Below, in pieces: positions 1-64,000 of a stretch of 64,000 nucleotides of DNA. Origin of the DNA: a virus (Duplodnaviria; Caudoviricetes); IMG/VR virus record IMGVR_UViG_3300017766_003100, positions 154,388 through 218,387 of that record; one strand, given 5' to 3'. The first letter of the stretch is position 1, and every line of letters begins with the position of its first letter. Below the pieces are notes generated by a model, which saw only the letters and a list, made by a program, of their open reading frames with translations, ran no database searches and had not been told where the DNA came from. The position numbers and the translations under genes were made by a program.

Positions 1-180
1 TTGTTGGTCAAAAATTGATGTAGCAGTTCCAGCTGTCATTTCATTGACTTGAAGTGGATTTTTATCATAAACGTGTTTGATATCTAAAAGATTAGTTACT
101 GCTGCAGTTCTTAATCTACCAAACGCATCTAAGTTTGGGCTATCTGAGTATTTTATCGAATTATTAAAAATGTATGCCAT
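1..180 (-). CDS. 5' part of a probable virion structural protein (runs off window start)
   Basis: Manual translation from ATG at 180: MAYIFNNSIKYSDSPNLDAFGRLRTAAVTNLLDIKHVYDKNP..., open to the edge. The DAFGRLR motif is familiar from phage structural proteins. 1 nt from the upstream gene. Confidence 0.7.
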   Translation of the reverse strand, partial: MAYIFNNSIKYSDSPNLDAFGRLRTAAVTNLLDIKHVYDKNPLQVNEMTAGTATSIFDQQ

Positions 181-181
181 A

Positions 182-826
182 TTATATTATCCACCAATTA
201 TTATTTCTTGCCACCAATGTAAGTGACATATAGTTTATGTTCATATCAACGTAGGAATTTCCATCAATTGTACCACTTGTTGGGGTTATTCTTATTCTAT
301 AAGAACCAGAATTACCACCTTCGTCTTTTATAGTTACTTTTAATCCATCCAAAGAATTTGGTGAAAACAGAGTTAAATCGACATCCCCCAAATAACTTAT
401 TCCATTATAACTAAAACCTGATGATAAGGTTACTGCGGAGGTAGTAATACCTGTTGTTGCCTCATAGAATGTGACACCAGTAACCGAATCAATTGTTGCG
501 GTAAATGTTGAACCATCACTTTCACCAATTGTAAATGTGTTATTATTATATGTAAAACTCGTAACACTTGTATCTGTAAATCCAGTAACGAAACCTGAAA
601 CTGTAAAAGTCCCACCCGAAGTATTAGTAAATGTAATAGTACCTGTAGTCGCATCATAAGTCCCACCTGATATGTACACTGATTGTACTAAGTCAGTTAC
701 TTGTTGTATTGTTGCCTTAAATGATGACCCAGCTGGATTTTGTGAAGTGTCATTTGGATTTACAATATGAATTAAATCCGTAAATGTCACAGCTGTTGCA
801 GATGTCCTATCGGTAAGAAATGCCAT
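182..826 (-). CDS. Thr/Gly/Ser-rich virion (tail/fibre-like) protein
   Basis: Repeated beta-strand units (SGGTYDATTGTITFTNTSGGTFTVSG; SFTYNNNTFTIGESDGSTFTAT); late-type motif at 841-848. Confidence 0.6.
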   Translation of the reverse strand: MAFLTDRTSATAVTFTDLIHIVNPNDTSQNPAGSSFKATIQQVTDLVQSVYISGGTYDATTGTITFTNTSGGTFTVSGFVTGFTDTSVTSFTYNNNTFTIGESDGSTFTATIDSVTGVTFYEATTGITTSAVTLSSGFSYNGISYLGDVDLTLFSPNSLDGLKVTIKDEGGNSGSYRIRITPTSGTIDGNSYVDMNINYMSLTLVARNNNWWII

Positions 827-840
827 TTAATATTTTATTT

Positions 841-848
841 ATAAATAG
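841..848 (-). promoter_or_regulatory. putative late promoter
   Basis: CTATTTAT upstream of 826. Confidence 0.6.
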
Positions 849-1148
849 TTAGGACATAAAGAAATAACCAACACCATCCATAAAAAAGAAATCCTCTAAA
901 TCCATAAATTCTTTTATATCTTCACTACAATATAATACCTTAAACTTTTCACAACCATCACTTGTTATAACTTTCACACCAATTGCAGGTGCGGAATCAA
1001 ATTGAGGTGGTAAAACCATTAAATTGGTAATGGGTACTGTTGTTGATATATATGCTAATAAAATACATTGATTACCGAATACATCACAAACGTAAACAGT
1101 GTAAGGTGGATTTAATCCCCATATATTACTAAAGGAAAGTAAGTTCAT
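849..1148 (-). CDS. small Cys-containing protein, paralog of 3213-3428
   Basis: PPYTVYVCDVFGNQC and VKVITSDGCE match PFDIYLCDDPLTTC and LKVVDDNNCE. Confidence 0.7.
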   Translation of the reverse strand: MNLLSFSNIWGLNPPYTVYVCDVFGNQCILLAYISTTVPITNLMVLPPQFDSAPAIGVKVITSDGCEKFKVLYCSEDIKEFMDLEDFFFMDGVGYFFMS

Positions 1149-1167
1149 ATTATAACTTTATGTAGTT

Positions 1168-1175
1168 ATAAATAT
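1168..1175 (-). promoter_or_regulatory. putative late promoter
   Basis: ATATTTAT upstream of 1148. Confidence 0.65.
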
Positions 1176-1181
1176 TACGTA

Positions 1182-3209
1182 TTATAAACTACCCAAACAT
1201 GTGGCACAATTATCAAAGAAAGTATTTCCAGTTGATGGGAAAAAACTTCCTGAGATGTATGTAAATGTTGAACCTAAAGGTAAAGTTGGATAAGTTGATG
1301 AGTAGTACATAAACTCCCAACAATAATCATTGGTGATAGTTTTAAATATTGTTCCTGGTGTAAATGTAGGAATAGCCAAAGTTTGAATAATATATTCTGT
1401 TGGATTTCCACATTGTCTGAAAACATAATAACCTATGGCCATAGATGGTGTTGGTGATGGTGTATTTGTTGGTGTTAATGTTGGTGTAACGGTTGGTGTT
1501 GGAGTAGGTGAAACATCAGGTGTACATAATGAACATTCACCTAAATTTGAATAACCTAAAGGTCCATCAATTAAACTTATTTCATCAATACCAATAACAT
1601 CCAAATTATAACCCAAGAAAGAAATACATTTTGAATTTCCATTAACATTTCCTTTAAAAATCATAAATTGGTCAATAGTACCACCTGAAGGTAATGGTAT
1701 TGAATTGGTTGTATAATACATTTCACCAGTATAACAATCTTGGAATTGTTTACTATTCGGACATTTTATTTCTCCATTTACAGTATTAAATGTTACATTA
1801 CCTAATATGTTTATTGGCCTTGTTACATCAGGTGTTGGTGTAGGTGTTGGTGTTAATGTTGCCGTTGGTGTTGGTGTATATCCAGTTATTGTTACATCTA
1901 TAGCTACATCACCACAAGGATTACTAGGTGTTGGTGTTGGTGTACTTGTTGGAGAAGTTGTTATCGTTGGTGTAGGTGTTGGTGTTGGAATATATTCACA
2001 ATCAAAAACTGCGGTAAAGTCTAATACGGAACAATTCACAGTTGGCGTTGGAGTAGGTGTAGGACAAGCTCCACTAAATACATATTCATCACATAAATCA
2101 GGACAAGTTGAAATACAAGGATAAGGTCCTTCTAATAAACAAGTACCATCCAATACTGATGACATACACCAAGTTCCTCCAGTTGTGAAATAAATAACAT
2201 TACCAGTGTTTACCCCTAACCAATATGGTTGGGAATTATGTATACCAGCGTATTTGTAATTGTCATCATAACCCAATCCTGTATCACTAATACAATAATT
2301 AACAATATCGGTTTTATCTATTAGAATACAATATGGTGTACCACTACAAGTATATAATGAATAACCATCAGGACAAGTATATCCAGTTCCAGTTGTTGCC
2401 CCACTTGAAGATAAAGGAACGTCTTGACCAATAAAACTTAATGTTGTAAACAAAGTATCCGCGCTTAATTGTGAATAACTAGTATAACCACTAAGAGTTG
2501 AAACAGAACCACTATATATTTCAGCAACAAAACTCGCAGGACCTGAATCATTCAGGTTCTCCATTTCAATTATGTTCAAACCTGATGAGAAAGTATATGG
2601 GAAAACACTTAAAAATAGTGTTCCATAACCTTGAGCGATTGATGTACCTGGAAATGTTGATATTGTATCATAAATTAAATTACCATTTATTTTAAATCTA
2701 AAATAGTCATCACCTGAAATCGCGATAAAATATGTACCTGAAACTGGTATGTCTAAACAATAGGAAAATCCCACATATTCATCTTGTGGGTCAGGATTGT
2801 TAGTTGTCCATATACCCGCATTATTTAATCTACCTGTAATTGTAGTTCCAGTACCCCAAAGAGAATTTCTTAAACTAGTCGGACCATAGTATGGTGATGT
2901 AGTAAATCCTTGACCACCTGCTTGAATATTTAAAATTCTTCCACTATTATCTACTAAAAATTGAGTATTAAAAAGTAATGTACCATTCTCAGTGAATGCT
3001 GATGTTGTTGACCCAGTATTTGTTATTGGGAATGAAAGATTTGTAATGTCTTCATAAAAAATAACACCATAAGCATTATATGCTGTATTAACACTACCTG
3101 TTGTTGCAGTATAAAAAAATGAACCACCACTTGTTGCTGCGGTTACAGTATATATACAAGCATCAGAATCGATGGTTGGGGTATAACCCGATGGACAAGG
3201 ACAACTCAT
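1182..3209 (-). CDS. 675-aa Cys-rich, Pro/Thr-repeat virion surface or adhesin-like protein with PA14-like segment
   Basis: ISGDDYFRFKING resembles the PA14 core; four (PT)n linkers separate Cys-rich modules. Confidence 0.6.
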   Translation of the reverse strand: MSCPCPSGYTPTIDSDACIYTVTAATSGGSFFYTATTGSVNTAYNAYGVIFYEDITNLSFPITNTGSTTSAFTENGTLLFNTQFLVDNSGRILNIQAGGQGFTTSPYYGPTSLRNSLWGTGTTITGRLNNAGIWTTNNPDPQDEYVGFSYCLDIPVSGTYFIAISGDDYFRFKINGNLIYDTISTFPGTSIAQGYGTLFLSVFPYTFSSGLNIIEMENLNDSGPASFVAEIYSGSVSTLSGYTSYSQLSADTLFTTLSFIGQDVPLSSSGATTGTGYTCPDGYSLYTCSGTPYCILIDKTDIVNYCISDTGLGYDDNYKYAGIHNSQPYWLGVNTGNVIYFTTGGTWCMSSVLDGTCLLEGPYPCISTCPDLCDEYVFSGACPTPTPTPTVNCSVLDFTAVFDCEYIPTPTPTPTITTSPTSTPTPTPSNPCGDVAIDVTITGYTPTPTATLTPTPTPTPDVTRPINILGNVTFNTVNGEIKCPNSKQFQDCYTGEMYYTTNSIPLPSGGTIDQFMIFKGNVNGNSKCISFLGYNLDVIGIDEISLIDGPLGYSNLGECSLCTPDVSPTPTPTVTPTLTPTNTPSPTPSMAIGYYVFRQCGNPTEYIIQTLAIPTFTPGTIFKTITNDYCWEFMYYSSTYPTLPLGSTFTYISGSFFPSTGNTFFDNCATCLGSL
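1441..2060 (-). repeat. Pro-Thr (PTPT) linker repeats within 675-aa ORF
   Basis: Plus strand shows runs of ggtgttggtgt/ggagtaggtg at about 1441-1512, 1830-1878, 1925-1988 and 2040-2062. Confidence 0.85.
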
Positions 3210-3212
3210 TTC

Positions 3213-3428
3213 TTAAACTACTAAATTAGAGATTATTTCACAATTATTATCATCAACAACTTTTAAATTATAAGATAATTGACCATCCAAAATTGATGGA
3301 ACATCAAATGAATATGTACCACCTGTTATGGTATCTACATATACACAAGTAGTTAAGGGGTCATCACATAGATAAATGTCGAAAGGTGTTGAACCTGAAA
3401 CTCCATTTATAGTTATTGTTGTTGGCAT
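3213..3428 (-). CDS. small Cys-containing protein, paralog of 849-1148
   Basis: Shared P-[YF]-x-[VI]-Y-x-C-D...C motif; late-type motif at 3447-3454. Confidence 0.7.
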   Translation of the reverse strand: MPTTITINGVSGSTPFDIYLCDDPLTTCVYVDTITGGTYSFDVPSILDGQLSYNLKVVDDNNCEIISNLVV

Positions 3429-3446
3429 TTGACAAAATTGTTTTTA

Positions 3447-3454
3447 ATAAATAT
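3447..3454 (-). promoter_or_regulatory. putative late promoter
   Basis: ATATTTAT upstream of 3428. Confidence 0.65.
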
Positions 3455-3472
3455 ATTAGGTAAGAAAACTTT

Positions 3473-4384
3473 GTGAATATTATGTCTGACGATAATGAAA
3501 TAATCGTAGAATTACTACGTGATATATTTGGGGATGAAAAACAACATTATGAATCTAAAGGCCAAATTAGTCATAATTGCCCCCTTTGTGATGAGGGGAG
3601 GAAAAAAGGAAATTTGGAGATAAATTATTTCCAACATCTATTTCATTGTTGGAGCTGTGGTGATACAAATGATATGCACGGCTCACTTCATAAGTTAATT
3701 AAAAAATATGGTAAAAAATCACACCTTAAAACTTATTCTGTACTAGCACCAGAAGAAAACCTACCCAAAGAAAAGAAAAAAGTTAACAAACTTGAACTAC
3801 CGAGTTTTTATCGGAAGTTCAATGAGGTCTCATCAATATACCCAGTAAGAAGACAAGCATATAATTATTTAATGAATAGGGGTATTACCGATGAAATAAT
3901 TGAAAGATATGGAATTGGGTTTTGTGATAATGGTAGTCACGCTGGTAGAATAATAATTCCATCTTATGATAAAAATAACAAATTAAATTACTATATTGCC
4001 AGAAGTTGGGATTTACATACAAAAGCAAAATATAAAAACCCTGAAGCTGAAAAAGATAAGATTATTTTCTTTGAAAGTTTGATTGATTGGAATAAAGATA
4101 TTACTCTAGTTGAAGGAGCATTTGATTCCATATTCATCCCAAATAGTATTCCAATGTTGGGGAAACATATGAGTTCATTATTGTTTGATACCTTATATGA
4201 AAAGGCCAACAACAATATAACAATCGCCTTGGATGGTGATGCTTGGGACAATGCGGTTAAATTGTATCATGAGTTAAATGGTGGGAATTTATATGGAAAA
4301 ATTAAAATAGTAAAACTACCTTTGGATAAGGATATTGCCGATTTGAGGGGACAAATAAATGAATATTATATTGAAATAAAATGA
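3473..4384 (+). CDS. dnaG: DNA primase (Zn finger + TOPRIM); start may be ATG 3482
   Basis: CPLC...HCWSC zinc finger; LVEGAFD and LDGDA TOPRIM motifs. Confidence 0.9.
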   Translation: MNIMSDDNEIIVELLRDIFGDEKQHYESKGQISHNCPLCDEGRKKGNLEINYFQHLFHCWSCGDTNDMHGSLHKLIKKYGKKSHLKTYSVLAPEENLPKEKKKVNKLELPSFYRKFNEVSSIYPVRRQAYNYLMNRGITDEIIERYGIGFCDNGSHAGRIIIPSYDKNNKLNYYIARSWDLHTKAKYKNPEAEKDKIIFFESLIDWNKDITLVEGAFDSIFIPNSIPMLGKHMSSLLFDTLYEKANNNITIALDGDAWDNAVKLYHELNGGNLYGKIKIVKLPLDKDIADLRGQINEYYIEIK

Positions 4385-5229
4385 CAGATTTATATAAAGT
4401 AAGAGATGAAATACTAGAAATAGTTAAAAAAAGACAACAAGAATTACAATTAACTTTTGAAGAAGAAAAACACCAATACACAATGTTGGATAATAATTCT
4501 GTATTGAAAGATGATTGGTATTCTGTATCAAAAATAATAAAAAAGTATTATGATGAATTTCCAGCTGAAGAAGTTGCGTTAAAGAAAGCCAAAGGTGATA
4601 TTGAAGAACAACAAAAATTGTTAAAAGAATGGGCTGGAGCTGGAACATACTCAACTAACTTAGGTAGTAGAACCCACTTTTTATTGGAACAAAAATCCCT
4701 TGATATGTTTAATATTAAGAAAGAGGTTAGACAACCAATTTTTGATTGCGATTTTGAACAAATATTAAAGAGTGATAGAATGGTCAGTGCTGGGATTAAA
4801 TGTTTGGAATTGATGAAAGAACGAGGTGCTGTATTATTAGATACGGAAATGGTATTAGGTGATAATGAATTATGTTATGTAGGACAACCAGATAAAATGT
4901 GGTTAATTGAGAATAAGGAAAAGAGTCAAATTGGGATATTTTGTACAGATTGGAAAACCAATAAGGTTAAGAACTTTGAATCCAATCATTTTACAAAACC
5001 GATGAAATACCCCTTCAATAAATTACCCAATAATGCTTTAGGTCACTATTATGTTCAATTACCATTATATTTAAGATTATTATTTAAAATGTTGGAAGGA
5101 AGTAAGTATGAAAAAATTGGACTTTTTGGAGCAATTATAGTATTGTTGAAAGAAGATGGGACATTTGAAGAGTTTAGAATTCCTATGAATGTAATTACTC
5201 AAGTTTTTAATTTAAAATTAGATTTATGA
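4381..5229 (+). CDS. PD-(D/E)XK exonuclease-like protein
   Basis: GQPDKMW...TDWKTNK catalytic motifs and HYYVQL helix; coupled to primase by an ATGA overlap. Confidence 0.8.
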   Translation: MTDLYKVRDEILEIVKKRQQELQLTFEEEKHQYTMLDNNSVLKDDWYSVSKIIKKYYDEFPAEEVALKKAKGDIEEQQKLLKEWAGAGTYSTNLGSRTHFLLEQKSLDMFNIKKEVRQPIFDCDFEQILKSDRMVSAGIKCLELMKERGAVLLDTEMVLGDNELCYVGQPDKMWLIENKEKSQIGIFCTDWKTNKVKNFESNHFTKPMKYPFNKLPNNALGHYYVQLPLYLRLLFKMLEGSKYEKIGLFGAIIVLLKEDGTFEEFRIPMNVITQVFNLKLDL

Positions 5230-5438
5230 CACCACTACAAGAATTATTAAATTGGGTTGACCAAGAACTAAGATTAGATGGTTATGAACATAAAGAAATT
5301 ATGTTGAAAATACTGGAACTGAAAGAGAAGGAAGAAAGAATGGTTGTTGATGCTTGGCAAGATGGAAAATTATCTGAAATTGGATATTCTGATACATTAA
5401 ACGGAAATGATTTTTATAACAATTTAAATAAAAAATAA
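5226..5438 (+). CDS. small hypothetical protein (family with 7477 and 7882)
   Basis: KEKEERMVVDAWQDG...DFYN aligns with paralogs. Confidence 0.7.
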   Translation: MTPLQELLNWVDQELRLDGYEHKEIMLKILELKEKEERMVVDAWQDGKLSEIGYSDTLNGNDFYNNLNKK

Positions 5439-5630
5439 ATGGACTTAGTAATCACCAAAAACACAAAAACAAATCACAACAAACCTGATACGGATGAGTA
5501 TTTAATAGAAACTTTAAGAACGAGAAAGAAATACTATTTTATTTATGATGGTATAAAGTTCGTATCTGACAAAGAAATAATTGGTGTTGAACCAAAAACA
5601 TACAAATTAATTTATAAAAACAATAACTAA
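5439..5630 (+). CDS. hypothetical protein
   Basis: Abutting ORF in a co-directional run. Confidence 0.55.
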   Translation: MDLVITKNTKTNHNKPDTDEYLIETLRTRKKYYFIYDGIKFVSDKEIIGVEPKTYKLIYKNNN

Positions 5631-5634
5631 AAAA

Positions 5635-5907
5635 ATGGAAAACCAAAAATTAGAATCAGTTGAAGTCTCAGTCTATGAATCTTATACTGCCTACACAAGA
5701 AAAAAACCATTGATAATTAATATCGTGGATTACCCTGAATTAGAAGGAATGAATGAAGATGAAATCCAAGAATACATTCTTGAAAATGGTAATAGTATGA
5801 AACCTATAAACAATGATGTTTATGAAAATTTATTAGATGAACTAACAAACCAAGATATAGATTGGGATAAATATGATAATGAAGATTTTAATATAATTGT
5901 AGAATAA
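5635..5907 (+). CDS. acidic hypothetical protein
   Basis: ORF track; fills gap in operon. Confidence 0.65.
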   Translation: MENQKLESVEVSVYESYTAYTRKKPLIINIVDYPELEGMNEDEIQEYILENGNSMKPINNDVYENLLDELTNQDIDWDKYDNEDFNIIVE

Positions 5908-5908
5908 T

Positions 5909-6154
5909 ATGGATAATTTATTTAATGAAAAACCAAATATTGATTTGAAAAAACAACCTACAGTAAGTTGTGAAAAATGTGGGTCAATATATTTCAAAGA
6001 AGTTACATTGATAAAAAAAGTATCAAAATTGTTACTTGGTACTCCTAATGATACTATGGTACCATTCCCAACATATATGTGTAATGATTGTGGACACGTA
6101 AATGATGACTTTAGATTATTTGATGAAGATAATAAAACAAATTTAATATCGTGA
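5909..6154 (+). CDS. Zn-ribbon protein
   Basis: CEKC and CNDC pairs. Confidence 0.75.
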   Translation: MDNLFNEKPNIDLKKQPTVSCEKCGSIYFKEVTLIKKVSKLLLGTPNDTMVPFPTYMCNDCGHVNDDFRLFDEDNKTNLIS

Positions 6155-6927
6155 TAAAAACTTTAGTACACTTCTCAGATTTACATTTGAGATTAATAAA
6201 AGACCACGATTTATACAAATCAATATTGATTGATATGTTTAATCAATTCAAAGATATTAAACCTGATAGAATTGTCTTCAGCGGGGATTTAGTCCATAGT
6301 AAAAACCAAGTCAGTCCAGAACTTATTGAAATGGTTAGATGGACATTAGATGAATGTTCCAAGATTGCAAAAACAATCATCATTGTTGGAAATCACGATA
6401 TGCTTGAAAACAATTTATCAAGATTGGATACATTAACCCCCATCATTGAATCAATGAATAATGATAACATTGTCTATTATAAAGATAGAGGTGTTTATAC
6501 TGATGAGAATATTGATTGGGTTGTATATTCTTTATTTGAACACAATATTCCCCCAACAATTGAGAAATCTAATAACCTTAAAATTGGATTGTTTCACGGA
6601 CCTATTATAGGGTTATATACAGACATTGGATATAAGTTTGAGACAGGATATGAGGTGAGTAAATTTGAGGGATGTGATATCGTTCTATGCGGAGATATAC
6701 ACAAGCGTCAAATTATTTATTTGGATAAAACTCCAATAATTCAAGTAGGCTCAACAATCCAACAGAACTATGGGGAGTCAATTAAGAAACACGGATTTGG
6801 AATTTATAATGTGGTTAAGGATGAATATTCATTTGTTGATTTGGATAATCCAAAACCTTTTCTTAAATTTGCAATAAATTCATTTGAAGATATAATTGAT
6901 GGAAAAGAAAAACTCACTAACGCTTAA
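6151..6927 (+). CDS. sbcD: SbcD/Mre11/gp47-like metallophosphoesterase nuclease (catalytic domain only)
   Basis: SDLH, SGDLVH, GNHD, FHG and GDIH motifs; QQNYGES. Confidence 0.9.
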   Translation: MIKTLVHFSDLHLRLIKDHDLYKSILIDMFNQFKDIKPDRIVFSGDLVHSKNQVSPELIEMVRWTLDECSKIAKTIIIVGNHDMLENNLSRLDTLTPIIESMNNDNIVYYKDRGVYTDENIDWVVYSLFEHNIPPTIEKSNNLKIGLFHGPIIGLYTDIGYKFETGYEVSKFEGCDIVLCGDIHKRQIIYLDKTPIIQVGSTIQQNYGESIKKHGFGIYNVVKDEYSFVDLDNPKPFLKFAINSFEDIIDGKEKLTNA

Positions 6928-7480
6928 CAAACAAACTCAAAAAGATTTAACTGATTATTGTAAGTTAAACAATATTGAAGATGTTGAGATATTTTTCCAA
7001 CAATGTTTCAAACAAGGATTTGATATAAAAAAATATGGATTAATAGGAGAAAATAATGAGAGAGTTATCGAATACATTGAAAAGGAAGTTCCGATTGAGG
7101 TTATCAAATATGTTGAGAAGGAGATTATCAAGGAAGTCCCCATCGAGATTATTAAAGAGATTGAAAAGGAAGTCATTGTTGAGGTAATAAAAGAAGTCCC
7201 AATTGAGTCGAAAATTTTTGTACCAAATGAGGTTATAGTAGAAAAAATTGTGCAAGTTCCAGTTGAAGTTGAGAAGATAGTGGAAAAAATTGTACAAGTT
7301 GAAAAACCAAATGATAAGATGGGAATGCTACAAGAGACATTGATGAAACTAAGAAAAGAGATTGGGGAGAAAGATAAAACAATAACTGAATTAAATAACA
7401 AGATTGAACAACTTGAAAAATTGTTATCCAATACTGGTGCTGTATTTATGAAGGGTTCAAATTTATTAAATAACTTATGA
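6896..7480 (+). CDS. E/V/I/K-P repeat protein with C-terminal coiled coil
   Basis: Repeats such as KEVPIEVIKYVEKEIIKEVP and EKIVQVPVEVEKIVEK. Confidence 0.75.
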   Translation: MMEKKNSLTLNKQTQKDLTDYCKLNNIEDVEIFFQQCFKQGFDIKKYGLIGENNERVIEYIEKEVPIEVIKYVEKEIIKEVPIEIIKEIEKEVIVEVIKEVPIESKIFVPNEVIVEKIVQVPVEVEKIVEKIVQVEKPNDKMGMLQETLMKLRKEIGEKDKTITELNNKIEQLEKLLSNTGAVFMKGSNLLNNL

Positions 7481-7695
7481 CAGCAGTAGAATGGTTAGCA
7501 AATGAAATTGATGGTTTAGATACAGCCATATCTTATGATTTTTTTCAAAAAAAAGTACAACAAGCCAACGAACTTTTTGAGCACCAGATAAAAGATGCTT
7601 GGAAAGATGGAGCTTATGGTGGTGGACAATTTACAACTACATTTGATAATGCAGAACAATACTACAATGAAACCTATAAAAACGAAACAAAATGA
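7477..7695 (+). CDS. small hypothetical protein, MTAVEW family
   Basis: MTAVEWL...QQANELFEHQIKDAWKDG...EQYYNETYK. Confidence 0.75.
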   Translation: MTAVEWLANEIDGLDTAISYDFFQKKVQQANELFEHQIKDAWKDGAYGGGQFTTTFDNAEQYYNETYKNETK

Positions 7696-7862
7696 CATTG
7701 GAAGAAATAAAAAATAGAATGGAATACTTAGACGATATATTTTCAGATATTGGTAGGTGTGGCTATACTGATGATGAAATTGAAACTCAACAAGCTGAAA
7801 TAGCTGAAGAGTGGTTAAAGTTAAATGAAATGAAAAAGAATCTTGAAAGTCAAATTAAGTAA
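7692..7862 (+). CDS. 56-aa hypothetical protein (not in ORF track)
   Basis: MTLEEIKNRMEYLDD...ESQIK*; ATGA overlap with previous gene. Confidence 0.6.
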   Translation: MTLEEIKNRMEYLDDIFSDIGRCGYTDDEIETQQAEIAEEWLKLNEMKKNLESQIK

Positions 7863-7881
7863 TAATAACATAGAAAATAAA

Positions 7882-8106
7882 ATGACAGCAGTAGAATTTT
7901 TAATTAAGCAGATATTTAGCGAAGAAGATAAATCATTTTTAGAGTTTTACAATGGTGAAATTCAACGAGCTAATAAACTTTTTGAACAACAAATTAATGA
8001 TGCTTTTAATGCAGGAGTAAATAGTGAAGATTATTATTATCCTAATTCAATGTTTACAGAAAGTGAAACCTATTACAATGAAACCTATAAAGAAGATAAC
8101 TTATAA
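7882..8106 (+). CDS. small hypothetical protein, MTAVEF family (start revised)
   Basis: MTAVEFL...QRANKLFEQQINDAFNAG...ETYYNETYK, a paralog of 7477. Confidence 0.75.
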   Translation: MTAVEFLIKQIFSEEDKSFLEFYNGEIQRANKLFEQQINDAFNAGVNSEDYYYPNSMFTESETYYNETYKEDNL

Positions 8107-8113
8107 TATTTAT
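8106..8113 (+). promoter_or_regulatory. putative late promoter
   Basis: ATATTTAT upstream of 8126. Confidence 0.65.
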
Positions 8114-8125
8114 TGAAAAAATATT

Positions 8126-8629
8126 ATGAAAAAAATTGTAAGATTAACTGAATCAAATTTAATTAGATTGATAAAAAGAGTAGTTAATGAAAACGAAGAA
8201 AGTTTAAGAACTAAAATAAGTAAAGAGAGGCAAGGAATTGGTAATTTTGATAAAACTAAGGACTATAAAATTAAAGTTCTAAAAAGATTTCCTAAATATT
8301 TGATTGATATTCATGATACTGCAGTTAATTATTGGGAAGATACTTTAGAGTCTTTTCCGTACACAAAAGAAGAATTAGATAAAGATAAACAGATTTACTC
8401 AACTCAAGAATATGTATCTAAATCTTTTATAGATAGTATTACAGATAAAATATATGAAAAATCAGATATAATATTATGTGAAGATAAACAAGGTAAACTT
8501 TGGTTGTTAGATGGACATCATAGATTAGTTTATGATAGAATGAATAACCGAAATTCTAAAGTTTATATTATACCTTTTGAAGATGTTGTTGAAATACAAG
8601 ACACTTTCTATTCTGGAGGAGATGATTAA
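8126..8629 (+). CDS. ParB/Srx-like domain protein with N-terminal tag
   Basis: LWLLDGHHRL motif; begins MKKIVRLTESNLIRLIKRVVNE. Confidence 0.7.
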   Translation: MKKIVRLTESNLIRLIKRVVNENEESLRTKISKERQGIGNFDKTKDYKIKVLKRFPKYLIDIHDTAVNYWEDTLESFPYTKEELDKDKQIYSTQEYVSKSFIDSITDKIYEKSDIILCEDKQGKLWLLDGHHRLVYDRMNNRNSKVYIIPFEDVVEIQDTFYSGGDD

Positions 8630-8650
8630 AAAACAATAAAAATTAATAAT

Positions 8651-8869
8651 ATGGCAGATAGAAGAAGTACAGAAATATTTGAAAGAATATTCGAAGTGTT
8701 GGCAAACAATCCAGTTCAAGAAAACATTGATATTGCCAATGAAATGTGGTCAATGATTGGTGATTATGATATTCCACTCAGTAATTTGGAATATGAAAAT
8801 CTAATAACACTTGGTTTGGCGAGTGTTGATGAAGATGGTGAAATAAAATATAAAGAAGTTTCATATTAA
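8651..8869 (+). CDS. hypothetical protein
   Basis: ORF track. Confidence 0.6.
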   Translation: MADRRSTEIFERIFEVLANNPVQENIDIANEMWSMIGDYDIPLSNLEYENLITLGLASVDEDGEIKYKEVSY

Positions 8870-8870
8870 C

Positions 8871-8878
8871 ATATTTAT
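8871..8878 (+). promoter_or_regulatory. putative late promoter
   Basis: ATATTTAT upstream of 8891. Confidence 0.65.
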
Positions 8879-8890
8879 AGTTAAAAACAT

Positions 8891-9265
8891 ATGGAAAAGT
8901 TAATAAGAAGAATCTTAAAAGAAATTAGAGAAGAAAATCCCCATCATCAACTTAAAAAGTTTTTGGAAGATAGGATTAGTTTTGAAGGTTATGATTTGGA
9001 TAAAAATCCACGTAACAAAATTAGTCAATTATATGATGTTTTTGAAGATGAATATGGTTGGGCTATCAAAAGAATGGGTGAAAGAAAAGCTATAATTGAA
9101 TGGTTACAAGGATTACCAAGTACAATTGATATTCCTTATTATTATGATGAAATCAGTAATTTATTGTATGCTTTAGGTTTTGATGAGGTCAAAGAAATGG
9201 AAGATGATGAAGTTAGTGAATTTTATTATGATTTAATTGCAAAAACTATTCTAAAAAACAAGTAA
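8891..9265 (+). CDS. tagged hypothetical protein
   Basis: MEKLIRRILKEIREE start; late-type motif at 8871. Confidence 0.7.
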   Translation: MEKLIRRILKEIREENPHHQLKKFLEDRISFEGYDLDKNPRNKISQLYDVFEDEYGWAIKRMGERKAIIEWLQGLPSTIDIPYYYDEISNLLYALGFDEVKEMEDDEVSEFYYDLIAKTILKNK

Positions 9266-9319
9266 ATTAATTAACATTTAACTTTTACAAAGTCCCACTA
9301 TTTTTAACTAAAAAAGATA

Positions 9320-9616
9320 GTGGGATTTGTTTACTTTGTCAAAGACAATTCTGACCAAGTTAAAATAGGGTACACAAAAAGAGATGTACAAAAGAGGGTA
9401 AAAGAGTTGAATTCACCAAATTTAAGTGTTATTCTTGAATTTGAGTCAAAGTACCCCACCCAACTAGAAAAAGCCTTACATTTTAGATTCAAACAACATA
9501 ATATTGAGAGGGAGTGGTTTAATTTAACTGACTTCACTATTGATGATTTGAAAAATATTTGTCATATTTTGGATGAAGGAATTTGTATAATAAATGATAA
9601 AACAAAAATAATTTAA
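9320..9616 (+). CDS. GIY-YIG superfamily (T5orf172/MUG113-like) protein
   Basis: FVYFV...VKIGYTK..V.KRVKELN...LEKALH.RF...NI.REWF. Confidence 0.8.
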   Translation: MGFVYFVKDNSDQVKIGYTKRDVQKRVKELNSPNLSVILEFESKYPTQLEKALHFRFKQHNIEREWFNLTDFTIDDLKNICHILDEGICIINDKTKII

Positions 9617-9618
9617 CA

Positions 9619-10053
9619 ATGGAAAACGAGTTAACAGAAAAATTAATGAACTCCAAAAGAATTATGGATATCGTATCCAAGGGAGATACTATTAAGAAGT
9701 TCCCAATCTCAAGTCAAGGTGGACCATTCTTTTACGTTGACAAATCTGAACCAAACCCAGTGTTAAAAAAATATGAAGTCCCAGTGGGGTTAGTTGAAAA
9801 ATTCAGACAAACATTTGGAGATGAAGATGGTAATGTCGGACTTTATCTAACTGAAGAAGACATAAATAATTTTGTAAAAACAAATGAAATTCCAAAAAGA
9901 ATAGTAGAATGTGTTCAATGTACTCTTAATCGTCTTGGAAACGATTTTACAATAACGCCAAAATTAATTAATCCTAAAGATTTAAGTGTTACTTGGGATA
10001 TATTAGGTGATAATGGTTTAAAATATAAAATTTCAATAAACATACAAAAATAA
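9619..10053 (+). CDS. hypothetical protein
   Basis: ORF track. Confidence 0.65.
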   Translation: MENELTEKLMNSKRIMDIVSKGDTIKKFPISSQGGPFFYVDKSEPNPVLKKYEVPVGLVEKFRQTFGDEDGNVGLYLTEEDINNFVKTNEIPKRIVECVQCTLNRLGNDFTITPKLINPKDLSVTWDILGDNGLKYKISINIQK

Positions 10054-10081
10054 TACTCAATAAACGAAAATAAATTTTAAT

Positions 10082-10687
10082 ATGAAATTAAAAGAATTAA
10101 TTAAGAATGAAATTATCAAAGGAGATGAATTATCAGTAATGATTGATTTATTAAAAGAATGTGAGGAATTGCAAAATTGTGATGAATTAATTATCATAAA
10201 AGAACCAGTGTTTCTTGATGAAAATGGGAAAACAAAGATGGTTCAAACTTTTAAGGTTGACGATAATAACTCTTTTAAAGGTAAATGTTATCTCTATTCA
10301 ATTGGGTTAACACCTGAAATGTTTGACCCAAATAAAATTAATGATTTGGTTAAAGATGGTGCATCAATCACTCCTGCAATAGTTGACCCATCAACATTGA
10401 CATTAAAAAAGAAAATTATCATAGAGTTTGAACCTGAAACATTACAAGACGAAGCAATTTATGGTCTTGGAAGTCCTAGTATGATTGAGGATGCTGAAAA
10501 TGAAAAAAATAAAAGTATAAGAAAAAAATTACATCAAACACTAGATAATATTTTGGATTCACCACAAGATTATCAAATTAAAGGTGAAAGGGGTGTAATG
10601 ATTAGAGGGGTGTTTGAAACCAAAAAAAATGATGAGGTAGAATTAACTCAGATGCCACTTTGTTCAATGTTAATTCCACCTGAATAA
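10082..10687 (+). CDS. hypothetical protein
   Basis: ORF track. Confidence 0.7.
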   Translation: MKLKELIKNEIIKGDELSVMIDLLKECEELQNCDELIIIKEPVFLDENGKTKMVQTFKVDDNNSFKGKCYLYSIGLTPEMFDPNKINDLVKDGASITPAIVDPSTLTLKKKIIIEFEPETLQDEAIYGLGSPSMIEDAENEKNKSIRKKLHQTLDNILDSPQDYQIKGERGVMIRGVFETKKNDEVELTQMPLCSMLIPPE

Positions 10688-10780
10688 GGTAGTAAATATA
10701 TCGAAGAGTTAGGTCATAAAGGAATTAATGTTACAAGACAAGAAATAAATGAATTTTTAAATAAACATAAAAAATAAATT

Positions 10781-11065
10781 ATGATTTGGTTATTTAAAGT
10801 TGATGAAGTTTTTTGGAATGATAAACCAAAAATAAATGACTACTTTACATTTGACACTAATGATAATGAGTTTGATGTAACTAAATATGATATATCACTT
10901 TATTTCCCGACAGCAGATTACTATTTACATAGCGATTCCAACTTGGAAGAAATATATCAGTTGAGATATGTTGGTACTCAAAATCCAATGAGAATATTAG
11001 TACCCAAAGACAACGAAATTTATAATATGATTAGAGAATTTCACATAAACATACAAAAAGATTAA
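10781..11065 (+). CDS. hypothetical protein
   Basis: ORF track. Confidence 0.6.
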   Translation: MIWLFKVDEVFWNDKPKINDYFTFDTNDNEFDVTKYDISLYFPTADYYLHSDSNLEEIYQLRYVGTQNPMRILVPKDNEIYNMIREFHINIQKD

Positions 11066-11069
11066 ACTT

Positions 11070-11234
11070 ATGAAAAACATTTTAGTAAAAATTGGATTTA
11101 GAATAGCAAGTTGGCTATACAAACAAGGAATTATCGCACCACAACTTTTATCCCACGAAGATGGAACTTCTGTTAGAAACATTAAAATTCTTACTCCTGA
11201 AGAGAGTGAACAACTTAAAAACAATTTAGCATGA
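11070..11234 (+). CDS. 54-aa hypothetical protein (not in ORF track)
   Basis: MKNILVKIGFRIASW...KNNLA*; ATGA overlap with next gene. Confidence 0.55.
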   Translation: MKNILVKIGFRIASWLYKQGIIAPQLLSHEDGTSVRNIKILTPEESEQLKNNLA

Positions 11235-11584
11235 TTACAATTCAAATTTTAACTTGGTTTGTTATGGCCTATGGGTTCACAAACATTATGGTTTATGGAA
11301 GTATTTTTCAAGGATTAAGAGATACAATTAAAGGTTTTGGGAATCACCCATATTTTCCACTTAACTTCCTATTCAAATTTATAGATGGTATTTTGTCCTG
11401 TGTAATGTGTTGCTCAACATGGATTGGATTTTTTATTGGATTGGTTATTTGGTCACCAAATTATCATTTATTTGGAATGCCGATTTACACATCTTGGTTT
11501 TTTGATGGATTAATTGCATCAGGAGCAGTATGGGCAATCAATGCCATTGTTGAATATTATGAAGAAAATAGACCATCTAAATGA
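11231..11584 (+). CDS. DUF1360-like membrane protein
   Basis: Three hydrophobic segments and an SCVMCCSTW motif. Confidence 0.6.
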   Translation: MITIQILTWFVMAYGFTNIMVYGSIFQGLRDTIKGFGNHPYFPLNFLFKFIDGILSCVMCCSTWIGFFIGLVIWSPNYHLFGMPIYTSWFFDGLIASGAVWAINAIVEYYEENRPSK

Positions 11585-12204
11585 AAAAAGTATTAGAGTT
11601 ATTTGCTGGTAGTCGTTCTATTGGTAAAGCCGCAGAATCACTTGGAATGGAAGTATTTTCAGTTGATTGGGAACAATATGAGGGGATAAATTTATCAAAA
11701 GATATTGGTGAATTAACAATGGAAGATGTTCCATTCACCCCTGATATTGTTTGGGCTTCACCAGATTGTACAACATATACAATTGCTGCAATATCACACC
11801 ACAGAAACGGAACTGAACCCAAAAGTGAATATGCAAAAAAATGTGATATGGTTAATCAACATTTTATTTCATTGATAAAACAATGGTTAACCATTAATCC
11901 AAATATGGTATTCTTTATTGAAAATCCAAGGGGTATGTTAAGAAAGATGCCTTGGATGTTAGAATTCACAAGACATACAATATGGTATTGCAAATATGGT
12001 GATGAAAGAGCCAAACCAACTGATATATGGACAAATAGTACAACTTGGATAGCAAGACCTGTTTGCAAGAATGGTAATACGGAATGTCATCACCAACCAG
12101 CACCAAGGGGAAGTAAAACTGGAACTCAAGGTAGAAAAGGAAGTTATGAAAGAAGTAAAATACCTGAACAACTTTGCAATGAAATATTAACATCAACATT
12201 ATGA
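11581..12204 (+). CDS. short C5-cytosine methyltransferase-like protein
   Basis: LELFAGS (motif I), ASPDC (IV), IENP (VI). Confidence 0.8.
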   Translation: MKKVLELFAGSRSIGKAAESLGMEVFSVDWEQYEGINLSKDIGELTMEDVPFTPDIVWASPDCTTYTIAAISHHRNGTEPKSEYAKKCDMVNQHFISLIKQWLTINPNMVFFIENPRGMLRKMPWMLEFTRHTIWYCKYGDERAKPTDIWTNSTTWIARPVCKNGNTECHHQPAPRGSKTGTQGRKGSYERSKIPEQLCNEILTSTL

Positions 12205-12833
12205 AAGTATTAAATCTATATGCAGGTATTGGTGGGAATAGAAAATATTGGGAAGATGTTGAAGTAACAGCGGTTGAATATAATGAAGAAATCGCAAATG
12301 TATATCAACATTTTTTCCCCAATGATAATGTTATTGTTGATGATGCCCACGAATATCTTGCAAAGAATTGGAGAAACTTTGATTTTATATGGAGCAGTCC
12401 CCCTTGTCAAAGTCATAGCAAAGTTAGGATGATGGCAAGCAAGGGTGGAAGTTATGATTCAGTAATGCCAGATATGAAATTATGGGCGGAGATAATCTTC
12501 TTACAAAACTTCACAAAGAATACCAATATAAAGTTTGTTGTTGAGAATGTTAAACCCTATTATGAACCATTTGTTAAACCATCATTGAAATTGGGAAGAC
12601 ATTTATTTTGGACAAACTTTGATATTCCAATTATTGATATTAAGGATGGTTTAACCCATAATGAGAGGGGAAGTTCAGAGAAGGGTTATTTTGATTTGAG
12701 GGAGTTTAAATTAAAACATAGGAAAGACCAAATTATTAGAAATTGTGTTGACCCCAATGTTGGAAAATATATATTTGACATTGTTAAAAAAAATAATTAT
12801 GATGGAGAAAAAATTGGTGAGATTTCCCAATGA
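12201..12833 (+). CDS. short C5-cytosine methyltransferase
   Basis: LYAGIGG, SPPCQ, VENV, RH.FW, IRNCV motifs. Confidence 0.85.
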   Translation: MKVLNLYAGIGGNRKYWEDVEVTAVEYNEEIANVYQHFFPNDNVIVDDAHEYLAKNWRNFDFIWSSPPCQSHSKVRMMASKGGSYDSVMPDMKLWAEIIFLQNFTKNTNIKFVVENVKPYYEPFVKPSLKLGRHLFWTNFDIPIIDIKDGLTHNERGSSEKGYFDLREFKLKHRKDQIIRNCVDPNVGKYIFDIVKKNNYDGEKIGEISQ

Positions 12834-12945
12834 AAGTGAGTTCATTGAAATGGAAATCAATATGGATGAATTTGATAATGATAAAACATTTGAACAAGAA
12901 ATGTTTGGATGGTACAAAGGAATTTACATTTCAATTAAATTATAA
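12799..12945 (+). CDS. 48-aa hypothetical protein (start revised)
   Basis: MMEKKLVRFP...; TAATG coupling to next gene. Confidence 0.5.
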   Translation: MMEKKLVRFPNESEFIEMEINMDEFDNDKTFEQEMFGWYKGIYISIKL

Positions 12946-13376
12946 TGGAACTAATAACAACTTATATTTGTAAATTATCTGACACTGGTGTTCACGATAA
13001 TATATTTGGTGGAACAATACTTGGATTGATTGACCAAAGTGCTGGTGCTTATGCCGCACAGATATGTGATACACCAAGAATGGTGACAGTTAAAATTGAT
13101 GAATTGGTTTTTAAGAATCCAGTTAAAGCTGGAACAATTATAAAAATATATGGTAAAGTTTTGGAATTTGGTAATACTTCCATAACTTTATACATTGAAG
13201 TTAGAAAACATAATGTTTACACTGGTAAACAAGAGGTTGTGGTTTCAACTAATATCAAGTTTGTTAGAATTGATGAAGAAGGTTATCCAATTCCAATCTC
13301 GGAAAGAGTTAAGATTAGATACAATGAAAGAATTGAAAAATATGGTAAAGGATTATTAAACCCTGATGAAAGATAA
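12945..13376 (+). CDS. acyl-CoA thioesterase (HotDog, YciA-like)
   Basis: HDNIFGG.ILGLIDQSAG, VTVKID.LVFKNPV..G, SITLYIEV, FVRIDEEG.PIP. Confidence 0.85.
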   Translation: MELITTYICKLSDTGVHDNIFGGTILGLIDQSAGAYAAQICDTPRMVTVKIDELVFKNPVKAGTIIKIYGKVLEFGNTSITLYIEVRKHNVYTGKQEVVVSTNIKFVRIDEEGYPIPISERVKIRYNERIEKYGKGLLNPDER

Positions 13377-13382
13377 ATTAAT

Positions 13383-13853
13383 ATGGAAGATTTTGATTCA
13401 TTAAATGAAAAACAATTGGAATCCCTTGAAAGGGGACTCTCCGATTTAAAAAATAATAGAGTTATGACAAGTGATGAGTTTTGGAAGGAATTGTTATCAA
13501 AAAAAGAACAACAAGTACTAATTGATGAGGCTTATGAGAATTATTGTAAGTCATTTGAAAATCAAACACTAATTGAACAATACTCTTTTGATACAGACCC
13601 AATGACTCAATTTATGTTCATCAACAAATGTAAAACAGATTCTGAGTTCTCTGAGAAATGGGGTCTAACCATTGAAGAACGAGAGTTGAGTTTGGAAGAA
13701 CGATATGATTGGTTTATAAAAACATATAACACAAATTTAACAAGAAGTAGTAATCAATATAATATGGAAGATATATTGAGTAGTAATAATTGTTCAAATA
13801 AACTAATCACAATATCTTATCACGATAAAACAATAGAAAGTTATGAAAGTTAA
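13383..13853 (+). CDS. hypothetical protein sharing motifs with ThyA insertions
   Basis: FINKCKTDSEFSEKWG and RELSLEERYDW (see findings). Confidence 0.7.
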   Translation: MEDFDSLNEKQLESLERGLSDLKNNRVMTSDEFWKELLSKKEQQVLIDEAYENYCKSFENQTLIEQYSFDTDPMTQFMFINKCKTDSEFSEKWGLTIEERELSLEERYDWFIKTYNTNLTRSSNQYNMEDILSSNNCSNKLITISYHDKTIESYES

Positions 13854-14124
13854 AATTAATGAAAAATGGTTTGAGGGAAGATATAATGATGAGCGAAAAT
13901 TTATTATACCCCTATCTGAAGAGCAAGATATTATATTTTTTTATAAATGGCAAAAAAAACATAATAAGTTTGGTATGCCAAAATCAGATTACACAGAAGA
14001 TATTGAATATAAAACAATATGTGAGTCTGGTACTTTAATTAGTTGTTACCCGATACTAAACCTAAATGAAGATGAGGTTTGGTTAAAATTTGATAGTTAT
14101 AAACCAATTGAATCTTATGAATGA
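13843..14124 (+). CDS. hypothetical protein
   Basis: ORF track; overlapping junctions. Confidence 0.6.
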   Translation: MKVKINEKWFEGRYNDERKFIIPLSEEQDIIFFYKWQKKHNKFGMPKSDYTEDIEYKTICESGTLISCYPILNLNEDEVWLKFDSYKPIESYE

Positions 14125-14278
14125 TAAAATTTTAATTGGAAAAAAAGGGAAATCTGATAATGGTTATGTTTTTGCTGCTTACATTAAAATATTAGAACTA
14201 CAACTCCCTATAAAATTCGTCCGACTTGATGAAAAAGGTCAACCAATCTTTATTAAAATAAACAATAACGAATTATGA
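14117..14278 (+). CDS. small hypothetical protein (start revised)
   Basis: MNDKILIGKK...; overlapping junctions. Confidence 0.55.
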   Translation: MNDKILIGKKGKSDNGYVFAAYIKILELQLPIKFVRLDEKGQPIFIKINNNEL

Positions 14279-14484
14279 AAATTAACATTGATGGAAATGA
14301 TTTACTCAAACACTTAACATTTTGGCATAATAAAACCGATGATGAGTGCATTGAGTTGGCAACCAACGAATTTGGATTAGATGCTCAAGAAGCATTAATG
14401 AATATGCTTGAGAGGGATTTCTGTACCCAAGTAAACAATAATATCATTGAAGATTTAAAAAAATGGATTAACGATTATGAATAA
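14275..14484 (+). CDS. small hypothetical protein
   Basis: ATGA overlap. Confidence 0.6.
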   Translation: MKINIDGNDLLKHLTFWHNKTDDECIELATNEFGLDAQEALMNMLERDFCTQVNNNIIEDLKKWINDYE

Positions 14485-14680
14485 AAGAGATATTATAGAA
14501 TCAATGTTGAATATGGAAGACCCAATTACCAAACAACATTGGATGAGTTGGGATAAAGGTGATTGCTCAGAAATAGGATTGTGTGAGATATTATTAGCAC
14601 AACTTATTAGAGAACATAAAGAAGCAAATGAACTATATTATGATACAGACTACGATAAAATAACATTAAGATATGAATAA
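14477..14680 (+). CDS. small hypothetical protein
   Basis: 8-nt overlap with previous gene. Confidence 0.6.
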   Translation: MNKRDIIESMLNMEDPITKQHWMSWDKGDCSEIGLCEILLAQLIREHKEANELYYDTDYDKITLRYE

Positions 14681-14810
14681 AGAACAACAAACACTCTATT
14701 CAGAAATTGAAACACTTATTATTAAGTGGAATATTGATGGAACTAAAACTGCAGGTTCTCTCACTAGAGATATAATGAAACTAATAGAAAGTAAAAATGA
14801 AAATCAATAA
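14673..14810 (+). CDS. 45-aa microprotein (not in track)
   Basis: MNKEQQTLYSEIETLIIKWNIDGTKTAGSLTRDIMKLIESKNENQ*. Confidence 0.6.
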   Translation: MNKEQQTLYSEIETLIIKWNIDGTKTAGSLTRDIMKLIESKNENQ

Positions 14811-14949
14811 AGAAGAACTATATAAACTCTATATGGAGTGGGTAGATGGAGTTGCCGAAGAATGTGATTGGAAAACTTCATTTACACCAGAAGAAATAGT
14901 TGGAGCAATCTCTACCATTTTAGAAAATAATCCACAATTATATGAGTAA
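14797..14949 (+). CDS. 50-aa microprotein (not in track)
   Basis: MKINKEELYKLYMEWVDGVAEECDWKTSFTPEEIVG...YE*. Confidence 0.6.
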   Translation: MKINKEELYKLYMEWVDGVAEECDWKTSFTPEEIVGAISTILENNPQLYE

Positions 14950-15103
14950 AGAAGATACATATTCAATACCTATTTACGAAAACGGAGTGAAGACAGAATG
15001 GAGTGTTGATGGAATAATTGGTGATGAGAAATACTTTAAATTATTAGAGTTGGGTAATGGGAAAGATTTACCTGATATGATTAACACAACAACGAAACAA
15101 TAG
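14942..15103 (+). CDS. 53-aa microprotein (not in track)
   Basis: MSKEDTYSIPIYENGVKTEW...TTKQ*. Confidence 0.55.
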   Translation: MSKEDTYSIPIYENGVKTEWSVDGIIGDEKYFKLLELGNGKDLPDMINTTTKQ

Positions 15104-15109
15104 ATTAGT

Positions 15110-15238
15110 ATGAACAAACTAGATAAACTAATAGAATGGGTTAGTTGGGAAACATCCACACACTACTGCATTTCTCAATGGGATGTAGCCTCTTCAATTA
15201 AAATCAAATGGATTAAAAAAAATGAACAAACTAGATAA
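15110..15238 (+). CDS. 42-aa microprotein starting MNKLDKLIE (not in track)
   Basis: Manual translation; first 29 nt identical to 15222-15250. Confidence 0.5.
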   Translation: MNKLDKLIEWVSWETSTHYCISQWDVASSIKIKWIKKNEQTR

Positions 15239-15437
15239 ACTAATAGAATGCGGTGCTGAACTAGCACGTAAGCATGAAGAAAAGAGTGATGAAATATTAA
15301 ATAATCCTGATGTACCGCAGGAATTAAAAGATATCATTATTGAAAGTAGAATACCTGATGATAAGATAGTTGATTTAACAGGAGGTAAAAGAATAAAATA
15401 TATTAATCCCAACACATTCGAAATTGAATATGAATAA
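15222..15437 (+). CDS. small hypothetical protein starting MNKLDKLIE
   Basis: ORF track; overlaps thyA start. Confidence 0.6.
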   Translation: MNKLDKLIECGAELARKHEEKSDEILNNPDVPQELKDIIIESRIPDDKIVDLTGGKRIKYINPNTFEIEYE

Positions 15438-16734
15438 ACTAGATAAAGATTACACAGCACTCCTACAAGACATACTTGATAATGGAGTTACAAAAAAAGA
15501 CAGAACTGGCACTGGTACTATCTCAGTATTCGGTAGACAAATTCGTCATCGAATGAGTGATGGATTTCCATTATTAACTTCCAAAAAAATGTATTTCAAA
15601 GGTATTGTAACCGAACTTATATGGTTTTTAAGGGGTGATACAAATATCAAATACCTTGTTGATAATAATTGTCATATATGGGATGGGGATGCTTATAAGA
15701 GGTTTTCTCAAATTAGAAAATCCATGTTAATGTTAAAACCACCTGCATCGGAAGATAAATTAAGAGAATATATTGAGTGGTATGAGCAAGTAACAACACA
15801 AGAAGAATTCATTAACAAAATCAAAACAGATGATGAGTTTGCTCAGAAGTGGGGTGAACTCGGCTCCATCTATGGTAAGCAATGGAGAAGTTGGAATAAA
15901 AAGAAAATGTATCTATCGACAGATGGTTCATACGAAAACATTTATGATGAGGCTGACCAAACAGTTATAGACCAAATTGCAAACCTAATCAACGACCTTA
16001 AAACAAATCCAGATTCAAGACGCCTACTTGTGTCAGCTTGGAATGTTGGAGAATTGGATTCAATGACACTTCCACCTTGTCATTATGGATTTCAAGTTTA
16101 TACAAGAGAGTTGAGTAATGAGGAAGTTGCATTTGAAGCAAATAAAAGAGGTTTTAATCTTAAAGGAATGACTGTAATGGGTAAATTATTGATTGACCCT
16201 AAAGAAGTCAAAGAATACAACTTACCAACCAGAGCAATCTCTTTAATGTATAATACCAGAAGCCAAGATTTACCATTAGGTACGCCATTCAATATAGCTT
16301 CTTACGGACTTTTATTAACAATACTTGGTAAGATGGTTAATATGGTTCCAGATGAATTAATTGCTAATATGGGTGATTGTCATATCTACTTAAATCAAGT
16401 TGAGGGTGTGAAAGAACAGATTGGTAGAGCAATGACCACTGAAGAAAGAATGGATTGGTGGTTTAAGAATTGTAAACCGAATAAAGAAGTTTGCGATAGT
16501 GTTGATGAAATGCCTGACTATGGTAAACACACTATTTTTGATTTGTGTTTACCAAGAACACCAACACGAACAAGAGAACCATATCCCCTACCAACATTAA
16601 AGATTAATTCAGGTAATGAGAATTGGCATTTGTTAGAGTTAGATGAAGTATTGAATACAATAGACCCAGACATTACATTCAAGGTTGAAAACTATCAATC
16701 ACATCCAACAATTAAATTTCCATTATCAAATTAA
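15430..16734 (+). CDS. thyA: thymidylate synthase with three large insertions (start revised to ATG 15430)
   Basis: DRTGTGT, ELIWFLRG, YGKQWR, DSRRL, LPPCH, RSQD.PLG.PFNIASY, GDCHIY. Confidence 0.97.
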   Translation: MNKLDKDYTALLQDILDNGVTKKDRTGTGTISVFGRQIRHRMSDGFPLLTSKKMYFKGIVTELIWFLRGDTNIKYLVDNNCHIWDGDAYKRFSQIRKSMLMLKPPASEDKLREYIEWYEQVTTQEEFINKIKTDDEFAQKWGELGSIYGKQWRSWNKKKMYLSTDGSYENIYDEADQTVIDQIANLINDLKTNPDSRRLLVSAWNVGELDSMTLPPCHYGFQVYTRELSNEEVAFEANKRGFNLKGMTVMGKLLIDPKEVKEYNLPTRAISLMYNTRSQDLPLGTPFNIASYGLLLTILGKMVNMVPDELIANMGDCHIYLNQVEGVKEQIGRAMTTEERMDWWFKNCKPNKEVCDSVDEMPDYGKHTIFDLCLPRTPTRTREPYPLPTLKINSGNENWHLLELDEVLNTIDPDITFKVENYQSHPTIKFPLSN

Positions 16735-16738
16735 GAAT

Positions 16739-16981
16739 ATGAAAACAATCAAAATTAGATTTATCTATTATCCAAATCGTGATAGATACACTATCCAAAG
16801 AAAAACTTTATTTGGTTGGAAAGATATTACACGTAGAATAGATTTTGGGTATGGTAGTGGTATTGAGTATTACGCTGGAAGTACAAAAGAAGATTTATTG
16901 AATGTTGTATTGGATGATTATTATATAGTTAATAAAAAACATATTAGAATTGTTGAATATCCCGAATTAAAATTTTATTAA
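16739..16981 (+). CDS. hypothetical protein (start revised)
   Basis: MKTIKIRFIYYP... Confidence 0.6.
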   Translation: MKTIKIRFIYYPNRDRYTIQRKTLFGWKDITRRIDFGYGSGIEYYAGSTKEDLLNVVLDDYYIVNKKHIRIVEYPELKFY

Positions 16982-16982
16982 T

Positions 16983-17246
16983 ATGAAAACAGAAACATTA
17001 AAAAAACTAATACAAAATGTCTTTGATAAAACAGATGACAAAGAAGAAATATATAGTGAAATTATGGCGTTGATTACATTATACGAATTAGATGAACCAG
17101 AACCAAAATTTCTAAACAACGCGTTCCCCTATAAAACATTTGAAAATCCATATTACATTAATTGTATGTGTAATCCATTGAATGGTGGTGATGGAATCTG
17201 TAATTGTACAAAAGGGGGACAGTATTATTCAACAACAACAATATAA
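16983..17246 (+). CDS. hypothetical protein with Cys-rich C-terminus
   Basis: CMCNPLNGGDGICNC. Confidence 0.65.
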   Translation: MKTETLKKLIQNVFDKTDDKEEIYSEIMALITLYELDEPEPKFLNNAFPYKTFENPYYINCMCNPLNGGDGICNCTKGGQYYSTTTI

Positions 17247-17252
17247 AAACAA

Positions 17253-17816
17253 ATGGGAATAGTAGAACATTCAAAATTAGAATTACAAATGGCTGGATAC
17301 TTTGATGAAGATTCAGATTATGGTGGAGCTTTAGGTGATGCCGTTATGGAACTTATTGAAGTATTTGCCAAACAAGGACATTCAGGTATGTCAGCATCAA
17401 TGGTAAGAGCATTATTTGCAAAATTAGGAAATTATGAACCCCTATTACCAATCACAGGGAAAGATGAAGAGTGGGGTGATATAAGAGATTATAGTAATAA
17501 TCCTTATTATCAAAACAAAAGAGAAAGTGCTTTATTCAAGTATAGTGATGGTAGTGTTCATTACATAAAAGCTATTGTTAAAAGAACTCCTGATGGAATT
17601 ACTTGGACTGGTCCATTATATCTTACAAGAGAAGATGCTATTAATTGTGTAGATAGAATTGGTAGTAATTTAGAAATCAAAGGATTTCCATTCATACCAA
17701 AGACATTTTACATTGATGTATTAGAAGAAGAAATTGAAAAGGATGATTGGATTATGTGGTGTAAAGACCCCTCTCAATTAGATGAAGTTTGGGAATACTA
17801 TAAAAAACCTTATTAA
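17253..17816 (+). CDS. conserved-looking phage hypothetical protein
   Basis: AVMELIEVFAKQGHSGMSA...PITG.DEEW pattern. Confidence 0.75.
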   Translation: MGIVEHSKLELQMAGYFDEDSDYGGALGDAVMELIEVFAKQGHSGMSASMVRALFAKLGNYEPLLPITGKDEEWGDIRDYSNNPYYQNKRESALFKYSDGSVHYIKAIVKRTPDGITWTGPLYLTREDAINCVDRIGSNLEIKGFPFIPKTFYIDVLEEEIEKDDWIMWCKDPSQLDEVWEYYKKPY

Positions 17817-18058
17817 TGAATATGAAAAAACTATTATTTTTATTATTAGTCATTTTAATGACATCTTGTGTTGACCAAGTAAATAGACAAAAACATTTGG
17901 AAAAATTATATCCAAATTGTAAAGTTGAACCAGCAACAGGATTAGTTCAACAAAACGGATTTGATTTTATTGTAATTGATTCAACAAACCAAATCATTGC
18001 TGTAAACTTCTATATGTTCAGTGAAACAAAAATATGGTCATTAAGAAATATTAGATAA
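17816..18058 (+). CDS. small lipoprotein
   Basis: Signal peptide with ILMTSC lipobox. Confidence 0.7.
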   Translation: MNMKKLLFLLLVILMTSCVDQVNRQKHLEKLYPNCKVEPATGLVQQNGFDFIVIDSTNQIIAVNFYMFSETKIWSLRNIR

Positions 18059-18070
18059 AATTATTAATCA

Positions 18071-18078
18071 ATATTTAT
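18071..18078 (+). promoter_or_regulatory. putative late promoter
   Basis: ATATTTAT upstream of 18094. Confidence 0.65.
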
Positions 18079-18093
18079 TTGATAAAAATCACA

Positions 18094-18519
18094 ATGAGAA
18101 ATATTATAAAAAAAATATTGAGAGAAGAATCTGAACTAAACGAATTAAAACGTTTAGTTGATTCATATCAACCAAATAATGTACAATTAGCTTTAATAAT
18201 GTCAGAAGGATTTGGACTTAAAAAAGAAGTTTTAGAACTTATTCTTAATCGGATATTAGAAGAAATTAAAACATTAGTTGAAGAAAATCCTGATGAATAT
18301 AGTGATGAAGTTTTAGATTTGATTGAATATGTTAATGAGATTAAAATAAATAAGATAACAGAAAATTTTAGTAAAAGTACTAAATATGTTATATATGTTG
18401 ACGTTTATTACTCTAATTCAACTGAAGAAGATTTTGATTCTTTATTTGGAGAAATTGAGTGGGACTTTCAAAAATTAACTGGAGAACGTCTTATGTTAGA
18501 GTTAACAAAAATAGATTAA
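18094..18519 (+). CDS. tagged hypothetical protein (start revised)
   Basis: MRNIIKKILREESE; late-type motif at 18071. Confidence 0.7.
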   Translation: MRNIIKKILREESELNELKRLVDSYQPNNVQLALIMSEGFGLKKEVLELILNRILEEIKTLVEENPDEYSDEVLDLIEYVNEIKINKITENFSKSTKYVIYVDVYYSNSTEEDFDSLFGEIEWDFQKLTGERLMLELTKID

Positions 18520-18529
18520 AATTGGTAAT

Positions 18530-18652
18530 ATGAATACATTTGTAGTTGTCAAAGAATTGGAAAATGGTTATATTATAATGGCACCAGATGGTGAAACTAG
18601 TTATATAACAGAAGATACTTATCAAAAACTAAAATCCAAAGGTAAAATATAG
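18530..18652 (+). CDS. 40-aa microprotein (not in track)
   Basis: MNTFVVVKELENGYIIMAPDGE...KGKI*. Confidence 0.5.
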   Translation: MNTFVVVKELENGYIIMAPDGETSYITEDTYQKLKSKGKI

Positions 18653-18888
18653 TGAAAACCTACATTCACGTTAATCAACATCACATCCGTTCCAATAAAA
18701 CAAAAGGAACGGATTTACCTGTTATAACAATCAAACAAGGTAAAAAGAACACCTATTGTAATGAGGTTGAAATATTGGGACCCAGTAAGATTATATATGG
18801 TGGTGAGGGTTGTGATGCAAAACCAATCTTATCTTGTGGTGCAAGGGTGGTTATTGTAACTGAATCGGAGATTAATATTATTAAATGA
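18652..18888 (+). CDS. conserved-looking phage hypothetical protein
   Basis: KTYIHVNQH.IRSN...PVITIK...LSCGARV pattern. Confidence 0.75.
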   Translation: MKTYIHVNQHHIRSNKTKGTDLPVITIKQGKKNTYCNEVEILGPSKIIYGGEGCDAKPILSCGARVVIVTESEINIIK

Positions 18889-18890
18889 GA

Positions 18891-18920
18891 TTTGACAATC
18901 CAAGGTTGATTTTCTATATT
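18891..18920 (+). promoter_or_regulatory. sigma70-like promoter
   Basis: TTGACA-N17-TATATT. Confidence 0.65.
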
Positions 18921-18953
18921 ATCTTAAATTAACAATTTAAAATTTACAAGACA

Positions 18954-19214
18954 ATGATAGTTTATGAATACACAATGAAGGGTAATGATAAACCCATCCA
19001 TTATTTAACTCCATTTGAAAATATGGCCGAAACTGATTGTGATGATTGGATAATAATATGGGAAGCTGAAGTTGCCCCTATTGAATTCCAAAATGATGAA
19101 TCAGAGGAAAAAACAAAAGAATGTAAAGATGCTGGATATTCTTATTGTCAAGGTATTGGGTGGGTTAAACTTATTAATCAAATAAACAAAATTAATTTAA
19201 AGAAGGGACTATGA
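18954..19214 (+). CDS. hypothetical protein
   Basis: Follows promoter at 18891-18920. Confidence 0.6.
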   Translation: MIVYEYTMKGNDKPIHYLTPFENMAETDCDDWIIIWEAEVAPIEFQNDESEEKTKECKDAGYSYCQGIGWVKLINQINKINLKKGL

Positions 19215-19429
19215 TGACACTTTTAAAATTCACAATTAATAATGAACCGATTTATATAAATCCAGGAATGATATTATCATTAAGTCCAAGAGAAAATGGA
19301 ACTGAAATAACAACGATGAATCCTAATGAATTCTATCACGTTGACCAAAATATTGAAACAATAATTCAACATTTAAAAGCATATTCAATAACTAAACAAA
19401 TAATTAATATTACAGATGGGAAAGGCTAA
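19211..19429 (+). CDS. small hypothetical protein (FlbD-like pattern, weak)
   Basis: PIYINP.MI.SL...GTEITT...YHVDQ. Confidence 0.55.
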   Translation: MMTLLKFTINNEPIYINPGMILSLSPRENGTEITTMNPNEFYHVDQNIETIIQHLKAYSITKQIINITDGKG

Positions 19430-19676
19430 AAAAGAACACAGAAAAAAAGTTGCAAAAAGAAATGAAAAAATTGCTGCAGAAAAGAAAAAATTCCAAAAAC
19501 AATACACACAATTGTTGGAACAAAAATTGAAAGAATATCAAGCAAAATTAACTGAAAACGAACAATTAGAAAACGAGTTGAAAGTTACTCTAGGTGGACA
19601 AGAACTTGGATTTTCAGTTGTTGACCCAAGTGAATTGGAAAACAATACTGAACCTGAATCACAAAATGAAAATTGA
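19416..19676 (+). CDS. basic N-terminal coiled-coil protein
   Basis: MGKAKKEHRKKVAKRNEK... Confidence 0.7.
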   Translation: MGKAKKEHRKKVAKRNEKIAAEKKKFQKQYTQLLEQKLKEYQAKLTENEQLENELKVTLGGQELGFSVVDPSELENNTEPESQNEN

Positions 19677-19839
19677 ATTTGATAATTGTCCAAAATGTGG
19701 GTCTGAAATAAAACGAGAGGACAATTCTCTTCACGTATGGGAAATGGAGTATCAATGTGGACTTACAATGGTGGGCGCTATTGATACTCAAACCCACGGA
19801 GATGAAATTGAAATAATTTCTGAGTGTTCTAAAAATTAA
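19666..19839 (+). CDS. small Zn-ribbon-like protein (start revised)
   Basis: CPKC...YQCG...C. Confidence 0.6.
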   Translation: MKIEFDNCPKCGSEIKREDNSLHVWEMEYQCGLTMVGAIDTQTHGDEIEIISECSKN

Positions 19840-19844
19840 AACAA

Positions 19845-20108
19845 ATGGTAAATAGAAAACTGAACGGCTTTTTTGTCTATGTGTTGTTAGCAGTAGTGTT
19901 TTCTTCTTGTGATGTAGAAACTAAATTCCCTAATACCCAATCAAAATTTGTAGTAAAAAGAATTCAAACTAACAAAACAAAAGGAACTAATCTTTACTTA
20001 GTCGAGCCTATTGATAAAATGGATTTGAATATGAAAGGAACTTGGTTTGTGGATAGTGTTGGCAGGTTCAATCCAGGTGATACATTGTCTTTTCAACATT
20101 ACCGCTAA
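19845..20108 (+). CDS. small lipoprotein
   Basis: Hydrophobic leader with VFSSC lipobox. Confidence 0.6.
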   Translation: MVNRKLNGFFVYVLLAVVFSSCDVETKFPNTQSKFVVKRIQTNKTKGTNLYLVEPIDKMDLNMKGTWFVDSVGRFNPGDTLSFQHYR

Positions 20109-20154
20109 CAAAAATATATACAACTCACCCCCAAAATCAATTAAAAGATTCACA

Positions 20155-22524
20155 ATGGATTTATTCAATCCACCAATAGAATACAATTACAATTATATGA
20201 TTAAAGATATAGATTTTACCAAGTTTGATAATCCATACATCCAGGTAATATGGGAAGATTATGCTGAAAACTTTACACAAGAAAAAATAAAGAGCATCAA
20301 ACATTACTTCCAAAAAAAATACAATTCAACCAATGTTAATGTAATTACCAAAACAAAAATATCAGAAACAACCAATCACTCGGTTGATGTTTCCTTTAAT
20401 ATCTTGGATAAAAATTATCAATATGAATTGGTAAAATCATATCTTGATTCCAAAAATCAAAATCAATTATCTGATGAAATCTTTAATCTAGATAGAATTG
20501 TTGATAATAGATTATTGACAGATGAAGATATTACCCCATTCAAAAAATGGTATATCAAAAATATTGAATTCTCCAATTTCTTATCTTATGGACAAAATCA
20601 AAAAATAGATTTTGAAAAATGTAATGGAATATCGGTTGTTGAATCTGACCCACCAAATTTTGGTGGAAAGACAGTTTTAACCGTTGACCTATTGTTATTC
20701 CTATTCTTCAATGAAACCACCAAGACAACAAAAGCTGAAGAAATCTTTAATAGATTCTCAACTCAAGATAAAGTCCACGTAAAAGGTGAAATTATCATTG
20801 ATGGGGATGAATATGTAATCATTAGAAACATTGAAAGAAAGAAGAAGAAAGATGATACTTGGAATGTAAAAACCGAATTGGATTTTTATAAGAAATTATC
20901 CGATGGGTCATTACAAAACTTCACTGGTGAACAAAGGAGGGAAACAGAGAATTTCATCAAAACATCAATTGGGACAAAAGATGATTTCTTGATGACAATC
21001 TTAACAACAGCAACAAATCTTGAAGATTTGATTGACTCCAAACCAACAGCAAGAGGTCAAGTATTATCAAAATTTATGGGGTTAGACTTTCTCAAAAAGA
21101 AAGAAGAACTTGCAAAAGAAATATATTCTGACTTCTCAAAATCAATGTTGTCAAATGTATATTCTAGTGATAAATTGAAATCAGATAATGATGGTTATAA
21201 TTCAAGAATACAAGAATTAACCACAGATAATATAACCCAACAAAACAATCTTATTGATGTTCAAAACAGAATAATCAAAGGACAAGAATATAGAGATGGA
21301 TTATTAAAATCCAAACACACGGATATTGATGTTGAAATCTCCAATATTGTTCCTGAACGTATTGAAAGTGAAATTATGGGAATAAAAACCCAAAAACAAA
21401 GTGTTGAAAGACAATTAAAAGAACTCAAGGTAGTTGAACCTACAGAGTTTTACTCGGAACAAGAACACGACTGGATAAAAGATGAACACAAACTATACTA
21501 CAAAAAGATTGTTCAAGTTGAACAAACAATCAATTCGATTGAAGAACTAAAGTCTTCAGTTGATGGGGGAATTAAATGTGAACATTGTGGAATTGAATTA
21601 ATAACCGCATCAATAACTCAAAACAAGATAGCAGAACTTGACTATTATAATATTCAAAAAGTCGAATTTGAGGGGTTAATGTCTAATATAATAGACAGAG
21701 AAGCTAAGTATGTTCTATTGAAAAAAGAATTTGATGAGTATGAGAAAAACAAACTTATCAAAGAAAAATATGAACTTACAATTGAGGGTTATGAGATGAA
21801 AATCAAAGGGTTGGAAGATAAGTTGGAAAAATTCAATTTGTTACAGGATAAAATATCCACCAATAACAAAATTGAAACCCAACTTATCAAAGCCAATCTG
21901 AGAATTGATGAATTGGATAGAGAAAAAGTATCTGTACAAAGAATCATTGATTCTAACAATTATCAAATTGAAAGTTTAAAAGATAAGATTAAAGATAATC
22001 TTCAAAAGATTGAAAAAATAAAGGAAGAATCTGAAAAGGAAAAAATATATAAGTTATATTTGGAAATATTTGGAAAGAATGGAATATCAAAGACAATAAT
22101 GAAAACAATGATTCCAATGTTGAATTCTGAGTTACAGAGGTTATTGGAAGATAGTTGTCATTTTAGATTGGAGATTAATATTAATGATAAGAATGAGGTT
22201 GAATTTTTAATGATTGATAATAATACCCAGGTTGAGAAACTTATGTCATCAGGGTCGGGTTATGAAAGAACTATTGCTTCATTAGCATTGAGAGCGGTGT
22301 TAAGTAAGATTAGTTCACTACCAAAACCCAACTTAGTGGTTTTTGATGAAATCTTTGGTAAAATCTCAAATGATAACTTGGATATGGTTGGAGAATTTTT
22401 TACTAAAATAAAGAACTATTTTGAGAAGATATTCGTTATTACCCATAATCCTTTAGTTAGTAATTGGGCGGATAATATTGTTAAAATCACGAAAGAGAAT
22501 AACATCAGTAGTGTAAAACAATAA
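20155..22524 (+). CDS. sbcC: SbcC/Rad50/gp46-like SMC ATPase with N-terminal extension (start revised)
   Basis: FSNFLSYG, Walker A FGGKT, CEHC zinc hook, SGSGYE signature, VVFDE Walker B, VITH. Confidence 0.93.
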   Translation: MDLFNPPIEYNYNYMIKDIDFTKFDNPYIQVIWEDYAENFTQEKIKSIKHYFQKKYNSTNVNVITKTKISETTNHSVDVSFNILDKNYQYELVKSYLDSKNQNQLSDEIFNLDRIVDNRLLTDEDITPFKKWYIKNIEFSNFLSYGQNQKIDFEKCNGISVVESDPPNFGGKTVLTVDLLLFLFFNETTKTTKAEEIFNRFSTQDKVHVKGEIIIDGDEYVIIRNIERKKKKDDTWNVKTELDFYKKLSDGSLQNFTGEQRRETENFIKTSIGTKDDFLMTILTTATNLEDLIDSKPTARGQVLSKFMGLDFLKKKEELAKEIYSDFSKSMLSNVYSSDKLKSDNDGYNSRIQELTTDNITQQNNLIDVQNRIIKGQEYRDGLLKSKHTDIDVEISNIVPERIESEIMGIKTQKQSVERQLKELKVVEPTEFYSEQEHDWIKDEHKLYYKKIVQVEQTINSIEELKSSVDGGIKCEHCGIELITASITQNKIAELDYYNIQKVEFEGLMSNIIDREAKYVLLKKEFDEYEKNKLIKEKYELTIEGYEMKIKGLEDKLEKFNLLQDKISTNNKIETQLIKANLRIDELDREKVSVQRIIDSNNYQIESLKDKIKDNLQKIEKIKEESEKEKIYKLYLEIFGKNGISKTIMKTMIPMLNSELQRLLEDSCHFRLEININDKNEVEFLMIDNNTQVEKLMSSGSGYERTIASLALRAVLSKISSLPKPNLVVFDEIFGKISNDNLDMVGEFFTKIKNYFEKIFVITHNPLVSNWADNIVKITKENNISSVKQ

Positions 22525-22531
22525 AATGATT

Positions 22532-22562
22532 AAGCCCACCAAAAAAAAGGTGGGTTTTTTTG
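22532..22562 (+). terminator. intrinsic terminator after sbcC
   Basis: AAGCCCACC-A8-GGTGGGTTT followed by T-tract. Confidence 0.85.
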
Positions 22563-22589
22563 TTAGAATCAAAATTTGACTTATCTTTG
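22559..22589 (+). promoter_or_regulatory. Bacteroidota housekeeping-type promoter
   Basis: TTTG-N19-TATCTTTG. Confidence 0.75.
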
Positions 22590-22613
22590 TCTTCACAAAA
22601 AAAATAATAAAAT

Positions 22614-23153
22614 ATGAAGTACTTACTCAACGTTTTTATTCAACACGACAAACAAGAAATGTTCACACATAGTCTTGCAACTGAAATTAGAGATTCAATA
22701 CCTGTGGGTAACTCAATCAAATATTTTTATGGTGAACAAACAATTTTGATTACCTTTGAAACCAAGTTAGGATTTGATAAGGTTAAAAATTTATTTGACG
22801 CAATCTTGGCTGATTTATCCATAACTTTTATCCTCACCCCAATAAAACCTGACAAAATGTCATATTGGTTTCCAAAAGAGTATGAACAACATCTATTTGG
22901 TACGGATTTGTGTAAGACAAATGATGAGTACACAGAGGAAGAACAAAAAATGGTTCAAGATGCAATGTATATGAGTATGGATGAACCCATTGATGAATTA
23001 AAAATGGAAAGAATATCAATTGACATTAAGAAAAAATTATTCGGTGAACCAAAAATACCAACTTTGGATGAACTTTTGGATAAGATTAATGTTAGTGGTA
23101 TGAGTTCACTTACAGCTGATGAAAAAAATTTGTTAACACAATATTCAAAATAA
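22614..23153 (+). CDS. hypothetical protein with DUF6576-like C-terminal helical motif
   Basis: LDELLDKINVSGMSSLT.DEK.LL. Confidence 0.7.
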   Translation: MKYLLNVFIQHDKQEMFTHSLATEIRDSIPVGNSIKYFYGEQTILITFETKLGFDKVKNLFDAILADLSITFILTPIKPDKMSYWFPKEYEQHLFGTDLCKTNDEYTEEEQKMVQDAMYMSMDEPIDELKMERISIDIKKKLFGEPKIPTLDELLDKINVSGMSSLTADEKNLLTQYSK

Positions 23154-23154
23154 A

Positions 23155-23955
23155 ATGAAAGAAAAAAATTCAGGTATTCCAATCAATCAAGAAGAAATCC
23201 AATCTTATCTTAAAGACATAAGAAAGAAAAAGGTAATGACCCCAGAGAGGGAGAAACAACTATCAGAACTAATGAAGTCTGACACCTTGACTCTTGAAGA
23301 AAGGGAAAAAGTAAACAAAGAACTATTGGAGGGTAATCTACGATTTGTAATTACCGTGGCCAAACAATACCAAAATCAAGGATTGGATTTACCTGACCTT
23401 ATCGCTGAAGGTAATCTTGGTCTTATGAAAGCCATCAAAAACTTTGATTGGAACAAAGACCTACGTTTTATATCTTATGCGGTATGGTGGGTTAAACAAT
23501 CAATCCTTCAAAGTTTGAATGATAATGCAAGAACAATTCGACTCCCAGTTAATGTTGTTCAAGATTTACATAGGGCTAAAAAAGAAGTTGATAAAAGAGG
23601 GGGTGAACTAGATGAAAGATTTGTTGGTTTACCATCAATGATTGACCTTGATATGGACATCAATGAAGAAGGTGACACACTATTCGATGTGTTGAAGAAT
23701 GATGATGCGGATATGCCTGATGAATCATTTAATACGAAAGATATCCTTAAAACCAAATTACTTGGATTGTTGACTTGTTTGGATGAACGCGAGAAAACCA
23801 TTATTGAAGATTATTTTGGTCTTACAGGTTCACCAAGAACATTGGAAGATATTGGTGGGGACTTTAATCTTACGAAAGAAAGAGTACGTCAAATAAAAGA
23901 AAAATCATTGAGAAAGTTGAGAAACTTATCTAGTGATTTATTTGAATGGATGTAA
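23155..23955 (+). CDS. rpoD: sigma-70 family RNA polymerase sigma factor (short RpoD/SigA type)
   Basis: YLKDI (1.2); NLRFVITVAKQYQNQGL...DLIAEGNLGL and RFISYAVWW (2); RTIRLP (3); TLEDIG..FNLTKERVRQIKEK (4.2). Confidence 0.95.
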   Translation: MKEKNSGIPINQEEIQSYLKDIRKKKVMTPEREKQLSELMKSDTLTLEEREKVNKELLEGNLRFVITVAKQYQNQGLDLPDLIAEGNLGLMKAIKNFDWNKDLRFISYAVWWVKQSILQSLNDNARTIRLPVNVVQDLHRAKKEVDKRGGELDERFVGLPSMIDLDMDINEEGDTLFDVLKNDDADMPDESFNTKDILKTKLLGLLTCLDEREKTIIEDYFGLTGSPRTLEDIGGDFNLTKERVRQIKEKSLRKLRNLSSDLFEWM

Positions 23956-23989
23956 TGTTCACGGAACGTTAACAATAAAAAAATAAACA

Positions 23990-23997
23990 ATATTTAT
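23990..23997 (+). promoter_or_regulatory. putative late promoter
   Basis: ATATTTAT upstream of 24011. Confidence 0.65.
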
Positions 23998-24010
23998 TAA
24001 ATAAAAAAAT

Positions 24011-24304
24011 ATGAAAAAAGTAATAGATTTTATTGAAAAATATGGATTAATAATTTTGGTTGTCTTAATCGTAACCAGCACTTGTTCTAGTAATATGAGT
24101 AAACGAAGAAGTGAGAAAAAAATAAGTGACCAATTTGATAGTTTGAAAACTGAAATAAAAACTTTGAAGAATGAGTTGAAAAAAGAAATCAAAGTTGAAG
24201 GATTGAAAGCTGAAAAAAGAATGATTCAAGCGAGTGATAGAAAGATTATGGACTTGCAAAGACAAATTGAAATTGATAAAGAACTGAAGACACTAGATAA
24301 ATGA
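24011..24304 (+). CDS. membrane-anchored coiled-coil protein (spanin-like candidate)
   Basis: Single N-terminal TM segment followed by coiled coil; late-type motif at 23990. Confidence 0.55.
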   Translation: MKKVIDFIEKYGLIILVVLIVTSTCSSNMSKRRSEKKISDQFDSLKTEIKTLKNELKKEIKVEGLKAEKRMIQASDRKIMDLQRQIEIDKELKTLDK

Positions 24305-25134
24305 ATAACCTATTAACCTGGATTAAAGAAAACCCCATTCGTTCAATGTTTCTTGTACCCATATTTTTGGTTGCGGGAATATCAATATCTCACGTTGTTG
24401 CGTGGTATGATATAACAAACCCATTCAGTTGGGCAATTTATCTATCAGTAGCAATTGAGATTGGTGCCATAACAGCACTGATTGCCGCCACACAGAAGAT
24501 TAAAGGTGGGGTGTGGTTTATGTTCGGATTGGTAACATTCGTTCAAATGGTGGGAAATATATTCTATTCATATAAAGAGATTGACCCAACTGGAGATTTG
24601 TTTAAAGCGTGGGTTGAACTTACATCTCCAATCTTTGAATTGTTTGGAACAGAACCAACGGATATAATATCACATAAAAGATGGTTGGCAATATTGGGTG
24701 GAGGATTACTTCCAATTATATCTTTGACTTCATTACACTTCTTTGTAAAATATGAAAAACCACAAGAAGAGATTATTGAAAACGATAGAGATTTGGAAAT
24801 TGTTTCATTAATGGATTTGGAGACTTTAGAGAAAGAAGAACAAAAAGAAGTTGAAAAACCAAAAACTAAAAAAGGTAGAAAGAAAAAAGAAGTTGTTGAA
24901 GAACCTCAATTATTAAATGAAGAAAAAGAAGTTAAAATGATTGATGATTGGTTAGACCAATATGGTAACCCAGCAATTACTGAGAAAGTATTAAAAGAGT
25001 CGGAAAAAATTGAAAATGAAAAAGTTGAAGAAGAAATAGTCCCAATACCTCTTGAACCAAAAATAGAACAACCACCTATACGTCCATCAAAATTGACATA
25101 CACCAAACCAAATGTTTCAATAGATAGATTATGA
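24301..25134 (+). CDS. multi-pass membrane protein with charged C-terminal tail
   Basis: About 4 hydrophobic helices, then an E/K/P-rich tail. Confidence 0.7.
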   Translation: MNNLLTWIKENPIRSMFLVPIFLVAGISISHVVAWYDITNPFSWAIYLSVAIEIGAITALIAATQKIKGGVWFMFGLVTFVQMVGNIFYSYKEIDPTGDLFKAWVELTSPIFELFGTEPTDIISHKRWLAILGGGLLPIISLTSLHFFVKYEKPQEEIIENDRDLEIVSLMDLETLEKEEQKEVEKPKTKKGRKKKEVVEEPQLLNEEKEVKMIDDWLDQYGNPAITEKVLKESEKIENEKVEEEIVPIPLEPKIEQPPIRPSKLTYTKPNVSIDRL

Positions 25135-25727
25135 TTGACATAATCAAATATGGGGACTTTAAACCTTTGGGGAAACAAAAGAAGAAACACCAAATAATTC
25201 TCACACATACAGGAAGAAATGTGGAGAATTATTTGGCTTCTTTACGTTATAGGTACAATGGAAAATATGATAGAATTCCAAATTATGTAATTAAAAAAGA
25301 TGGAACAATAATTAAACTTCTTGAGAATATTGAACACACAAATTATTACAAAAAGATTAATGTAAATCGAAATGGTATTTTTATATGTTTGGAAAATTTA
25401 GGATGGCTTGAAAAACAACCATTAAAAGACTATTACATTAATTGGATAGGAGATATTTATAAGGGTGAGGTATTTGAGAGGAAATGGAGAGATTATTTCT
25501 TTTGGGATAAATACACTAACGAACAGATTGATAGTTTAACAATACTTTGTAAAACTATAATCAAGGAAAAAAGAATGAGTAAAGACATAATAGGTCATAA
25601 TACAAAGGTTAGAAATGTTGAATTGTTTGAAGGAATAGTAACTAGAAGTAATTTTGATTCAAACATAACTGATGTAAGTCCCGCCTTTGATTTTGAAAAA
25701 TTTAGAAAAAAAATAGAAAATGAGTAA
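25131..25727 (+). CDS. N-acetylmuramoyl-L-alanine amidase (Amidase_2-like)
   Basis: ILTHT, NYVIKKDGTI, GIFICLEN.G, YT.EQIDSL, IIGHN, TDVSPAF. Confidence 0.75.
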   Translation: MIDIIKYGDFKPLGKQKKKHQIILTHTGRNVENYLASLRYRYNGKYDRIPNYVIKKDGTIIKLLENIEHTNYYKKINVNRNGIFICLENLGWLEKQPLKDYYINWIGDIYKGEVFERKWRDYFFWDKYTNEQIDSLTILCKTIIKEKRMSKDIIGHNTKVRNVELFEGIVTRSNFDSNITDVSPAFDFEKFRKKIENE

Positions 25728-26331
25728 CAAACACGATGAAATAAAAAATTTAATAAAGGCATCAAGAAATATGTTGTCTAATAAAAATACAATTTCTGAA
25801 AACTTAGAAATTAAAAAACAATATAATATTATATCAGAACAAGGTGTTGTTCCAACATCAGGTAATATAACTAAAAAAATTAATGTTGGTCAAGCAATAG
25901 AAGATGAAATTGAAACTGATGAAGAAGGTACAAAAAAATCATCAAGAGATAAAAAACAATCTTTTAGAATATCTGGTGGTATTTTAGTTCTTCATGGTAA
26001 AAAACAATCCGAACTAGAATTAACTACTGATGAAAAAATTGCATTCCAAGAAACTATGAATGAATTTGTATCTGAGGTATCTGATTTAGCTGAGTTTAAT
26101 CAGTTGAATGTATATCCAAATACTGTTGAATGGTCAGGTAAAATTTTGGAATTCAATGTTGATTTTATTTTTATGATTGGTGAAGAAAATGGAATTTACA
26201 TGAAAGGTGATATGATAAATACTGATGATGATTTCTTAGAGTTTGTACAAAAGTTAAAATCCTATTATGAGAAATTCAAATCAAAATGGGCTAAAGTTTT
26301 AGGAAGTCGTAAATTAACAAAAGTATCTTAA
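25720..26331 (+). CDS. hypothetical, probable virion/internal protein
   Basis: In late-type operon; I-x-E sites near the N-terminus. Confidence 0.65.
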   Translation: MSNKHDEIKNLIKASRNMLSNKNTISENLEIKKQYNIISEQGVVPTSGNITKKINVGQAIEDEIETDEEGTKKSSRDKKQSFRISGGILVLHGKKQSELELTTDEKIAFQETMNEFVSEVSDLAEFNQLNVYPNTVEWSGKILEFNVDFIFMIGEENGIYMKGDMINTDDDFLEFVQKLKSYYEKFKSKWAKVLGSRKLTKVS

Positions 26332-26332
26332 T

Positions 26333-27088
26333 ATGAATTTAAACGTTGATTTAGCTAAAAAAATAAATAATATGATTGGTACTGAAATCGGCAATACTGC
26401 GGATTCGGGAGAATTTTTGAAATCAATGAATAATATTTCATCAAGTCTTGAACAAAAGGAAGAAACTATTATAAAGAAAAAAATAAAAAAATCAGACATC
26501 ATAAATCAATTATCTAATACTAAAACTAAAATGGATAAACCAATTGGTAAACTATTTTCAATGGGAAAGAAAGGTGAAACTAAGGAAGCAACTGGCGCTG
26601 GAAGTGCTGGTGGATTCGCGCCCTCTTTGTCAGGTGAAATGAAAGAGAAATGGTCTCAGAAATATAAAGATTCAATCAATTGTGATAACCCAAAAGGTTT
26701 CAGTCAGAGAGCTCATTGTGCTGGAAAGAAAAAGAAATTGAAAGAGGATGAAACATTGGAGAAAGAAAAAAGTGATAAAAAAGAATTCAAAGAGGCTACA
26801 GGTTCAGGTTCAGCTGGAGCTTATGTAACTCCTGCAGCTTGGGCTAAATCAACTAGTAAAAAAGATTGGAGAGGTAAGAGTAAAACTTTATTTCCTGGTG
26901 GAAAATTTGTCCAAGTAAAAAGTAAATGTAAAAAATTCCCATATTGTAATCAAGGTGATATAAAGGCACTTAAGTTAACAAATGAAGAATCTATGAATAA
27001 AATTGTCAAAGATTTAAGTAAAAAACATAACGTTAGCGAAGAAACAATTAAAGGTATTTTGAGAAAAGATTATTTCAAACACAAATAA
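26333..27088 (+). CDS. probable internal head protein with repeated motifs
   Basis: KEATGAGSAG and KEATGSGSAG repeats; WSQKYKDSINCDNPKGFSQRAHC module. Confidence 0.6.
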   Translation: MNLNVDLAKKINNMIGTEIGNTADSGEFLKSMNNISSSLEQKEETIIKKKIKKSDIINQLSNTKTKMDKPIGKLFSMGKKGETKEATGAGSAGGFAPSLSGEMKEKWSQKYKDSINCDNPKGFSQRAHCAGKKKKLKEDETLEKEKSDKKEFKEATGSGSAGAYVTPAAWAKSTSKKDWRGKSKTLFPGGKFVQVKSKCKKFPYCNQGDIKALKLTNEESMNKIVKDLSKKHNVSEETIKGILRKDYFKHK

Positions 27089-27090
27089 AG

Positions 27091-27098
27091 ATATTTAT
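27091..27098 (+). promoter_or_regulatory. putative late promoter
   Basis: ATATTTAT upstream of 27113. Confidence 0.65.
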
Positions 27099-27112
27099 AT
27101 TAAAAACTTAAA

Positions 27113-28765
27113 ATGAAAAATTCAGAACAATACTTAAAAAGATTATTAAGAAAATCTATCAATGAAACTTTGGAAGAAAAAGCTGATAAATTGATGGGTA
27201 AAATAAAAGGATATGAAATGGGTGAAGGTTTTGATTCACCTGAAATAAAATCAATGAGAGGTGGTAAAGATTTCAATCCTGATGAATTTAAAAAAATTAG
27301 ATTTCCTCGTGAAAAGTTCAAAGGATTTGATGACGATTCAATGACTCAAGATGAATTTGATTATAGAGAATCAATGAGAGATTTTGAAGATGAATATGAC
27401 CAAGAACAAATGCGAAAAGAATTGTCCCCTGAAGAAGAACCATATATCAAAGATGATGAAGAAGTTGAGGATGATTTAAGTTGGTTAGATGATGATGATG
27501 ATGATGATGAAGACGATGACGATGATATGGATACTGAATTTGGAGGTGGTGATATGGAAACTATCATGGAAGGTGAAATGTGTGAACAATGTGGTTCAGG
27601 TAGTATAAGAGAAGGAGAGTGTAATGAATGTGGTTATAGAAGAATGGATGAAGACATATATGATGAATCTGAAGATTGGGGCAAAGGTACTCAAGACTTT
27701 GACTATGTTCAAGCTGAAGATGAAGAAAGAACGGAAGAAAATGATGATATTCTTGAGGGATATTGTAGTAAAAGTAGTCATAAATATGACGCACGTAGAT
27801 GTCAAATACATAAAGAAATGATGAAAGAAGAAATCAATGAAAAATTACATGGAAAACAACATAAATTAGATAAAAATAAAAATGGTAAAATTGATTCAGG
27901 AGATTTCAAACTTTTACGTAAGAAAAAACAAAAATCTGAAGTTGATGAGGAAGAGATGGAAGAAGGTAATAAATTTACTGGTATGTTAGCCAAAGCTCGT
28001 AAAGGTGATAAATTTACATTAGATGGTAAAACTTATACTGATACCTCTGATTATGATATTAACGAAAGTATTGAATATCGTATAAAAGATAGTTCAGGTG
28101 ATTTTATTAGACTTAATGAGAGTGAAATGGTTGATTTTATTGAAAACATTGTTAATGAACAGAAAACGAGATTAAAAGTTATGGGTAAACCAAAAGGATT
28201 AACAACATACGAAAAAGCTCATAAAGAATCTGGTAAAGAAAATGAAGAATATTTCAAGTCATTAAATAAGAAGATGAAAGACTATCTTAAAGATGGGTCA
28301 AAGGGTAAATATGAAATGGAACCAAAACATTTCCCTAAAGGTAATGGTGAATTGGCCAAAATGGATAAGAAAGCCTATAAAATGACTGATGACCTTGAAG
28401 ACTTCAACTACGAAATTGCTGGACAAAACTTCCCCATTCCTGATGCTATAGATTATAATGAAGAATGGATGGATAAATTGTTCCAAGGTGATTCTATGAC
28501 AGGTAATGCACCAGGTGGTAATGCTTTAGATTCTGAAACTAATAAGAGATTCAATAAGATGAGAAAGAAAAACACTCTTAAGAAAATCAAAGACCAATCA
28601 TACAAAAGAGTACCACAACCAGTCTTCAATGAAAAACCAGGTAATGATACTGGAAAAGGTTTAGGTTTAAAACTTGAAACTGTTGAAACTAAAAAAGTTA
28701 TTAAATTGAATGAAGAGTTTGATAGAATTAAAAATTTATTTTCATACGATAGAAAAACTCAATAA
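27113..28765 (+). CDS. 550-aa acidic scaffold/core-like protein with EF-hand-like motif
   Basis: Poly-Asp tract; LHGKQHKLDKNKNGKIDSGDF; several [IL]-x-E sites; late-type motif at 27091. Confidence 0.6.
   Translation: MKNSEQYLKRLLRKSINETLEEKADKLMGKIKGYEMGEGFDSPEIKSMRGGKDFNPDEFKKIRFPREKFKGFDDDSMTQDEFDYRESMRDFEDEYDQEQMRKELSPEEEPYIKDDEEVEDDLSWLDDDDDDDEDDDDDMDTEFGGGDMETIMEGEMCEQCGSGSIREGECNECGYRRMDEDIYDESEDWGKGTQDFDYVQAEDEERTEENDDILEGYCSKSSHKYDARRCQIHKEMMKEEINEKLHGKQHKLDKNKNGKIDSGDFKLLRKKKQKSEVDEEEMEEGNKFTGMLAKARKGDKFTLDGKTYTDTSDYDINESIEYRIKDSSGDFIRLNESEMVDFIENIVNEQKTRLKVMGKPKGLTTYEKAHKESGKENEEYFKSLNKKMKDYLKDGSKGKYEMEPKHFPKGNGELAKMDKKAYKMTDDLEDFNYEIAGQNFPIPDAIDYNEEWMDKLFQGDSMTGNAPGGNALDSETNKRFNKMRKKNTLKKIKDQSYKRVPQPVFNEKPGNDTGKGLGLKLETVETKKVIKLNEEFDRIKNLFSYDRKTQ
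27488..27530 (+). repeat. (GAT)n poly-Asp tract
   Basis: gatgatgatgatgatgatgatgaagacgatgacgatgatatg. Confidence 0.9.
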
Positions 28766-28813
28766 TATACATTCTGAATTTTATTATTATCATTTCTCCA
28801 TAAGTTTATTCTT

Positions 28814-29281
28814 ATGGAGAATTTTTTTAATTATATATCAAAACCTATTCCTTCTGAGGATTTGGAAATATGGTTCAGGGTAAATAACATTATTCCTGAA
28901 AAAATGGATTTGTTTTCTGATTTTTGTCAGTCACTAACTATGTTAATTCTTGAAACTTATTTAGGTGAACAAAAAGATAGAAATGAAACCAAAATACATC
29001 TATCATCTGAAGACAATTCAAAACATTTAGAATGGTGTTTAAATAAAACAATAGATAATTTCCAAAAAGAGGGTATAAAATTTAACAAAAAAGGTGAACA
29101 CATAGATTACTTCAAAAGTTTTTATAATGATGTCTTCTATAATCAGAAAGAAGAAAAAGTAAAAAACTCAATTAAAACATTTTTTAAACAAATATTTGAC
29201 ATAGATACACCATTTTCAAAATCTGATTTGGATATAGTATTATTATTATACAAAAAATTGGATAAGAATATGTCAATTTAA
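28814..29281 (+). CDS. hypothetical protein
   Basis: ORF track. Confidence 0.7.
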   Translation: MENFFNYISKPIPSEDLEIWFRVNNIIPEKMDLFSDFCQSLTMLILETYLGEQKDRNETKIHLSSEDNSKHLEWCLNKTIDNFQKEGIKFNKKGEHIDYFKSFYNDVFYNQKEEKVKNSIKTFFKQIFDIDTPFSKSDLDIVLLLYKKLDKNMSI

Positions 29282-29338
29282 CGTTTTTGTATTTACAAAC
29301 AAAAAAAATAAAATTAAACTTATAAAAAAAATAAACAA

Positions 29339-29521
29339 ATGGATACACTAGAAAAAATCAAAATCTTAACTGAAGAACTATCAGTAGACACTACAAAATT
29401 TTTCAAAGGGAATAATAGTGCTGGAACTAGAGCAAGAAAATTGGCTCAAGAATTAAAAAATGAGTTACAAAACCTTAGAAATGAAATTTTGAAAGAAAGA
29501 AACAAACCAGAAAATGTTTAG
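29339..29521 (+). CDS. Hc1/histone H1-like small nucleoid protein
   Basis: KFFKGNNSAGTRARK..QELK...LR matches the Hc1-family core. Confidence 0.8.
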   Translation: MDTLEKIKILTEELSVDTTKFFKGNNSAGTRARKLAQELKNELQNLRNEILKERNKPENV

Positions 29522-29702
29522 TTTAGATAGTTTATTTTTGTTCGTTTTTATCTTCTCAATTCTAACAATAGTTAGAACTTGTGTAAGGTTTATTAGCTCT
29601 CTATTCCAAAATCCACCACAAAGGTTCATTTTAAACAATAGAGAGCTATTATTTTTGGGGTTTGCCATATCATACATTATAACATATCTAATAAAATTAT
29701 GA
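29514..29702 (+). CDS. small two-TM membrane protein
   Basis: Two hydrophobic helices. Confidence 0.65.
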   Translation: MFSLDSLFLFVFIFSILTIVRTCVRFISSLFQNPPQRFILNNRELLFLGFAISYIITYLIKL

Positions 29703-30127
29703 GTTTATATAAAGAATTTTCAACATTATTCCCTTATTTACAATCCGTAAGAAAAATTGAAAACTATCTATCATTTGATATTAGTTTCCCTAACACTTGG
29801 AAATTACCCAAAAAATATGTGGATGAGAACAGGATTATGGAACAACAAAGTAATATACAAGATGAAAGATTGTTCTCATATGTGAGTGAAATAACTGAAA
29901 GTGAAATTGAACGTGTTTACCATAATCTATGTGGTATCATAAAATACAATAAAGAAAGAGAAGAAAAAGATAAATTGTTTGAAAGTAAAGTTGAAGAACT
30001 TAAAAAACTTTTTGAGAAACAAAATTTGGAAAAACTTAAAAGTCTATATTTTGATATAAATGAACCAAAACAGAAAGTAACACTTGAAGATGATGAAGAA
30101 CCAATCGACACAGACAAAATGGCTTGA
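29699..30127 (+). CDS. hypothetical protein
   Basis: ORF track. Confidence 0.7.
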   Translation: MSLYKEFSTLFPYLQSVRKIENYLSFDISFPNTWKLPKKYVDENRIMEQQSNIQDERLFSYVSEITESEIERVYHNLCGIIKYNKEREEKDKLFESKVEELKKLFEKQNLEKLKSLYFDINEPKQKVTLEDDEEPIDTDKMA

Positions 30128-30278
30128 GAAAGAAATACTCAAGGATGAAGTTGAATTAATAAAAGAAAAGAATGACTTTATTAATGAAATTAGAAAATTT
30201 AATAAAGAAGATATTGTACCTAAAAAACCGAAAAAACTAACACTATGGCAACGAATAAAGAAAGTATTAATGGGATAA
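30084..30278 (+). CDS. small hypothetical protein (true start probably a downstream ATG)
   Basis: ORF track; overlapping junctions. Confidence 0.5.
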   Translation: MKMMKNQSTQTKWLEKEILKDEVELIKEKNDFINEIRKFNKEDIVPKKPKKLTLWQRIKKVLMG

Positions 30279-30493
30279 TCGAAAAATTGGCATTAATATC
30301 TGAAGGTTTGGGTGATATATTACCCAACGCCAAAGTTGCCGTGGTATATTCACTTAGTAATTATGATTTTACTTTTATGAAAGCACAAGTGAATGATTTT
30401 ACAGATAATGATAAATTTAAAATAGACATTTCTGGTACTGAATTCATCTTTTTGAAAGATGAGCTGTTGAATACCTCTGAAGGTAATCAATAG
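30245..30493 (+). CDS. hypothetical protein
   Basis: ORF track. Confidence 0.6.
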   Translation: MATNKESINGIIEKLALISEGLGDILPNAKVAVVYSLSNYDFTFMKAQVNDFTDNDKFKIDISGTEFIFLKDELLNTSEGNQ

Positions 30494-31085
30494 GAAAACC
30501 CTCCTCAACTAATAATTTATAAAGATATTTTCTATGGATTGTTGAGTAATCATTAACAATAATACAATCCTTTTTTCCTTGTTTAGTAAGTTCCTGATGT
30601 AAGCTTTCAGTAAACCTAAGACCATCTAATTCTGATTTAAATGTAAATAAATTAATTACATCATCATTTTGAACTATAATTTTATTATTCAATTTAGATA
30701 CTTGTTTTAAACCAGGACCTTTAAGATATTTGGTTATGAAATATTTTGTATTAATTTTCTGTTTTGTTCTATAATCCAAAAATAACTCCTCCAACTTGTA
30801 TTCTTGAATTTTTAATATATTGAAGTTTTCATCATCAATTTCCACTTTAATATTTCTACCAAGATTATCTTTGATATAAATTTGGTTATTGTTTTTTTTA
30901 CCAAATTCTAACAAACCTAGTTCAAAAATACATTCTTTACCATTCTCAGTCCTTTTTTCAAAAATTACTTCAGAACTTTCTTTTATCAAAGAATCGTATT
31001 TCTTTTTGGCCTTATCCAAGGTCAAAAATTTCTTGATTATTCTTTGTTTTTCTTTATTTTTGAAAAGTACTATTTGATAATTCAT
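30444..31085 (-). CDS. hypothetical protein
   Basis: 213-aa ORF with no competing long plus-strand ORF. Confidence 0.75.
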   Translation of the reverse strand: MNYQIVLFKNKEKQRIIKKFLTLDKAKKKYDSLIKESSEVIFEKRTENGKECIFELGLLEFGKKNNNQIYIKDNLGRNIKVEIDDENFNILKIQEYKLEELFLDYRTKQKINTKYFITKYLKGPGLKQVSKLNNKIIVQNDDVINLFTFKSELDGLRFTESLHQELTKQGKKDCIIVNDYSTIHRKYLYKLLVEEGFPIDYLQRYSTAHLSKR

Positions 31086-31123
31086 AATTCTTAAAATAAA
31101 TAATATTAATATCTAAGTAAAGT

Positions 31124-32058
31124 ATGGAAAACTTATATGAAGTTTTGGGTGTGAATGAAACTTCCACTTCCGATGAAATAAAGAAAGCTTATAGAAAATT
31201 GGCAATGGAACATCATCCTGATAAAGGAGGAGATGAAGAAAAATTTAAAAAAATTTCAGAAGCTTATGATACTTTGGGTGATGAAAATAAAGAACTCAAT
31301 ATGATAACCAAAGAAAAAATCCATTTGGTAATATGGGTGGAGTGGGTAGTATGTTTGAAGAATTCTTTAATGGTGGATTCCATCACCAAAGAAAAACTAA
31401 TGCCCCTGAAAAAGTAATTAATTTGGAAATTGGTGCTATTGAATCATACTTGGGTGTGGAAAAAATAATTAATTTTGATAGAAAAATTAAATGTGAACCT
31501 TGTAATGGTAGAGGTGGTGAAAAAGTTAAATGTCATGGTTGTAATGGAACAGGATTTAGTGTTATAACTATGGGGTCTGGTTTATTTAAACAAATAATGA
31601 GACAAGCCTGTAATGTCTGTAGAGGAAGTGGTGAGTTATTTAAGAAAGTTTGTAACACTTGTGGTGGGTCAACAACCAATACAATAAAAGAATCTGTTAA
31701 AGTTAAAATACCACACGGAATTGGTGATGGACAATTTATGAGATTACATAACTATGGTGACTTCTACAATAATAGTTATGGTAATTTGGTTATAAGATTG
31801 TTTGTTGTCCCTGAAAACAATTTTGAGAAGAGAGAAAACGATTTAGTTTATCACGCATATATGAATTTGGAACAAATCCAAATGGATAGTTTGGATATAC
31901 CTCACCCAAATGGAACAATATCAATTAAACTACCAAATGAAATTGATACAACAAAACCTTTAAGAGTTAGATACAAGGGATATAAATCAACTGAACAACA
32001 TTCAAATGATAAGGGGGATTTAATTATCAGTTTACACGTAAAGTTTACAAGAAAATAG
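31124..32058 (+). pseudogene. dnaJ: DnaJ chaperone split by a 1-nt deletion near 31290 (error or real)
   Basis: J domain with HPD in 31124-31417; four CxxCxGx[G/T] repeats and C-terminal domain in 31333-32058. One extra A in aataaagaact gives [21 protein letters not shown]. Confidence 0.85.
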
Positions 32059-32191
32059 AAATCAAATTCTGTATCAGAATTATAGTACCATAAATTGAAG
32101 TACCCAAAATAAATAAGGATAATACACCTAAACCAATTTGGGTATTACTCAAACCTTTTTTACAAGAATTACAACTTTTTTCTTTTTTCAT
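32045..32191 (-). CDS. 48-aa CxxC + single TM protein (not in track)
   Basis: MKKEKSCNSCKKGLSNTQIGLGVLSLFILGTSIYGTIILIQNLISIFL*. Confidence 0.6.
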   Translation of the reverse strand: MKKEKSCNSCKKGLSNTQIGLGVLSLFILGTSIYGTIILIQNLISIFL

Positions 32192-32253
32192 ATTAGTTTT
32201 TAAGGTAAAAATATTATCTTTGTTTAAATAATCAACAATTTAATTTAATTCTG

Positions 32254-32261
32254 ATATTTAT
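32254..32261 (+). promoter_or_regulatory. putative late promoter
   Basis: ATATTTAT upstream of 32277. Confidence 0.65.
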
Positions 32262-32276
32262 ATAAAAAAAATTGAA

Positions 32277-33650
32277 ATGAAATTTAATTCCGTTCTAAAA
32301 AAACTAATACTTGAAAACTCAAGATTTAAGGTATTATATGATAAAATGGTTATTCCATCTCAAAAGGCTTTAGAAAAAAATCCAAATGCAAAAGGATTGA
32401 TGGCCTTTGATGTATTAAAACAAATTATATTTGCCGACCCAGATACTAAAGCTCCTGAAAATTTTGATATTGAAGGTGCTAACATTGATGAAATGGACAC
32501 TGTTAAAGTTGGTAAATATTCACAATGGATATTGAAACAATTTGTTATTCCTAATTTACCTGAAGAAGAAAAAAATTTAGACCCACAATCCAAAGAATAT
32601 AAAGAAGCTATAAAAAGATATAGAGCATTATTTTTGGAAGATTTGTTCAAAATCAAAGAACGATTGGAATTTTACGAAAAAGTAAAACAATATTTACCTC
32701 AAGAACAAAGAGATATTAATAAATTGACTTCAGACCAATTGAAGTATATTTTTGCTAATTTTAAACTTCCTGAGAAGAAACAAAAAGAAATTGAAAAGAA
32801 ACAAGCAAGACAAACAAGAGAAGGTTTCAAACATGCTGGTGGTAAAATTATCTTTGAGGGGAATGATTGGGTTCTAATCAAAATAGAAGGTAATAATCCA
32901 ACTAGTAAAGATGCAGCCATTTATTATGGTGGATTTAAAGATTATAGAAATGGTGAATCTGATTGGTGTACTTCAGGACCTGGATTAAGTTTTTTTGAGG
33001 GATATATTAAAAACGGACCTCTCTATGTTATTTTTCCACAAAATGATAATGGTGAAGTTGGGTCAAGAACAGGATTACCAAAAGAAAGATATCAGTTCCA
33101 TTTCCCATCAAATCAATTTATGGATAGACATGACAAACAAATTGATTTAGTTTCATTTTTAAGTCAAAAAGCACCAGAACTAAAAGAACAATTCAAGAGT
33201 GAATTTGCGAGAGGTTTATTTACTGATGGTGGAAAAAAAGTTGAAATTTCATATCCTAATAGTTCTGCAGGTAAATATGTTGCAATATATGGTTTTGATG
33301 ACTTGTTTGAGAATTTACCAGCAGATATTGAAACATTGAAAATTATCAATACAAGTAATTCATCAATTTCATTAGAGTTGCCAAAATCAATTGGGCGATT
33401 CAATAAATTAACAGCATTGGTTTTACAAAATATGGTTAAGAGTATTCCGAATGAAGTTGGGAATATATCAACATTAGAATTTTTATCTTTACCTGATAAT
33501 AAAAATCTTGTATCTTTACCTGAGAATTTAGCCGATTTAGAGTATCTATCATTTATCAATATTAAAGGAACTAGTCCAAATCTTGAAATACCTGAAAGAT
33601 TAAAAGAAAAAATGGTAGACCAAAAAGATGGATTTTATTATGTAATGTAA
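32277..33650 (+). CDS. tagged protein with WCT-motif domain and C-terminal LRRs
   Basis: MKFNSVLKKLILE; SDWCTSG...GPLYVI...YQFHF; LPKSIGRFNKLTAL and LPENLADLEYL repeats. Confidence 0.7.
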   Translation: MKFNSVLKKLILENSRFKVLYDKMVIPSQKALEKNPNAKGLMAFDVLKQIIFADPDTKAPENFDIEGANIDEMDTVKVGKYSQWILKQFVIPNLPEEEKNLDPQSKEYKEAIKRYRALFLEDLFKIKERLEFYEKVKQYLPQEQRDINKLTSDQLKYIFANFKLPEKKQKEIEKKQARQTREGFKHAGGKIIFEGNDWVLIKIEGNNPTSKDAAIYYGGFKDYRNGESDWCTSGPGLSFFEGYIKNGPLYVIFPQNDNGEVGSRTGLPKERYQFHFPSNQFMDRHDKQIDLVSFLSQKAPELKEQFKSEFARGLFTDGGKKVEISYPNSSAGKYVAIYGFDDLFENLPADIETLKIINTSNSSISLELPKSIGRFNKLTALVLQNMVKSIPNEVGNISTLEFLSLPDNKNLVSLPENLADLEYLSFINIKGTSPNLEIPERLKEKMVDQKDGFYYVM

Positions 33651-33668
33651 CCCCCAAAATTTACAATT

Positions 33669-33953
33669 ATGAACATCGATGTTGAAATATACATTAAGAA
33701 TTTTATAAACTTCTTTGAGAATAATCCAAATGAACTACTTGAGTTAATTGGTGACACACTCAAAGAAGTTTTTTATGATAAAGTAAAAGAACAATGTTAT
33801 AAAAACCATGATAATGGTGATGAGATAACATTAACACAAAAACAACTGATTGACATTGTTGTTAAAATTAAGAAAGGAAAACCTAATATAAATGTACTCC
33901 TTACCAATGGGGTTTTCCAACAAACAAAATTCGGATTAATTTCTTTGAATTAA
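33669..33953 (+). CDS. hypothetical protein
   Basis: ORF track. Confidence 0.7.
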   Translation: MNIDVEIYIKNFINFFENNPNELLELIGDTLKEVFYDKVKEQCYKNHDNGDEITLTQKQLIDIVVKIKKGKPNINVLLTNGVFQQTKFGLISLN

Positions 33954-33954
33954 A

Positions 33955-33986
33955 TTTGGAAATTATAAAATGAGTTTGTAATTTTG
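33955..33986 (+). promoter_or_regulatory. Bacteroidota-type promoter, cassette 1
   Basis: TTTG-N20-TAATTTTG. Confidence 0.85.
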
Positions 33987-34016
33987 ACCCATCGTTAACA
34001 AATAAGAATACAAGCT

Positions 34017-34232
34017 ATGACAAAAGGACAAAAATTTGAAGCGGTAAGAGATACTGATTTTTTGTATACTCGTAAATTAGGTGGAGGTCTTTTGGGCAGA
34101 AAAGTCAAAAAAGGTGATGTTGTTACTTTTTTGACCGAAGAAATGAGTTTTGGCACTCGTATGGTTAGTTGTTATGAATTACTATTATGTATGACCAAAA
34201 ATGAGTTCATAAGTAATTTTAAGGCAATCTAA
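34017..34232 (+). CDS. small early hypothetical protein
   Basis: Follows promoter cassette 1. Confidence 0.65.
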   Translation: MTKGQKFEAVRDTDFLYTRKLGGGLLGRKVKKGDVVTFLTEEMSFGTRMVSCYELLLCMTKNEFISNFKAI

Positions 34233-34248
34233 AAAATCTCATCCAAAC

Positions 34249-34280
34249 TTTGGAAATTAGAAAAGTAGTTTGTAATTTTG
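34249..34280 (+). promoter_or_regulatory. Bacteroidota-type promoter, cassette 2
   Basis: TTTG-N20-TAATTTTG. Confidence 0.85.
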
Positions 34281-34318
34281 ACCCATCGTTAACCAATAAA
34301 AATATAACAATATTAAAT

Positions 34319-34489
34319 ATGGGAAATAAAAAATTAACAACAGAAGAAGCAACAAAAATGTTGTTGGAAGTAAATTTGAGTAATAAGTATGACAGATTGA
34401 AAACTCTCTATCAATATGTGAAAGGTGGTTGGATAGACCAACAACAATTTTGTGTATTAATTGAAGATGTATTTGGTTTAAAAATTTAA
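34319..34489 (+). CDS. 56-aa early hypothetical protein (start revised)
   Basis: The track start lies inside promoter cassette 2; ATG 34319 follows it. Confidence 0.6.
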   Translation: MGNKKLTTEEATKMLLEVNLSNKYDRLKTLYQYVKGGWIDQQQFCVLIEDVFGLKI

Positions 34490-34517
34490 TTACCTCTAAA
34501 AAAAATCTCATCCAAAG

Positions 34518-34549
34518 TTTGGAAATTAGAAATTTAATCCGTAATTTTG
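34518..34549 (+). promoter_or_regulatory. Bacteroidota-type promoter, cassette 3
   Basis: TTTG-N20-TAATTTTG. Confidence 0.85.
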
Positions 34550-34585
34550 TACCTATCAATTATTCACCAATAAAAATATAACAAT

Positions 34586-35335
34586 ATGACAATCCAAGAA
34601 ATTAAGTCTATCGCCCCAGCAGTATTCACAACTTCAGCTGACCCTAAGATGTCTAAAAGATATTCATTCGTACCAACGATTGATATTATGGAGAAATTCA
34701 CCAACGAGGGTTGGGAGCTTAAATCCGTAAAACAAAATGGTACTGGTCTTTATGGTGTGCACGAATTGAGATTTAGAAATGGTGAACTACCTGCGGTTGG
34801 AGACACCTTGGTTGAAGCCATTGTTAGAAACTCACATAATGGTATGACCACTCTATCTGTAAGTGCTGGACTACACCGATTAGTTTGTTCTAATGGTTTG
34901 ACTGTACCCACTTCTACAGCTGAACAATTCAATGTGAGACATATGGGATTTGACTCAGAAGAAGTCAAAAGATTGACCGAGAGTTTTGCAACGAAACTCC
35001 CCATCATACAAAACTCAGTTGATAAGATGATGGATAGAATGTTGACCGAAGGTGAGAAAATCGACTTTGCAAAAAGTGCTTCAATCATCAAGTGGGGAAT
35101 GGGTTCAGTACCATACCTTGATTATGAGGAATTGATTACTCCTCAAAGACTTGGAGACAACAACGATGACCTTTGGACAACATTCAATATCCTTCAGGAG
35201 AGATTTGTTAGAGGTGGTCTTGAGTACAGAAGTCAAACTGGTCGTAAGACATCCCTAAAAGGTTTGAAAAACATTATGGCGACAAACCAAATGAACACCA
35301 AACTTTGGGAATTGGCCGAAACATTTGTCTACTAA
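34586..35335 (+). CDS. DUF932 family protein
   Basis: SKRYSFVPT.DI..., RNSHNG, AGLHRLVCSNGL, RLGD...DLWTTFN.LQE, N..LW.LAE. Confidence 0.85.
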   Translation: MTIQEIKSIAPAVFTTSADPKMSKRYSFVPTIDIMEKFTNEGWELKSVKQNGTGLYGVHELRFRNGELPAVGDTLVEAIVRNSHNGMTTLSVSAGLHRLVCSNGLTVPTSTAEQFNVRHMGFDSEEVKRLTESFATKLPIIQNSVDKMMDRMLTEGEKIDFAKSASIIKWGMGSVPYLDYEELITPQRLGDNNDDLWTTFNILQERFVRGGLEYRSQTGRKTSLKGLKNIMATNQMNTKLWELAETFVY

Positions 35336-35344
35336 AATTAAAAT

Positions 35345-35372
35345 TGGGGAGTTTACACTCCCCATTTTTTTT
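35345..35372 (+). terminator. intrinsic terminator after DUF932
   Basis: TGGGGAG/CTCCCCA stem plus T-tract. Confidence 0.85.
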
Positions 35373-35394
35373 ATTATAGTTAGGAAAAAAATAT

Positions 35395-37125
35395 ATGGAA
35401 ACTTTATTTGATTTTATAAAGATAAGCAAAGGTGTTGTAATACACAAAGATGTGTGTGAGTTAAGTGAAGAAGAAATTCTAGGTCATCATAGTTCAGATG
35501 ACTCTGATTTGGGTTTCTATCTATATAAAAACCGAAATATGTTTAGACACGAATATGATGTCTCAAGTAGAAGTTTTGGTGATGAAACTTATAGTGAAAA
35601 CAAAAAAAACATTTTAGCTAGAGTTAGTTTTGATAAGATACGTTTGATGGTCACAAAAACTGATGAAAAAGTTTCATTGAAATATTTTACATATAACTTA
35701 AATAAAAATGTTGGGGTTAAGTTTTTCACAAAAAACACAACCTGTCAATTCATTACGTTTAATTTTAAAACCAACACAAAATATACTGGTACTATAATAA
35801 ATCATCATAAGAAAAGATGTGGAAAAAGTTTCTCAAAAAACAAATGGAATCATAAAAGTTTAAAAAATTTTTCCGTACTTATATCTTCAGCATTAAGACA
35901 ATTAAAGTCGGATAATTTTGATGATTTACATAATTGGCAACTTGAAATTAATAGAGCTTTTGAAATATTCTTTAACAATATACCAGGATTAGATAATTCC
36001 ATAAAAGACCCAGACGATAGATTATATAAAAAATATTTGGATGGACATAACATTAAAACACCAAACAATTGGATGTGTTTTGAGAGAACTTATCCCCAGA
36101 TTACATTAAAGGACTTTAGAAAGCACAAAAACAAGTTTGTAGACACTTATATGGCATTCAATGAACTAAGTGGTGATAAGATAAAAAGAGTTCTCCATAT
36201 GGTCAATTCAACGTCAGGTGTTCTTATGTTTAGATTTGCTTTAAGACTATTTGGGAATGATTTTATATTATCACAAAATGATGAAATAATTAAAAACATT
36301 ATTGAATCAAATTGTAATTCCAATTTACAAGGATGGAATATACTTTGGCATCTTAAAAATTTTACCAAGAGAGAAATCAAAAATTGTTTTGAGGTTTTTA
36401 AGATGGTTTTGATTGGTGAAATAAATTTTAGCACATTTATAGACCACGTAATGACCAAGAATAGATTACATAATTTAGAACCAGTAAGTTGGCAATCAAA
36501 CACATATGAAAAATTTATGGAAGAACATTTTGAATGGTCAGAGAAATTTGGTTCATATCAAACCGCAACATATAATAGATATTACAATGAAGAATTCAAA
36601 AAAATTATAGAAGAACCAATATTAGGATATCACCCAGTCATACTAGTTAATAATAAAGAATATAACGTTGAAAGTTTTATCCAATCAAACTGTGTTAGAA
36701 CTTATGCAAGTAGACCAGAATCAATTATAATATCAATAATAAGAATGGAAGATAAAGAACGAGCATCAGTTGAATATAGAATAACTGGGGACAATGATGA
36801 TATTAATTTAATCAGAGTTCAATCACTAGGCAGATTCAATAAAGTTTTGGATGTTAGTTGGGATGAAATATTAAAAGTATTGGATAATAGAGTTGAATAT
36901 TGTTTAATAAATGATATTTTTAAATTACCCACCTTTGAAGTTAATTTCGGTAAAAAAACATTGTATAGTGAATTGGAGTTTAGAGATAGTCTTGAATATG
37001 CAATGAGACCAGGACAGAGGGGAATAAAAACAATTAATAAAGCCTTATATTTTTCTAATAGAGAAATTTATGATATTAAAGGAACAAAATTACCAACATT
37101 AGAAATTGATGAAACACCATTCTAA
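35395..37125 (+). CDS. PcfJ-like domain protein
   Basis: C-terminal ESFIQSNCV.TY...IISI...RASVEY...QSLGRFN. Confidence 0.7.
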   Translation: METLFDFIKISKGVVIHKDVCELSEEEILGHHSSDDSDLGFYLYKNRNMFRHEYDVSSRSFGDETYSENKKNILARVSFDKIRLMVTKTDEKVSLKYFTYNLNKNVGVKFFTKNTTCQFITFNFKTNTKYTGTIINHHKKRCGKSFSKNKWNHKSLKNFSVLISSALRQLKSDNFDDLHNWQLEINRAFEIFFNNIPGLDNSIKDPDDRLYKKYLDGHNIKTPNNWMCFERTYPQITLKDFRKHKNKFVDTYMAFNELSGDKIKRVLHMVNSTSGVLMFRFALRLFGNDFILSQNDEIIKNIIESNCNSNLQGWNILWHLKNFTKREIKNCFEVFKMVLIGEINFSTFIDHVMTKNRLHNLEPVSWQSNTYEKFMEEHFEWSEKFGSYQTATYNRYYNEEFKKIIEEPILGYHPVILVNNKEYNVESFIQSNCVRTYASRPESIIISIIRMEDKERASVEYRITGDNDDINLIRVQSLGRFNKVLDVSWDEILKVLDNRVEYCLINDIFKLPTFEVNFGKKTLYSELEFRDSLEYAMRPGQRGIKTINKALYFSNREIYDIKGTKLPTLEIDETPF

Positions 37126-37420
37126 AATACAAGATATTTTTAAAGAAAGATACAAACAAATACCATCTTCTTTATATATAAAAAATGAAAAAATATCCAA
37201 AGAAAACTTGGATAAATTTTTAAGTAAATCTCATTTAATATTTACCAATAAGAAAGTTATTGATAACAAAATAGTTGAATTTGAAAAATTGGTTGAATAT
37301 GACCCAAGTGGAATTCTTATTTACATAGAAGAAGGTATTGATATATTTATTTTTACCACAACAGATAGATTGAATGTTGCGGAGTTTACATTACATAATT
37401 TAATAAAACTTAACAAATAA
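37106..37420 (+). CDS. hypothetical protein
   Basis: ORF track. Confidence 0.6.
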   Translation: MMKHHSKIQDIFKERYKQIPSSLYIKNEKISKENLDKFLSKSHLIFTNKKVIDNKIVEFEKLVEYDPSGILIYIEEGIDIFIFTTTDRLNVAEFTLHNLIKLNK

Positions 37421-37444
37421 AATGGTTTTTTATACTACTTGGTG

Positions 37445-37452
37445 ATATTTAT
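37445..37452 (+). promoter_or_regulatory. putative late promoter
   Basis: ATATTTAT upstream of 37470. Confidence 0.65.
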
Positions 37453-37469
37453 AATAAACACTATGTCGT

Positions 37470-38126
37470 ATGGAAAATGGAAAAATTTATAAGATAACAA
37501 ATACCGAAAATAATAGTTTGTATATTGGTTGTACGATAAACACCCTAAAACATAGATTTGAAGAACATTGTTATCGTTGTTTAAAAACAAATATTAATAC
37601 TAAATTATGTAATAGTATTAGGAAGTATGGTGTTGAGAAGTTTACTATTGAATTGATTGATGAATGTTCTTTGGAAAAAATTTATGAGAGGGAAGTAGAA
37701 CTGATTAAAGAATACAATTCATTTGAAAATGGATTAAACTCTACACTTGGTGGTGAAGGTTGTTTGGGTTATAAACATTCACCAGAAATTAGAGTGAAAA
37801 TCTCTGAAGCAGTTAAAAATGGAAAGTCTCATAAAGGAAAAACTTATGATGAAATTTATGGGGATAGAGTTGAAGAAGAAAAAATTAAAAGAAAAGAAAA
37901 AGTTAAAAATTATTGGGATAATATCTCAGAAGAGGATAAAAAACAAAGATTGTTAAGTCTAAAAAATTCTGTTAGAAAAAATGCTAAATATAGTATAGAA
38001 ACTATACAAAGTATAAAAAAACTTATCAGTGAGAATGTTAAATCAAGTGAAATACATAAACAACACCCCAATGTAAATATAAAAGTTATTTATAGTATTA
38101 AATCGGGGAAAAGATGGAAAGATTAA
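37470..38126 (+). mobile_element. free-standing GIY-YIG homing endonuclease (NUMOD3-type)
   Basis: GKIYKITN...LYIG.T...RFEEH; GLNSTLGGEG..GYKHS.E.R.KIS. Confidence 0.9.
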
Positions 38127-38138
38127 AAATTAAAAAAA

Positions 38139-38447
38139 ATGGAAATTACAGGAGAAGAATTAAAAACTAAAATTGAGGCTGGAGAACAAGTTATTGTTGA
38201 CTTTTTCGCTAATTTTTGCGGCCCGTGTAAGATATATAAACCTACCTTTGAGAAAGTTGCGGAATCTTCAAGTATTCAAATGTACACAATGAATGTGGAA
38301 GAGAACCCAGAATATGCAGTTCAATTGGGTATTAGGGCAGTACCAACAACTAAACTTTTCAGTAATGGTGTAGAAATGTTTTCAAAACCAGGTATGTTAT
38401 CTGAGAATGAATTAAAATCAATAATCAACAATGTCATCAATGGATAA
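38139..38447 (+). CDS. trxA: thioredoxin
   Basis: VDFFANFCGPCK; GIRAVPT. Confidence 0.92.
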   Translation: MEITGEELKTKIEAGEQVIVDFFANFCGPCKIYKPTFEKVAESSSIQMYTMNVEENPEYAVQLGIRAVPTTKLFSNGVEMFSKPGMLSENELKSIINNVING

Positions 38448-38727
38448 TAAGTTAGTCATATTATATACGATGAAGGGATGTCCCCATTGTACAGACTTCA
38501 AAGATATGTTAAAAGAAAATAACATTGAATTCTATGATAGGGATATAAATGAATACTCGGATGAATTTGATATGTTTGTTGAAATAACAGGAAAAGATTA
38601 TGTTCCATCATTTATGTTGGTGGATGAGAGTGAAAGTGATGAACCAATACCAATGTTATTTGCGCCGGAAGTTGATTTCAATGAATTGAATGAAGGATTG
38701 GAAATAATCAAAAAATTTATTTTGTAA
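38431..38727 (+). CDS. glutaredoxin-like protein
   Basis: YT..GCPHC; YVPSF. Confidence 0.88.
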   Translation: MSSMDNKLVILYTMKGCPHCTDFKDMLKENNIEFYDRDINEYSDEFDMFVEITGKDYVPSFMLVDESESDEPIPMLFAPEVDFNELNEGLEIIKKFIL

Positions 38728-38730
38728 TAA

Positions 38731-38759
38731 AAAATGTCCCCAAATATAGGGGACATTTT
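38731..38759. terminator. bidirectional terminator
   Basis: AAAATGTCCCC/GGGGACATTTT between convergent genes. Confidence 0.85.
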
Positions 38760-38762
38760 CAT

Positions 38763-39587
38763 TTAAAATAATATCAAATCTTTTATTCTATCTTTAACCA
38801 ACCAAGGTTTTGAATCTAGTTGGTTTTTTATATCACTATCAATATTAAATTCATTTAAGTATTCGTTTGAGAATTTATTTAAATTAAAATCGAATACATC
38901 CAACACCAACGATTTAATATCTTTATTTGAATAAATTGAATCGCAAATAATATCAATATTTAAATCATCTTCAACCACATCGGTTGTATATTTGAATAAT
39001 ATCTCATCTGTGACCAAAATATCAAAAAGATGATTACAGACATACTCACCATAATAAAACTCTCTCCTACCAAGATTTAGACTATAACCATAAGGGAATG
39101 ATGAAGAGACAGACATAAAGTTTGTTGAATTAAAGATATTCAACTTGTCAGGTAAGAATGGAGAATAGAATTCAAGTTCAAGTTTGTTTGTATAATTGAT
39201 GTTATTTAAAAATTCTTTGTTATATTCACTTGTTTGTCTATTAACTTCTTTAATGACTTCTTTGTGGTATATTGGTCTATCACTTTTATAATATGTGAAA
39301 TAATATTGATTTGGACTAATTGGCTCTCGATAATCAATTAAGTCAATAATACTGAGACTTTTTAGATTAAGAAAATCAAATAGTTTTTTGTTTTCTTCAA
39401 TGAATTCATCTCTGAGTTTATTTAAGTCTATAACAACATCGGATGATGTTGAACCATAAACAACCAAAAAGGATTTAAAATCAATAACTTGGAAACGTGA
39501 TTTATGGATTGGGTTAATGTTTTTTATTATATAATCCGCAAAGAGATTAACCAATCCCTCTTTTGATAATGTGTTAATGTATTTCAT
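38763..39587 (-). CDS. hypothetical protein, possibly a degenerate MetK-fold protein
   Basis: 274-aa ORF; weak MetK-like patterns at both ends, catalytic motifs absent. Confidence 0.6.
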   Translation of the reverse strand: MKYINTLSKEGLVNLFADYIIKNINPIHKSRFQVIDFKSFLVVYGSTSSDVVIDLNKLRDEFIEENKKLFDFLNLKSLSIIDLIDYREPISPNQYYFTYYKSDRPIYHKEVIKEVNRQTSEYNKEFLNNINYTNKLELEFYSPFLPDKLNIFNSTNFMSVSSSFPYGYSLNLGRREFYYGEYVCNHLFDILVTDEILFKYTTDVVEDDLNIDIICDSIYSNKDIKSLVLDVFDFNLNKFSNEYLNEFNIDSDIKNQLDSKPWLVKDRIKDLILF

Positions 39588-39664
39588 AATTTTTTATTCA
39601 ATTTATATGTAAAAAAAATCATACATTAAATAGTTAAATGAAAAAAGGAATACGGATAATCTGT

Positions 39665-39672
39665 CTATTTAT
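39665..39672 (+). promoter_or_regulatory. putative late promoter
   Basis: CTATTTAT upstream of 39699. Confidence 0.6.
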
Positions 39673-39698
39673 GTGTAAACAAATTTTTTATAAAAATT

Positions 39699-40319
39699 AT
39701 GAAAAAAATTATTTTAACTGAATCACAAATCAAAAGTATGATTCGAATGATATTGGAAAATATTGAAGGAGATAATGATATTGATGAATTAAAACGTATT
39801 GCAATAGAACACACGTATAATTCAACACCAGTTAATGAATATGGTTCATTAGAGGATTATATGGATTATGTGAACAATTATTATGAAGATTATTATCTTA
39901 CAAAACATTCAAGTCCAAGTGATGATATTTTAACAACTGATATTAAAACCCCAGAACAAATGGGACAAAAGAAATACAATAGTGTAGATGGTTTTTTTGT
40001 TACAAAAGATTTGAATCTATACTCACATTCATCTTGGGGTAAACAAGGAAAGTCAAATAACTATTATGTTATGATACCCAAAAACCTAAATTTCCTTGAA
40101 ACCGATTATAATTTTAGTAATATCCCTAATTTTTATGATGACTTTAAATTTGAAGGAGTTATGAGTTTGTTTAAATACAATGGGGATAAAGTTAGAGAAT
40201 TGGGTTATGATGTAATTGTTCCTGATGGTGGAAAGAATGAATTGATTGTGGTTAATCCTGAAGATTTAATTGTTTTAGGTTCAACCAAAGATATTGAACA
40301 ATGGTTAAGTAACAAATAA
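39699..40319 (+). CDS. tagged ADP-ribosyltransferase-like protein
   Basis: MKKIILTESQIKSMIRMILE; KHSS, GFFVT, LGYDVI, NELIVVNP pattern. Confidence 0.55.
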   Translation: MKKIILTESQIKSMIRMILENIEGDNDIDELKRIAIEHTYNSTPVNEYGSLEDYMDYVNNYYEDYYLTKHSSPSDDILTTDIKTPEQMGQKKYNSVDGFFVTKDLNLYSHSSWGKQGKSNNYYVMIPKNLNFLETDYNFSNIPNFYDDFKFEGVMSLFKYNGDKVRELGYDVIVPDGGKNELIVVNPEDLIVLGSTKDIEQWLSNK

Positions 40320-40320
40320 A

Positions 40321-40340
40321 AAAGGGACATACAATGTCCC
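40321..40340. terminator. hairpin between convergent genes
   Basis: GGGACAT-ACA-ATGTCCC. Confidence 0.65.
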
Positions 40341-40370
40341 CTCCAAAATCGTACCTACCCTTCAGTGGAT

Positions 40371-40520
40371 TTATTTCTTTTTATAGTACTTCTCAACAAC
40401 TTTCTTGATTGATTCTTGAATGTTGTTATTAGTCACCTGTCTTGGACCTGGTGTATTAGGTGCAGGTGTAGTTGAAGGGGCTGGTTGACTTTGTGGTTTG
40501 TTTTTGCATCCGCACGACAT
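40371..40520 (-). CDS. 49-aa protein starting MSCGCK (start revised)
   Basis: MSCGCKNKPQSQPAP...IQESIKKVVEKYYKKK. Confidence 0.65.
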   Translation of the reverse strand: MSCGCKNKPQSQPAPSTTPAPNTPGPRQVTNNNIQESIKKVVEKYYKKK

Positions 40521-40531
40521 AGTAATGTGTT

Positions 40532-41128
40532 TTAATTGTTTATGATTCCGAATCCGTGTTTGTAACAAGTTTTTCTTAATGTGTCCTTTAATTTGTTACC
40601 ATTATCGACCATTTTATTTCTTAGACAAACTGAAAGTTTAGCTCTAACATTTCTTTCACTTCCAGTTGTAAATCCATTTTCTAATAAATATTTAGCACCA
40701 TCTTTTAAGTTATCAAATATTCTTCGTTCCCCATTTTCTAAGTTAATAAGAAAAAAACTTTTGAAGTTACCATTTTTTTCTTGATTGTACTTTGATAATT
40801 TAAGTTTAACCTTTTCAGTTAAAACATTTCTTCTAGAATCACTAACCAATGCTAAATTGTAACCAAAATCCATTTCGTAGGATTTATATTCATTAATATA
40901 ATGATTTTCTCTTGAAATTAAATCTTTTTCTTCACAATACTCCAATATTTCAAATGTGAAATTATCATCTCCATTTTTATTAAATGATTTTTGTAGATAA
41001 ATGTTATCGTGAATACCTTTTTTTAACATCCAAAAATGTTTATATTGTCGGTTAGAAAGGTTTATTGAACTTCCGATATAAACTTTATTATTTGTTTTGT
41101 TTAATATTTTGTATATACCACAATTCAT
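40532..41128 (-). mobile_element. free-standing GIY-YIG homing endonuclease
   Basis: CGIYKILN...KVYIGSS..L..R...H; H.N..LQ..FNK.G; FGYNL. Confidence 0.9.
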
Positions 41129-41142
41129 AAAAATCTATATAT

Positions 41143-41150
41143 ATAAATAT
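41143..41150 (-). promoter_or_regulatory. putative late promoter
   Basis: ATATTTAT upstream of 41128. Confidence 0.65.
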
Positions 41151-41180
41151 CAAATAACAACTTAATAGTGTATTCTTGGA

Positions 41181-41188
41181 CTATTTAT
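41181..41188 (+). promoter_or_regulatory. putative late promoter
   Basis: CTATTTAT upstream of 41219. Confidence 0.6.
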
Positions 41189-41218
41189 TATATGTAAATA
41201 AAAATATATTTTAATTAT

Positions 41219-42649
41219 ATGAAAAAAATTATCATAGATAGTAAACAATTTGAGAAATTGGTAAAGGTTCTTAAAGAACAAGATGAAGAATATTACAAAA
41301 TATCACCACAAGATTATTTGGATTTATTAAAATACGCATCATATAATCCCAAGGTTACTGGTATTAAAAAGTTTAAAGGTAAACCATTATACATTACAGG
41401 TAATTTGAAATTAATTGGGTCAGATAACACTATGACTAATTTGGGTAATGTTGCAATTGTTGATGGTGATTTGGATGTATCAGGTGTTCCACTTCAAACA
41501 TTGGGAAATGTAAAAGTTATGGGTAGTTTGAACATAAGTAATACCAAAATATCAAGATTGGATGGTGTTTATGTTAAAGGATGGGTTCATGACTATGGAA
41601 CACCAATTGCTGCGATGAGAATGAGAAGAGAAGAATTAAAGAAAATGGGAGAAGCTGAATCAAGGAGAGAAGATAATGATTGGGGATTAGATAATCCTGA
41701 TATTGATGAAGAGGGATTGGCAGCAAATGCTTTATTTAACCATTTAGTTAGAGAGGGTAAATTAGATGAAATAGATGAAGAAACCATTACTGAAATTAAA
41801 TCTAAAATGGAGGAATATGAAGATATTCAATACAGATATAAATCAATAAAAGACACAGCAACCAAAGAAGAATTAGAAAGTTTAGAAGATAAGAGTATTG
41901 ATTTACTTAATGAAATTGAAGAACTAAAATCACAAGGTGCTGATGTATATTATATAATCCCAACAAATTATAAACCTTATGGAACATTATATAGTTTTGA
42001 GGTTACTGGATTGAGGGGTAAAGAATATATGGTTGGAACATATGACGATATGTATGATGCTGCAGTTGACTATCAAGAACAATTATTAGATGAAATTGGA
42101 TTAAATGGGTTGTCTAATTATTTATTAATGGATAATATTGATAAAGAATCTATCAGAGAGTATATTGAGGAGTTTTATGAAAGGGATATAAGGGATTATC
42201 CTGAAGGATATTTTAGAAAACAAGATTTTGAACTAACTGATGAACAAGAGGAAAGAAAAGAACAATTGGAGAATCAGATAAGTGATTTGAAAGAACAATT
42301 GGAAAATACACAAGAGGAAGATGAAATTAATGATTTGGAACAACAAATAGATGAACTTCAAGATGAATTAGATAGTATTGTACCTGATGATGAACCAACA
42401 GAAGAAATGATTGAAGAAAAAGTAAGTAATTATGTTAGAAAAGCTATGGATAATCCAGTTCGTTGGTTAAAAGGTATGGATATGGAAGATAGTATTCATA
42501 GTTATGTTAATGTAAAAGGTGTTGCTGAAGATATTGTTGATAGTGATGGTATTGGAGTAATATCAAGTTATGATGGAACATATGATGATGTCTTTATTTC
42601 AGGACCTGATGGTACTAGATACAATTTTGTTGTTGTAAGAACAAATTAA
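41219..42649 (+). CDS. tagged acidic protein with beta-solenoid/LRR-like repeats and coiled coil
   Basis: MKKIIIDSKQFEKLVKVLKEQ; LGNV..V.G.LD.S repeats. Confidence 0.7.
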   Translation: MKKIIIDSKQFEKLVKVLKEQDEEYYKISPQDYLDLLKYASYNPKVTGIKKFKGKPLYITGNLKLIGSDNTMTNLGNVAIVDGDLDVSGVPLQTLGNVKVMGSLNISNTKISRLDGVYVKGWVHDYGTPIAAMRMRREELKKMGEAESRREDNDWGLDNPDIDEEGLAANALFNHLVREGKLDEIDEETITEIKSKMEEYEDIQYRYKSIKDTATKEELESLEDKSIDLLNEIEELKSQGADVYYIIPTNYKPYGTLYSFEVTGLRGKEYMVGTYDDMYDAAVDYQEQLLDEIGLNGLSNYLLMDNIDKESIREYIEEFYERDIRDYPEGYFRKQDFELTDEQEERKEQLENQISDLKEQLENTQEEDEINDLEQQIDELQDELDSIVPDDEPTEEMIEEKVSNYVRKAMDNPVRWLKGMDMEDSIHSYVNVKGVAEDIVDSDGIGVISSYDGTYDDVFISGPDGTRYNFVVVRTN

Positions 42650-42674
42650 TTTATTTTTTAAAAAACTTTAGTTA

Positions 42675-42682
42675 TATTTTTG
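42675..42682 (+). promoter_or_regulatory. -7 element TAnnTTTG
   Basis: TATTTTTG just upstream of 42685. Confidence 0.5.
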
Positions 42683-42684
42683 AT

Positions 42685-43386
42685 ATGGGAAAAAATAAAT
42701 TAAAGTTTGTGATGGACACAGATTGGATATTTGATGGAGTCATAGACGCAGAACAGAAACAATATGTTTTATTAGGTTATTTCCAAAAATTGAATAAACA
42801 ATTGGAAGAAATGAAAGTCTATCCTATGTTTACTGAAATAACACTACATCTTGCTAATGTCCAAAACATCATCAAAAATAATAAAATATTATATACAGAT
42901 AAGAAACTCACCAGTTATGATGATGAGTTAACTTTTATTGATTTAAAAACAAAAGATTTACCTCCACTCAAAGTCACCGAATTAAACGAACTCAAAACTA
43001 TATTACAATATAGTTTATCCAAACTCCAAGATTACTTTGATATTATTAAATCAATATGGACAGTTGTTTATGATTCAATAGAAATAGTATCGATATATAA
43101 TGAAGATAACATTGGTTCTAAGAAAGGTTATTTCTATACCAAATCTAGTCAAATAATAAAGATTTGGGAGTACAATATCAGAAAGTACAAGGGCTATGAT
43201 AAGTTCAATATTGTAGAAAAATTTGGGGATGATTTATTAAAACATATACACTCATCCGATAATACACTACCAGCATTTTATCTTCATTGTGAAAAAGACA
43301 TACCAATGGAAGAAACTTTAATTCCATTATTCAAGAGAAAGGTTATGTCATATGTATTACAGACAAAAAACTTAACAATAAGGTAA
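42685..43386 (+). CDS. hypothetical protein
   Basis: 233-aa ORF behind a TATTTTTG element. Confidence 0.75.
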   Translation: MGKNKLKFVMDTDWIFDGVIDAEQKQYVLLGYFQKLNKQLEEMKVYPMFTEITLHLANVQNIIKNNKILYTDKKLTSYDDELTFIDLKTKDLPPLKVTELNELKTILQYSLSKLQDYFDIIKSIWTVVYDSIEIVSIYNEDNIGSKKGYFYTKSSQIIKIWEYNIRKYKGYDKFNIVEKFGDDLLKHIHSSDNTLPAFYLHCEKDIPMEETLIPLFKRKVMSYVLQTKNLTIR

Positions 43387-43388
43387 TA
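43370..43388 (+). promoter_or_regulatory. shared operator-like box, copy 1
   Basis: ACTTAACAATAAGGTAATA; TATAAT at 43424. Confidence 0.7.
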
Positions 43389-43456
43389 TTGAAATTTGGT
43401 TTTATTAACAAACTAAGATTATATATAATCAGTTAATAAACCAAAAAAATTATTTT

Positions 43457-44719
43457 ATGAAAAAAGTTTTATTTTTATTCATTGTATTAGCAACAATTTT
43501 AACATCTTGTGGAACAAAAGATAAATGTGTTGATACAATATGTCCAAATGGACAAATTTGTGTTGATGGCACTTGTCAAGGTATATCAACAAATGTTATT
43601 ATCACATCAAACATTACAACAAACACAACTTGGACATCCGACAACATCTATGAATTGGCTGGAAGAATTACCATCACAAATGGTGCAACACTCACAATTG
43701 AACCAGGAACGATTATTAAAGGACAAGCTGGTACAGGTTCAAATGCAACTGCCTTATTAGTATCAAGAGGTTCTAAATTAATCGCAGAAGGAACATCAAA
43801 CCTACCAATCATCTTTACATCTGTTGCGGATGAAATCACATTGGAACAAGTAAGAAATGGTAACTTCGTAAGTCCAAATTTAGACCCAACTTCACAAGGT
43901 TTATGGGGAGGTGTGATTATTCTAGGTTATGCTCCAATATCAGCCTCAGCATCTGAAGTTCAAATTGAGGGAATACCAACGACTGATTTAAATGGTTTAT
44001 ATGGTGGTAATAATCCAAATGACAATTCTGGTGTATTAAAATATGTTTCGATTAGACACGGAGGTGCAAATATTGGAAATGGAAATGAAATCAATGGTTT
44101 AACATTGGGCGGTGTTGGTTCATCAACAATAGTTGAAAATATTGAAATTGTTGGAAACCAAGATGATGGTATTGAATTCTTTGGTGGTAATGTAAATGTT
44201 ACTAATCTTATTGTTTGGTATTCAGGTGATGATGCAATTGATACTGACCAATCTTGGGGTGGAACATTAAATAATTTCATTGTAATATGTGGGAATGCCA
44301 CAGACCACGCATTAGAAATTGATGGTCCTGAAGGTACTTATTTAGCTTCAAATACAATTAAAAATGGTTCAGTTAAAGGTAGTAGTGAAGCTGAATTGGG
44401 TGATTTTAGAGCTTGTCCAAGAGGAAGTTTTGAAAATATTTTCTTCTTTGATTTTCCAGACCCATCAATTAGTGGAAGAGGTGATTTATCAATATCAAAT
44501 CCAACAAATTCTACATGTTCTATAGATAATTTAACTAACGGAGTTTTGACTTTTTCTAATTTACAAGTTATACTTCCTACAAATGTCTTATTGAGTAACG
44601 TGTTCAAAAATGGAACAAGTTCATATGCAACCAATGTAACTAATAGAAGTATTGGTGCAAACAAAACAATATTCAATTGGACTTGGTCGGAACAAGCAAA
44701 TCAGTTATTAGAGTTTTAA
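43457..44719 (+). CDS. Bacteroidota-type surface lipoprotein (Cys-rich EGF-like N-terminus, Gly-rich beta-helix)
   Basis: ILTSC lipobox; CVDTICPNGQICVDGTC; WGGVIILG, DNSGVLKYVSIRHGG, EINGLTLGGVG, QDDGIEFFGG. Confidence 0.85.
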   Translation: MKKVLFLFIVLATILTSCGTKDKCVDTICPNGQICVDGTCQGISTNVIITSNITTNTTWTSDNIYELAGRITITNGATLTIEPGTIIKGQAGTGSNATALLVSRGSKLIAEGTSNLPIIFTSVADEITLEQVRNGNFVSPNLDPTSQGLWGGVIILGYAPISASASEVQIEGIPTTDLNGLYGGNNPNDNSGVLKYVSIRHGGANIGNGNEINGLTLGGVGSSTIVENIEIVGNQDDGIEFFGGNVNVTNLIVWYSGDDAIDTDQSWGGTLNNFIVICGNATDHALEIDGPEGTYLASNTIKNGSVKGSSEAELGDFRACPRGSFENIFFFDFPDPSISGRGDLSISNPTNSTCSIDNLTNGVLTFSNLQVILPTNVLLSNVFKNGTSSYATNVTNRSIGANKTIFNWTWSEQANQLLEF

Positions 44720-44739
44720 TCTAAACACAAACTTATTTA

Positions 44740-44770
44740 AAGGTTCTGACAAAAGTTAGAACCTTTTTTT
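44740..44770 (+). terminator. intrinsic terminator after lipoprotein
   Basis: AAGGTTCTGAC/GTTAGAACCTT plus T-tract. Confidence 0.85.
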
Positions 44771-44793
44771 ATTTACTAAAATCTAATAATCAT

Positions 44794-45000
44794 ATGGAAA
44801 ACCTTAAACTAAGAATGACTCTAACCGATGGAAAAGGTTGGAAAGAAACAAAAATTATTCAATTATCACACTACCTTTTAGAAAAAGAAAAGGGAAATAG
44901 TTTACTTGATGAAACCTTGGAAAAATTAATTGATAGTCAAAAGAATGTTGAAGATAATATTGAACAAAATAAAACAACTTATCAAAAATGGAGACCTTAA
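44794..45000 (+). CDS. hypothetical protein
   Basis: ORF track. Confidence 0.6.
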   Translation: MENLKLRMTLTDGKGWKETKIIQLSHYLLEKEKGNSLLDETLEKLIDSQKNVEDNIEQNKTTYQKWRP

Positions 45001-45236
45001 TGAAAACTTGGGAAAATAAAGAAATGGTTAACCACCCCAGTCATTATGGGGGAGAACAAGACCCATATGAAGTCGTAAAAGTATGTGAGGCTTGGGGACT
45101 TGACAAAGATGCGTATCTATTCAATGTAGTTAAATATGTTGGAAGAGCTGGTAAAAAAGATAAAAATAAAGAAGTTGAAGACCTTAAAAAAGCTCTTTGG
45201 TATCTTAATAGAAAAATTGAAAACCTACAGAAGTAA
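44988..45236 (+). CDS. DUF3310 (SaV-like) protein
   Basis: VNHPSHYGG; NVVKYVGRAGKK; EDLKKALWYL. Confidence 0.9.
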   Translation: METLMKTWENKEMVNHPSHYGGEQDPYEVVKVCEAWGLDKDAYLFNVVKYVGRAGKKDKNKEVEDLKKALWYLNRKIENLQK

Positions 45237-46307
45237 ATGAACGTACTGAGTCTTTTTGATGGGATGAGTTGTGGACAAATCGCATTGAATCGTGTTGGGA
45301 TTAAATATGAAAATTATTATGCTTCTGAGGTAGATAAACATAGTATCAAAGTAACCCAACACAACTATCCTAACACGATTCAATTGGGAGATATTACACA
45401 AATAAATGGAAGTGATTTACCAACAATTACATTGATGTGTGGTGGGTCACCCTGTCAAAATCTTTCATTTGCTGGTAAAATGAAAGGGATGTCAACAAAA
45501 GAAGATATTGAAATATTAACATTAGAACAGTATCTTAAATTAAAAGATGAAGGTTTTGAATTTCAAGGACAATCATATTTGTTTTGGGAATATGTAAGGC
45601 TATTAAAAGAAGTTAAACCAAAATATTTTTTATTGGAGAATGTTAAAATGTTAAAAAAATGGGAAACCATAATAAGTAATGTCTTGGGATTAGAACCGAT
45701 TGAAATAAATTCAACCTTGGTTTCAGCCCAAAACAGAAGAAGATTATATTGGACAAACATTCCAAATATTAATCAACCAATTGACAAAGGAATTACTTTA
45801 AAAGATATCATTGTTGATGACTCTTGTAATATGACTATTGATGAAAAAATAGATTCATTAACTAAGTCTTATGGTAACCCTATAACCATTAATGAAGATG
45901 GTATTGTAACACTATATGCGAATAATGGAAAAAGAGTTAATATAGATTTATCCAACGAAGTACCATTTTCATTTTATGAAACTAGAACTAAGGAGGGTAA
46001 AGAAATGAGGAGAAAAATAAGAATTGAAACTGGTAGAGATTCAACTCCAAGGAGTAAAGAATTTAAGATGTATGCACCAAATAAAAATAACAAAGGTAAT
46101 TGTTTAGTAACTGTTGAAAGTCCTTTAGATTTTATTGTTGACTCAACTTGGAAATACAGAAAACTTTACCGAATTGAAATGGAAAGACTACAAACAATAC
46201 CTAATGGATATACTAATGTTGTAAGTGATAGTCAAGCAAGAAAGATGTTAGGTAACGGATGGACAGTTGATGTAATAACACATATATTTAAAAACATAGA
46301 ATTATGA
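45237..46307 (+). CDS. dcm: C5-cytosine DNA methyltransferase
   Basis: SLFDGMSCG, GGSPCQ, LENV, QNRRRLYW, LGNGW. Confidence 0.95.
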   Translation: MNVLSLFDGMSCGQIALNRVGIKYENYYASEVDKHSIKVTQHNYPNTIQLGDITQINGSDLPTITLMCGGSPCQNLSFAGKMKGMSTKEDIEILTLEQYLKLKDEGFEFQGQSYLFWEYVRLLKEVKPKYFLLENVKMLKKWETIISNVLGLEPIEINSTLVSAQNRRRLYWTNIPNINQPIDKGITLKDIIVDDSCNMTIDEKIDSLTKSYGNPITINEDGIVTLYANNGKRVNIDLSNEVPFSFYETRTKEGKEMRRKIRIETGRDSTPRSKEFKMYAPNKNNKGNCLVTVESPLDFIVDSTWKYRKLYRIEMERLQTIPNGYTNVVSDSQARKMLGNGWTVDVITHIFKNIEL

Positions 46308-46666
46308 ATAAGATTTTTTTGATTGATATTGATGGAACAATATGCGAAGATATTAACAATGAAGATTCCCATTTATTTCCATTTGCATTACACTTTGAAG
46401 ATAGTAGATTACTATTAAATAAGTGGTATGATGAAGGAAACATTATAACTTTTTTTACCGCAAGAGAGTCAAAAGATAGACATATTACGGAAGATTGGTT
46501 AAGATTGAAAGGATTCAAATTCCACGGACTAATAATGGATAAACCAAGATGTAAGGATGGTCAAGAATATCATTGGATTGATAATAGACCAGTCAAAGCA
46601 ACAACTTACAAAGGTACTTGGAGTGAATTAATAAAAACAGAAACAAAAATAGAAGTGTTTAAATGA
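46304..46666 (+). CDS. small HAD-family phosphatase
   Basis: DIDGT motif I, FFTAR motif II, IMDKPR, WIDN. Confidence 0.85.
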   Translation: MNKIFLIDIDGTICEDINNEDSHLFPFALHFEDSRLLLNKWYDEGNIITFFTARESKDRHITEDWLRLKGFKFHGLIMDKPRCKDGQEYHWIDNRPVKATTYKGTWSELIKTETKIEVFK

Positions 46667-47496
46667 ATGTATTAAGTTTGTTTGATGGGTTAAGTTGTGG
46701 TCAAATTGCCCTAAATAGAATTGGCATAAAATATGATAAGTATTTTGCATCCGAGATTGATAAAAGTTCAATTAAGGTTACACAACAAAATTATCCCAAC
46801 ACAATTCAATTGGGGGATATAACGGAAATTAAAGGAAGTGATTTACCACCAATCGACCTTCTTATAGGTGGGTCACCTTGCCAAGGATTCTCAAAGGTAG
46901 GGAAACAATTGAATTTCGATGACCCAAGGAGTAAATTATTCTTTGAGTATGTTAGACTATTAAAAGAAACAAATCCAAAGTATTTTTTATTGGAGAATGT
47001 TGTAATGAGAGAAGAATGGAAAGATGTAATCACTGAACATCTTGGTGTGAAACCAATTAAGATTAATAGTAGATTAGTTTCAGCACAAAATAGACCAAGG
47101 TTGTATTGGACAAATATTCCAAATATAACACAACCAAAAGATTTGGGATTAAATATTTGTGATGTTATCACTCCAGACTTTAAGGACAAATATCCAAACT
47201 ATTTAGATTTACCATTCTATGGTAGGGGAACAAGAAAGGATGTTGTTAAGTCATATAGAGACAAGGCATCTTGTTTAACGGCATCAATGTATAAAGGACA
47301 GGTTTCATCTTTTTGTAAAAATGAATTGGGTCAGATATACAAATATACACCACAAGATTGTGAACTATTACAAACAGTACCATTAAATTATACAAGGGGA
47401 GTCTCAAACACCGAAAGGTTTAAATTACTTGGGAATGGATGGACTGTAGATGTGATATCACATATTTTTAAAAATATGAAAGAAGGGTCAAATTAG
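46663..47496 (+). CDS. dcm: C5-cytosine DNA methyltransferase, paralog of 45237
   Basis: SLFDGLSCG, GGSPCQ, LENV, QNRPRLYW, LGNGW. Confidence 0.95.
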   Translation: MNVLSLFDGLSCGQIALNRIGIKYDKYFASEIDKSSIKVTQQNYPNTIQLGDITEIKGSDLPPIDLLIGGSPCQGFSKVGKQLNFDDPRSKLFFEYVRLLKETNPKYFLLENVVMREEWKDVITEHLGVKPIKINSRLVSAQNRPRLYWTNIPNITQPKDLGLNICDVITPDFKDKYPNYLDLPFYGRGTRKDVVKSYRDKASCLTASMYKGQVSSFCKNELGQIYKYTPQDCELLQTVPLNYTRGVSNTERFKLLGNGWTVDVISHIFKNMKEGSN

Positions 47497-47507
47497 ACCC
47501 TTTTTTT
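47483..47507 (+). terminator. intrinsic terminator after second dcm
   Basis: AAGGGTC/GACCCTT plus T-tract. Confidence 0.8.
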
Positions 47508-47517
47508 ATTTATGTTA

Positions 47518-47525
47518 ATATTTAT
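47518..47525 (+). promoter_or_regulatory. putative late promoter
   Basis: ATATTTAT upstream of 47538. Confidence 0.65.
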
Positions 47526-47537
47526 AAATAAAAAAAT

Positions 47538-48461
47538 ATGGAAATCTTAACTGAAAAAGAGTTTAGGACAAAAATCAACATAATTTATCAACAAGAAAGA
47601 ATAAAAATTCTTAATGAAAAATGGGATAGATTATCCAAAGATGACAAGTTGATAATAATTGAAATGTTTAAATTATTAAATCCTAATGTGAAAATTCCAA
47701 TAAACGAAGCTAAATGGTATAACACTGTTTTGGATTGGGCTGGATTAATACCTGGTATTGGTTCGGCGATTGATTTGGTTAATGGATTTGATTATTGGAG
47801 ACAAGGTGATAAATTATATGCTATTTTATCTTGGATTGGAGCATTACCTATTTTTGGTGATTTAATTGCAGCACCAGTTGTTTCTGTTTTAAAACTTGGT
47901 GGGAAAGGAGCTGAATTATTTAAAGGAGCTGTTTTGGCTAAAGATGCCGTTAAGATAGCTGAAGCAGCAAAAAATCTTGGAGGTCCTGTTGCTAAAATGA
48001 TTGAAAAGGCACCATCATGGGGAGTAAAACTAATTGAGGTATTAGAAAAAAGTGTTGGTAAGTTTCCTTGGTTAGGTAAAGGTTTAGTTGAAACTGTAAA
48101 GACATGGGTTGATTTATTTGTAAAAGCAGGTAAAGGTGGTTTAATATTTAAACCATTAGGTAGACAAGCTGTTAGAAAGTTAACAAATAATACAAAATTT
48201 TATTTAGGATTATTAGATTCACTAGGTTTGGGTAATTTTTCTGGACCACCAGAAGAATTAATCAAAAAAGTTCCTGACTTAGCTGATAAAATGGCCGAAT
48301 TTGAATCAACACCCCAAGGACAACAATTAAGTTCTATGGGTAGTGAATTACCAATGAAATCTGAACTACCAACATTTACTCCACCTCAAACATCATCACC
48401 TCTATCATCAATGGTTAAATCAGTTGACCCAATTGACGCTTTGAAATTATTGGTGATGTAA
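47538..48461 (+). CDS. tagged protein with pre-toxin TG-like helical domain
   Basis: VLDWAGLIPGIG.AIDLVNG..YW.QGD...A.LS..GALP..GD. Confidence 0.65.
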   Translation: MEILTEKEFRTKINIIYQQERIKILNEKWDRLSKDDKLIIIEMFKLLNPNVKIPINEAKWYNTVLDWAGLIPGIGSAIDLVNGFDYWRQGDKLYAILSWIGALPIFGDLIAAPVVSVLKLGGKGAELFKGAVLAKDAVKIAEAAKNLGGPVAKMIEKAPSWGVKLIEVLEKSVGKFPWLGKGLVETVKTWVDLFVKAGKGGLIFKPLGRQAVRKLTNNTKFYLGLLDSLGLGNFSGPPEELIKKVPDLADKMAEFESTPQGQQLSSMGSELPMKSELPTFTPPQTSSPLSSMVKSVDPIDALKLLVM

Positions 48462-48504
48462 ATTAAAAATAATTAACCCAACATTTTATATTATAAAAAA
48501 CTCA

Positions 48505-48512
48505 ATATTTAT
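48505..48512 (+). promoter_or_regulatory. putative late promoter
   Basis: ATATTTAT upstream of 48530; supports that start over 48665. Confidence 0.65.
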
Positions 48513-48529
48513 TAATAAAAAAACAATAA

Positions 48530-50035
48530 ATGAAAAAATCACACAAAATGGTCCTGATTGAAAGTGGAATAAGAGATATTAATTCTCTTGCTCTTCGCTA
48601 CAAAAAAGCGAAGGTCTACTTTCATCAGGACCTTTGACTGGATGGAGTTACATCTGCATTAGGAATGAAAAAATACTTGGAAGATAATGGTATCAAAGTA
48701 GTTGATGCTGAAGTCATCCAATATGGTGACCAAGAATGGGCAATAAAGAAACCCGAAGCAAGTGGTGGAGTTATGCCTGTGTTGGTTGACTTTGCTCACG
48801 GAAAACCAATGTTTTTGATTCACACAGACCACCACGATTCACAATCAGGTGTTGAGGGTGATACGTCAACAAGTTTCAAAAGTGCGAGGTCTAATGTTGA
48901 AACAATATCAGGTATATTATCACCAAAAGATTTGTTTCCATCAGGAGATATTAAATTAATTTCAACTGTGGATTCGGCCAACTTTAGGGTTATGGGAATT
49001 TCAATTGATGATGTTAACAATTATATCTTTAATCTTGATAAAGGTTTACCTGTAGAAAAAAATAAAATGTTGATGGGATTAGTTACCAACAAATTATTAT
49101 TAGCATTTAAGAACAAAAAAGGATTTTTAGAAAGATTAGTTTTAGAGTGTGAGCCTTCATTGATTAGTATTCTCAACAAGATAAAACAAATTATGAAAGA
49201 AGAAGGTTGGTCAGGTGTTGAAGATTTACAGATGAATAGGGAGAAGTATATTGAACAGATGAGAGGTTATGGTAAACAATCATATGAAGATGGCATCATT
49301 ATTAAAGATGGTGGTGGAAGTATGATAAAACCTGGTTCATATGATAGATATGTGAGTTTTAAATTATATCCTGATGCTGATTTTCAAGTTATTACTTGGG
49401 GTTCTGTTGGACTTTTACAAGTTTCTTGTAATCCTTTTAAGGAACAACGAGGACTAAAAGGAATTGATTTGGGGGAAATAAATAGAGGCATTCTTGAAGG
49501 AAGAAAGAGTGAATTGGAACAAATTAAAATTACTGCAAATAGATTAAAAAAAGTTGCTGAGACTAGTAAAAAATTCGTACCTGGTGAGAGTGTTGGATTT
49601 ACGGCAAAAGACCTAGTAGCATTTTATGGTAATAGTATAAAAGGGTATAATGAAATACCAAGAAAGTTTGAAAACTTTTTATCAAAGAAATATCCTGATT
49701 ATGAAAGAGGATTAGAAGAATGGAAAAAAATTGTTAGTAAAACAATGAGTAAACCTTATGTTGAATTAAGTGAATTTGAATTGGCTGTATTAGATTCTAT
49801 TTATACAACTGCTTATGATGTAATCAAGAACAATAGTGGCGGACACAAATGTATTACTAATTTCCAAACATCAGCATTAGGTGGTGGTTTTGGTCCTTAC
49901 AAAACAACTGATTTTATTAAAGAAATAAAAGATGAGTTTGTTCAAATTCTAAAAGACAGAATTAATGCCGAGAAAGGGGACAATGTAAACGAAAACTATT
50001 TTAGGGGTATTATTAAAAAAGTAATGAAAGGTTAA
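48530..50035 (+). CDS. DHH-family phosphoesterase with an in-frame TGA at 48635-48637
   Basis: ATG 48530 is in frame with the track ORF at 48665 and reads YFHQDL*LDGVTSALGMK; VLVDFAH, TDHHD (DHH) and TVDSA follow. Confidence 0.8.
48550..48632 (+). promoter_or_regulatory. three-way-junction RNA structure inside the DHH coding region
   Basis: P1 48550-48568 pairs with 48615-48632 (18 bp, 1 bulge); P2 AAGAGA/TCTCTT; P3 CTTCGCT/AGCGAAG. Confidence 0.75.
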
Positions 50036-50037
50036 GA

Positions 50038-50385
50038 TTAAAGGGGGAATAATACATTATCCCCCTTTTTTATTCCTAATTTTTTACAAGTTCCACCTTT
50101 TACTTCAAGTATAAAGTTTCCTTCACCACAATAATTTTTATGTGATTCATCAGTCATTGGTTGACAATTGTGATATATTTTGGTTATGACATCATTATCA
50201 ATAAAGATTATATCTAAAGGGATAATACAATTTTTCATCCAAAAACAATGTTCTTGGTTTCTCATTACAAATAACATTCCATTGAATGTTTTGTCAAAGG
50301 TTTTGTTCATCATACCTTCTTGAGTTTCTTCAGGTGATGTTTGAATTTTTACCTTGAAAATGTTGTCATTTATACTTAACTTCAT
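50038..50385 (-). CDS. DUF192 (UPF0127) protein
   Basis: EGMM...GMLFV...FWMKNC.IPLDIIFI; ILEVKGG; GIKKGD. Confidence 0.9.
   Translation of the reverse strand: MKLSINDNIFKVKIQTSPEETQEGMMNKTFDKTFNGMLFVMRNQEHCFWMKNCIIPLDIIFIDNDVITKIYHNCQPMTDESHKNYCGEGNFILEVKGGTCKKLGIKKGDNVLFPL
50041..50072. terminator. bidirectional terminator
   Basis: AAGGGGG...CCCCCTT between convergent genes. Confidence 0.8.
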
Positions 50386-50389
50386 ATAT

Positions 50390-50397
50390 ATAAATAT
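50390..50397 (-). promoter_or_regulatory. putative late promoter (only 4 nt from ATG)
   Basis: ATATTTAT upstream of 50385. Confidence 0.5.
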
Positions 50398-50411
50398 AAT
50401 AATAATTCATT

Positions 50412-50798
50412 ATGGGAAATTGTGCAGGTATTTTATTAAAATATAAAAATCATTGTTTATTATGTAAAAGAAGTCAAAAAGGGAGTTTACCAGGTATTTG
50501 GTCAGTTCCTGGAGGACATTTGGAGAAAGGTGAAAGTATTCAAGATGGTGCTGTAAGGGAGTTTAGGGAAGAGACAGGATATCAGATTGTTGATAACTTG
50601 GATTATGTGGCAACATTGAATGGTGGGTCAAAAATGAAATTCTATTTGTTCTTATATGAGATTGATAAAAAGATAAATATTGATTTGGATGAAGCAATTG
50701 ATGGTAGTGAACACGATGAATGTGGTTGGTATACCAAAAAAACTTTACCTAAAAAGGTAGAAAATCAACTTTTTTTTATAATAAATAAGATTTTTTGA
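50412..50798 (+). CDS. NUDIX hydrolase
   Basis: WSVPGGHLEKGESIQDGAVREFREETG Nudix box; EHDECGW. Confidence 0.95.
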   Translation: MGNCAGILLKYKNHCLLCKRSQKGSLPGIWSVPGGHLEKGESIQDGAVREFREETGYQIVDNLDYVATLNGGSKMKFYLFLYEIDKKINIDLDEAIDGSEHDECGWYTKKTLPKKVENQLFFIINKIF

Positions 50799-50905
50799 AA
50801 ATTTGATATATTTATATTTCACAAATCCCCAACTTCCCTTTCTTATGTTGGTCAATATATAGAACTCCGATAATTGTAAAAAATTATTGGAGTTTTTTTA
50901 TTTGG

Positions 50906-50936
50906 TTGGAACTTTATGGTTGTTTGATTGGTTATA
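50906..50936 (+). repeat. 31-bp promoter-like repeat, copy 1
   Basis: ttggaactttatggttgtttgattggttata, exact copy at 51749. Confidence 0.9.
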
Positions 50937-50966
50937 CTATTATTAACATCACAAATAATATCAAAT

Positions 50967-51386
50967 ATGAAACACGTAATTCCATCAACAAGTCTTACTT
51001 CGGTTATCAAAGCTGAGAAAAACAATAATGGTGCTTCTTTTGTGATTAAATCACTCAAAACTGGTAAGGAGTACACTTACACAATCACAAAATCCCTTTT
51101 CAATGGTAAGTGGTACACTCACATTAGTGTGGAGATGGAATATATGAATTTCAAACGCATTGGAACTTATTTCAGTGGTAAAATATACAATAAAGGAAAT
51201 GTGGTTAACATTCCTACTGCCACAGCGATTGCTTGGGTTTTATCCAAAGTTGAAGAGGGAAAATTTGACTTATTGAATGAAAATGTTGAAATTTCCCATA
51301 CTGGTAGTTGTTTACGTTGTGGGAGAGTATTGACTGATGGTCAAAGTATTGAAAGAGGTTTGGGACCTACCTGTTCAAGTAAATAA
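50967..51386 (+). CDS. DUF6011-like Zn-finger protein (start revised)
   Basis: CLRCGRVLTD..SIERGLGPTC. Confidence 0.8.
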   Translation: MKHVIPSTSLTSVIKAEKNNNGASFVIKSLKTGKEYTYTITKSLFNGKWYTHISVEMEYMNFKRIGTYFSGKIYNKGNVVNIPTATAIAWVLSKVEEGKFDLLNENVEISHTGSCLRCGRVLTDGQSIERGLGPTCSSK

Positions 51387-51425
51387 AAAATTATTGGAGT
51401 TTTCTTTTTATTAAAAATCTTTTCT

Positions 51426-51433
51426 TATTTTTG
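51426..51433 (+). promoter_or_regulatory. -7 element TAnnTTTG
   Basis: TATTTTTG in intergenic region. Confidence 0.5.
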
Positions 51434-51492
51434 TGTTCACAACAATAAAACTTACACATATTTGCTGTTATAAGTATGTAAAAATTACGATT

Positions 51493-51666
51493 ATGGAAAA
51501 TATTAATTTGAAAAGAGGTGATATGGTTAGGGTTTTTGATTACGGAAACGAAATTTTTGATGAAATTGTTACAATCATCCTTAATGATGTTATTTCAGGA
51601 GAAATTGTTTATAAACGTAATGATGGTGAAAAAATTTTGTTTTCTGGACAAGGGTATTTTGAGTAA
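51493..51666 (+). CDS. small hypothetical protein (start revised)
   Basis: MENINLKRGDMVRV... Confidence 0.55.
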   Translation: MENINLKRGDMVRVFDYGNEIFDEIVTIILNDVISGEIVYKRNDGEKILFSGQGYFE

Positions 51667-51748
51667 TTTTTATTACTTATAACATAAATATATACACACT
51701 TTTGACTATGTGGTGGAATTGATAAACACTAAAAAAAAATAATCAAAC

Positions 51749-51779
51749 TTGGAACTTTATGGTTGTTTGATTGGTTATA
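51749..51779 (+). repeat. 31-bp promoter-like repeat, copy 2
   Basis: Exact copy of 50906-50936. Confidence 0.9.
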
Positions 51780-51814
51780 ATAGTATTGAATCACTTAATA
51801 AAAAACACAATCAT

Positions 51815-52051
51815 ATGACTACTGAAAAAACATTGGGACAGATTTTATTAGGTAAAAGCAATGGTTTATTAGTTAATAACAATGGTGAATATATCTATGT
51901 CATTAGATACTACAACAAAAACACATTGAAGTATCAGGTCATCTTTTCTAAAGGTTTGACTGAGATGGCAAGAAAACCAGCATTGAACACCACTGTTGAG
52001 AAGAAAGTATTGAAATTAATTAACGATGAAAATTATCAATTGGTAAAATAA
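51815..52051 (+). CDS. small hypothetical protein (start revised)
   Basis: The track start lies within the 31-bp repeat; ATG 51815 follows it. Confidence 0.6.
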   Translation: MTTEKTLGQILLGKSNGLLVNNNGEYIYVIRYYNKNTLKYQVIFSKGLTEMARKPALNTTVEKKVLKLINDENYQLVK

Positions 52052-52067
52052 TTTAAAAAAATAAAAT

Positions 52068-52292
52068 ATGAACTTATTAAAATTGTTTCTCCCTAAAGAG
52101 AAAATACAAATAGTTACAGAAGTTGAAAGTTGGACTGTAACTTGGTATGTAAAAACGGGATGGTCAGATGATACACGAAGACAAGCAAAGGTTTTCATTA
52201 AAAATGAAGATGCGAAAGAATTTGAAAAACAATTACTTGAACAAGCTAAATTCATAGGGTGTTGGATAAAAACCAATTTAACTAAGAATTAA
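52068..52292 (+). CDS. hypothetical protein
   Basis: ORF track. Confidence 0.6.
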   Translation: MNLLKLFLPKEKIQIVTEVESWTVTWYVKTGWSDDTRRQAKVFIKNEDAKEFEKQLLEQAKFIGCWIKTNLTKN

Positions 52293-52306
52293 AAAATAAA
52301 ATTATT

Positions 52307-52543
52307 ATGAAAGCAGAAGAAGCTGAAAACTGGAATAATGTTCATTATAGAATGAATCAAGAAGGATTCCACTATTGTTTCAAACACTACTCCTCGTTCA
52401 AAGAAATAGAGGATGAAAAATTCCACGAGTTAAGAAAAAAATACTTGGAAGTCGCCAAAGAATTGGAGGAATATGTCAAAAACAAAGTTAATGAAGCAAA
52501 TTGGGAATTAGAATATGATGATGAAGACGAAGATGAATATTGA
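52307..52543 (+). CDS. hypothetical protein
   Basis: ORF track. Confidence 0.65.
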   Translation: MKAEEAENWNNVHYRMNQEGFHYCFKHYSSFKEIEDEKFHELRKKYLEVAKELEEYVKNKVNEANWELEYDDEDEDEY

Positions 52544-52949
52544 AAATAGAAAAACCAAATTTGAATATACATTCCTTGAAACTTATCAAGCTGGAATTGT
52601 ATTGACAGGAATGGAAGTTAAATCCATCCGTAATGGAAATGCGAATTTAACTGACACTTATTGTTATTTTAAAGACCAAGAATTGTTTGTTAAAAATATT
52701 TCAATATCTTTACCAAATGGAGAACCAAAAAGGGAAAGAAAGTTGTTATTAAAGAAATCTGAGCTTAATAAATTGAAATCAAAACTTATTAATGGTTTAA
52801 CAATTGTCCCAACCAAAATTTATGTTAATGATAGGGGACTGGTTAAAGTTGAAATAGTCTTGGCACAAGGGAACAAACTTCACGATAAAAGAAATTTGAT
52901 TAAAGAAAGAGATATTCAAAGAGAACTTCAAAATAAATCAAAATGGTAA
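52533..52949 (+). CDS. smpB: SsrA-binding protein SmpB (start revised)
   Basis: NRK.KFEY..LETYQAGIVLTG.EVKSIR.G, R.RKLLL.K.E, GLTIVP, KVEI.LA.G.K..DKR. Confidence 0.93.
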   Translation: MNIENRKTKFEYTFLETYQAGIVLTGMEVKSIRNGNANLTDTYCYFKDQELFVKNISISLPNGEPKRERKLLLKKSELNKLKSKLINGLTIVPTKIYVNDRGLVKVEIVLAQGNKLHDKRNLIKERDIQRELQNKSKW

Positions 52950-53215
52950 CTAAGAAGGTAGTAAACAAAACCACATTCATTCAAAAAGTTGAAAATCGTA
53001 CATTGAGTTGGAATTGTAGAAAAAACAATTTTCACATACAAATTGAAAGACACAATTTATCTTGGTATATTTTAGCTCACAGAAAAAAAGATGATGTTTA
53101 TTGGAACTCTTTATGGACTGAAATGTGTTGGAATAATTTAGAAGATGCAATGGAATTCGCAAGTAATTTTAATTACAATAAAATAACTCAGACAAATGAA
53201 CACGACAATGTATAA
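52943..53215 (+). CDS. hypothetical protein
   Basis: ORF track. Confidence 0.6.
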   Translation: MVTKKVVNKTTFIQKVENRTLSWNCRKNNFHIQIERHNLSWYILAHRKKDDVYWNSLWTEMCWNNLEDAMEFASNFNYNKITQTNEHDNV

Positions 53216-53471
53216 CATCAAGATTGTTAATGAAAAATTTGGAACAATCCTTAACGAGAATTTCATTAACGATGTTCAATTCAAGTTGTTTCTTAAAATG
53301 ATTCAAGGTTCTTTGGAACTTAAAAATGCGTTAACATTTTTCAATGGAGTTGACTTTTTGGTACATATTCCTTATGATAAACTTGTTGATTCAATAATTA
53401 CAACCAATGTAAATACTTATGATATGACAGAGATTGTCAAATCAAAGATTGAAGCTCTAGTCACAAAATAA
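53196..53471 (+). CDS. hypothetical protein
   Basis: ORF track. Confidence 0.65.
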   Translation: MNTTMYNIKIVNEKFGTILNENFINDVQFKLFLKMIQGSLELKNALTFFNGVDFLVHIPYDKLVDSIITTNVNTYDMTEIVKSKIEALVTK

Positions 53472-53489
53472 ACTTTAAATTACTTGGAT

Positions 53490-53621
53490 ATGAAATTGTT
53501 TTTATTTGGTATGTTTGTAGTTCTTATGGTAGCTTGTTGTCCAGCAAAGAAAGCTTGTTGCGCTAAAGTTGAGAAAACCTGTCACAAGGTTGAAAAAGAT
53601 AGTTCTTGCCATAAGAAGTAG
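53490..53621 (+). CDS. 43-aa Cys/His-rich mini-lipoprotein (not in track)
   Basis: MKLFLFGMFVVLMVACCPAKKACCAKVEKTCHKVEKDSSCHKK*. Confidence 0.7.
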   Translation: MKLFLFGMFVVLMVACCPAKKACCAKVEKTCHKVEKDSSCHKK

Positions 53622-53672
53622 TTTCCTTATTTAGAAAAATGAGGTGGTGGAGTCCGATTCTATCGGTCCTAT

Positions 53673-53700
53673 AAAAGGAGACGTAATTGTCTCCTTTTTT
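53673..53700 (+). terminator. intrinsic terminator
   Basis: AAAAGGAGAC/GTCTCCTTTT. Confidence 0.85.
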
Positions 53701-53712
53701 CATTTTATTGTT

Positions 53713-53720
53713 ATATTTAT
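53713..53720 (+). promoter_or_regulatory. putative late promoter
   Basis: ATATTTAT upstream of 53733. Confidence 0.65.
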
Positions 53721-53732
53721 AAATAAAAAAAT

Positions 53733-54173
53733 ATGGAAGATAAAATTAAAAAAACAGTAATGGAAGAAGCTAAGAAAAGAGGTTTAATCCTAGAACAAGA
53801 ATCAGATAAAGGTGATTTTGTTGAAATGATATCATTGTTATTTCATTCAAGAACTCAAGCACACACATTTCACCTTCAAACTGAATCATTTGCCGAACAT
53901 AAGGCATTAGAAGGTTATTATGATGGAATTGTTGGTCTCATAGATAGTATTACAGAATCGTATCAAGGTAAATATGGTATTGTTAAAGGTTATAAAAACT
54001 ATCCTTTAGTTGAATATAAAGGTAATGAATCAACTGTATCTTTCTTTCATAATGTTTGTGATAAAGTAACCAAACTTAGGGATTGTTGTAAAGATAGTTG
54101 GTTACAGAATGAAATTGATAATGTCTGTACACTTTTGAATCAAACAATATATAAACTAAAATACTTAAAATAA
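53733..54173 (+). CDS. tagged ferritin-like (DUF5856/Dps-like) protein
   Basis: LFHSRTQAH.FHLQT.SFAEHKAL..YY...ID...ESYQG.YG; LQNEID. Confidence 0.8.
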   Translation: MEDKIKKTVMEEAKKRGLILEQESDKGDFVEMISLLFHSRTQAHTFHLQTESFAEHKALEGYYDGIVGLIDSITESYQGKYGIVKGYKNYPLVEYKGNESTVSFFHNVCDKVTKLRDCCKDSWLQNEIDNVCTLLNQTIYKLKYLK

Positions 54174-54177
54174 AAAA

Positions 54178-54210
54178 AATCCCCACCATAAAAAGTGGGG
54201 TTTTATTTTT
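54178..54210 (+). terminator. intrinsic terminator
   Basis: CCCCAC/GTGGGG plus T-tract. Confidence 0.75.
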
Positions 54211-54242
54211 GTGGGTTAATAGGTATAAAGACAGAATCTTTA

Positions 54243-54250
54243 ATATTTAT
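54243..54250 (+). promoter_or_regulatory. putative late promoter
   Basis: ATATTTAT upstream of 54270. Confidence 0.65.
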
Positions 54251-54269
54251 AGTTTATAGAAAAAATATT

Positions 54270-55997
54270 ATGTCATTAATTAATCAAAAGAAAATAATAC
54301 AATTATTAAAAGAGTATAACTCCAAACATAGTGATATTCTTACTGAATCCAAACTTAAAGTATTGATAGATAAGATTGGAATGTCGGAAGAAAATGCAAA
54401 AATACTTGATGATAAGTTCGGTCCTTTATCAGTATGGATGGCTAAAAAAATAGGTGAATATTATTCCAAAAATTTTCCAAATGATTATCGTACACCTCAA
54501 GAAGCATTAAAAGGATTGTTTTTTAGAACCAATTATTGGATAACTCAATTTTCATCAATCAAAGATTACATTGTTGTTGGATTAAATGGAAATAAGTCAT
54601 CTTTGGATAATTTGAATTATTCGGAAATTTATAACAAATCCAAAGAATGGCACGATAGTTTGAATGTTGGTGATAGTAAAATAAATTATATTGAAAACAA
54701 TCCAATCCTAATTGATTTTAGGAATGAAAATGGTACAGGGTATTATTGGGCTGACCTACAAACGAATAATTCCACTGAAGAGTGTGAAAGGATGGGACAT
54801 TGTGGAAGAAGTTCTTCTGGGTCATTATATTCATTAAGGAGCTATAGATTTACACCAGATGGAAAGTATAAGGTTAATGATAGTCATTTAACAGCATCAA
54901 TAAGTAATGATGGGATAATATACCAATTAAAAGGTCCTAAGAACTCAAAACCAAAAGAAGAATATCATAAATTCATTTTACCTTTATTTGATTTACAAGA
55001 TGAAGATGATGATTATTTCATCAAAGGATTTGGAACTGAATATGCTTCACAACAAGATTTCAAATTAGAAGATTTACCAATACAAACACTCAAAGATTTG
55101 TATGAAATTAGACCTGAAATATTCAAATCAAGAGGGTTAAAAAGTAAAATGGCTGAATTGGGAATTGAAATAGAAGTTGAACCATTACCAACAGATTTTT
55201 ATGTGGAAATAGAGTTTGATTCTATACATTATTATATTGATAATGATGAAGTAATTTACACCACAAAAAACCAAAGTAGTAATCCTTATAGTTCAAGGCA
55301 TGTGGTGAATAAAACATACTTATCACAAGCTCTTTTAGACCGCAACAAATTTGATGAATTATATGAATGGATTAGTGAAGAATATTCATTACCTAGTTAT
55401 AAAGAACCATCATTAGAAAAAGTTTTAAAAGAAAATGTTTATGGTGGATTAAGGTCACATATGATAAGATTATTAAAAATGATGAAACCAACTGAAGAAC
55501 AATTAAAACAATTGGAAGAAGTTGAAAAGATTACAGAATGGAGTTTACAAATATCAAGACTGGCTAATTTAATAAGAGAAATTGATACCAGAAATTTAAT
55601 TATTAATTATATTTACGAAGTTTATCACAATTGTTATCGTGATAGTATAGCTGATTCGGCAATTGGAAAATTAAAAGAATCTTTATTAACTACACTTGAA
55701 GGTTATGGTTCAGTTATTTGGAATGATTATGGAGTTGATATTAGTATTGATATTGAAGGTGATATTGGAGAACTTGTTGATATTGATGACCCAGAAGTTA
55801 TTGAAGTATATGATAGAATAGAAGAAGATTATGGTGACTTTTCTACCTCCGATGTATTTAAAGAGTTAGTTGGTAGAGACATTATATCAAAACCTTATTG
55901 GGGAAGACCTGATATAGATGAAGTTGATATTGACAATGATTACTTCAATGAACAACTAAATGACAGCTTAAATTATATTGAAAGATACCATTTATGA
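54270..55997 (+). CDS. tagged protein with PcfJ-like domain, paralog A (start revised)
   Basis: EECERMGHCG...YSLR...QLKGPKNSKP; late-type motif at 54243. Confidence 0.75.
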   Translation: MSLINQKKIIQLLKEYNSKHSDILTESKLKVLIDKIGMSEENAKILDDKFGPLSVWMAKKIGEYYSKNFPNDYRTPQEALKGLFFRTNYWITQFSSIKDYIVVGLNGNKSSLDNLNYSEIYNKSKEWHDSLNVGDSKINYIENNPILIDFRNENGTGYYWADLQTNNSTEECERMGHCGRSSSGSLYSLRSYRFTPDGKYKVNDSHLTASISNDGIIYQLKGPKNSKPKEEYHKFILPLFDLQDEDDDYFIKGFGTEYASQQDFKLEDLPIQTLKDLYEIRPEIFKSRGLKSKMAELGIEIEVEPLPTDFYVEIEFDSIHYYIDNDEVIYTTKNQSSNPYSSRHVVNKTYLSQALLDRNKFDELYEWISEEYSLPSYKEPSLEKVLKENVYGGLRSHMIRLLKMMKPTEEQLKQLEEVEKITEWSLQISRLANLIREIDTRNLIINYIYEVYHNCYRDSIADSAIGKLKESLLTTLEGYGSVIWNDYGVDISIDIEGDIGELVDIDDPEVIEVYDRIEEDYGDFSTSDVFKELVGRDIISKPYWGRPDIDEVDIDNDYFNEQLNDSLNYIERYHL

Positions 55998-57634
55998 AAT
56001 TAAAAGAAAAATATTACCATAAAAAAATCCTAAATTTATTAAAGGAATATAATGATAATTTTGGATTGTTGAATGAATCCAAAAAAGAAATCCTAATGGA
56101 TAAGTTGGGATTAAGTCCAAATATAGCTGAAGTATTCGATGAAGTTTGTGGAAAATTAGCAATATGGTTGGCTAACAAATATCTAAAATATTATTATGAA
56201 GATAATAAAACTAAGTCAAACCCTGGTGTTGCACATAAAGATATGTTAAAATGGGCACAGCATCGTATAAATTCAATGACCACATCTACACTCAGAAGAG
56301 TATTACCTGGAATAATGGATTATATCCGAGTAGGATTAAATGGTAACAAAAGTAGTTTGGATGATTTATCAATAGTACAAATTGCTTCACTATCAACTCA
56401 ATGGCACGACCAACTAAATGTTGGTCAAGGTAAGATAAATTATATTGAAAATGCTCCAATCCTAATTGATTTTAGAAATGAAGATGGTGAAGGATATTAT
56501 TGGGCTGACCTAAATGTTAAAAACTCACCTGAAGAATGTGAGAGAATGGGACATTGTGGAAGAAGTTCTTATGGTTATCTATATTCATTAAGAAGTGATA
56601 GAGTTTTACCAGGAGGAAAATATAAGTTAAATAGAAGTCATTTAACTGCTGCAATTGGAAGTAATGGGATATTATATCAATTAAAAGGTCCTAAGAACTC
56701 AAAACCAAAAGAAGAATATCATCAATATATCGAACCTTTATTCTATACTTTAGGTGGTGGAGGAGAAGAAGAGGATTATTTAATCCAAGGTTTTGGAACT
56801 GAATATGGTGCTGACCAAGATTTCAAGTTATCTGATTTACCTGATGTAACAATTAGAAAAATATATAACGATAGACCTAAATTATTTAATACAAGAGGTT
56901 TAAAAAGAAAGTTGGGTAAGATGGGTATTATTGATTTTGAACCTACCCAAACAAAATTTGTTTTGGAACTATCAGCAAATGAGCTTGGAACATATTTACA
57001 GGGTGATACTTATTCAACTCGTAGATATAAAAATAGTGAGGGTAAAGAGATGGTTAAAAGAGAAAGTTGGTATGAACAAATAATGTCCGATTCAATTTGG
57101 GATGATGTTTGGCATATGGATTGGGGAAGTGATTGGAAATCAGCACTTGATTACTATGTAAACCCTGAAAATGAAAAATTAATTGAGTCAATCATTAACG
57201 AATGGATTAGTAAAAGTGGTGATGAAGTTGATGAAGATATATCTTTGGAGGAAAAAATAGAACAATATGATAATAATGACGATATCCGTAACGCTTTGAG
57301 TTCAACAGAAAACGATATTGCTGGTAATGAATATGTTGATTATTTAAGAGACACCTTAAAATCAGCTTTAGAAGAATATGGTAGTGTATTTGAATTCAGT
57401 GATGAGACAATTAAGATACAAATTGATTTGAAAGATTATACTAATAATATTGATGAGGACACTCTTGATGAATACTATGAGAATTGTTATGATAATCCTA
57501 GTTGTGTATTTAATGAATTATTAAGTGAAGGAAGTATTGATTTTCCAAAACCTAGTTTCAATGACAATTGGTATCCTGATATAGATAGACATATATATAA
57601 TCAATATTTAACAGATAGATTAAACGAAATATAA
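55994..57634 (+). CDS. tagged protein with PcfJ-like domain, paralog B
   Basis: Same YYWADL...EECERMGHCGRSS...YSLR...QLKGPKNSKPKEEYH block. Confidence 0.75.
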   Translation: MKLKEKYYHKKILNLLKEYNDNFGLLNESKKEILMDKLGLSPNIAEVFDEVCGKLAIWLANKYLKYYYEDNKTKSNPGVAHKDMLKWAQHRINSMTTSTLRRVLPGIMDYIRVGLNGNKSSLDDLSIVQIASLSTQWHDQLNVGQGKINYIENAPILIDFRNEDGEGYYWADLNVKNSPEECERMGHCGRSSYGYLYSLRSDRVLPGGKYKLNRSHLTAAIGSNGILYQLKGPKNSKPKEEYHQYIEPLFYTLGGGGEEEDYLIQGFGTEYGADQDFKLSDLPDVTIRKIYNDRPKLFNTRGLKRKLGKMGIIDFEPTQTKFVLELSANELGTYLQGDTYSTRRYKNSEGKEMVKRESWYEQIMSDSIWDDVWHMDWGSDWKSALDYYVNPENEKLIESIINEWISKSGDEVDEDISLEEKIEQYDNNDDIRNALSSTENDIAGNEYVDYLRDTLKSALEEYGSVFEFSDETIKIQIDLKDYTNNIDEDTLDEYYENCYDNPSCVFNELLSEGSIDFPKPSFNDNWYPDIDRHIYNQYLTDRLNEI

Positions 57635-57635
57635 A

Positions 57636-58229
57636 ATGAAAATAATAATAACAGAAAGTCAGTATAAACTAATATTGGAGAATGAGGAATATCTCGGACA
57701 GATTATGGAATTAATTGAAACATTTGATGAAACAAATATTGATATTGCATTCCAGATTGCAAAAGGTTTGAAGATAAAACCGAGCACAATATTGGAACAT
57801 TACAAAGAGTTATTTGAAGTTTTTAATTATAAACCAAGAATAGGAAATTTAAAAAAAATAACAAAAAAGACTATTTTAGATGTTAAGATTAGTTTATCCA
57901 AAAAAACAATTGACTTAATATTCAAATTACCAAAATTACAAATAATTACATTTTACACATTAAATGATGGTGATTTGGATGAGTTAGTAAGTACAAATAA
58001 ACAATTATTTTTTTCATCTAACTGTAAAATAACCTCATTACCTAAATTAAAAGAAGTTGGTACTCTTGAGTTAGAGGGTACAAAAATTGAATCATTACCT
58101 AATTTAATTTCAGTTGGGCGTACTTTAGGTTTAGAAAAAACCCCACTTGGAAAAGAATTAAAAGATAGTGGAATGAGTAAAGATGAAATAAAAAATAAAT
58201 TTGGAGTTAAAGGTACGTTATTTATATGA
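57636..58229 (+). CDS. tagged LRR-like protein, paralog 1
   Basis: MKIIITESQYKLILE; ITSLPKLKEVG and IESLPNLISVG repeats. Confidence 0.8.
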   Translation: MKIIITESQYKLILENEEYLGQIMELIETFDETNIDIAFQIAKGLKIKPSTILEHYKELFEVFNYKPRIGNLKKITKKTILDVKISLSKKTIDLIFKLPKLQIITFYTLNDGDLDELVSTNKQLFFSSNCKITSLPKLKEVGTLELEGTKIESLPNLISVGRTLGLEKTPLGKELKDSGMSKDEIKNKFGVKGTLFI

Positions 58230-58876
58230 AAATAATAATAACAGAAAGTCAGTATAAACTAATATTGGAAAACGAGGAATATCTCGGACAGATTATGGAA
58301 TTAATTGAAACATTTGATGAAACAAATATTGATATTGCATTCCAGATTGCAAAAGGTTTAAAGATAAAACAGAGTACAATATTGGGACATTATGAAGAAT
58401 TATTCAAACTTTTTAAATATAAACCATCAGTAATAAATTTGAAAAAAATAATAAAAAAGACTAATTTAGATGTGGATATTAACTTATCTAAAACGACAAT
58501 TGACTTAATATTCAATTTACCAAATTTGAAAACAATAAATTTTTTCAGATTAAATAGTGATTTGGATGATTTGGTTAGTACTAATAAACAATTATATATT
58601 ACAAATCGTTGTAAAATTACCTCACTACCTAATTTAATGTCAGTTGGGGATTTATATTATGCTCATTCAAAAATCACCTCCCTACCTAAATTAAAAGAAG
58701 TTGAATATGATTTAGGTTTGGATAATACAGACATTGAATCATTACCTAATTTAATTTCAGTTGGTGGTGATTTGATGTTAACTAATACACCCCTTGGAAA
58801 AGAATTAAAAGATAGTGGAATGAGTGAAGATGAAATTAAAAATAAATTTGGAGTAAAAGGTGAGTTATTTATATGA
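58226..58876 (+). CDS. tagged LRR-like protein, paralog 2 (one extra repeat)
   Basis: First 145 nt differ from paralog 1 at 3 synonymous positions. Confidence 0.8.
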   Translation: MKIIITESQYKLILENEEYLGQIMELIETFDETNIDIAFQIAKGLKIKQSTILGHYEELFKLFKYKPSVINLKKIIKKTNLDVDINLSKTTIDLIFNLPNLKTINFFRLNSDLDDLVSTNKQLYITNRCKITSLPNLMSVGDLYYAHSKITSLPKLKEVEYDLGLDNTDIESLPNLISVGGDLMLTNTPLGKELKDSGMSEDEIKNKFGVKGELFI

Positions 58877-59514
58877 AAATAATAATTAGTGAAAGTCAAC
58901 TTCGTTCAATTATCAATGAGTCAAGAATTGAAAGGAATGTTGTTAGAAAAGTAGTTAGAGATTTAACGGACATAATTAAAAGAAAAGAAGAAGGTGAATT
59001 TTATTTACCTGAAGATATTTCTTCTGAAGAAGAAATGGATTCTTATCGATTCGATGATTATGAGGTCGAATTTACAATAGAATTTAAAATTATCTACGAT
59101 GATAATTTGGACAGATTTCTTCTTAATGGAGCTTATTCAACTGATGATGATGTTGTTGAAATAATCCTTAAAGTTAATCCTGATAACTTGAAGAAACAAA
59201 TGTATGATATCATTGGTGAATTAAATATAATTATTGCTCACGAATTGGAACACGGATTACAACAATACTACGATGAATTTAATTTAAACAAGAAAAGTCC
59301 TAAAATTTCAAAGAAATATTATCAACAAGCTCACGAAATTCCAGCACAAATACAAGGATTCAAAAGACTTGCAAAATTAAAGAGACTCCCATTTGAAGAG
59401 GTGGTAAGAACTTGGTTTGAAGAAAATAAACCAATTCACAATATGAAATCAAAAGACCAAGAAGAAGTCATACAAACAATATTGAAAGCACACAAAGAAA
59501 AATATGGTAAATAA
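58873..59514 (+). CDS. tagged zincin-like metallopeptidase
   Basis: IIAHELEHGLQ (HExxH) and downstream HEIPA. Confidence 0.7.
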   Translation: MKIIISESQLRSIINESRIERNVVRKVVRDLTDIIKRKEEGEFYLPEDISSEEEMDSYRFDDYEVEFTIEFKIIYDDNLDRFLLNGAYSTDDDVVEIILKVNPDNLKKQMYDIIGELNIIIAHELEHGLQQYYDEFNLNKKSPKISKKYYQQAHEIPAQIQGFKRLAKLKRLPFEEVVRTWFEENKPIHNMKSKDQEEVIQTILKAHKEKYGK

Positions 59515-60355
59515 AAACATTATAAGAAAAATCTTGAATGAGTTCGTAAGTGAACAATTTGATGATTATGGTGATATTAAAAACGTTAAGAAATTAAAAA
59601 AAGACTGGAGAAAAGATGTTATTTCAGGTACTGAAAGAGGTATTACCAAAATCAAAACAGGATTATCAGGAAATAGTATTAACGATATTGTTAATGATTT
59701 GGTTGATAAGTTTGGTATTAAAAAAATCAAATATGCTGGAAGAGGTTATTATGGAATGGCCTTTTTAGTTGATAACAATAAGATATTGAAACTAACCCAA
59801 GACCAAGATGAAATCAAAGGGATTGAAAAAATAGTAGGGAAAGAAATACCAGGTATTGTTAATTATTATGGATACGAATTTTATCCCAAATATAACATTT
59901 ATGGTATTTTAATGGATAAAGCCAACCCAATTCCAAAAACAGAAAAAGATATTTACACAACGATGTTTTATATGGGTGCAAACTATTCTGATTCTGATTT
60001 TTGGGATGATTATGATGATGAGTTTTTGGATAATTTGGTTGATAGATTGGAAAGTCCTGAACCTGAAGATGAACTCCCACCAATTGGTATCAGTGGTTAT
60101 TATAGTAATGACGAAGATGATGAGGAAGATGAGGAGTTTGATGATGACGATGAAGACAATTATTACATACCAAAAAGAGAAAAACCAACTCCAAGTGTAA
60201 GTATAACATTTGATGAACTAATAGACTATATTGAAAAATACAGAGAGTTATTATTGAAGTTGGAAGAAAACAATATATCAACAAAAGATTTACACGGAGA
60301 AAACATTGGACAAATAAATGGAGAATTAGTCCATTTTGATGTGATGGCATTTTAA
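59504..60355 (+). CDS. tagged protein kinase-like enzyme with acidic insertion
   Basis: GRGYYG Gly loop, ILKLT, ILMDK hinge, DLHGEN catalytic loop, HFD. Confidence 0.8.
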   Translation: MVNKNIIRKILNEFVSEQFDDYGDIKNVKKLKKDWRKDVISGTERGITKIKTGLSGNSINDIVNDLVDKFGIKKIKYAGRGYYGMAFLVDNNKILKLTQDQDEIKGIEKIVGKEIPGIVNYYGYEFYPKYNIYGILMDKANPIPKTEKDIYTTMFYMGANYSDSDFWDDYDDEFLDNLVDRLESPEPEDELPPIGISGYYSNDEDDEEDEEFDDDDEDNYYIPKREKPTPSVSITFDELIDYIEKYRELLLKLEENNISTKDLHGENIGQINGELVHFDVMAF

Positions 60356-60357
60356 TA

Positions 60358-60376
60358 ACTTAACAATAAGTTAATA
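60358..60376 (+). promoter_or_regulatory. shared operator-like box, copy 2
   Basis: ACTTAACAATAAGTTAATA; TATGAT at 60412. Confidence 0.7.
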
Positions 60377-60434
60377 CAAAAGAATTTACTATATCAACTA
60401 TTTTTCCTATTTATGATTTGTCAAAACCATAAGT

Positions 60435-63263
60435 ATGAAAAATATCTTTCTAGTCCTATTACTCCTATTATCATTTAAATCCTTTTCACAATTTACAATC
60501 ATTGGTAAAGTTGTTGATGAAAATACAAAAGAACCTCTAATTGGTGTTACAGTTATAATCAAAGAAACTTCAGTTGGTACAACAACAGACATTGAAGGTA
60601 TATTCACAATAGACTCAGACAAAGACACTGTTACATTAGAGTTCTCATATGTCTCATATAAAAAAGAAATCCAAGAAAATATTGTATTGGTTGGTGAATT
60701 AACAACCATCCCTGATATTATTCTTAAAGAAGATGTATTAGAAACTGGTGAAGTTGTTATTACCGCAGACAGAATTGTTAAAAATGAAATTGGTCTGATT
60801 GATATGAAAATGAAATCAGTCACAATGGTTGATGGTATTAGTTCTGAGAAAATGAAATCAACTGGTGATGGTAATGCCGTTGAAGCAAGTAAACGAGTCA
60901 CTGGTGTATCAATAGATAATGGAAAATATGTTTATGTTAGAGGATTGGGTGATAGATACTCAAAGACAATAATGAATGGTGTTGAAATACCTGGGTTAGA
61001 CCCCGACAGAAACTCACTTCAAATGGATATATTCCCCACCAATTTATTAAATAATATTGTCGTATCAAAAAGTTTCTCAGCTGAATTACCAGCAGATTTT
61101 ACAGGTGGATTAATAAATATTGAAACAAAAGATATACCTGAAACACCACAAGGTTCATTTTCAATAACCACAGGATTTAATAATCAAACCCACTTCAATA
61201 ATAATTTCTTTAGTGAGAAAGGAAGTATGACTGACATATTAGGATTTGATGGTGGAATAAGAAGATTACCAAATGAACTAAGAAGTAGTTATATCCCAAC
61301 CCCATATAACAAACCATCAAGTATAAGTTCAGCACAACATCAACAGAATATTATTAATACTTTAAGAAGTTTGAATCCTGAATTGGGTGGTGTTAATGGT
61401 ATGCCATTCTTGGATTTTGGCGGTGGATTTTCTTATGGAAGAACAAATAAAAAGTTTGGTTATATTGTATCATTAAATCAAAAAACAGATTATAGATTTT
61501 ATACTAATGTAAAGTATGGTGAATACCAAAGGGTAACTGATAACTCACAATATGATTTGATTTATGCAACAAAACAATCAGGACAATTAACTGAAATTAA
61601 TAATCTATTGGGAGGTTTAGTTGGATTCAATTTTGTTAAAGGTAAGAGTAAATACAAATTAAATCTAATTCATTTACAGAGTGGTGAAAGTAGAGCTGGT
61701 AAGTTCAACATATCAAACAATTCATCAGCTGTTGGACAATCAGGTTATGATGCAACATCATATAATCTTGAATACAATCAAAGAGGATTAACCAATTTAC
61801 TATTAAGTGGAAAACACAAGATAAACAATTGGAATATTGATTGGAAATTATCCCCAACTTATTCATCATCAATTGACCCTGACATTAGAAAGACACCATT
61901 TAGTTATGATGGTTCATATTCATTCTCATCAGGTGAAGCGGGAAATCCATCAAGGATATGGAGAAACTTGGGTGAATTTAATAACCAATCAAAGATTGAT
62001 ATAAATAAAGAATATGAAAACTTCAAATTGAACTTTGGTTTATCTCACGTATATAAATTGAGAAACTATGAAATCAAGTTATTTGAATTGATGTTTTCAA
62101 AACCACAATCTTGGGCATCACCAGACCCCAATCTTGTTATGAATAGTGATAACTTATATCCATCTGATGTCAATGGAACTTATATTCAATCTGGTAATGT
62201 GAATCCAAATCCAAATCAATATTCATCAAATGTTAATAATCTTGGTGTATATGTTTCAGGTGATTATAATATCAAAAACAAGTTAAAGATTAATTTGGGG
62301 TTAAGAACTGAATACTTTATTCAAAGACATACAGGAAGAGATATAAGATATGCCAATGGTGATGTGAATGGAAACAATTTGGTTAATGATAAAGTTATGG
62401 AAACGATAAATCTATTCCCATCAACAAATATCATATATTCAATAACACCAAAACAAAATCTAAGAACATCATATTCAAGAACGATTGCGAGACCATCATT
62501 CAAGGAATTATCTTATGCTCAGATATTAGACCCAATCACAAATAGAATATTCAATGGTGGTTTATTCACATATAATGGAACTTGGGATGGAAATTTGAAA
62601 TCAACAAATATTGATAACTTGGATTTAAGATGGGAGTTATCCAATAAAAATGATTTATATTCAATATCTGGGTTTTATAAACATTTCAATAATCCAATTG
62701 AACTTGTTAGAATACCTGAACAACAAACATCAACTGAATATCAACCAAGGAATGTTGGTAATGGTGATGTGTATGGATTGGAATTTGAGTTAAGAAAATC
62801 GTTTCTAAAGAACTTTTATTTCAATACCAATGTCACACTCGTTAAGTCACAAATAACGATGACAGAGACAGAATATCAAGCAAGAAAACAATATGAAAGG
62901 TTAAATGAAAACATAGACAATACAAGAGTTATGGCAGGACAATCACCATTTGTAATCAATACTGGATTATCTTATAAGAACGATAAAATTGGGTTGAATG
63001 TTGGGTTGTTTTATAATGTTAAAGGACAAACATTATCCATTGTTGGAACTGGATTATCTCCTGATGTTTATGATGAATCATTCCATTCATTGAATCTTTC
63101 TGTAAGTCAAAAGATTAAGAATACATCAATTGATTTTAGAGTTCAAAATATTCTTAATGATAGAGTTGAGAGTTTTTATCACTCCTATAAAGCTGAGAAA
63201 CAAGTATTCAATAGTGTTAATCCTGGTGTGACTTTAACATTGGGTGTTAGTCATAAGTTCTAA
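60435..63263 (+). CDS. TonB-dependent outer membrane receptor (Bacteroidota type)
   Basis: Signal peptide; GKVVD..T.EPLIGVTV domain; plug KRVTGVSI...VRGLGDRY...NG...D.FP; RPSFKEL; C-terminal F. Confidence 0.95.
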   Translation: MKNIFLVLLLLLSFKSFSQFTIIGKVVDENTKEPLIGVTVIIKETSVGTTTDIEGIFTIDSDKDTVTLEFSYVSYKKEIQENIVLVGELTTIPDIILKEDVLETGEVVITADRIVKNEIGLIDMKMKSVTMVDGISSEKMKSTGDGNAVEASKRVTGVSIDNGKYVYVRGLGDRYSKTIMNGVEIPGLDPDRNSLQMDIFPTNLLNNIVVSKSFSAELPADFTGGLINIETKDIPETPQGSFSITTGFNNQTHFNNNFFSEKGSMTDILGFDGGIRRLPNELRSSYIPTPYNKPSSISSAQHQQNIINTLRSLNPELGGVNGMPFLDFGGGFSYGRTNKKFGYIVSLNQKTDYRFYTNVKYGEYQRVTDNSQYDLIYATKQSGQLTEINNLLGGLVGFNFVKGKSKYKLNLIHLQSGESRAGKFNISNNSSAVGQSGYDATSYNLEYNQRGLTNLLLSGKHKINNWNIDWKLSPTYSSSIDPDIRKTPFSYDGSYSFSSGEAGNPSRIWRNLGEFNNQSKIDINKEYENFKLNFGLSHVYKLRNYEIKLFELMFSKPQSWASPDPNLVMNSDNLYPSDVNGTYIQSGNVNPNPNQYSSNVNNLGVYVSGDYNIKNKLKINLGLRTEYFIQRHTGRDIRYANGDVNGNNLVNDKVMETINLFPSTNIIYSITPKQNLRTSYSRTIARPSFKELSYAQILDPITNRIFNGGLFTYNGTWDGNLKSTNIDNLDLRWELSNKNDLYSISGFYKHFNNPIELVRIPEQQTSTEYQPRNVGNGDVYGLEFELRKSFLKNFYFNTNVTLVKSQITMTETEYQARKQYERLNENIDNTRVMAGQSPFVINTGLSYKNDKIGLNVGLFYNVKGQTLSIVGTGLSPDVYDESFHSLNLSVSQKIKNTSIDFRVQNILNDRVESFYHSYKAEKQVFNSVNPGVTLTLGVSHKF

Positions 63264-63265
63264 TA

Positions 63266-63299
63266 AAAAACCCCACCTGATTTAGATGGGGTTTATTTT
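63266..63299. terminator. bidirectional terminator after TonB receptor
   Basis: AAACCCCA/TGGGGTTT between convergent genes. Confidence 0.8.
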
Positions 63300-63554
63300 T
63301 TATCGTCTTTTCTTTGGTTTACACCTAATATATAATTCATCAACATAATCTTGTAAATTATCCTTTTCATCATCGTCTAAATTATCATCATTATCAATAA
63401 TTTGAGTTAGTCCCTCAAGTCTTTCCTGAATCATATCCAAATTAGATTCTAGTTCTTCTAATTCCTCATTATAATCCTTCCAATACTCTTCATTGATTAC
63501 TCTTTTAACCAATCTAGTTAAATCTGTTTCTGTAAGTTTTACTATCTTTTTCAT
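63300..63554 (-). CDS. small tagged acidic protein
   Basis: MKKIVKLTETDLTRLVKRVINEE; late-type motif at 63583-63590. Confidence 0.75.
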   Translation of the reverse strand: MKKIVKLTETDLTRLVKRVINEEYWKDYNEELEELESNLDMIQERLEGLTQIIDNDDNLDDDEKDNLQDYVDELYIRCKPKKRR

Positions 63555-63582
63555 TGTGTTTTTTTTGTATTTTTATTTAAAT

Positions 63583-63590
63583 ATAAATAT
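63583..63590 (-). promoter_or_regulatory. putative late promoter
   Basis: ATATTTAT upstream of 63554. Confidence 0.65.
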
Positions 63591-63637
63591 TTTAAAATAA
63601 CAAAAACATCTATAACCAAAATATTTTTTGATTATTG

Positions 63638-63669
63638 TTTGGAAATGTCAATTGGTGTGTCTATTTTTG
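63638..63669 (+). promoter_or_regulatory. Bacteroidota-type promoter for the tRNA-like RNA
   Basis: TTTG-N20-TATTTTTG ending 9 nt before the acceptor stem. Confidence 0.85.
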
Positions 63670-63678
63670 TAAAAAATT

Positions 63679-63791
63679 AGTCCTGTGGCGGAATTGGTAG
63701 ACGCACATCGGCAGGTGATTTAGTTTGAGGATACAGCGGCAGTCGAGGTCACAAACATATACAAATACAGGTTCGAATCCTGTCAGGACTA
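63679..63791 (+). tRNA. atypical 113-nt tRNA-Leu-like RNA with non-canonical enlarged central region
   Basis: Acceptor AGTCCTG/CAGGACT, Leu-type D arm GCGGAATTGGTAGACGC, T arm ACAGG-TTCGAAT-CCTGT, discriminator A; 62 nt between D and T arms without a canonical anticodon arm; no encoded CCA. Confidence 0.8.
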
Positions 63792-63808
63792 CAAAAAATT
63801 AATAGACT

Positions 63809-64000
63809 ATGAGACACAACATAATTAAAACAGACAACTATCTACTTGTTGTCGATGATAGTAAGATTACGGAAGGTGATTGGCATATTAAGATTAACAA
63901 AAATAAAGTTGGCAATTATCCTTTAGATTCGGTAAATCCTAATAAAGGTAGATATAAAAAAATCATAGCACATTTACCTTTAAATGGAGCTTCCATTCTC
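63809..64000 (+). CDS. 5' part of hypothetical protein (runs off window end)
   Basis: MRHNIIKTDNYLLVVDDS...KKIIAHLPLNG, open to the edge. Confidence 0.65.
   Translation, partial: MRHNIIKTDNYLLVVDDSKITEGDWHIKINKNKVGNYPLDSVNPNKGRYKKIIAHLPLNGASIL

Follow-up and report, generated by a model that had tools for sequence, protein, structure and literature searches.

The window analysed here is a stretch of 64,000 nucleotides from the DNA of a giant lake phage, and close to its right end lies a 113-nt unit resembling tRNA-Leu (W unit), whose parts are summarized with the other features in Table 1. The layout given in the preliminary description, namely a 7-bp acceptor stem, a 5-bp T stem, a Leu-type D loop, an A discriminator and 62 nt separating the D arm from the T arm, was confirmed in all its coordinates and features. 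The Rfam tRNA model aligned end to end with the unit at a score well above chance (cut-off 29 bits, E=3e-5 over the 64-kb window); the acceptor, D and T arms were modelled and 57 nt were bridged at the place of the anticodon arm. ARAGORN reported zero tRNAs in the window, either by default or with the intron option, and only a forced run (80% threshold with introns) returned a tRNA-Leu(CAG), whose 'intron' is 28 nt long and which has an A.G mismatch besides G32 and G33. The blank default result and the skipped 57 nt are in accordance with the earlier claim that no canonical anticodon arm is present, and the minimum free energy (MFE) fold places a 4-bp stem with a tetraloop there. The structural elements of a tRNA (acceptor stem, D arm with G18G19, T arm with its T-loop) are all found in the unit; the 5-bp anticodon stem, 7-nt loop with U33, Leu anticodon and R37 of a decoding tRNA-Leu are not. 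No Rfam family besides tRNA scored above its cut-off on the unit, and no ribozyme or riboswitch was matched in the centre at E<=10. The G+C content of the unit is 48% against a window average of about 29%, and its D arm differs at 2 positions from that of a canonical tRNA-Leu(UAG) in a related phage (G002).

Table 1. Position of the tRNA-Leu-like unit, its parts and the associated features (window coordinates unless a genome is named)
Feature	Position	Strand	Remark
W unit (tRNA-Leu-like, 113 nt)	63679..63791	+	Rfam RF00005 40.9 bits; 12 distinct homologues
Acceptor stem, 7 bp, AGTCCTG with CAGGACT	63679-63685 with 63784-63790	+	3/7 pairs doubly compensated among homologues
Discriminator A73	63791	+	
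D arm, tRNA-Leu type (A14 A15, G18 G19, A20a), loop AATTGGTAGA	63688..63704	+	
Centre, 62 nt from D arm to T arm	63705-63766	+	
Hairpin 1 (4-bp stem, GGCA loop), at the anticodon-arm place	63706..63717	+	MFE and consensus fold
Hairpin 2 (34-nt interrupted helix, second GGCA loop), at the variable-arm place	63723..63756	+	11 pairs
T arm (ACAGG / TTCGAAT / CCTGT), 5-bp stem	63767..63783	+	4/5 pairs with compensatory changes
Promoter TTTG-N20-TATTTTTG (-33 TTTG, -7 TAnnTTTG)	63638..63669	+	9 nt before W unit
Direct repeat AAAAAATT, 8 nt, left copy	63671..63678	+	Window vs G001 alignment
Direct repeat AAAAAATT, 8 nt, right copy	63793..63800	+	Window vs G001 alignment
Downstream ORF, open at window end, co-transcribed with W unit	63809..64000	+	G001 orthologue behind same promoter without unit
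Dps/ferritin-like ORF holding a 23-nt complementary site	ORF 53733-54173; site 53874-53896	+	
Tandem promoters before small ORFs	33955-33986; 34249-34280; 34518-34549		Same class precedes shell units in related phages
142-146-nt unit	G002 56311-56452; G003 60267-60412 (- strand numbering); G005; G006 70290-70435		

The unit had been credited with a strong promoter of its own. The promoter itself is real in form and position; the TTTG / TAnnTTTG form is one which we take to be of Bacteroidetes type, and the pattern occurs 11 times in the window against 4.5 expected, a number reached in none of 100 shuffles. The ownership did not hold. G001 is the nearest relative examined (25% of the sampled 31-letter words of the window are common to both), and at the corresponding site it carries the identical promoter and the orthologous ORF with no unit, the two genomes being separated by a clean 122-nt indel flanked by AAAAAATT. 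Since this identical promoter directly serves the ORF of G001 in the absence of the unit, it does not belong to the unit. In this arrangement the W unit is a passenger in the 5' leader of the downstream ORF, and its 3' processing would leave the right repeat in place, so that the A-rich leader of the ORF would be almost as original. The units in general appear to be self-contained cassettes which come and go between phage genomes. At a distance of about 600 bp from this site, G001 has other units, the first having the same shell with a different 74-nt centre and the next having a different shell, AGTTAGG/CCTAACT. Elsewhere in the window, three tandem copies of a conserved promoter of the form TTTGGAAATTAGAAA...GTAATTTTG, about 280 nt apart, each stand before a small ORF.

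The homologues of the W centre were analysed for conservation and covariation. A 20-nt word of the centre matched 13 metagenome and 6 viral contigs, that is 19 besides the window, and three differently anchored searches gave the identical six viral contigs without any loop variant of the centre. The units in the 19 contigs are 107-112 nt long with the 62-nt centre nearly unchanged, although the exact-word searches by which they were gathered bias the set to conserved copies. The copies lie between unrelated flanks; in about half of the contexts the unit is part of a phage tRNA array and in the others it stands alone. No neighbouring ORF family was found to recur across the contexts within +/-3.5 kb, sharing of ORFs being limited to the near-identical loci L104/L121 and two isolated locus pairs. 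Most copies have the acceptor AGTCAGG/CCTGACT, which is a double compensatory change with respect to that of the window. The alignment of 12 distinct W-unit sequences revealed both-side changes in 3 of the 7 acceptor pairs and 4 of the 5 T-stem pairs, with 99.7% of the cells paired. The observed values were equalled in none of 500 shuffles on any measure, and slid registers gave at most 2 pairs changed on both sides compared to 7 observed. The substitutions in the centre fall within the two GGCA loops or preserve pairing, for example G.U to A-U.

The outer stems drift by compensation and the centre is fixed; a random insertion without conservation would give the reverse. This bears directly on the earlier suggestion that the unit looks more like repurposing than decay, and the suggestion gains from it, as the 19 other contigs combine a near-invariant centre with covarying outer stems; none of the W-centre copies is a normal tRNA-Leu with a non-conserved random insert. 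The pattern indicates that the W centre is under selection. Two truncated copies (L110 and L111) were also observed, which means that the cassettes decay as well; one of them is without the 5' acceptor and half the D arm, and the other turns into unrelated sequence past the second GGCAG.

The fold of the centre was then compared between methods. The MFE and consensus folds are concordant on both hairpins, which are connected by two single-stranded stretches; the pair probability of hairpin 1 is about 0.7 and its sequence variation lies in the loop, while in hairpin 2 three of the 11 pairs vary on one side only with pairing kept. Both helices named in the preliminary description are present. 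GUUUG/CAAAC belongs to the MFE fold with a pair probability of 0.81, and GUGAUUU/AGGUCAC is a suboptimal alternative (-25.6 vs -27.8 kcal/mol, 2.2 worse, probability 0.17). Each of them is 100% pairable in 12/12 homologues, and two conformers of the centre are possible. No compensatory changes were found in the helices of the centre in the 12-sequence alignment because the centre barely varies, and the centre fold is therefore a prediction; the W unit as a whole folds no better than its shuffles (z = -0.99). A further helix between alignment columns 31-36 and 59-64, prompted by the changes C34/G61 to U34/A61, was rejected at a cost of 7 kcal/mol and a pair probability of 0; these changes both sit in tetraloops and probably mark one clade. 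The centre has a TTG-started frame, and stops occur in all three frames within UGAUUUAGUUUGA; a reading as a short ORF or mini-tmRNA was set aside on inspection, as this frame enters the T arm and nothing comparable is seen in the other centres.

The occurrence of the unit in RNA libraries was assessed by aligning contigs of four such libraries to the W region. One contig each from estuary, wetland and fish gut studies spans the unit with its full centre, the AGTCAGG acceptor and no splicing. Two of the contigs are 118 nt long, starting 4-5 nt upstream of the unit and ending 1 nt past A73, and the summed depth of the 3' shell is high (217 and 2034). In six RNA-labelled libraries of five studies, 63-75% of the sampled words of the unit are present; only two of these libraries are on record as RNA, and the label of the others is a guess, so that they may be DNA. 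The flanks of the window unit are without cover in the RNA libraries, which is uninformative, as the relatives carry other flanks. This evidence consists of assembled contigs in which DNA carry-over is possible; contigs cannot prove transcription or ends, so presence in the RNA libraries counts as a hint only. The unit is probably expressed, and the near-coincidence of the 118-nt contigs with its limits is a weak hint of a discrete RNA.

The shell of the unit has a much wider distribution than its centre. A 25-nt word of the 5' shell was found in 26 viral-contig stretches and a 22-nt word of the 3' shell in 53. With a relaxed detector, 82 distinct units with 46 centre families were counted in the sequence set analysed, which means at least 46 unrelated centres. 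The middle differs in each of the Leu-type units, whose total length extends from 70 to 212 nt. Seven genome fragments carry 1 to about 10 units each, with one in G004 and one in the window, and orthologous centre types recur, conserved, between genomes. A constant shell holding unrelated inserts which are individually conserved is what would be expected of a natural tRNA scaffold, and it is what these 82 units reveal. The units often lie within tRNA arrays, and several of them are 8-11 nt downstream of a conserved TTTG-N19-TAATTTTG promoter. Canonical tRNAs occur in the same genomes; G002 has 23, including a normal tRNA-Leu(UAG) with another acceptor. Some centres hold T-loop-like hairpins or fragments of other tRNAs, such as second T arms and acceptor pieces.

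The 3' shell was absent from 185,579 species genomes of bacteria and archaea (one per species), one contig excepted. This contig (L102, JBIKJV010000434.1), 32.9 kb of a lake Phycisphaerales MAG, is identical to the IMG/VR viral contig L028, with which it has length, sample number and three shell copies in common, and it is probably a phage contig mis-binned into the MAG. Nothing similar was found among the GenBank phages, where the only match was a 35-nt T-arm match to a crAss-like tRNA-Arg. On these sequence comparisons the shell is phage-specific. The family occurs in uncultured freshwater (lake) phages, the hosts of which are probably Bacteroidota. No description of a modular family of this kind was found in the literature searched.

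Several other classes of unit were observed. A second shell type, with the acceptor AGTTAGG/CCTAACT, its own D arm, the same T arm and a purine-rich centre having GGAGG-like runs, directly follows a Leu-type unit at L001 2298-2406 (G001) and at about 978-1087 of G006. Units of 91 nt (L034, L035, L047, L053, L060, L062 and L064) have the same acceptor and T arm and a near-normal tRNA look; the anticodon stem covaries, its loop has UAU and the variable arm is long, and this class may be an unusual AUA-reading tRNA whose amino-acid identity is uncertain. The 142-146-nt unit is conserved in four genomes and its centre has two extra T-arm-like hairpins; another unit, L023 (127 nt), has one such hairpin. 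The higher-GC viral contigs L017, L019 and L027 carry mini shells with a centre of 18-34 nt, which are in effect tRNA-Leu with the anticodon arm reduced to a tiny hairpin. Identical 107-nt units about 570 nt apart at 56397-56503 and 56968-57074 of G003 represent a recent tandem duplication of the cassette.

The explanation that we favour, with a confidence somewhat above even, is that the W unit is a functional, expressed tRNA-like non-coding RNA and not a decoding tRNA, and that in a large phage family the top half of tRNA-Leu is used as a chassis for unrelated modules. The constant chassis would consist of the acceptor stem, D arm, T arm, A73 and elbow contacts, with the anticodon and variable-arm region swapped for one of many unrelated structured modules. 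It would recruit host RNase P, 3'-end trimming and the CCA-adding enzyme to yield a mature RNA, and this would apply to units of tRNA arrays as much as to the W unit in its 5' leader. It would also confer tRNA-like stability, and it would probably be a substrate of LeuRS. The module would provide the specific activity; that of the W unit would be made up of the two GGCA-capped hairpins and the invariant single strands, and its sequence-level invariance suggests binding to a conserved host or phage factor. Among the options put forward earlier was a scaffold releasing a small RNA; the scaffold fits best of those options, but no sign of small-RNA release was seen.

The leucine identity of the unit was examined against the rules for the E. 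coli enzyme. E. coli LeuRS needs A73, A15-U48, G18G19, A20a and the D/T-loop contacts, and the anticodon and variable arm are dispensable, as variants lacking both are still charged (PMC9976931, review). The W unit has the full E. coli-type set, namely A73, A15-U48, G18G19, A20a and U8:A14. Among the Leu-type units U48 and A14A15 are each present in 57/57 and G18G19 in 52/57, A73 in these units being imposed by the search. With these positions kept in the shell, leucylation of the W unit by LeuRS is plausible. An unlikely explanation built on this is that the unit is a non-decoding leucine acceptor, in which the LeuRS-charged shell would either serve as a dedicated donor of aminoacyl groups or titrate LeuRS or EF-Tu, and the centre would merely bar the ribosome. 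It draws on the retained identity elements and on the high-GC mini shells. In unrelated genomic contexts, however, the conservation of the centre equals or exceeds that of the stems; the centre is not a neutral spacer, and 46 different conserved centres are hard to explain if the acceptor alone matters. Non-Leu D arms occur in sister units having the same acceptor and T arm, and the conservation of the shell as a whole therefore cannot be explained by LeuRS. Searches of five phage fragments for a CCA-adding enzyme, a Leu/Phe-transferase and a class I synthetase domain gave no match; as the fragments are 22-60% complete, this does not show that such genes are absent. The lack of a transferase match also speaks against an aminoacyl donor, the B. 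thetaiotaomicron control of that search being likewise unmatched.

The unit may also be read as a decoy that draws off a tRNA-targeting defence enzyme of the host or another host factor binding tRNA, in which the centre mimics the tRNA-Leu anticodon loop (GGCAGGU, UUUAGUU, GGCAGUC); we regard this as rather improbable. [quoted passage not shown] None of the motifs, however, lies within a canonical 5-bp stem and 7-nt loop with U33, anticodon mimicry is absent from the other centres, the W centre is invariant and not fast-evolving, and the 8-mer match is weak. There is an equally small chance of a modular 'aminoacyl-RNA' platform, in which a leucylatable, non-decoding top half would carry interchangeable modules and each charged RNA would be sent to a specific partner. 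The partner would be, for example, a ribosome state, an enzyme or an RNA, and the W module would be one of dozens of addresses.

The possibility of a trans-acting antisense or guide RNA, in which a single-stranded part of the centre would pair with a phage mRNA (the Dps/ferritin-like gene or the in-frame stop of DHH), was analysed by complementarity. Positions 63708-63730 form 23 uninterrupted pairs with the Dps site (19 Watson-Crick, 4 G-U), the pairing score of 50 being reached in none of 300 shuffles (mean 31.6, sd 2.9, maximum 43), and all four departures from perfect complementarity are G-U-compatible transitions. Against this, searches of 141 and 166 kb of G002 and G007, which have the same centre, yielded nothing that exceeded the shuffles, and the Dps homologue of G007 is without the site. 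In the 75%-identical Dps homologues 3 of the 4 site changes break pairing, 2 of those 3 being synonymous, and for 16 other units no significant target was found in their own genome fragments (all z<3.6). The pairing with the DHH stop was rejected, as it is a gapped 11-mer and 108 ungapped runs of >=11 exist on the + strand alone, which puts it at chance level. The word 'guide' in the preliminary description is not supported: target complementarity conserved among the homologues, as expected of an antisense or guide RNA, was not found, and a guide function has only a slim prospect. The Dps complementarity is statistically unusual and not conserved, and stands as an unexplained, lineage-specific feature.

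A true tRNA-Leu (CAG or UAG) from which a short intron is removed post-transcriptionally is very improbable. The lowered-threshold ARAGORN run with introns places the intron of its tRNA-Leu(CAG) call at 63717-63744, and the putative splice junctions come after a repeated CGGCAG motif. Splicing, however, would leave an RNA with G32 and G33, an A.G mismatch that is invariant and a variable region of 17 nt lacking structure, the only informative substitution (L105) disrupts the exon stem, and the homologue L103 would read UGG, which is not a Leu anticodon. No bulge-helix-bulge or self-splicing motif was seen on inspection, and 28 nt is far below the size of group I or II introns. In the RNA libraries all the contigs have the full centre, and none is joined across the predicted splice sites. 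The reading as a recombination scar or a decaying tRNA pseudogene in a tRNA-rich phage genome, having no function of its own, would be in keeping with the nested tRNA pieces of some units, the truncated copies and the dispensability of the unit at the W site in G001, but it is scarcely credible in view of the perfect stems with compensatory evolution, the invariance of the centre across unrelated contexts, the dedicated promoters in relatives and the presence of the unit in RNA libraries.

The non-coding RNA which we favour has counterparts among known systems, and of the classical ones the T4 species 1 and 2 RNAs and the tRNA-like domain of tmRNA are the closest. The T4 species 1 and 2 (rnaC, rnaD) are likewise small stable RNAs (139 and 119 nt) of a phage tRNA cluster and not decoding tRNAs, and the 3' end of rnaC is a tRNA-type T arm with an acceptor-like stem. 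The likeness is architectural; no sequence relation to the W unit was seen on inspection. In contrast to the W unit, rnaC has a long 5' extension and no Leu-type D arm was identified in it; T4 has two such RNAs compared to dozens of inserts in a constant shell. Inspection of rnaC (L132 10909-11047, - strand) revealed a canonical T arm, CCGGG TTCGAAT CCCGG, and in Rfam only a sub-threshold tRNA-Sec match. To our knowledge, the function of the T4 species 1 and 2 RNAs is still unknown. The canonical tRNA-Leu(UAG) of G002 has nearly the same D arm, A73 and type II layout as the W unit; it differs in having a 5-bp anticodon stem, the loop UUUAGGA, a short variable hairpin and the acceptor GCCUGAG, whereas the W unit is without any decoding feature.

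The tRNA-like domain of tmRNA (SsrA) has a tRNA upper half (acceptor and T arm), is processed by RNase P and aminoacylated, and carries a non-tRNA body in place of the anticodon arm (PMC3985003, PMC3929946), an arrangement which the W unit resembles. Unlike tmRNA, the W unit has U-A at 3:70 and thus no G3.U70 alanine identity, and its D arm is full; it lacks pseudoknots and a reading frame for a tag, and its length is one third that of tmRNA. An ARAGORN search for tmRNA was negative and no Rfam tmRNA match was obtained at E<=10. The closest functional analogy to the proposed working of the unit is the engineered tRNA scaffold of Ponchon and Dardel, in which a foreign structured RNA at the anticodon region is processed and stabilised as a tRNA (PMC3753655). 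Those scaffolds are man-made, whereas the W family is natural and evolving, with a Leu type II chassis and the insert often at the variable-arm position. YrlA (PMC4201824) and the B. cereus tRNA-Other (PMC3399842) are also RNAs outside translation that contain a tRNA-like module; tRNA enzymes recognise them, and they act in regulation or tethering (PMC4201824, PMC3399842). Unlike in the W unit, the ends of YrlA form a Ro-binding helix and not an acceptor stem, and its gene accompanies rsr (PMC4201824), while tRNA-Other retains a cloverleaf with an anticodon arm (PMC3399842).

The genes of the shell family are invisible to ARAGORN and are therefore missed in the annotation of phage tRNA regions. 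We know of tRNA-like non-coding RNAs only as isolated cases (tmRNA, YrlA, T4 species 1 and 2). The shell family points to a general viral strategy in which the host machinery of tRNA maturation and stability, possibly with LeuRS, would be borrowed to deploy small structured RNAs. The laboratory tRNA scaffold has its natural counterpart in this family, which would yield a catalogue of compact evolved RNA modules. The aminoacyl-RNA platform, if true, would mean that phages have generalised the principle of tmRNA. The family may also help with the 50-year-old question of the role of the stable RNAs in phage tRNA clusters.
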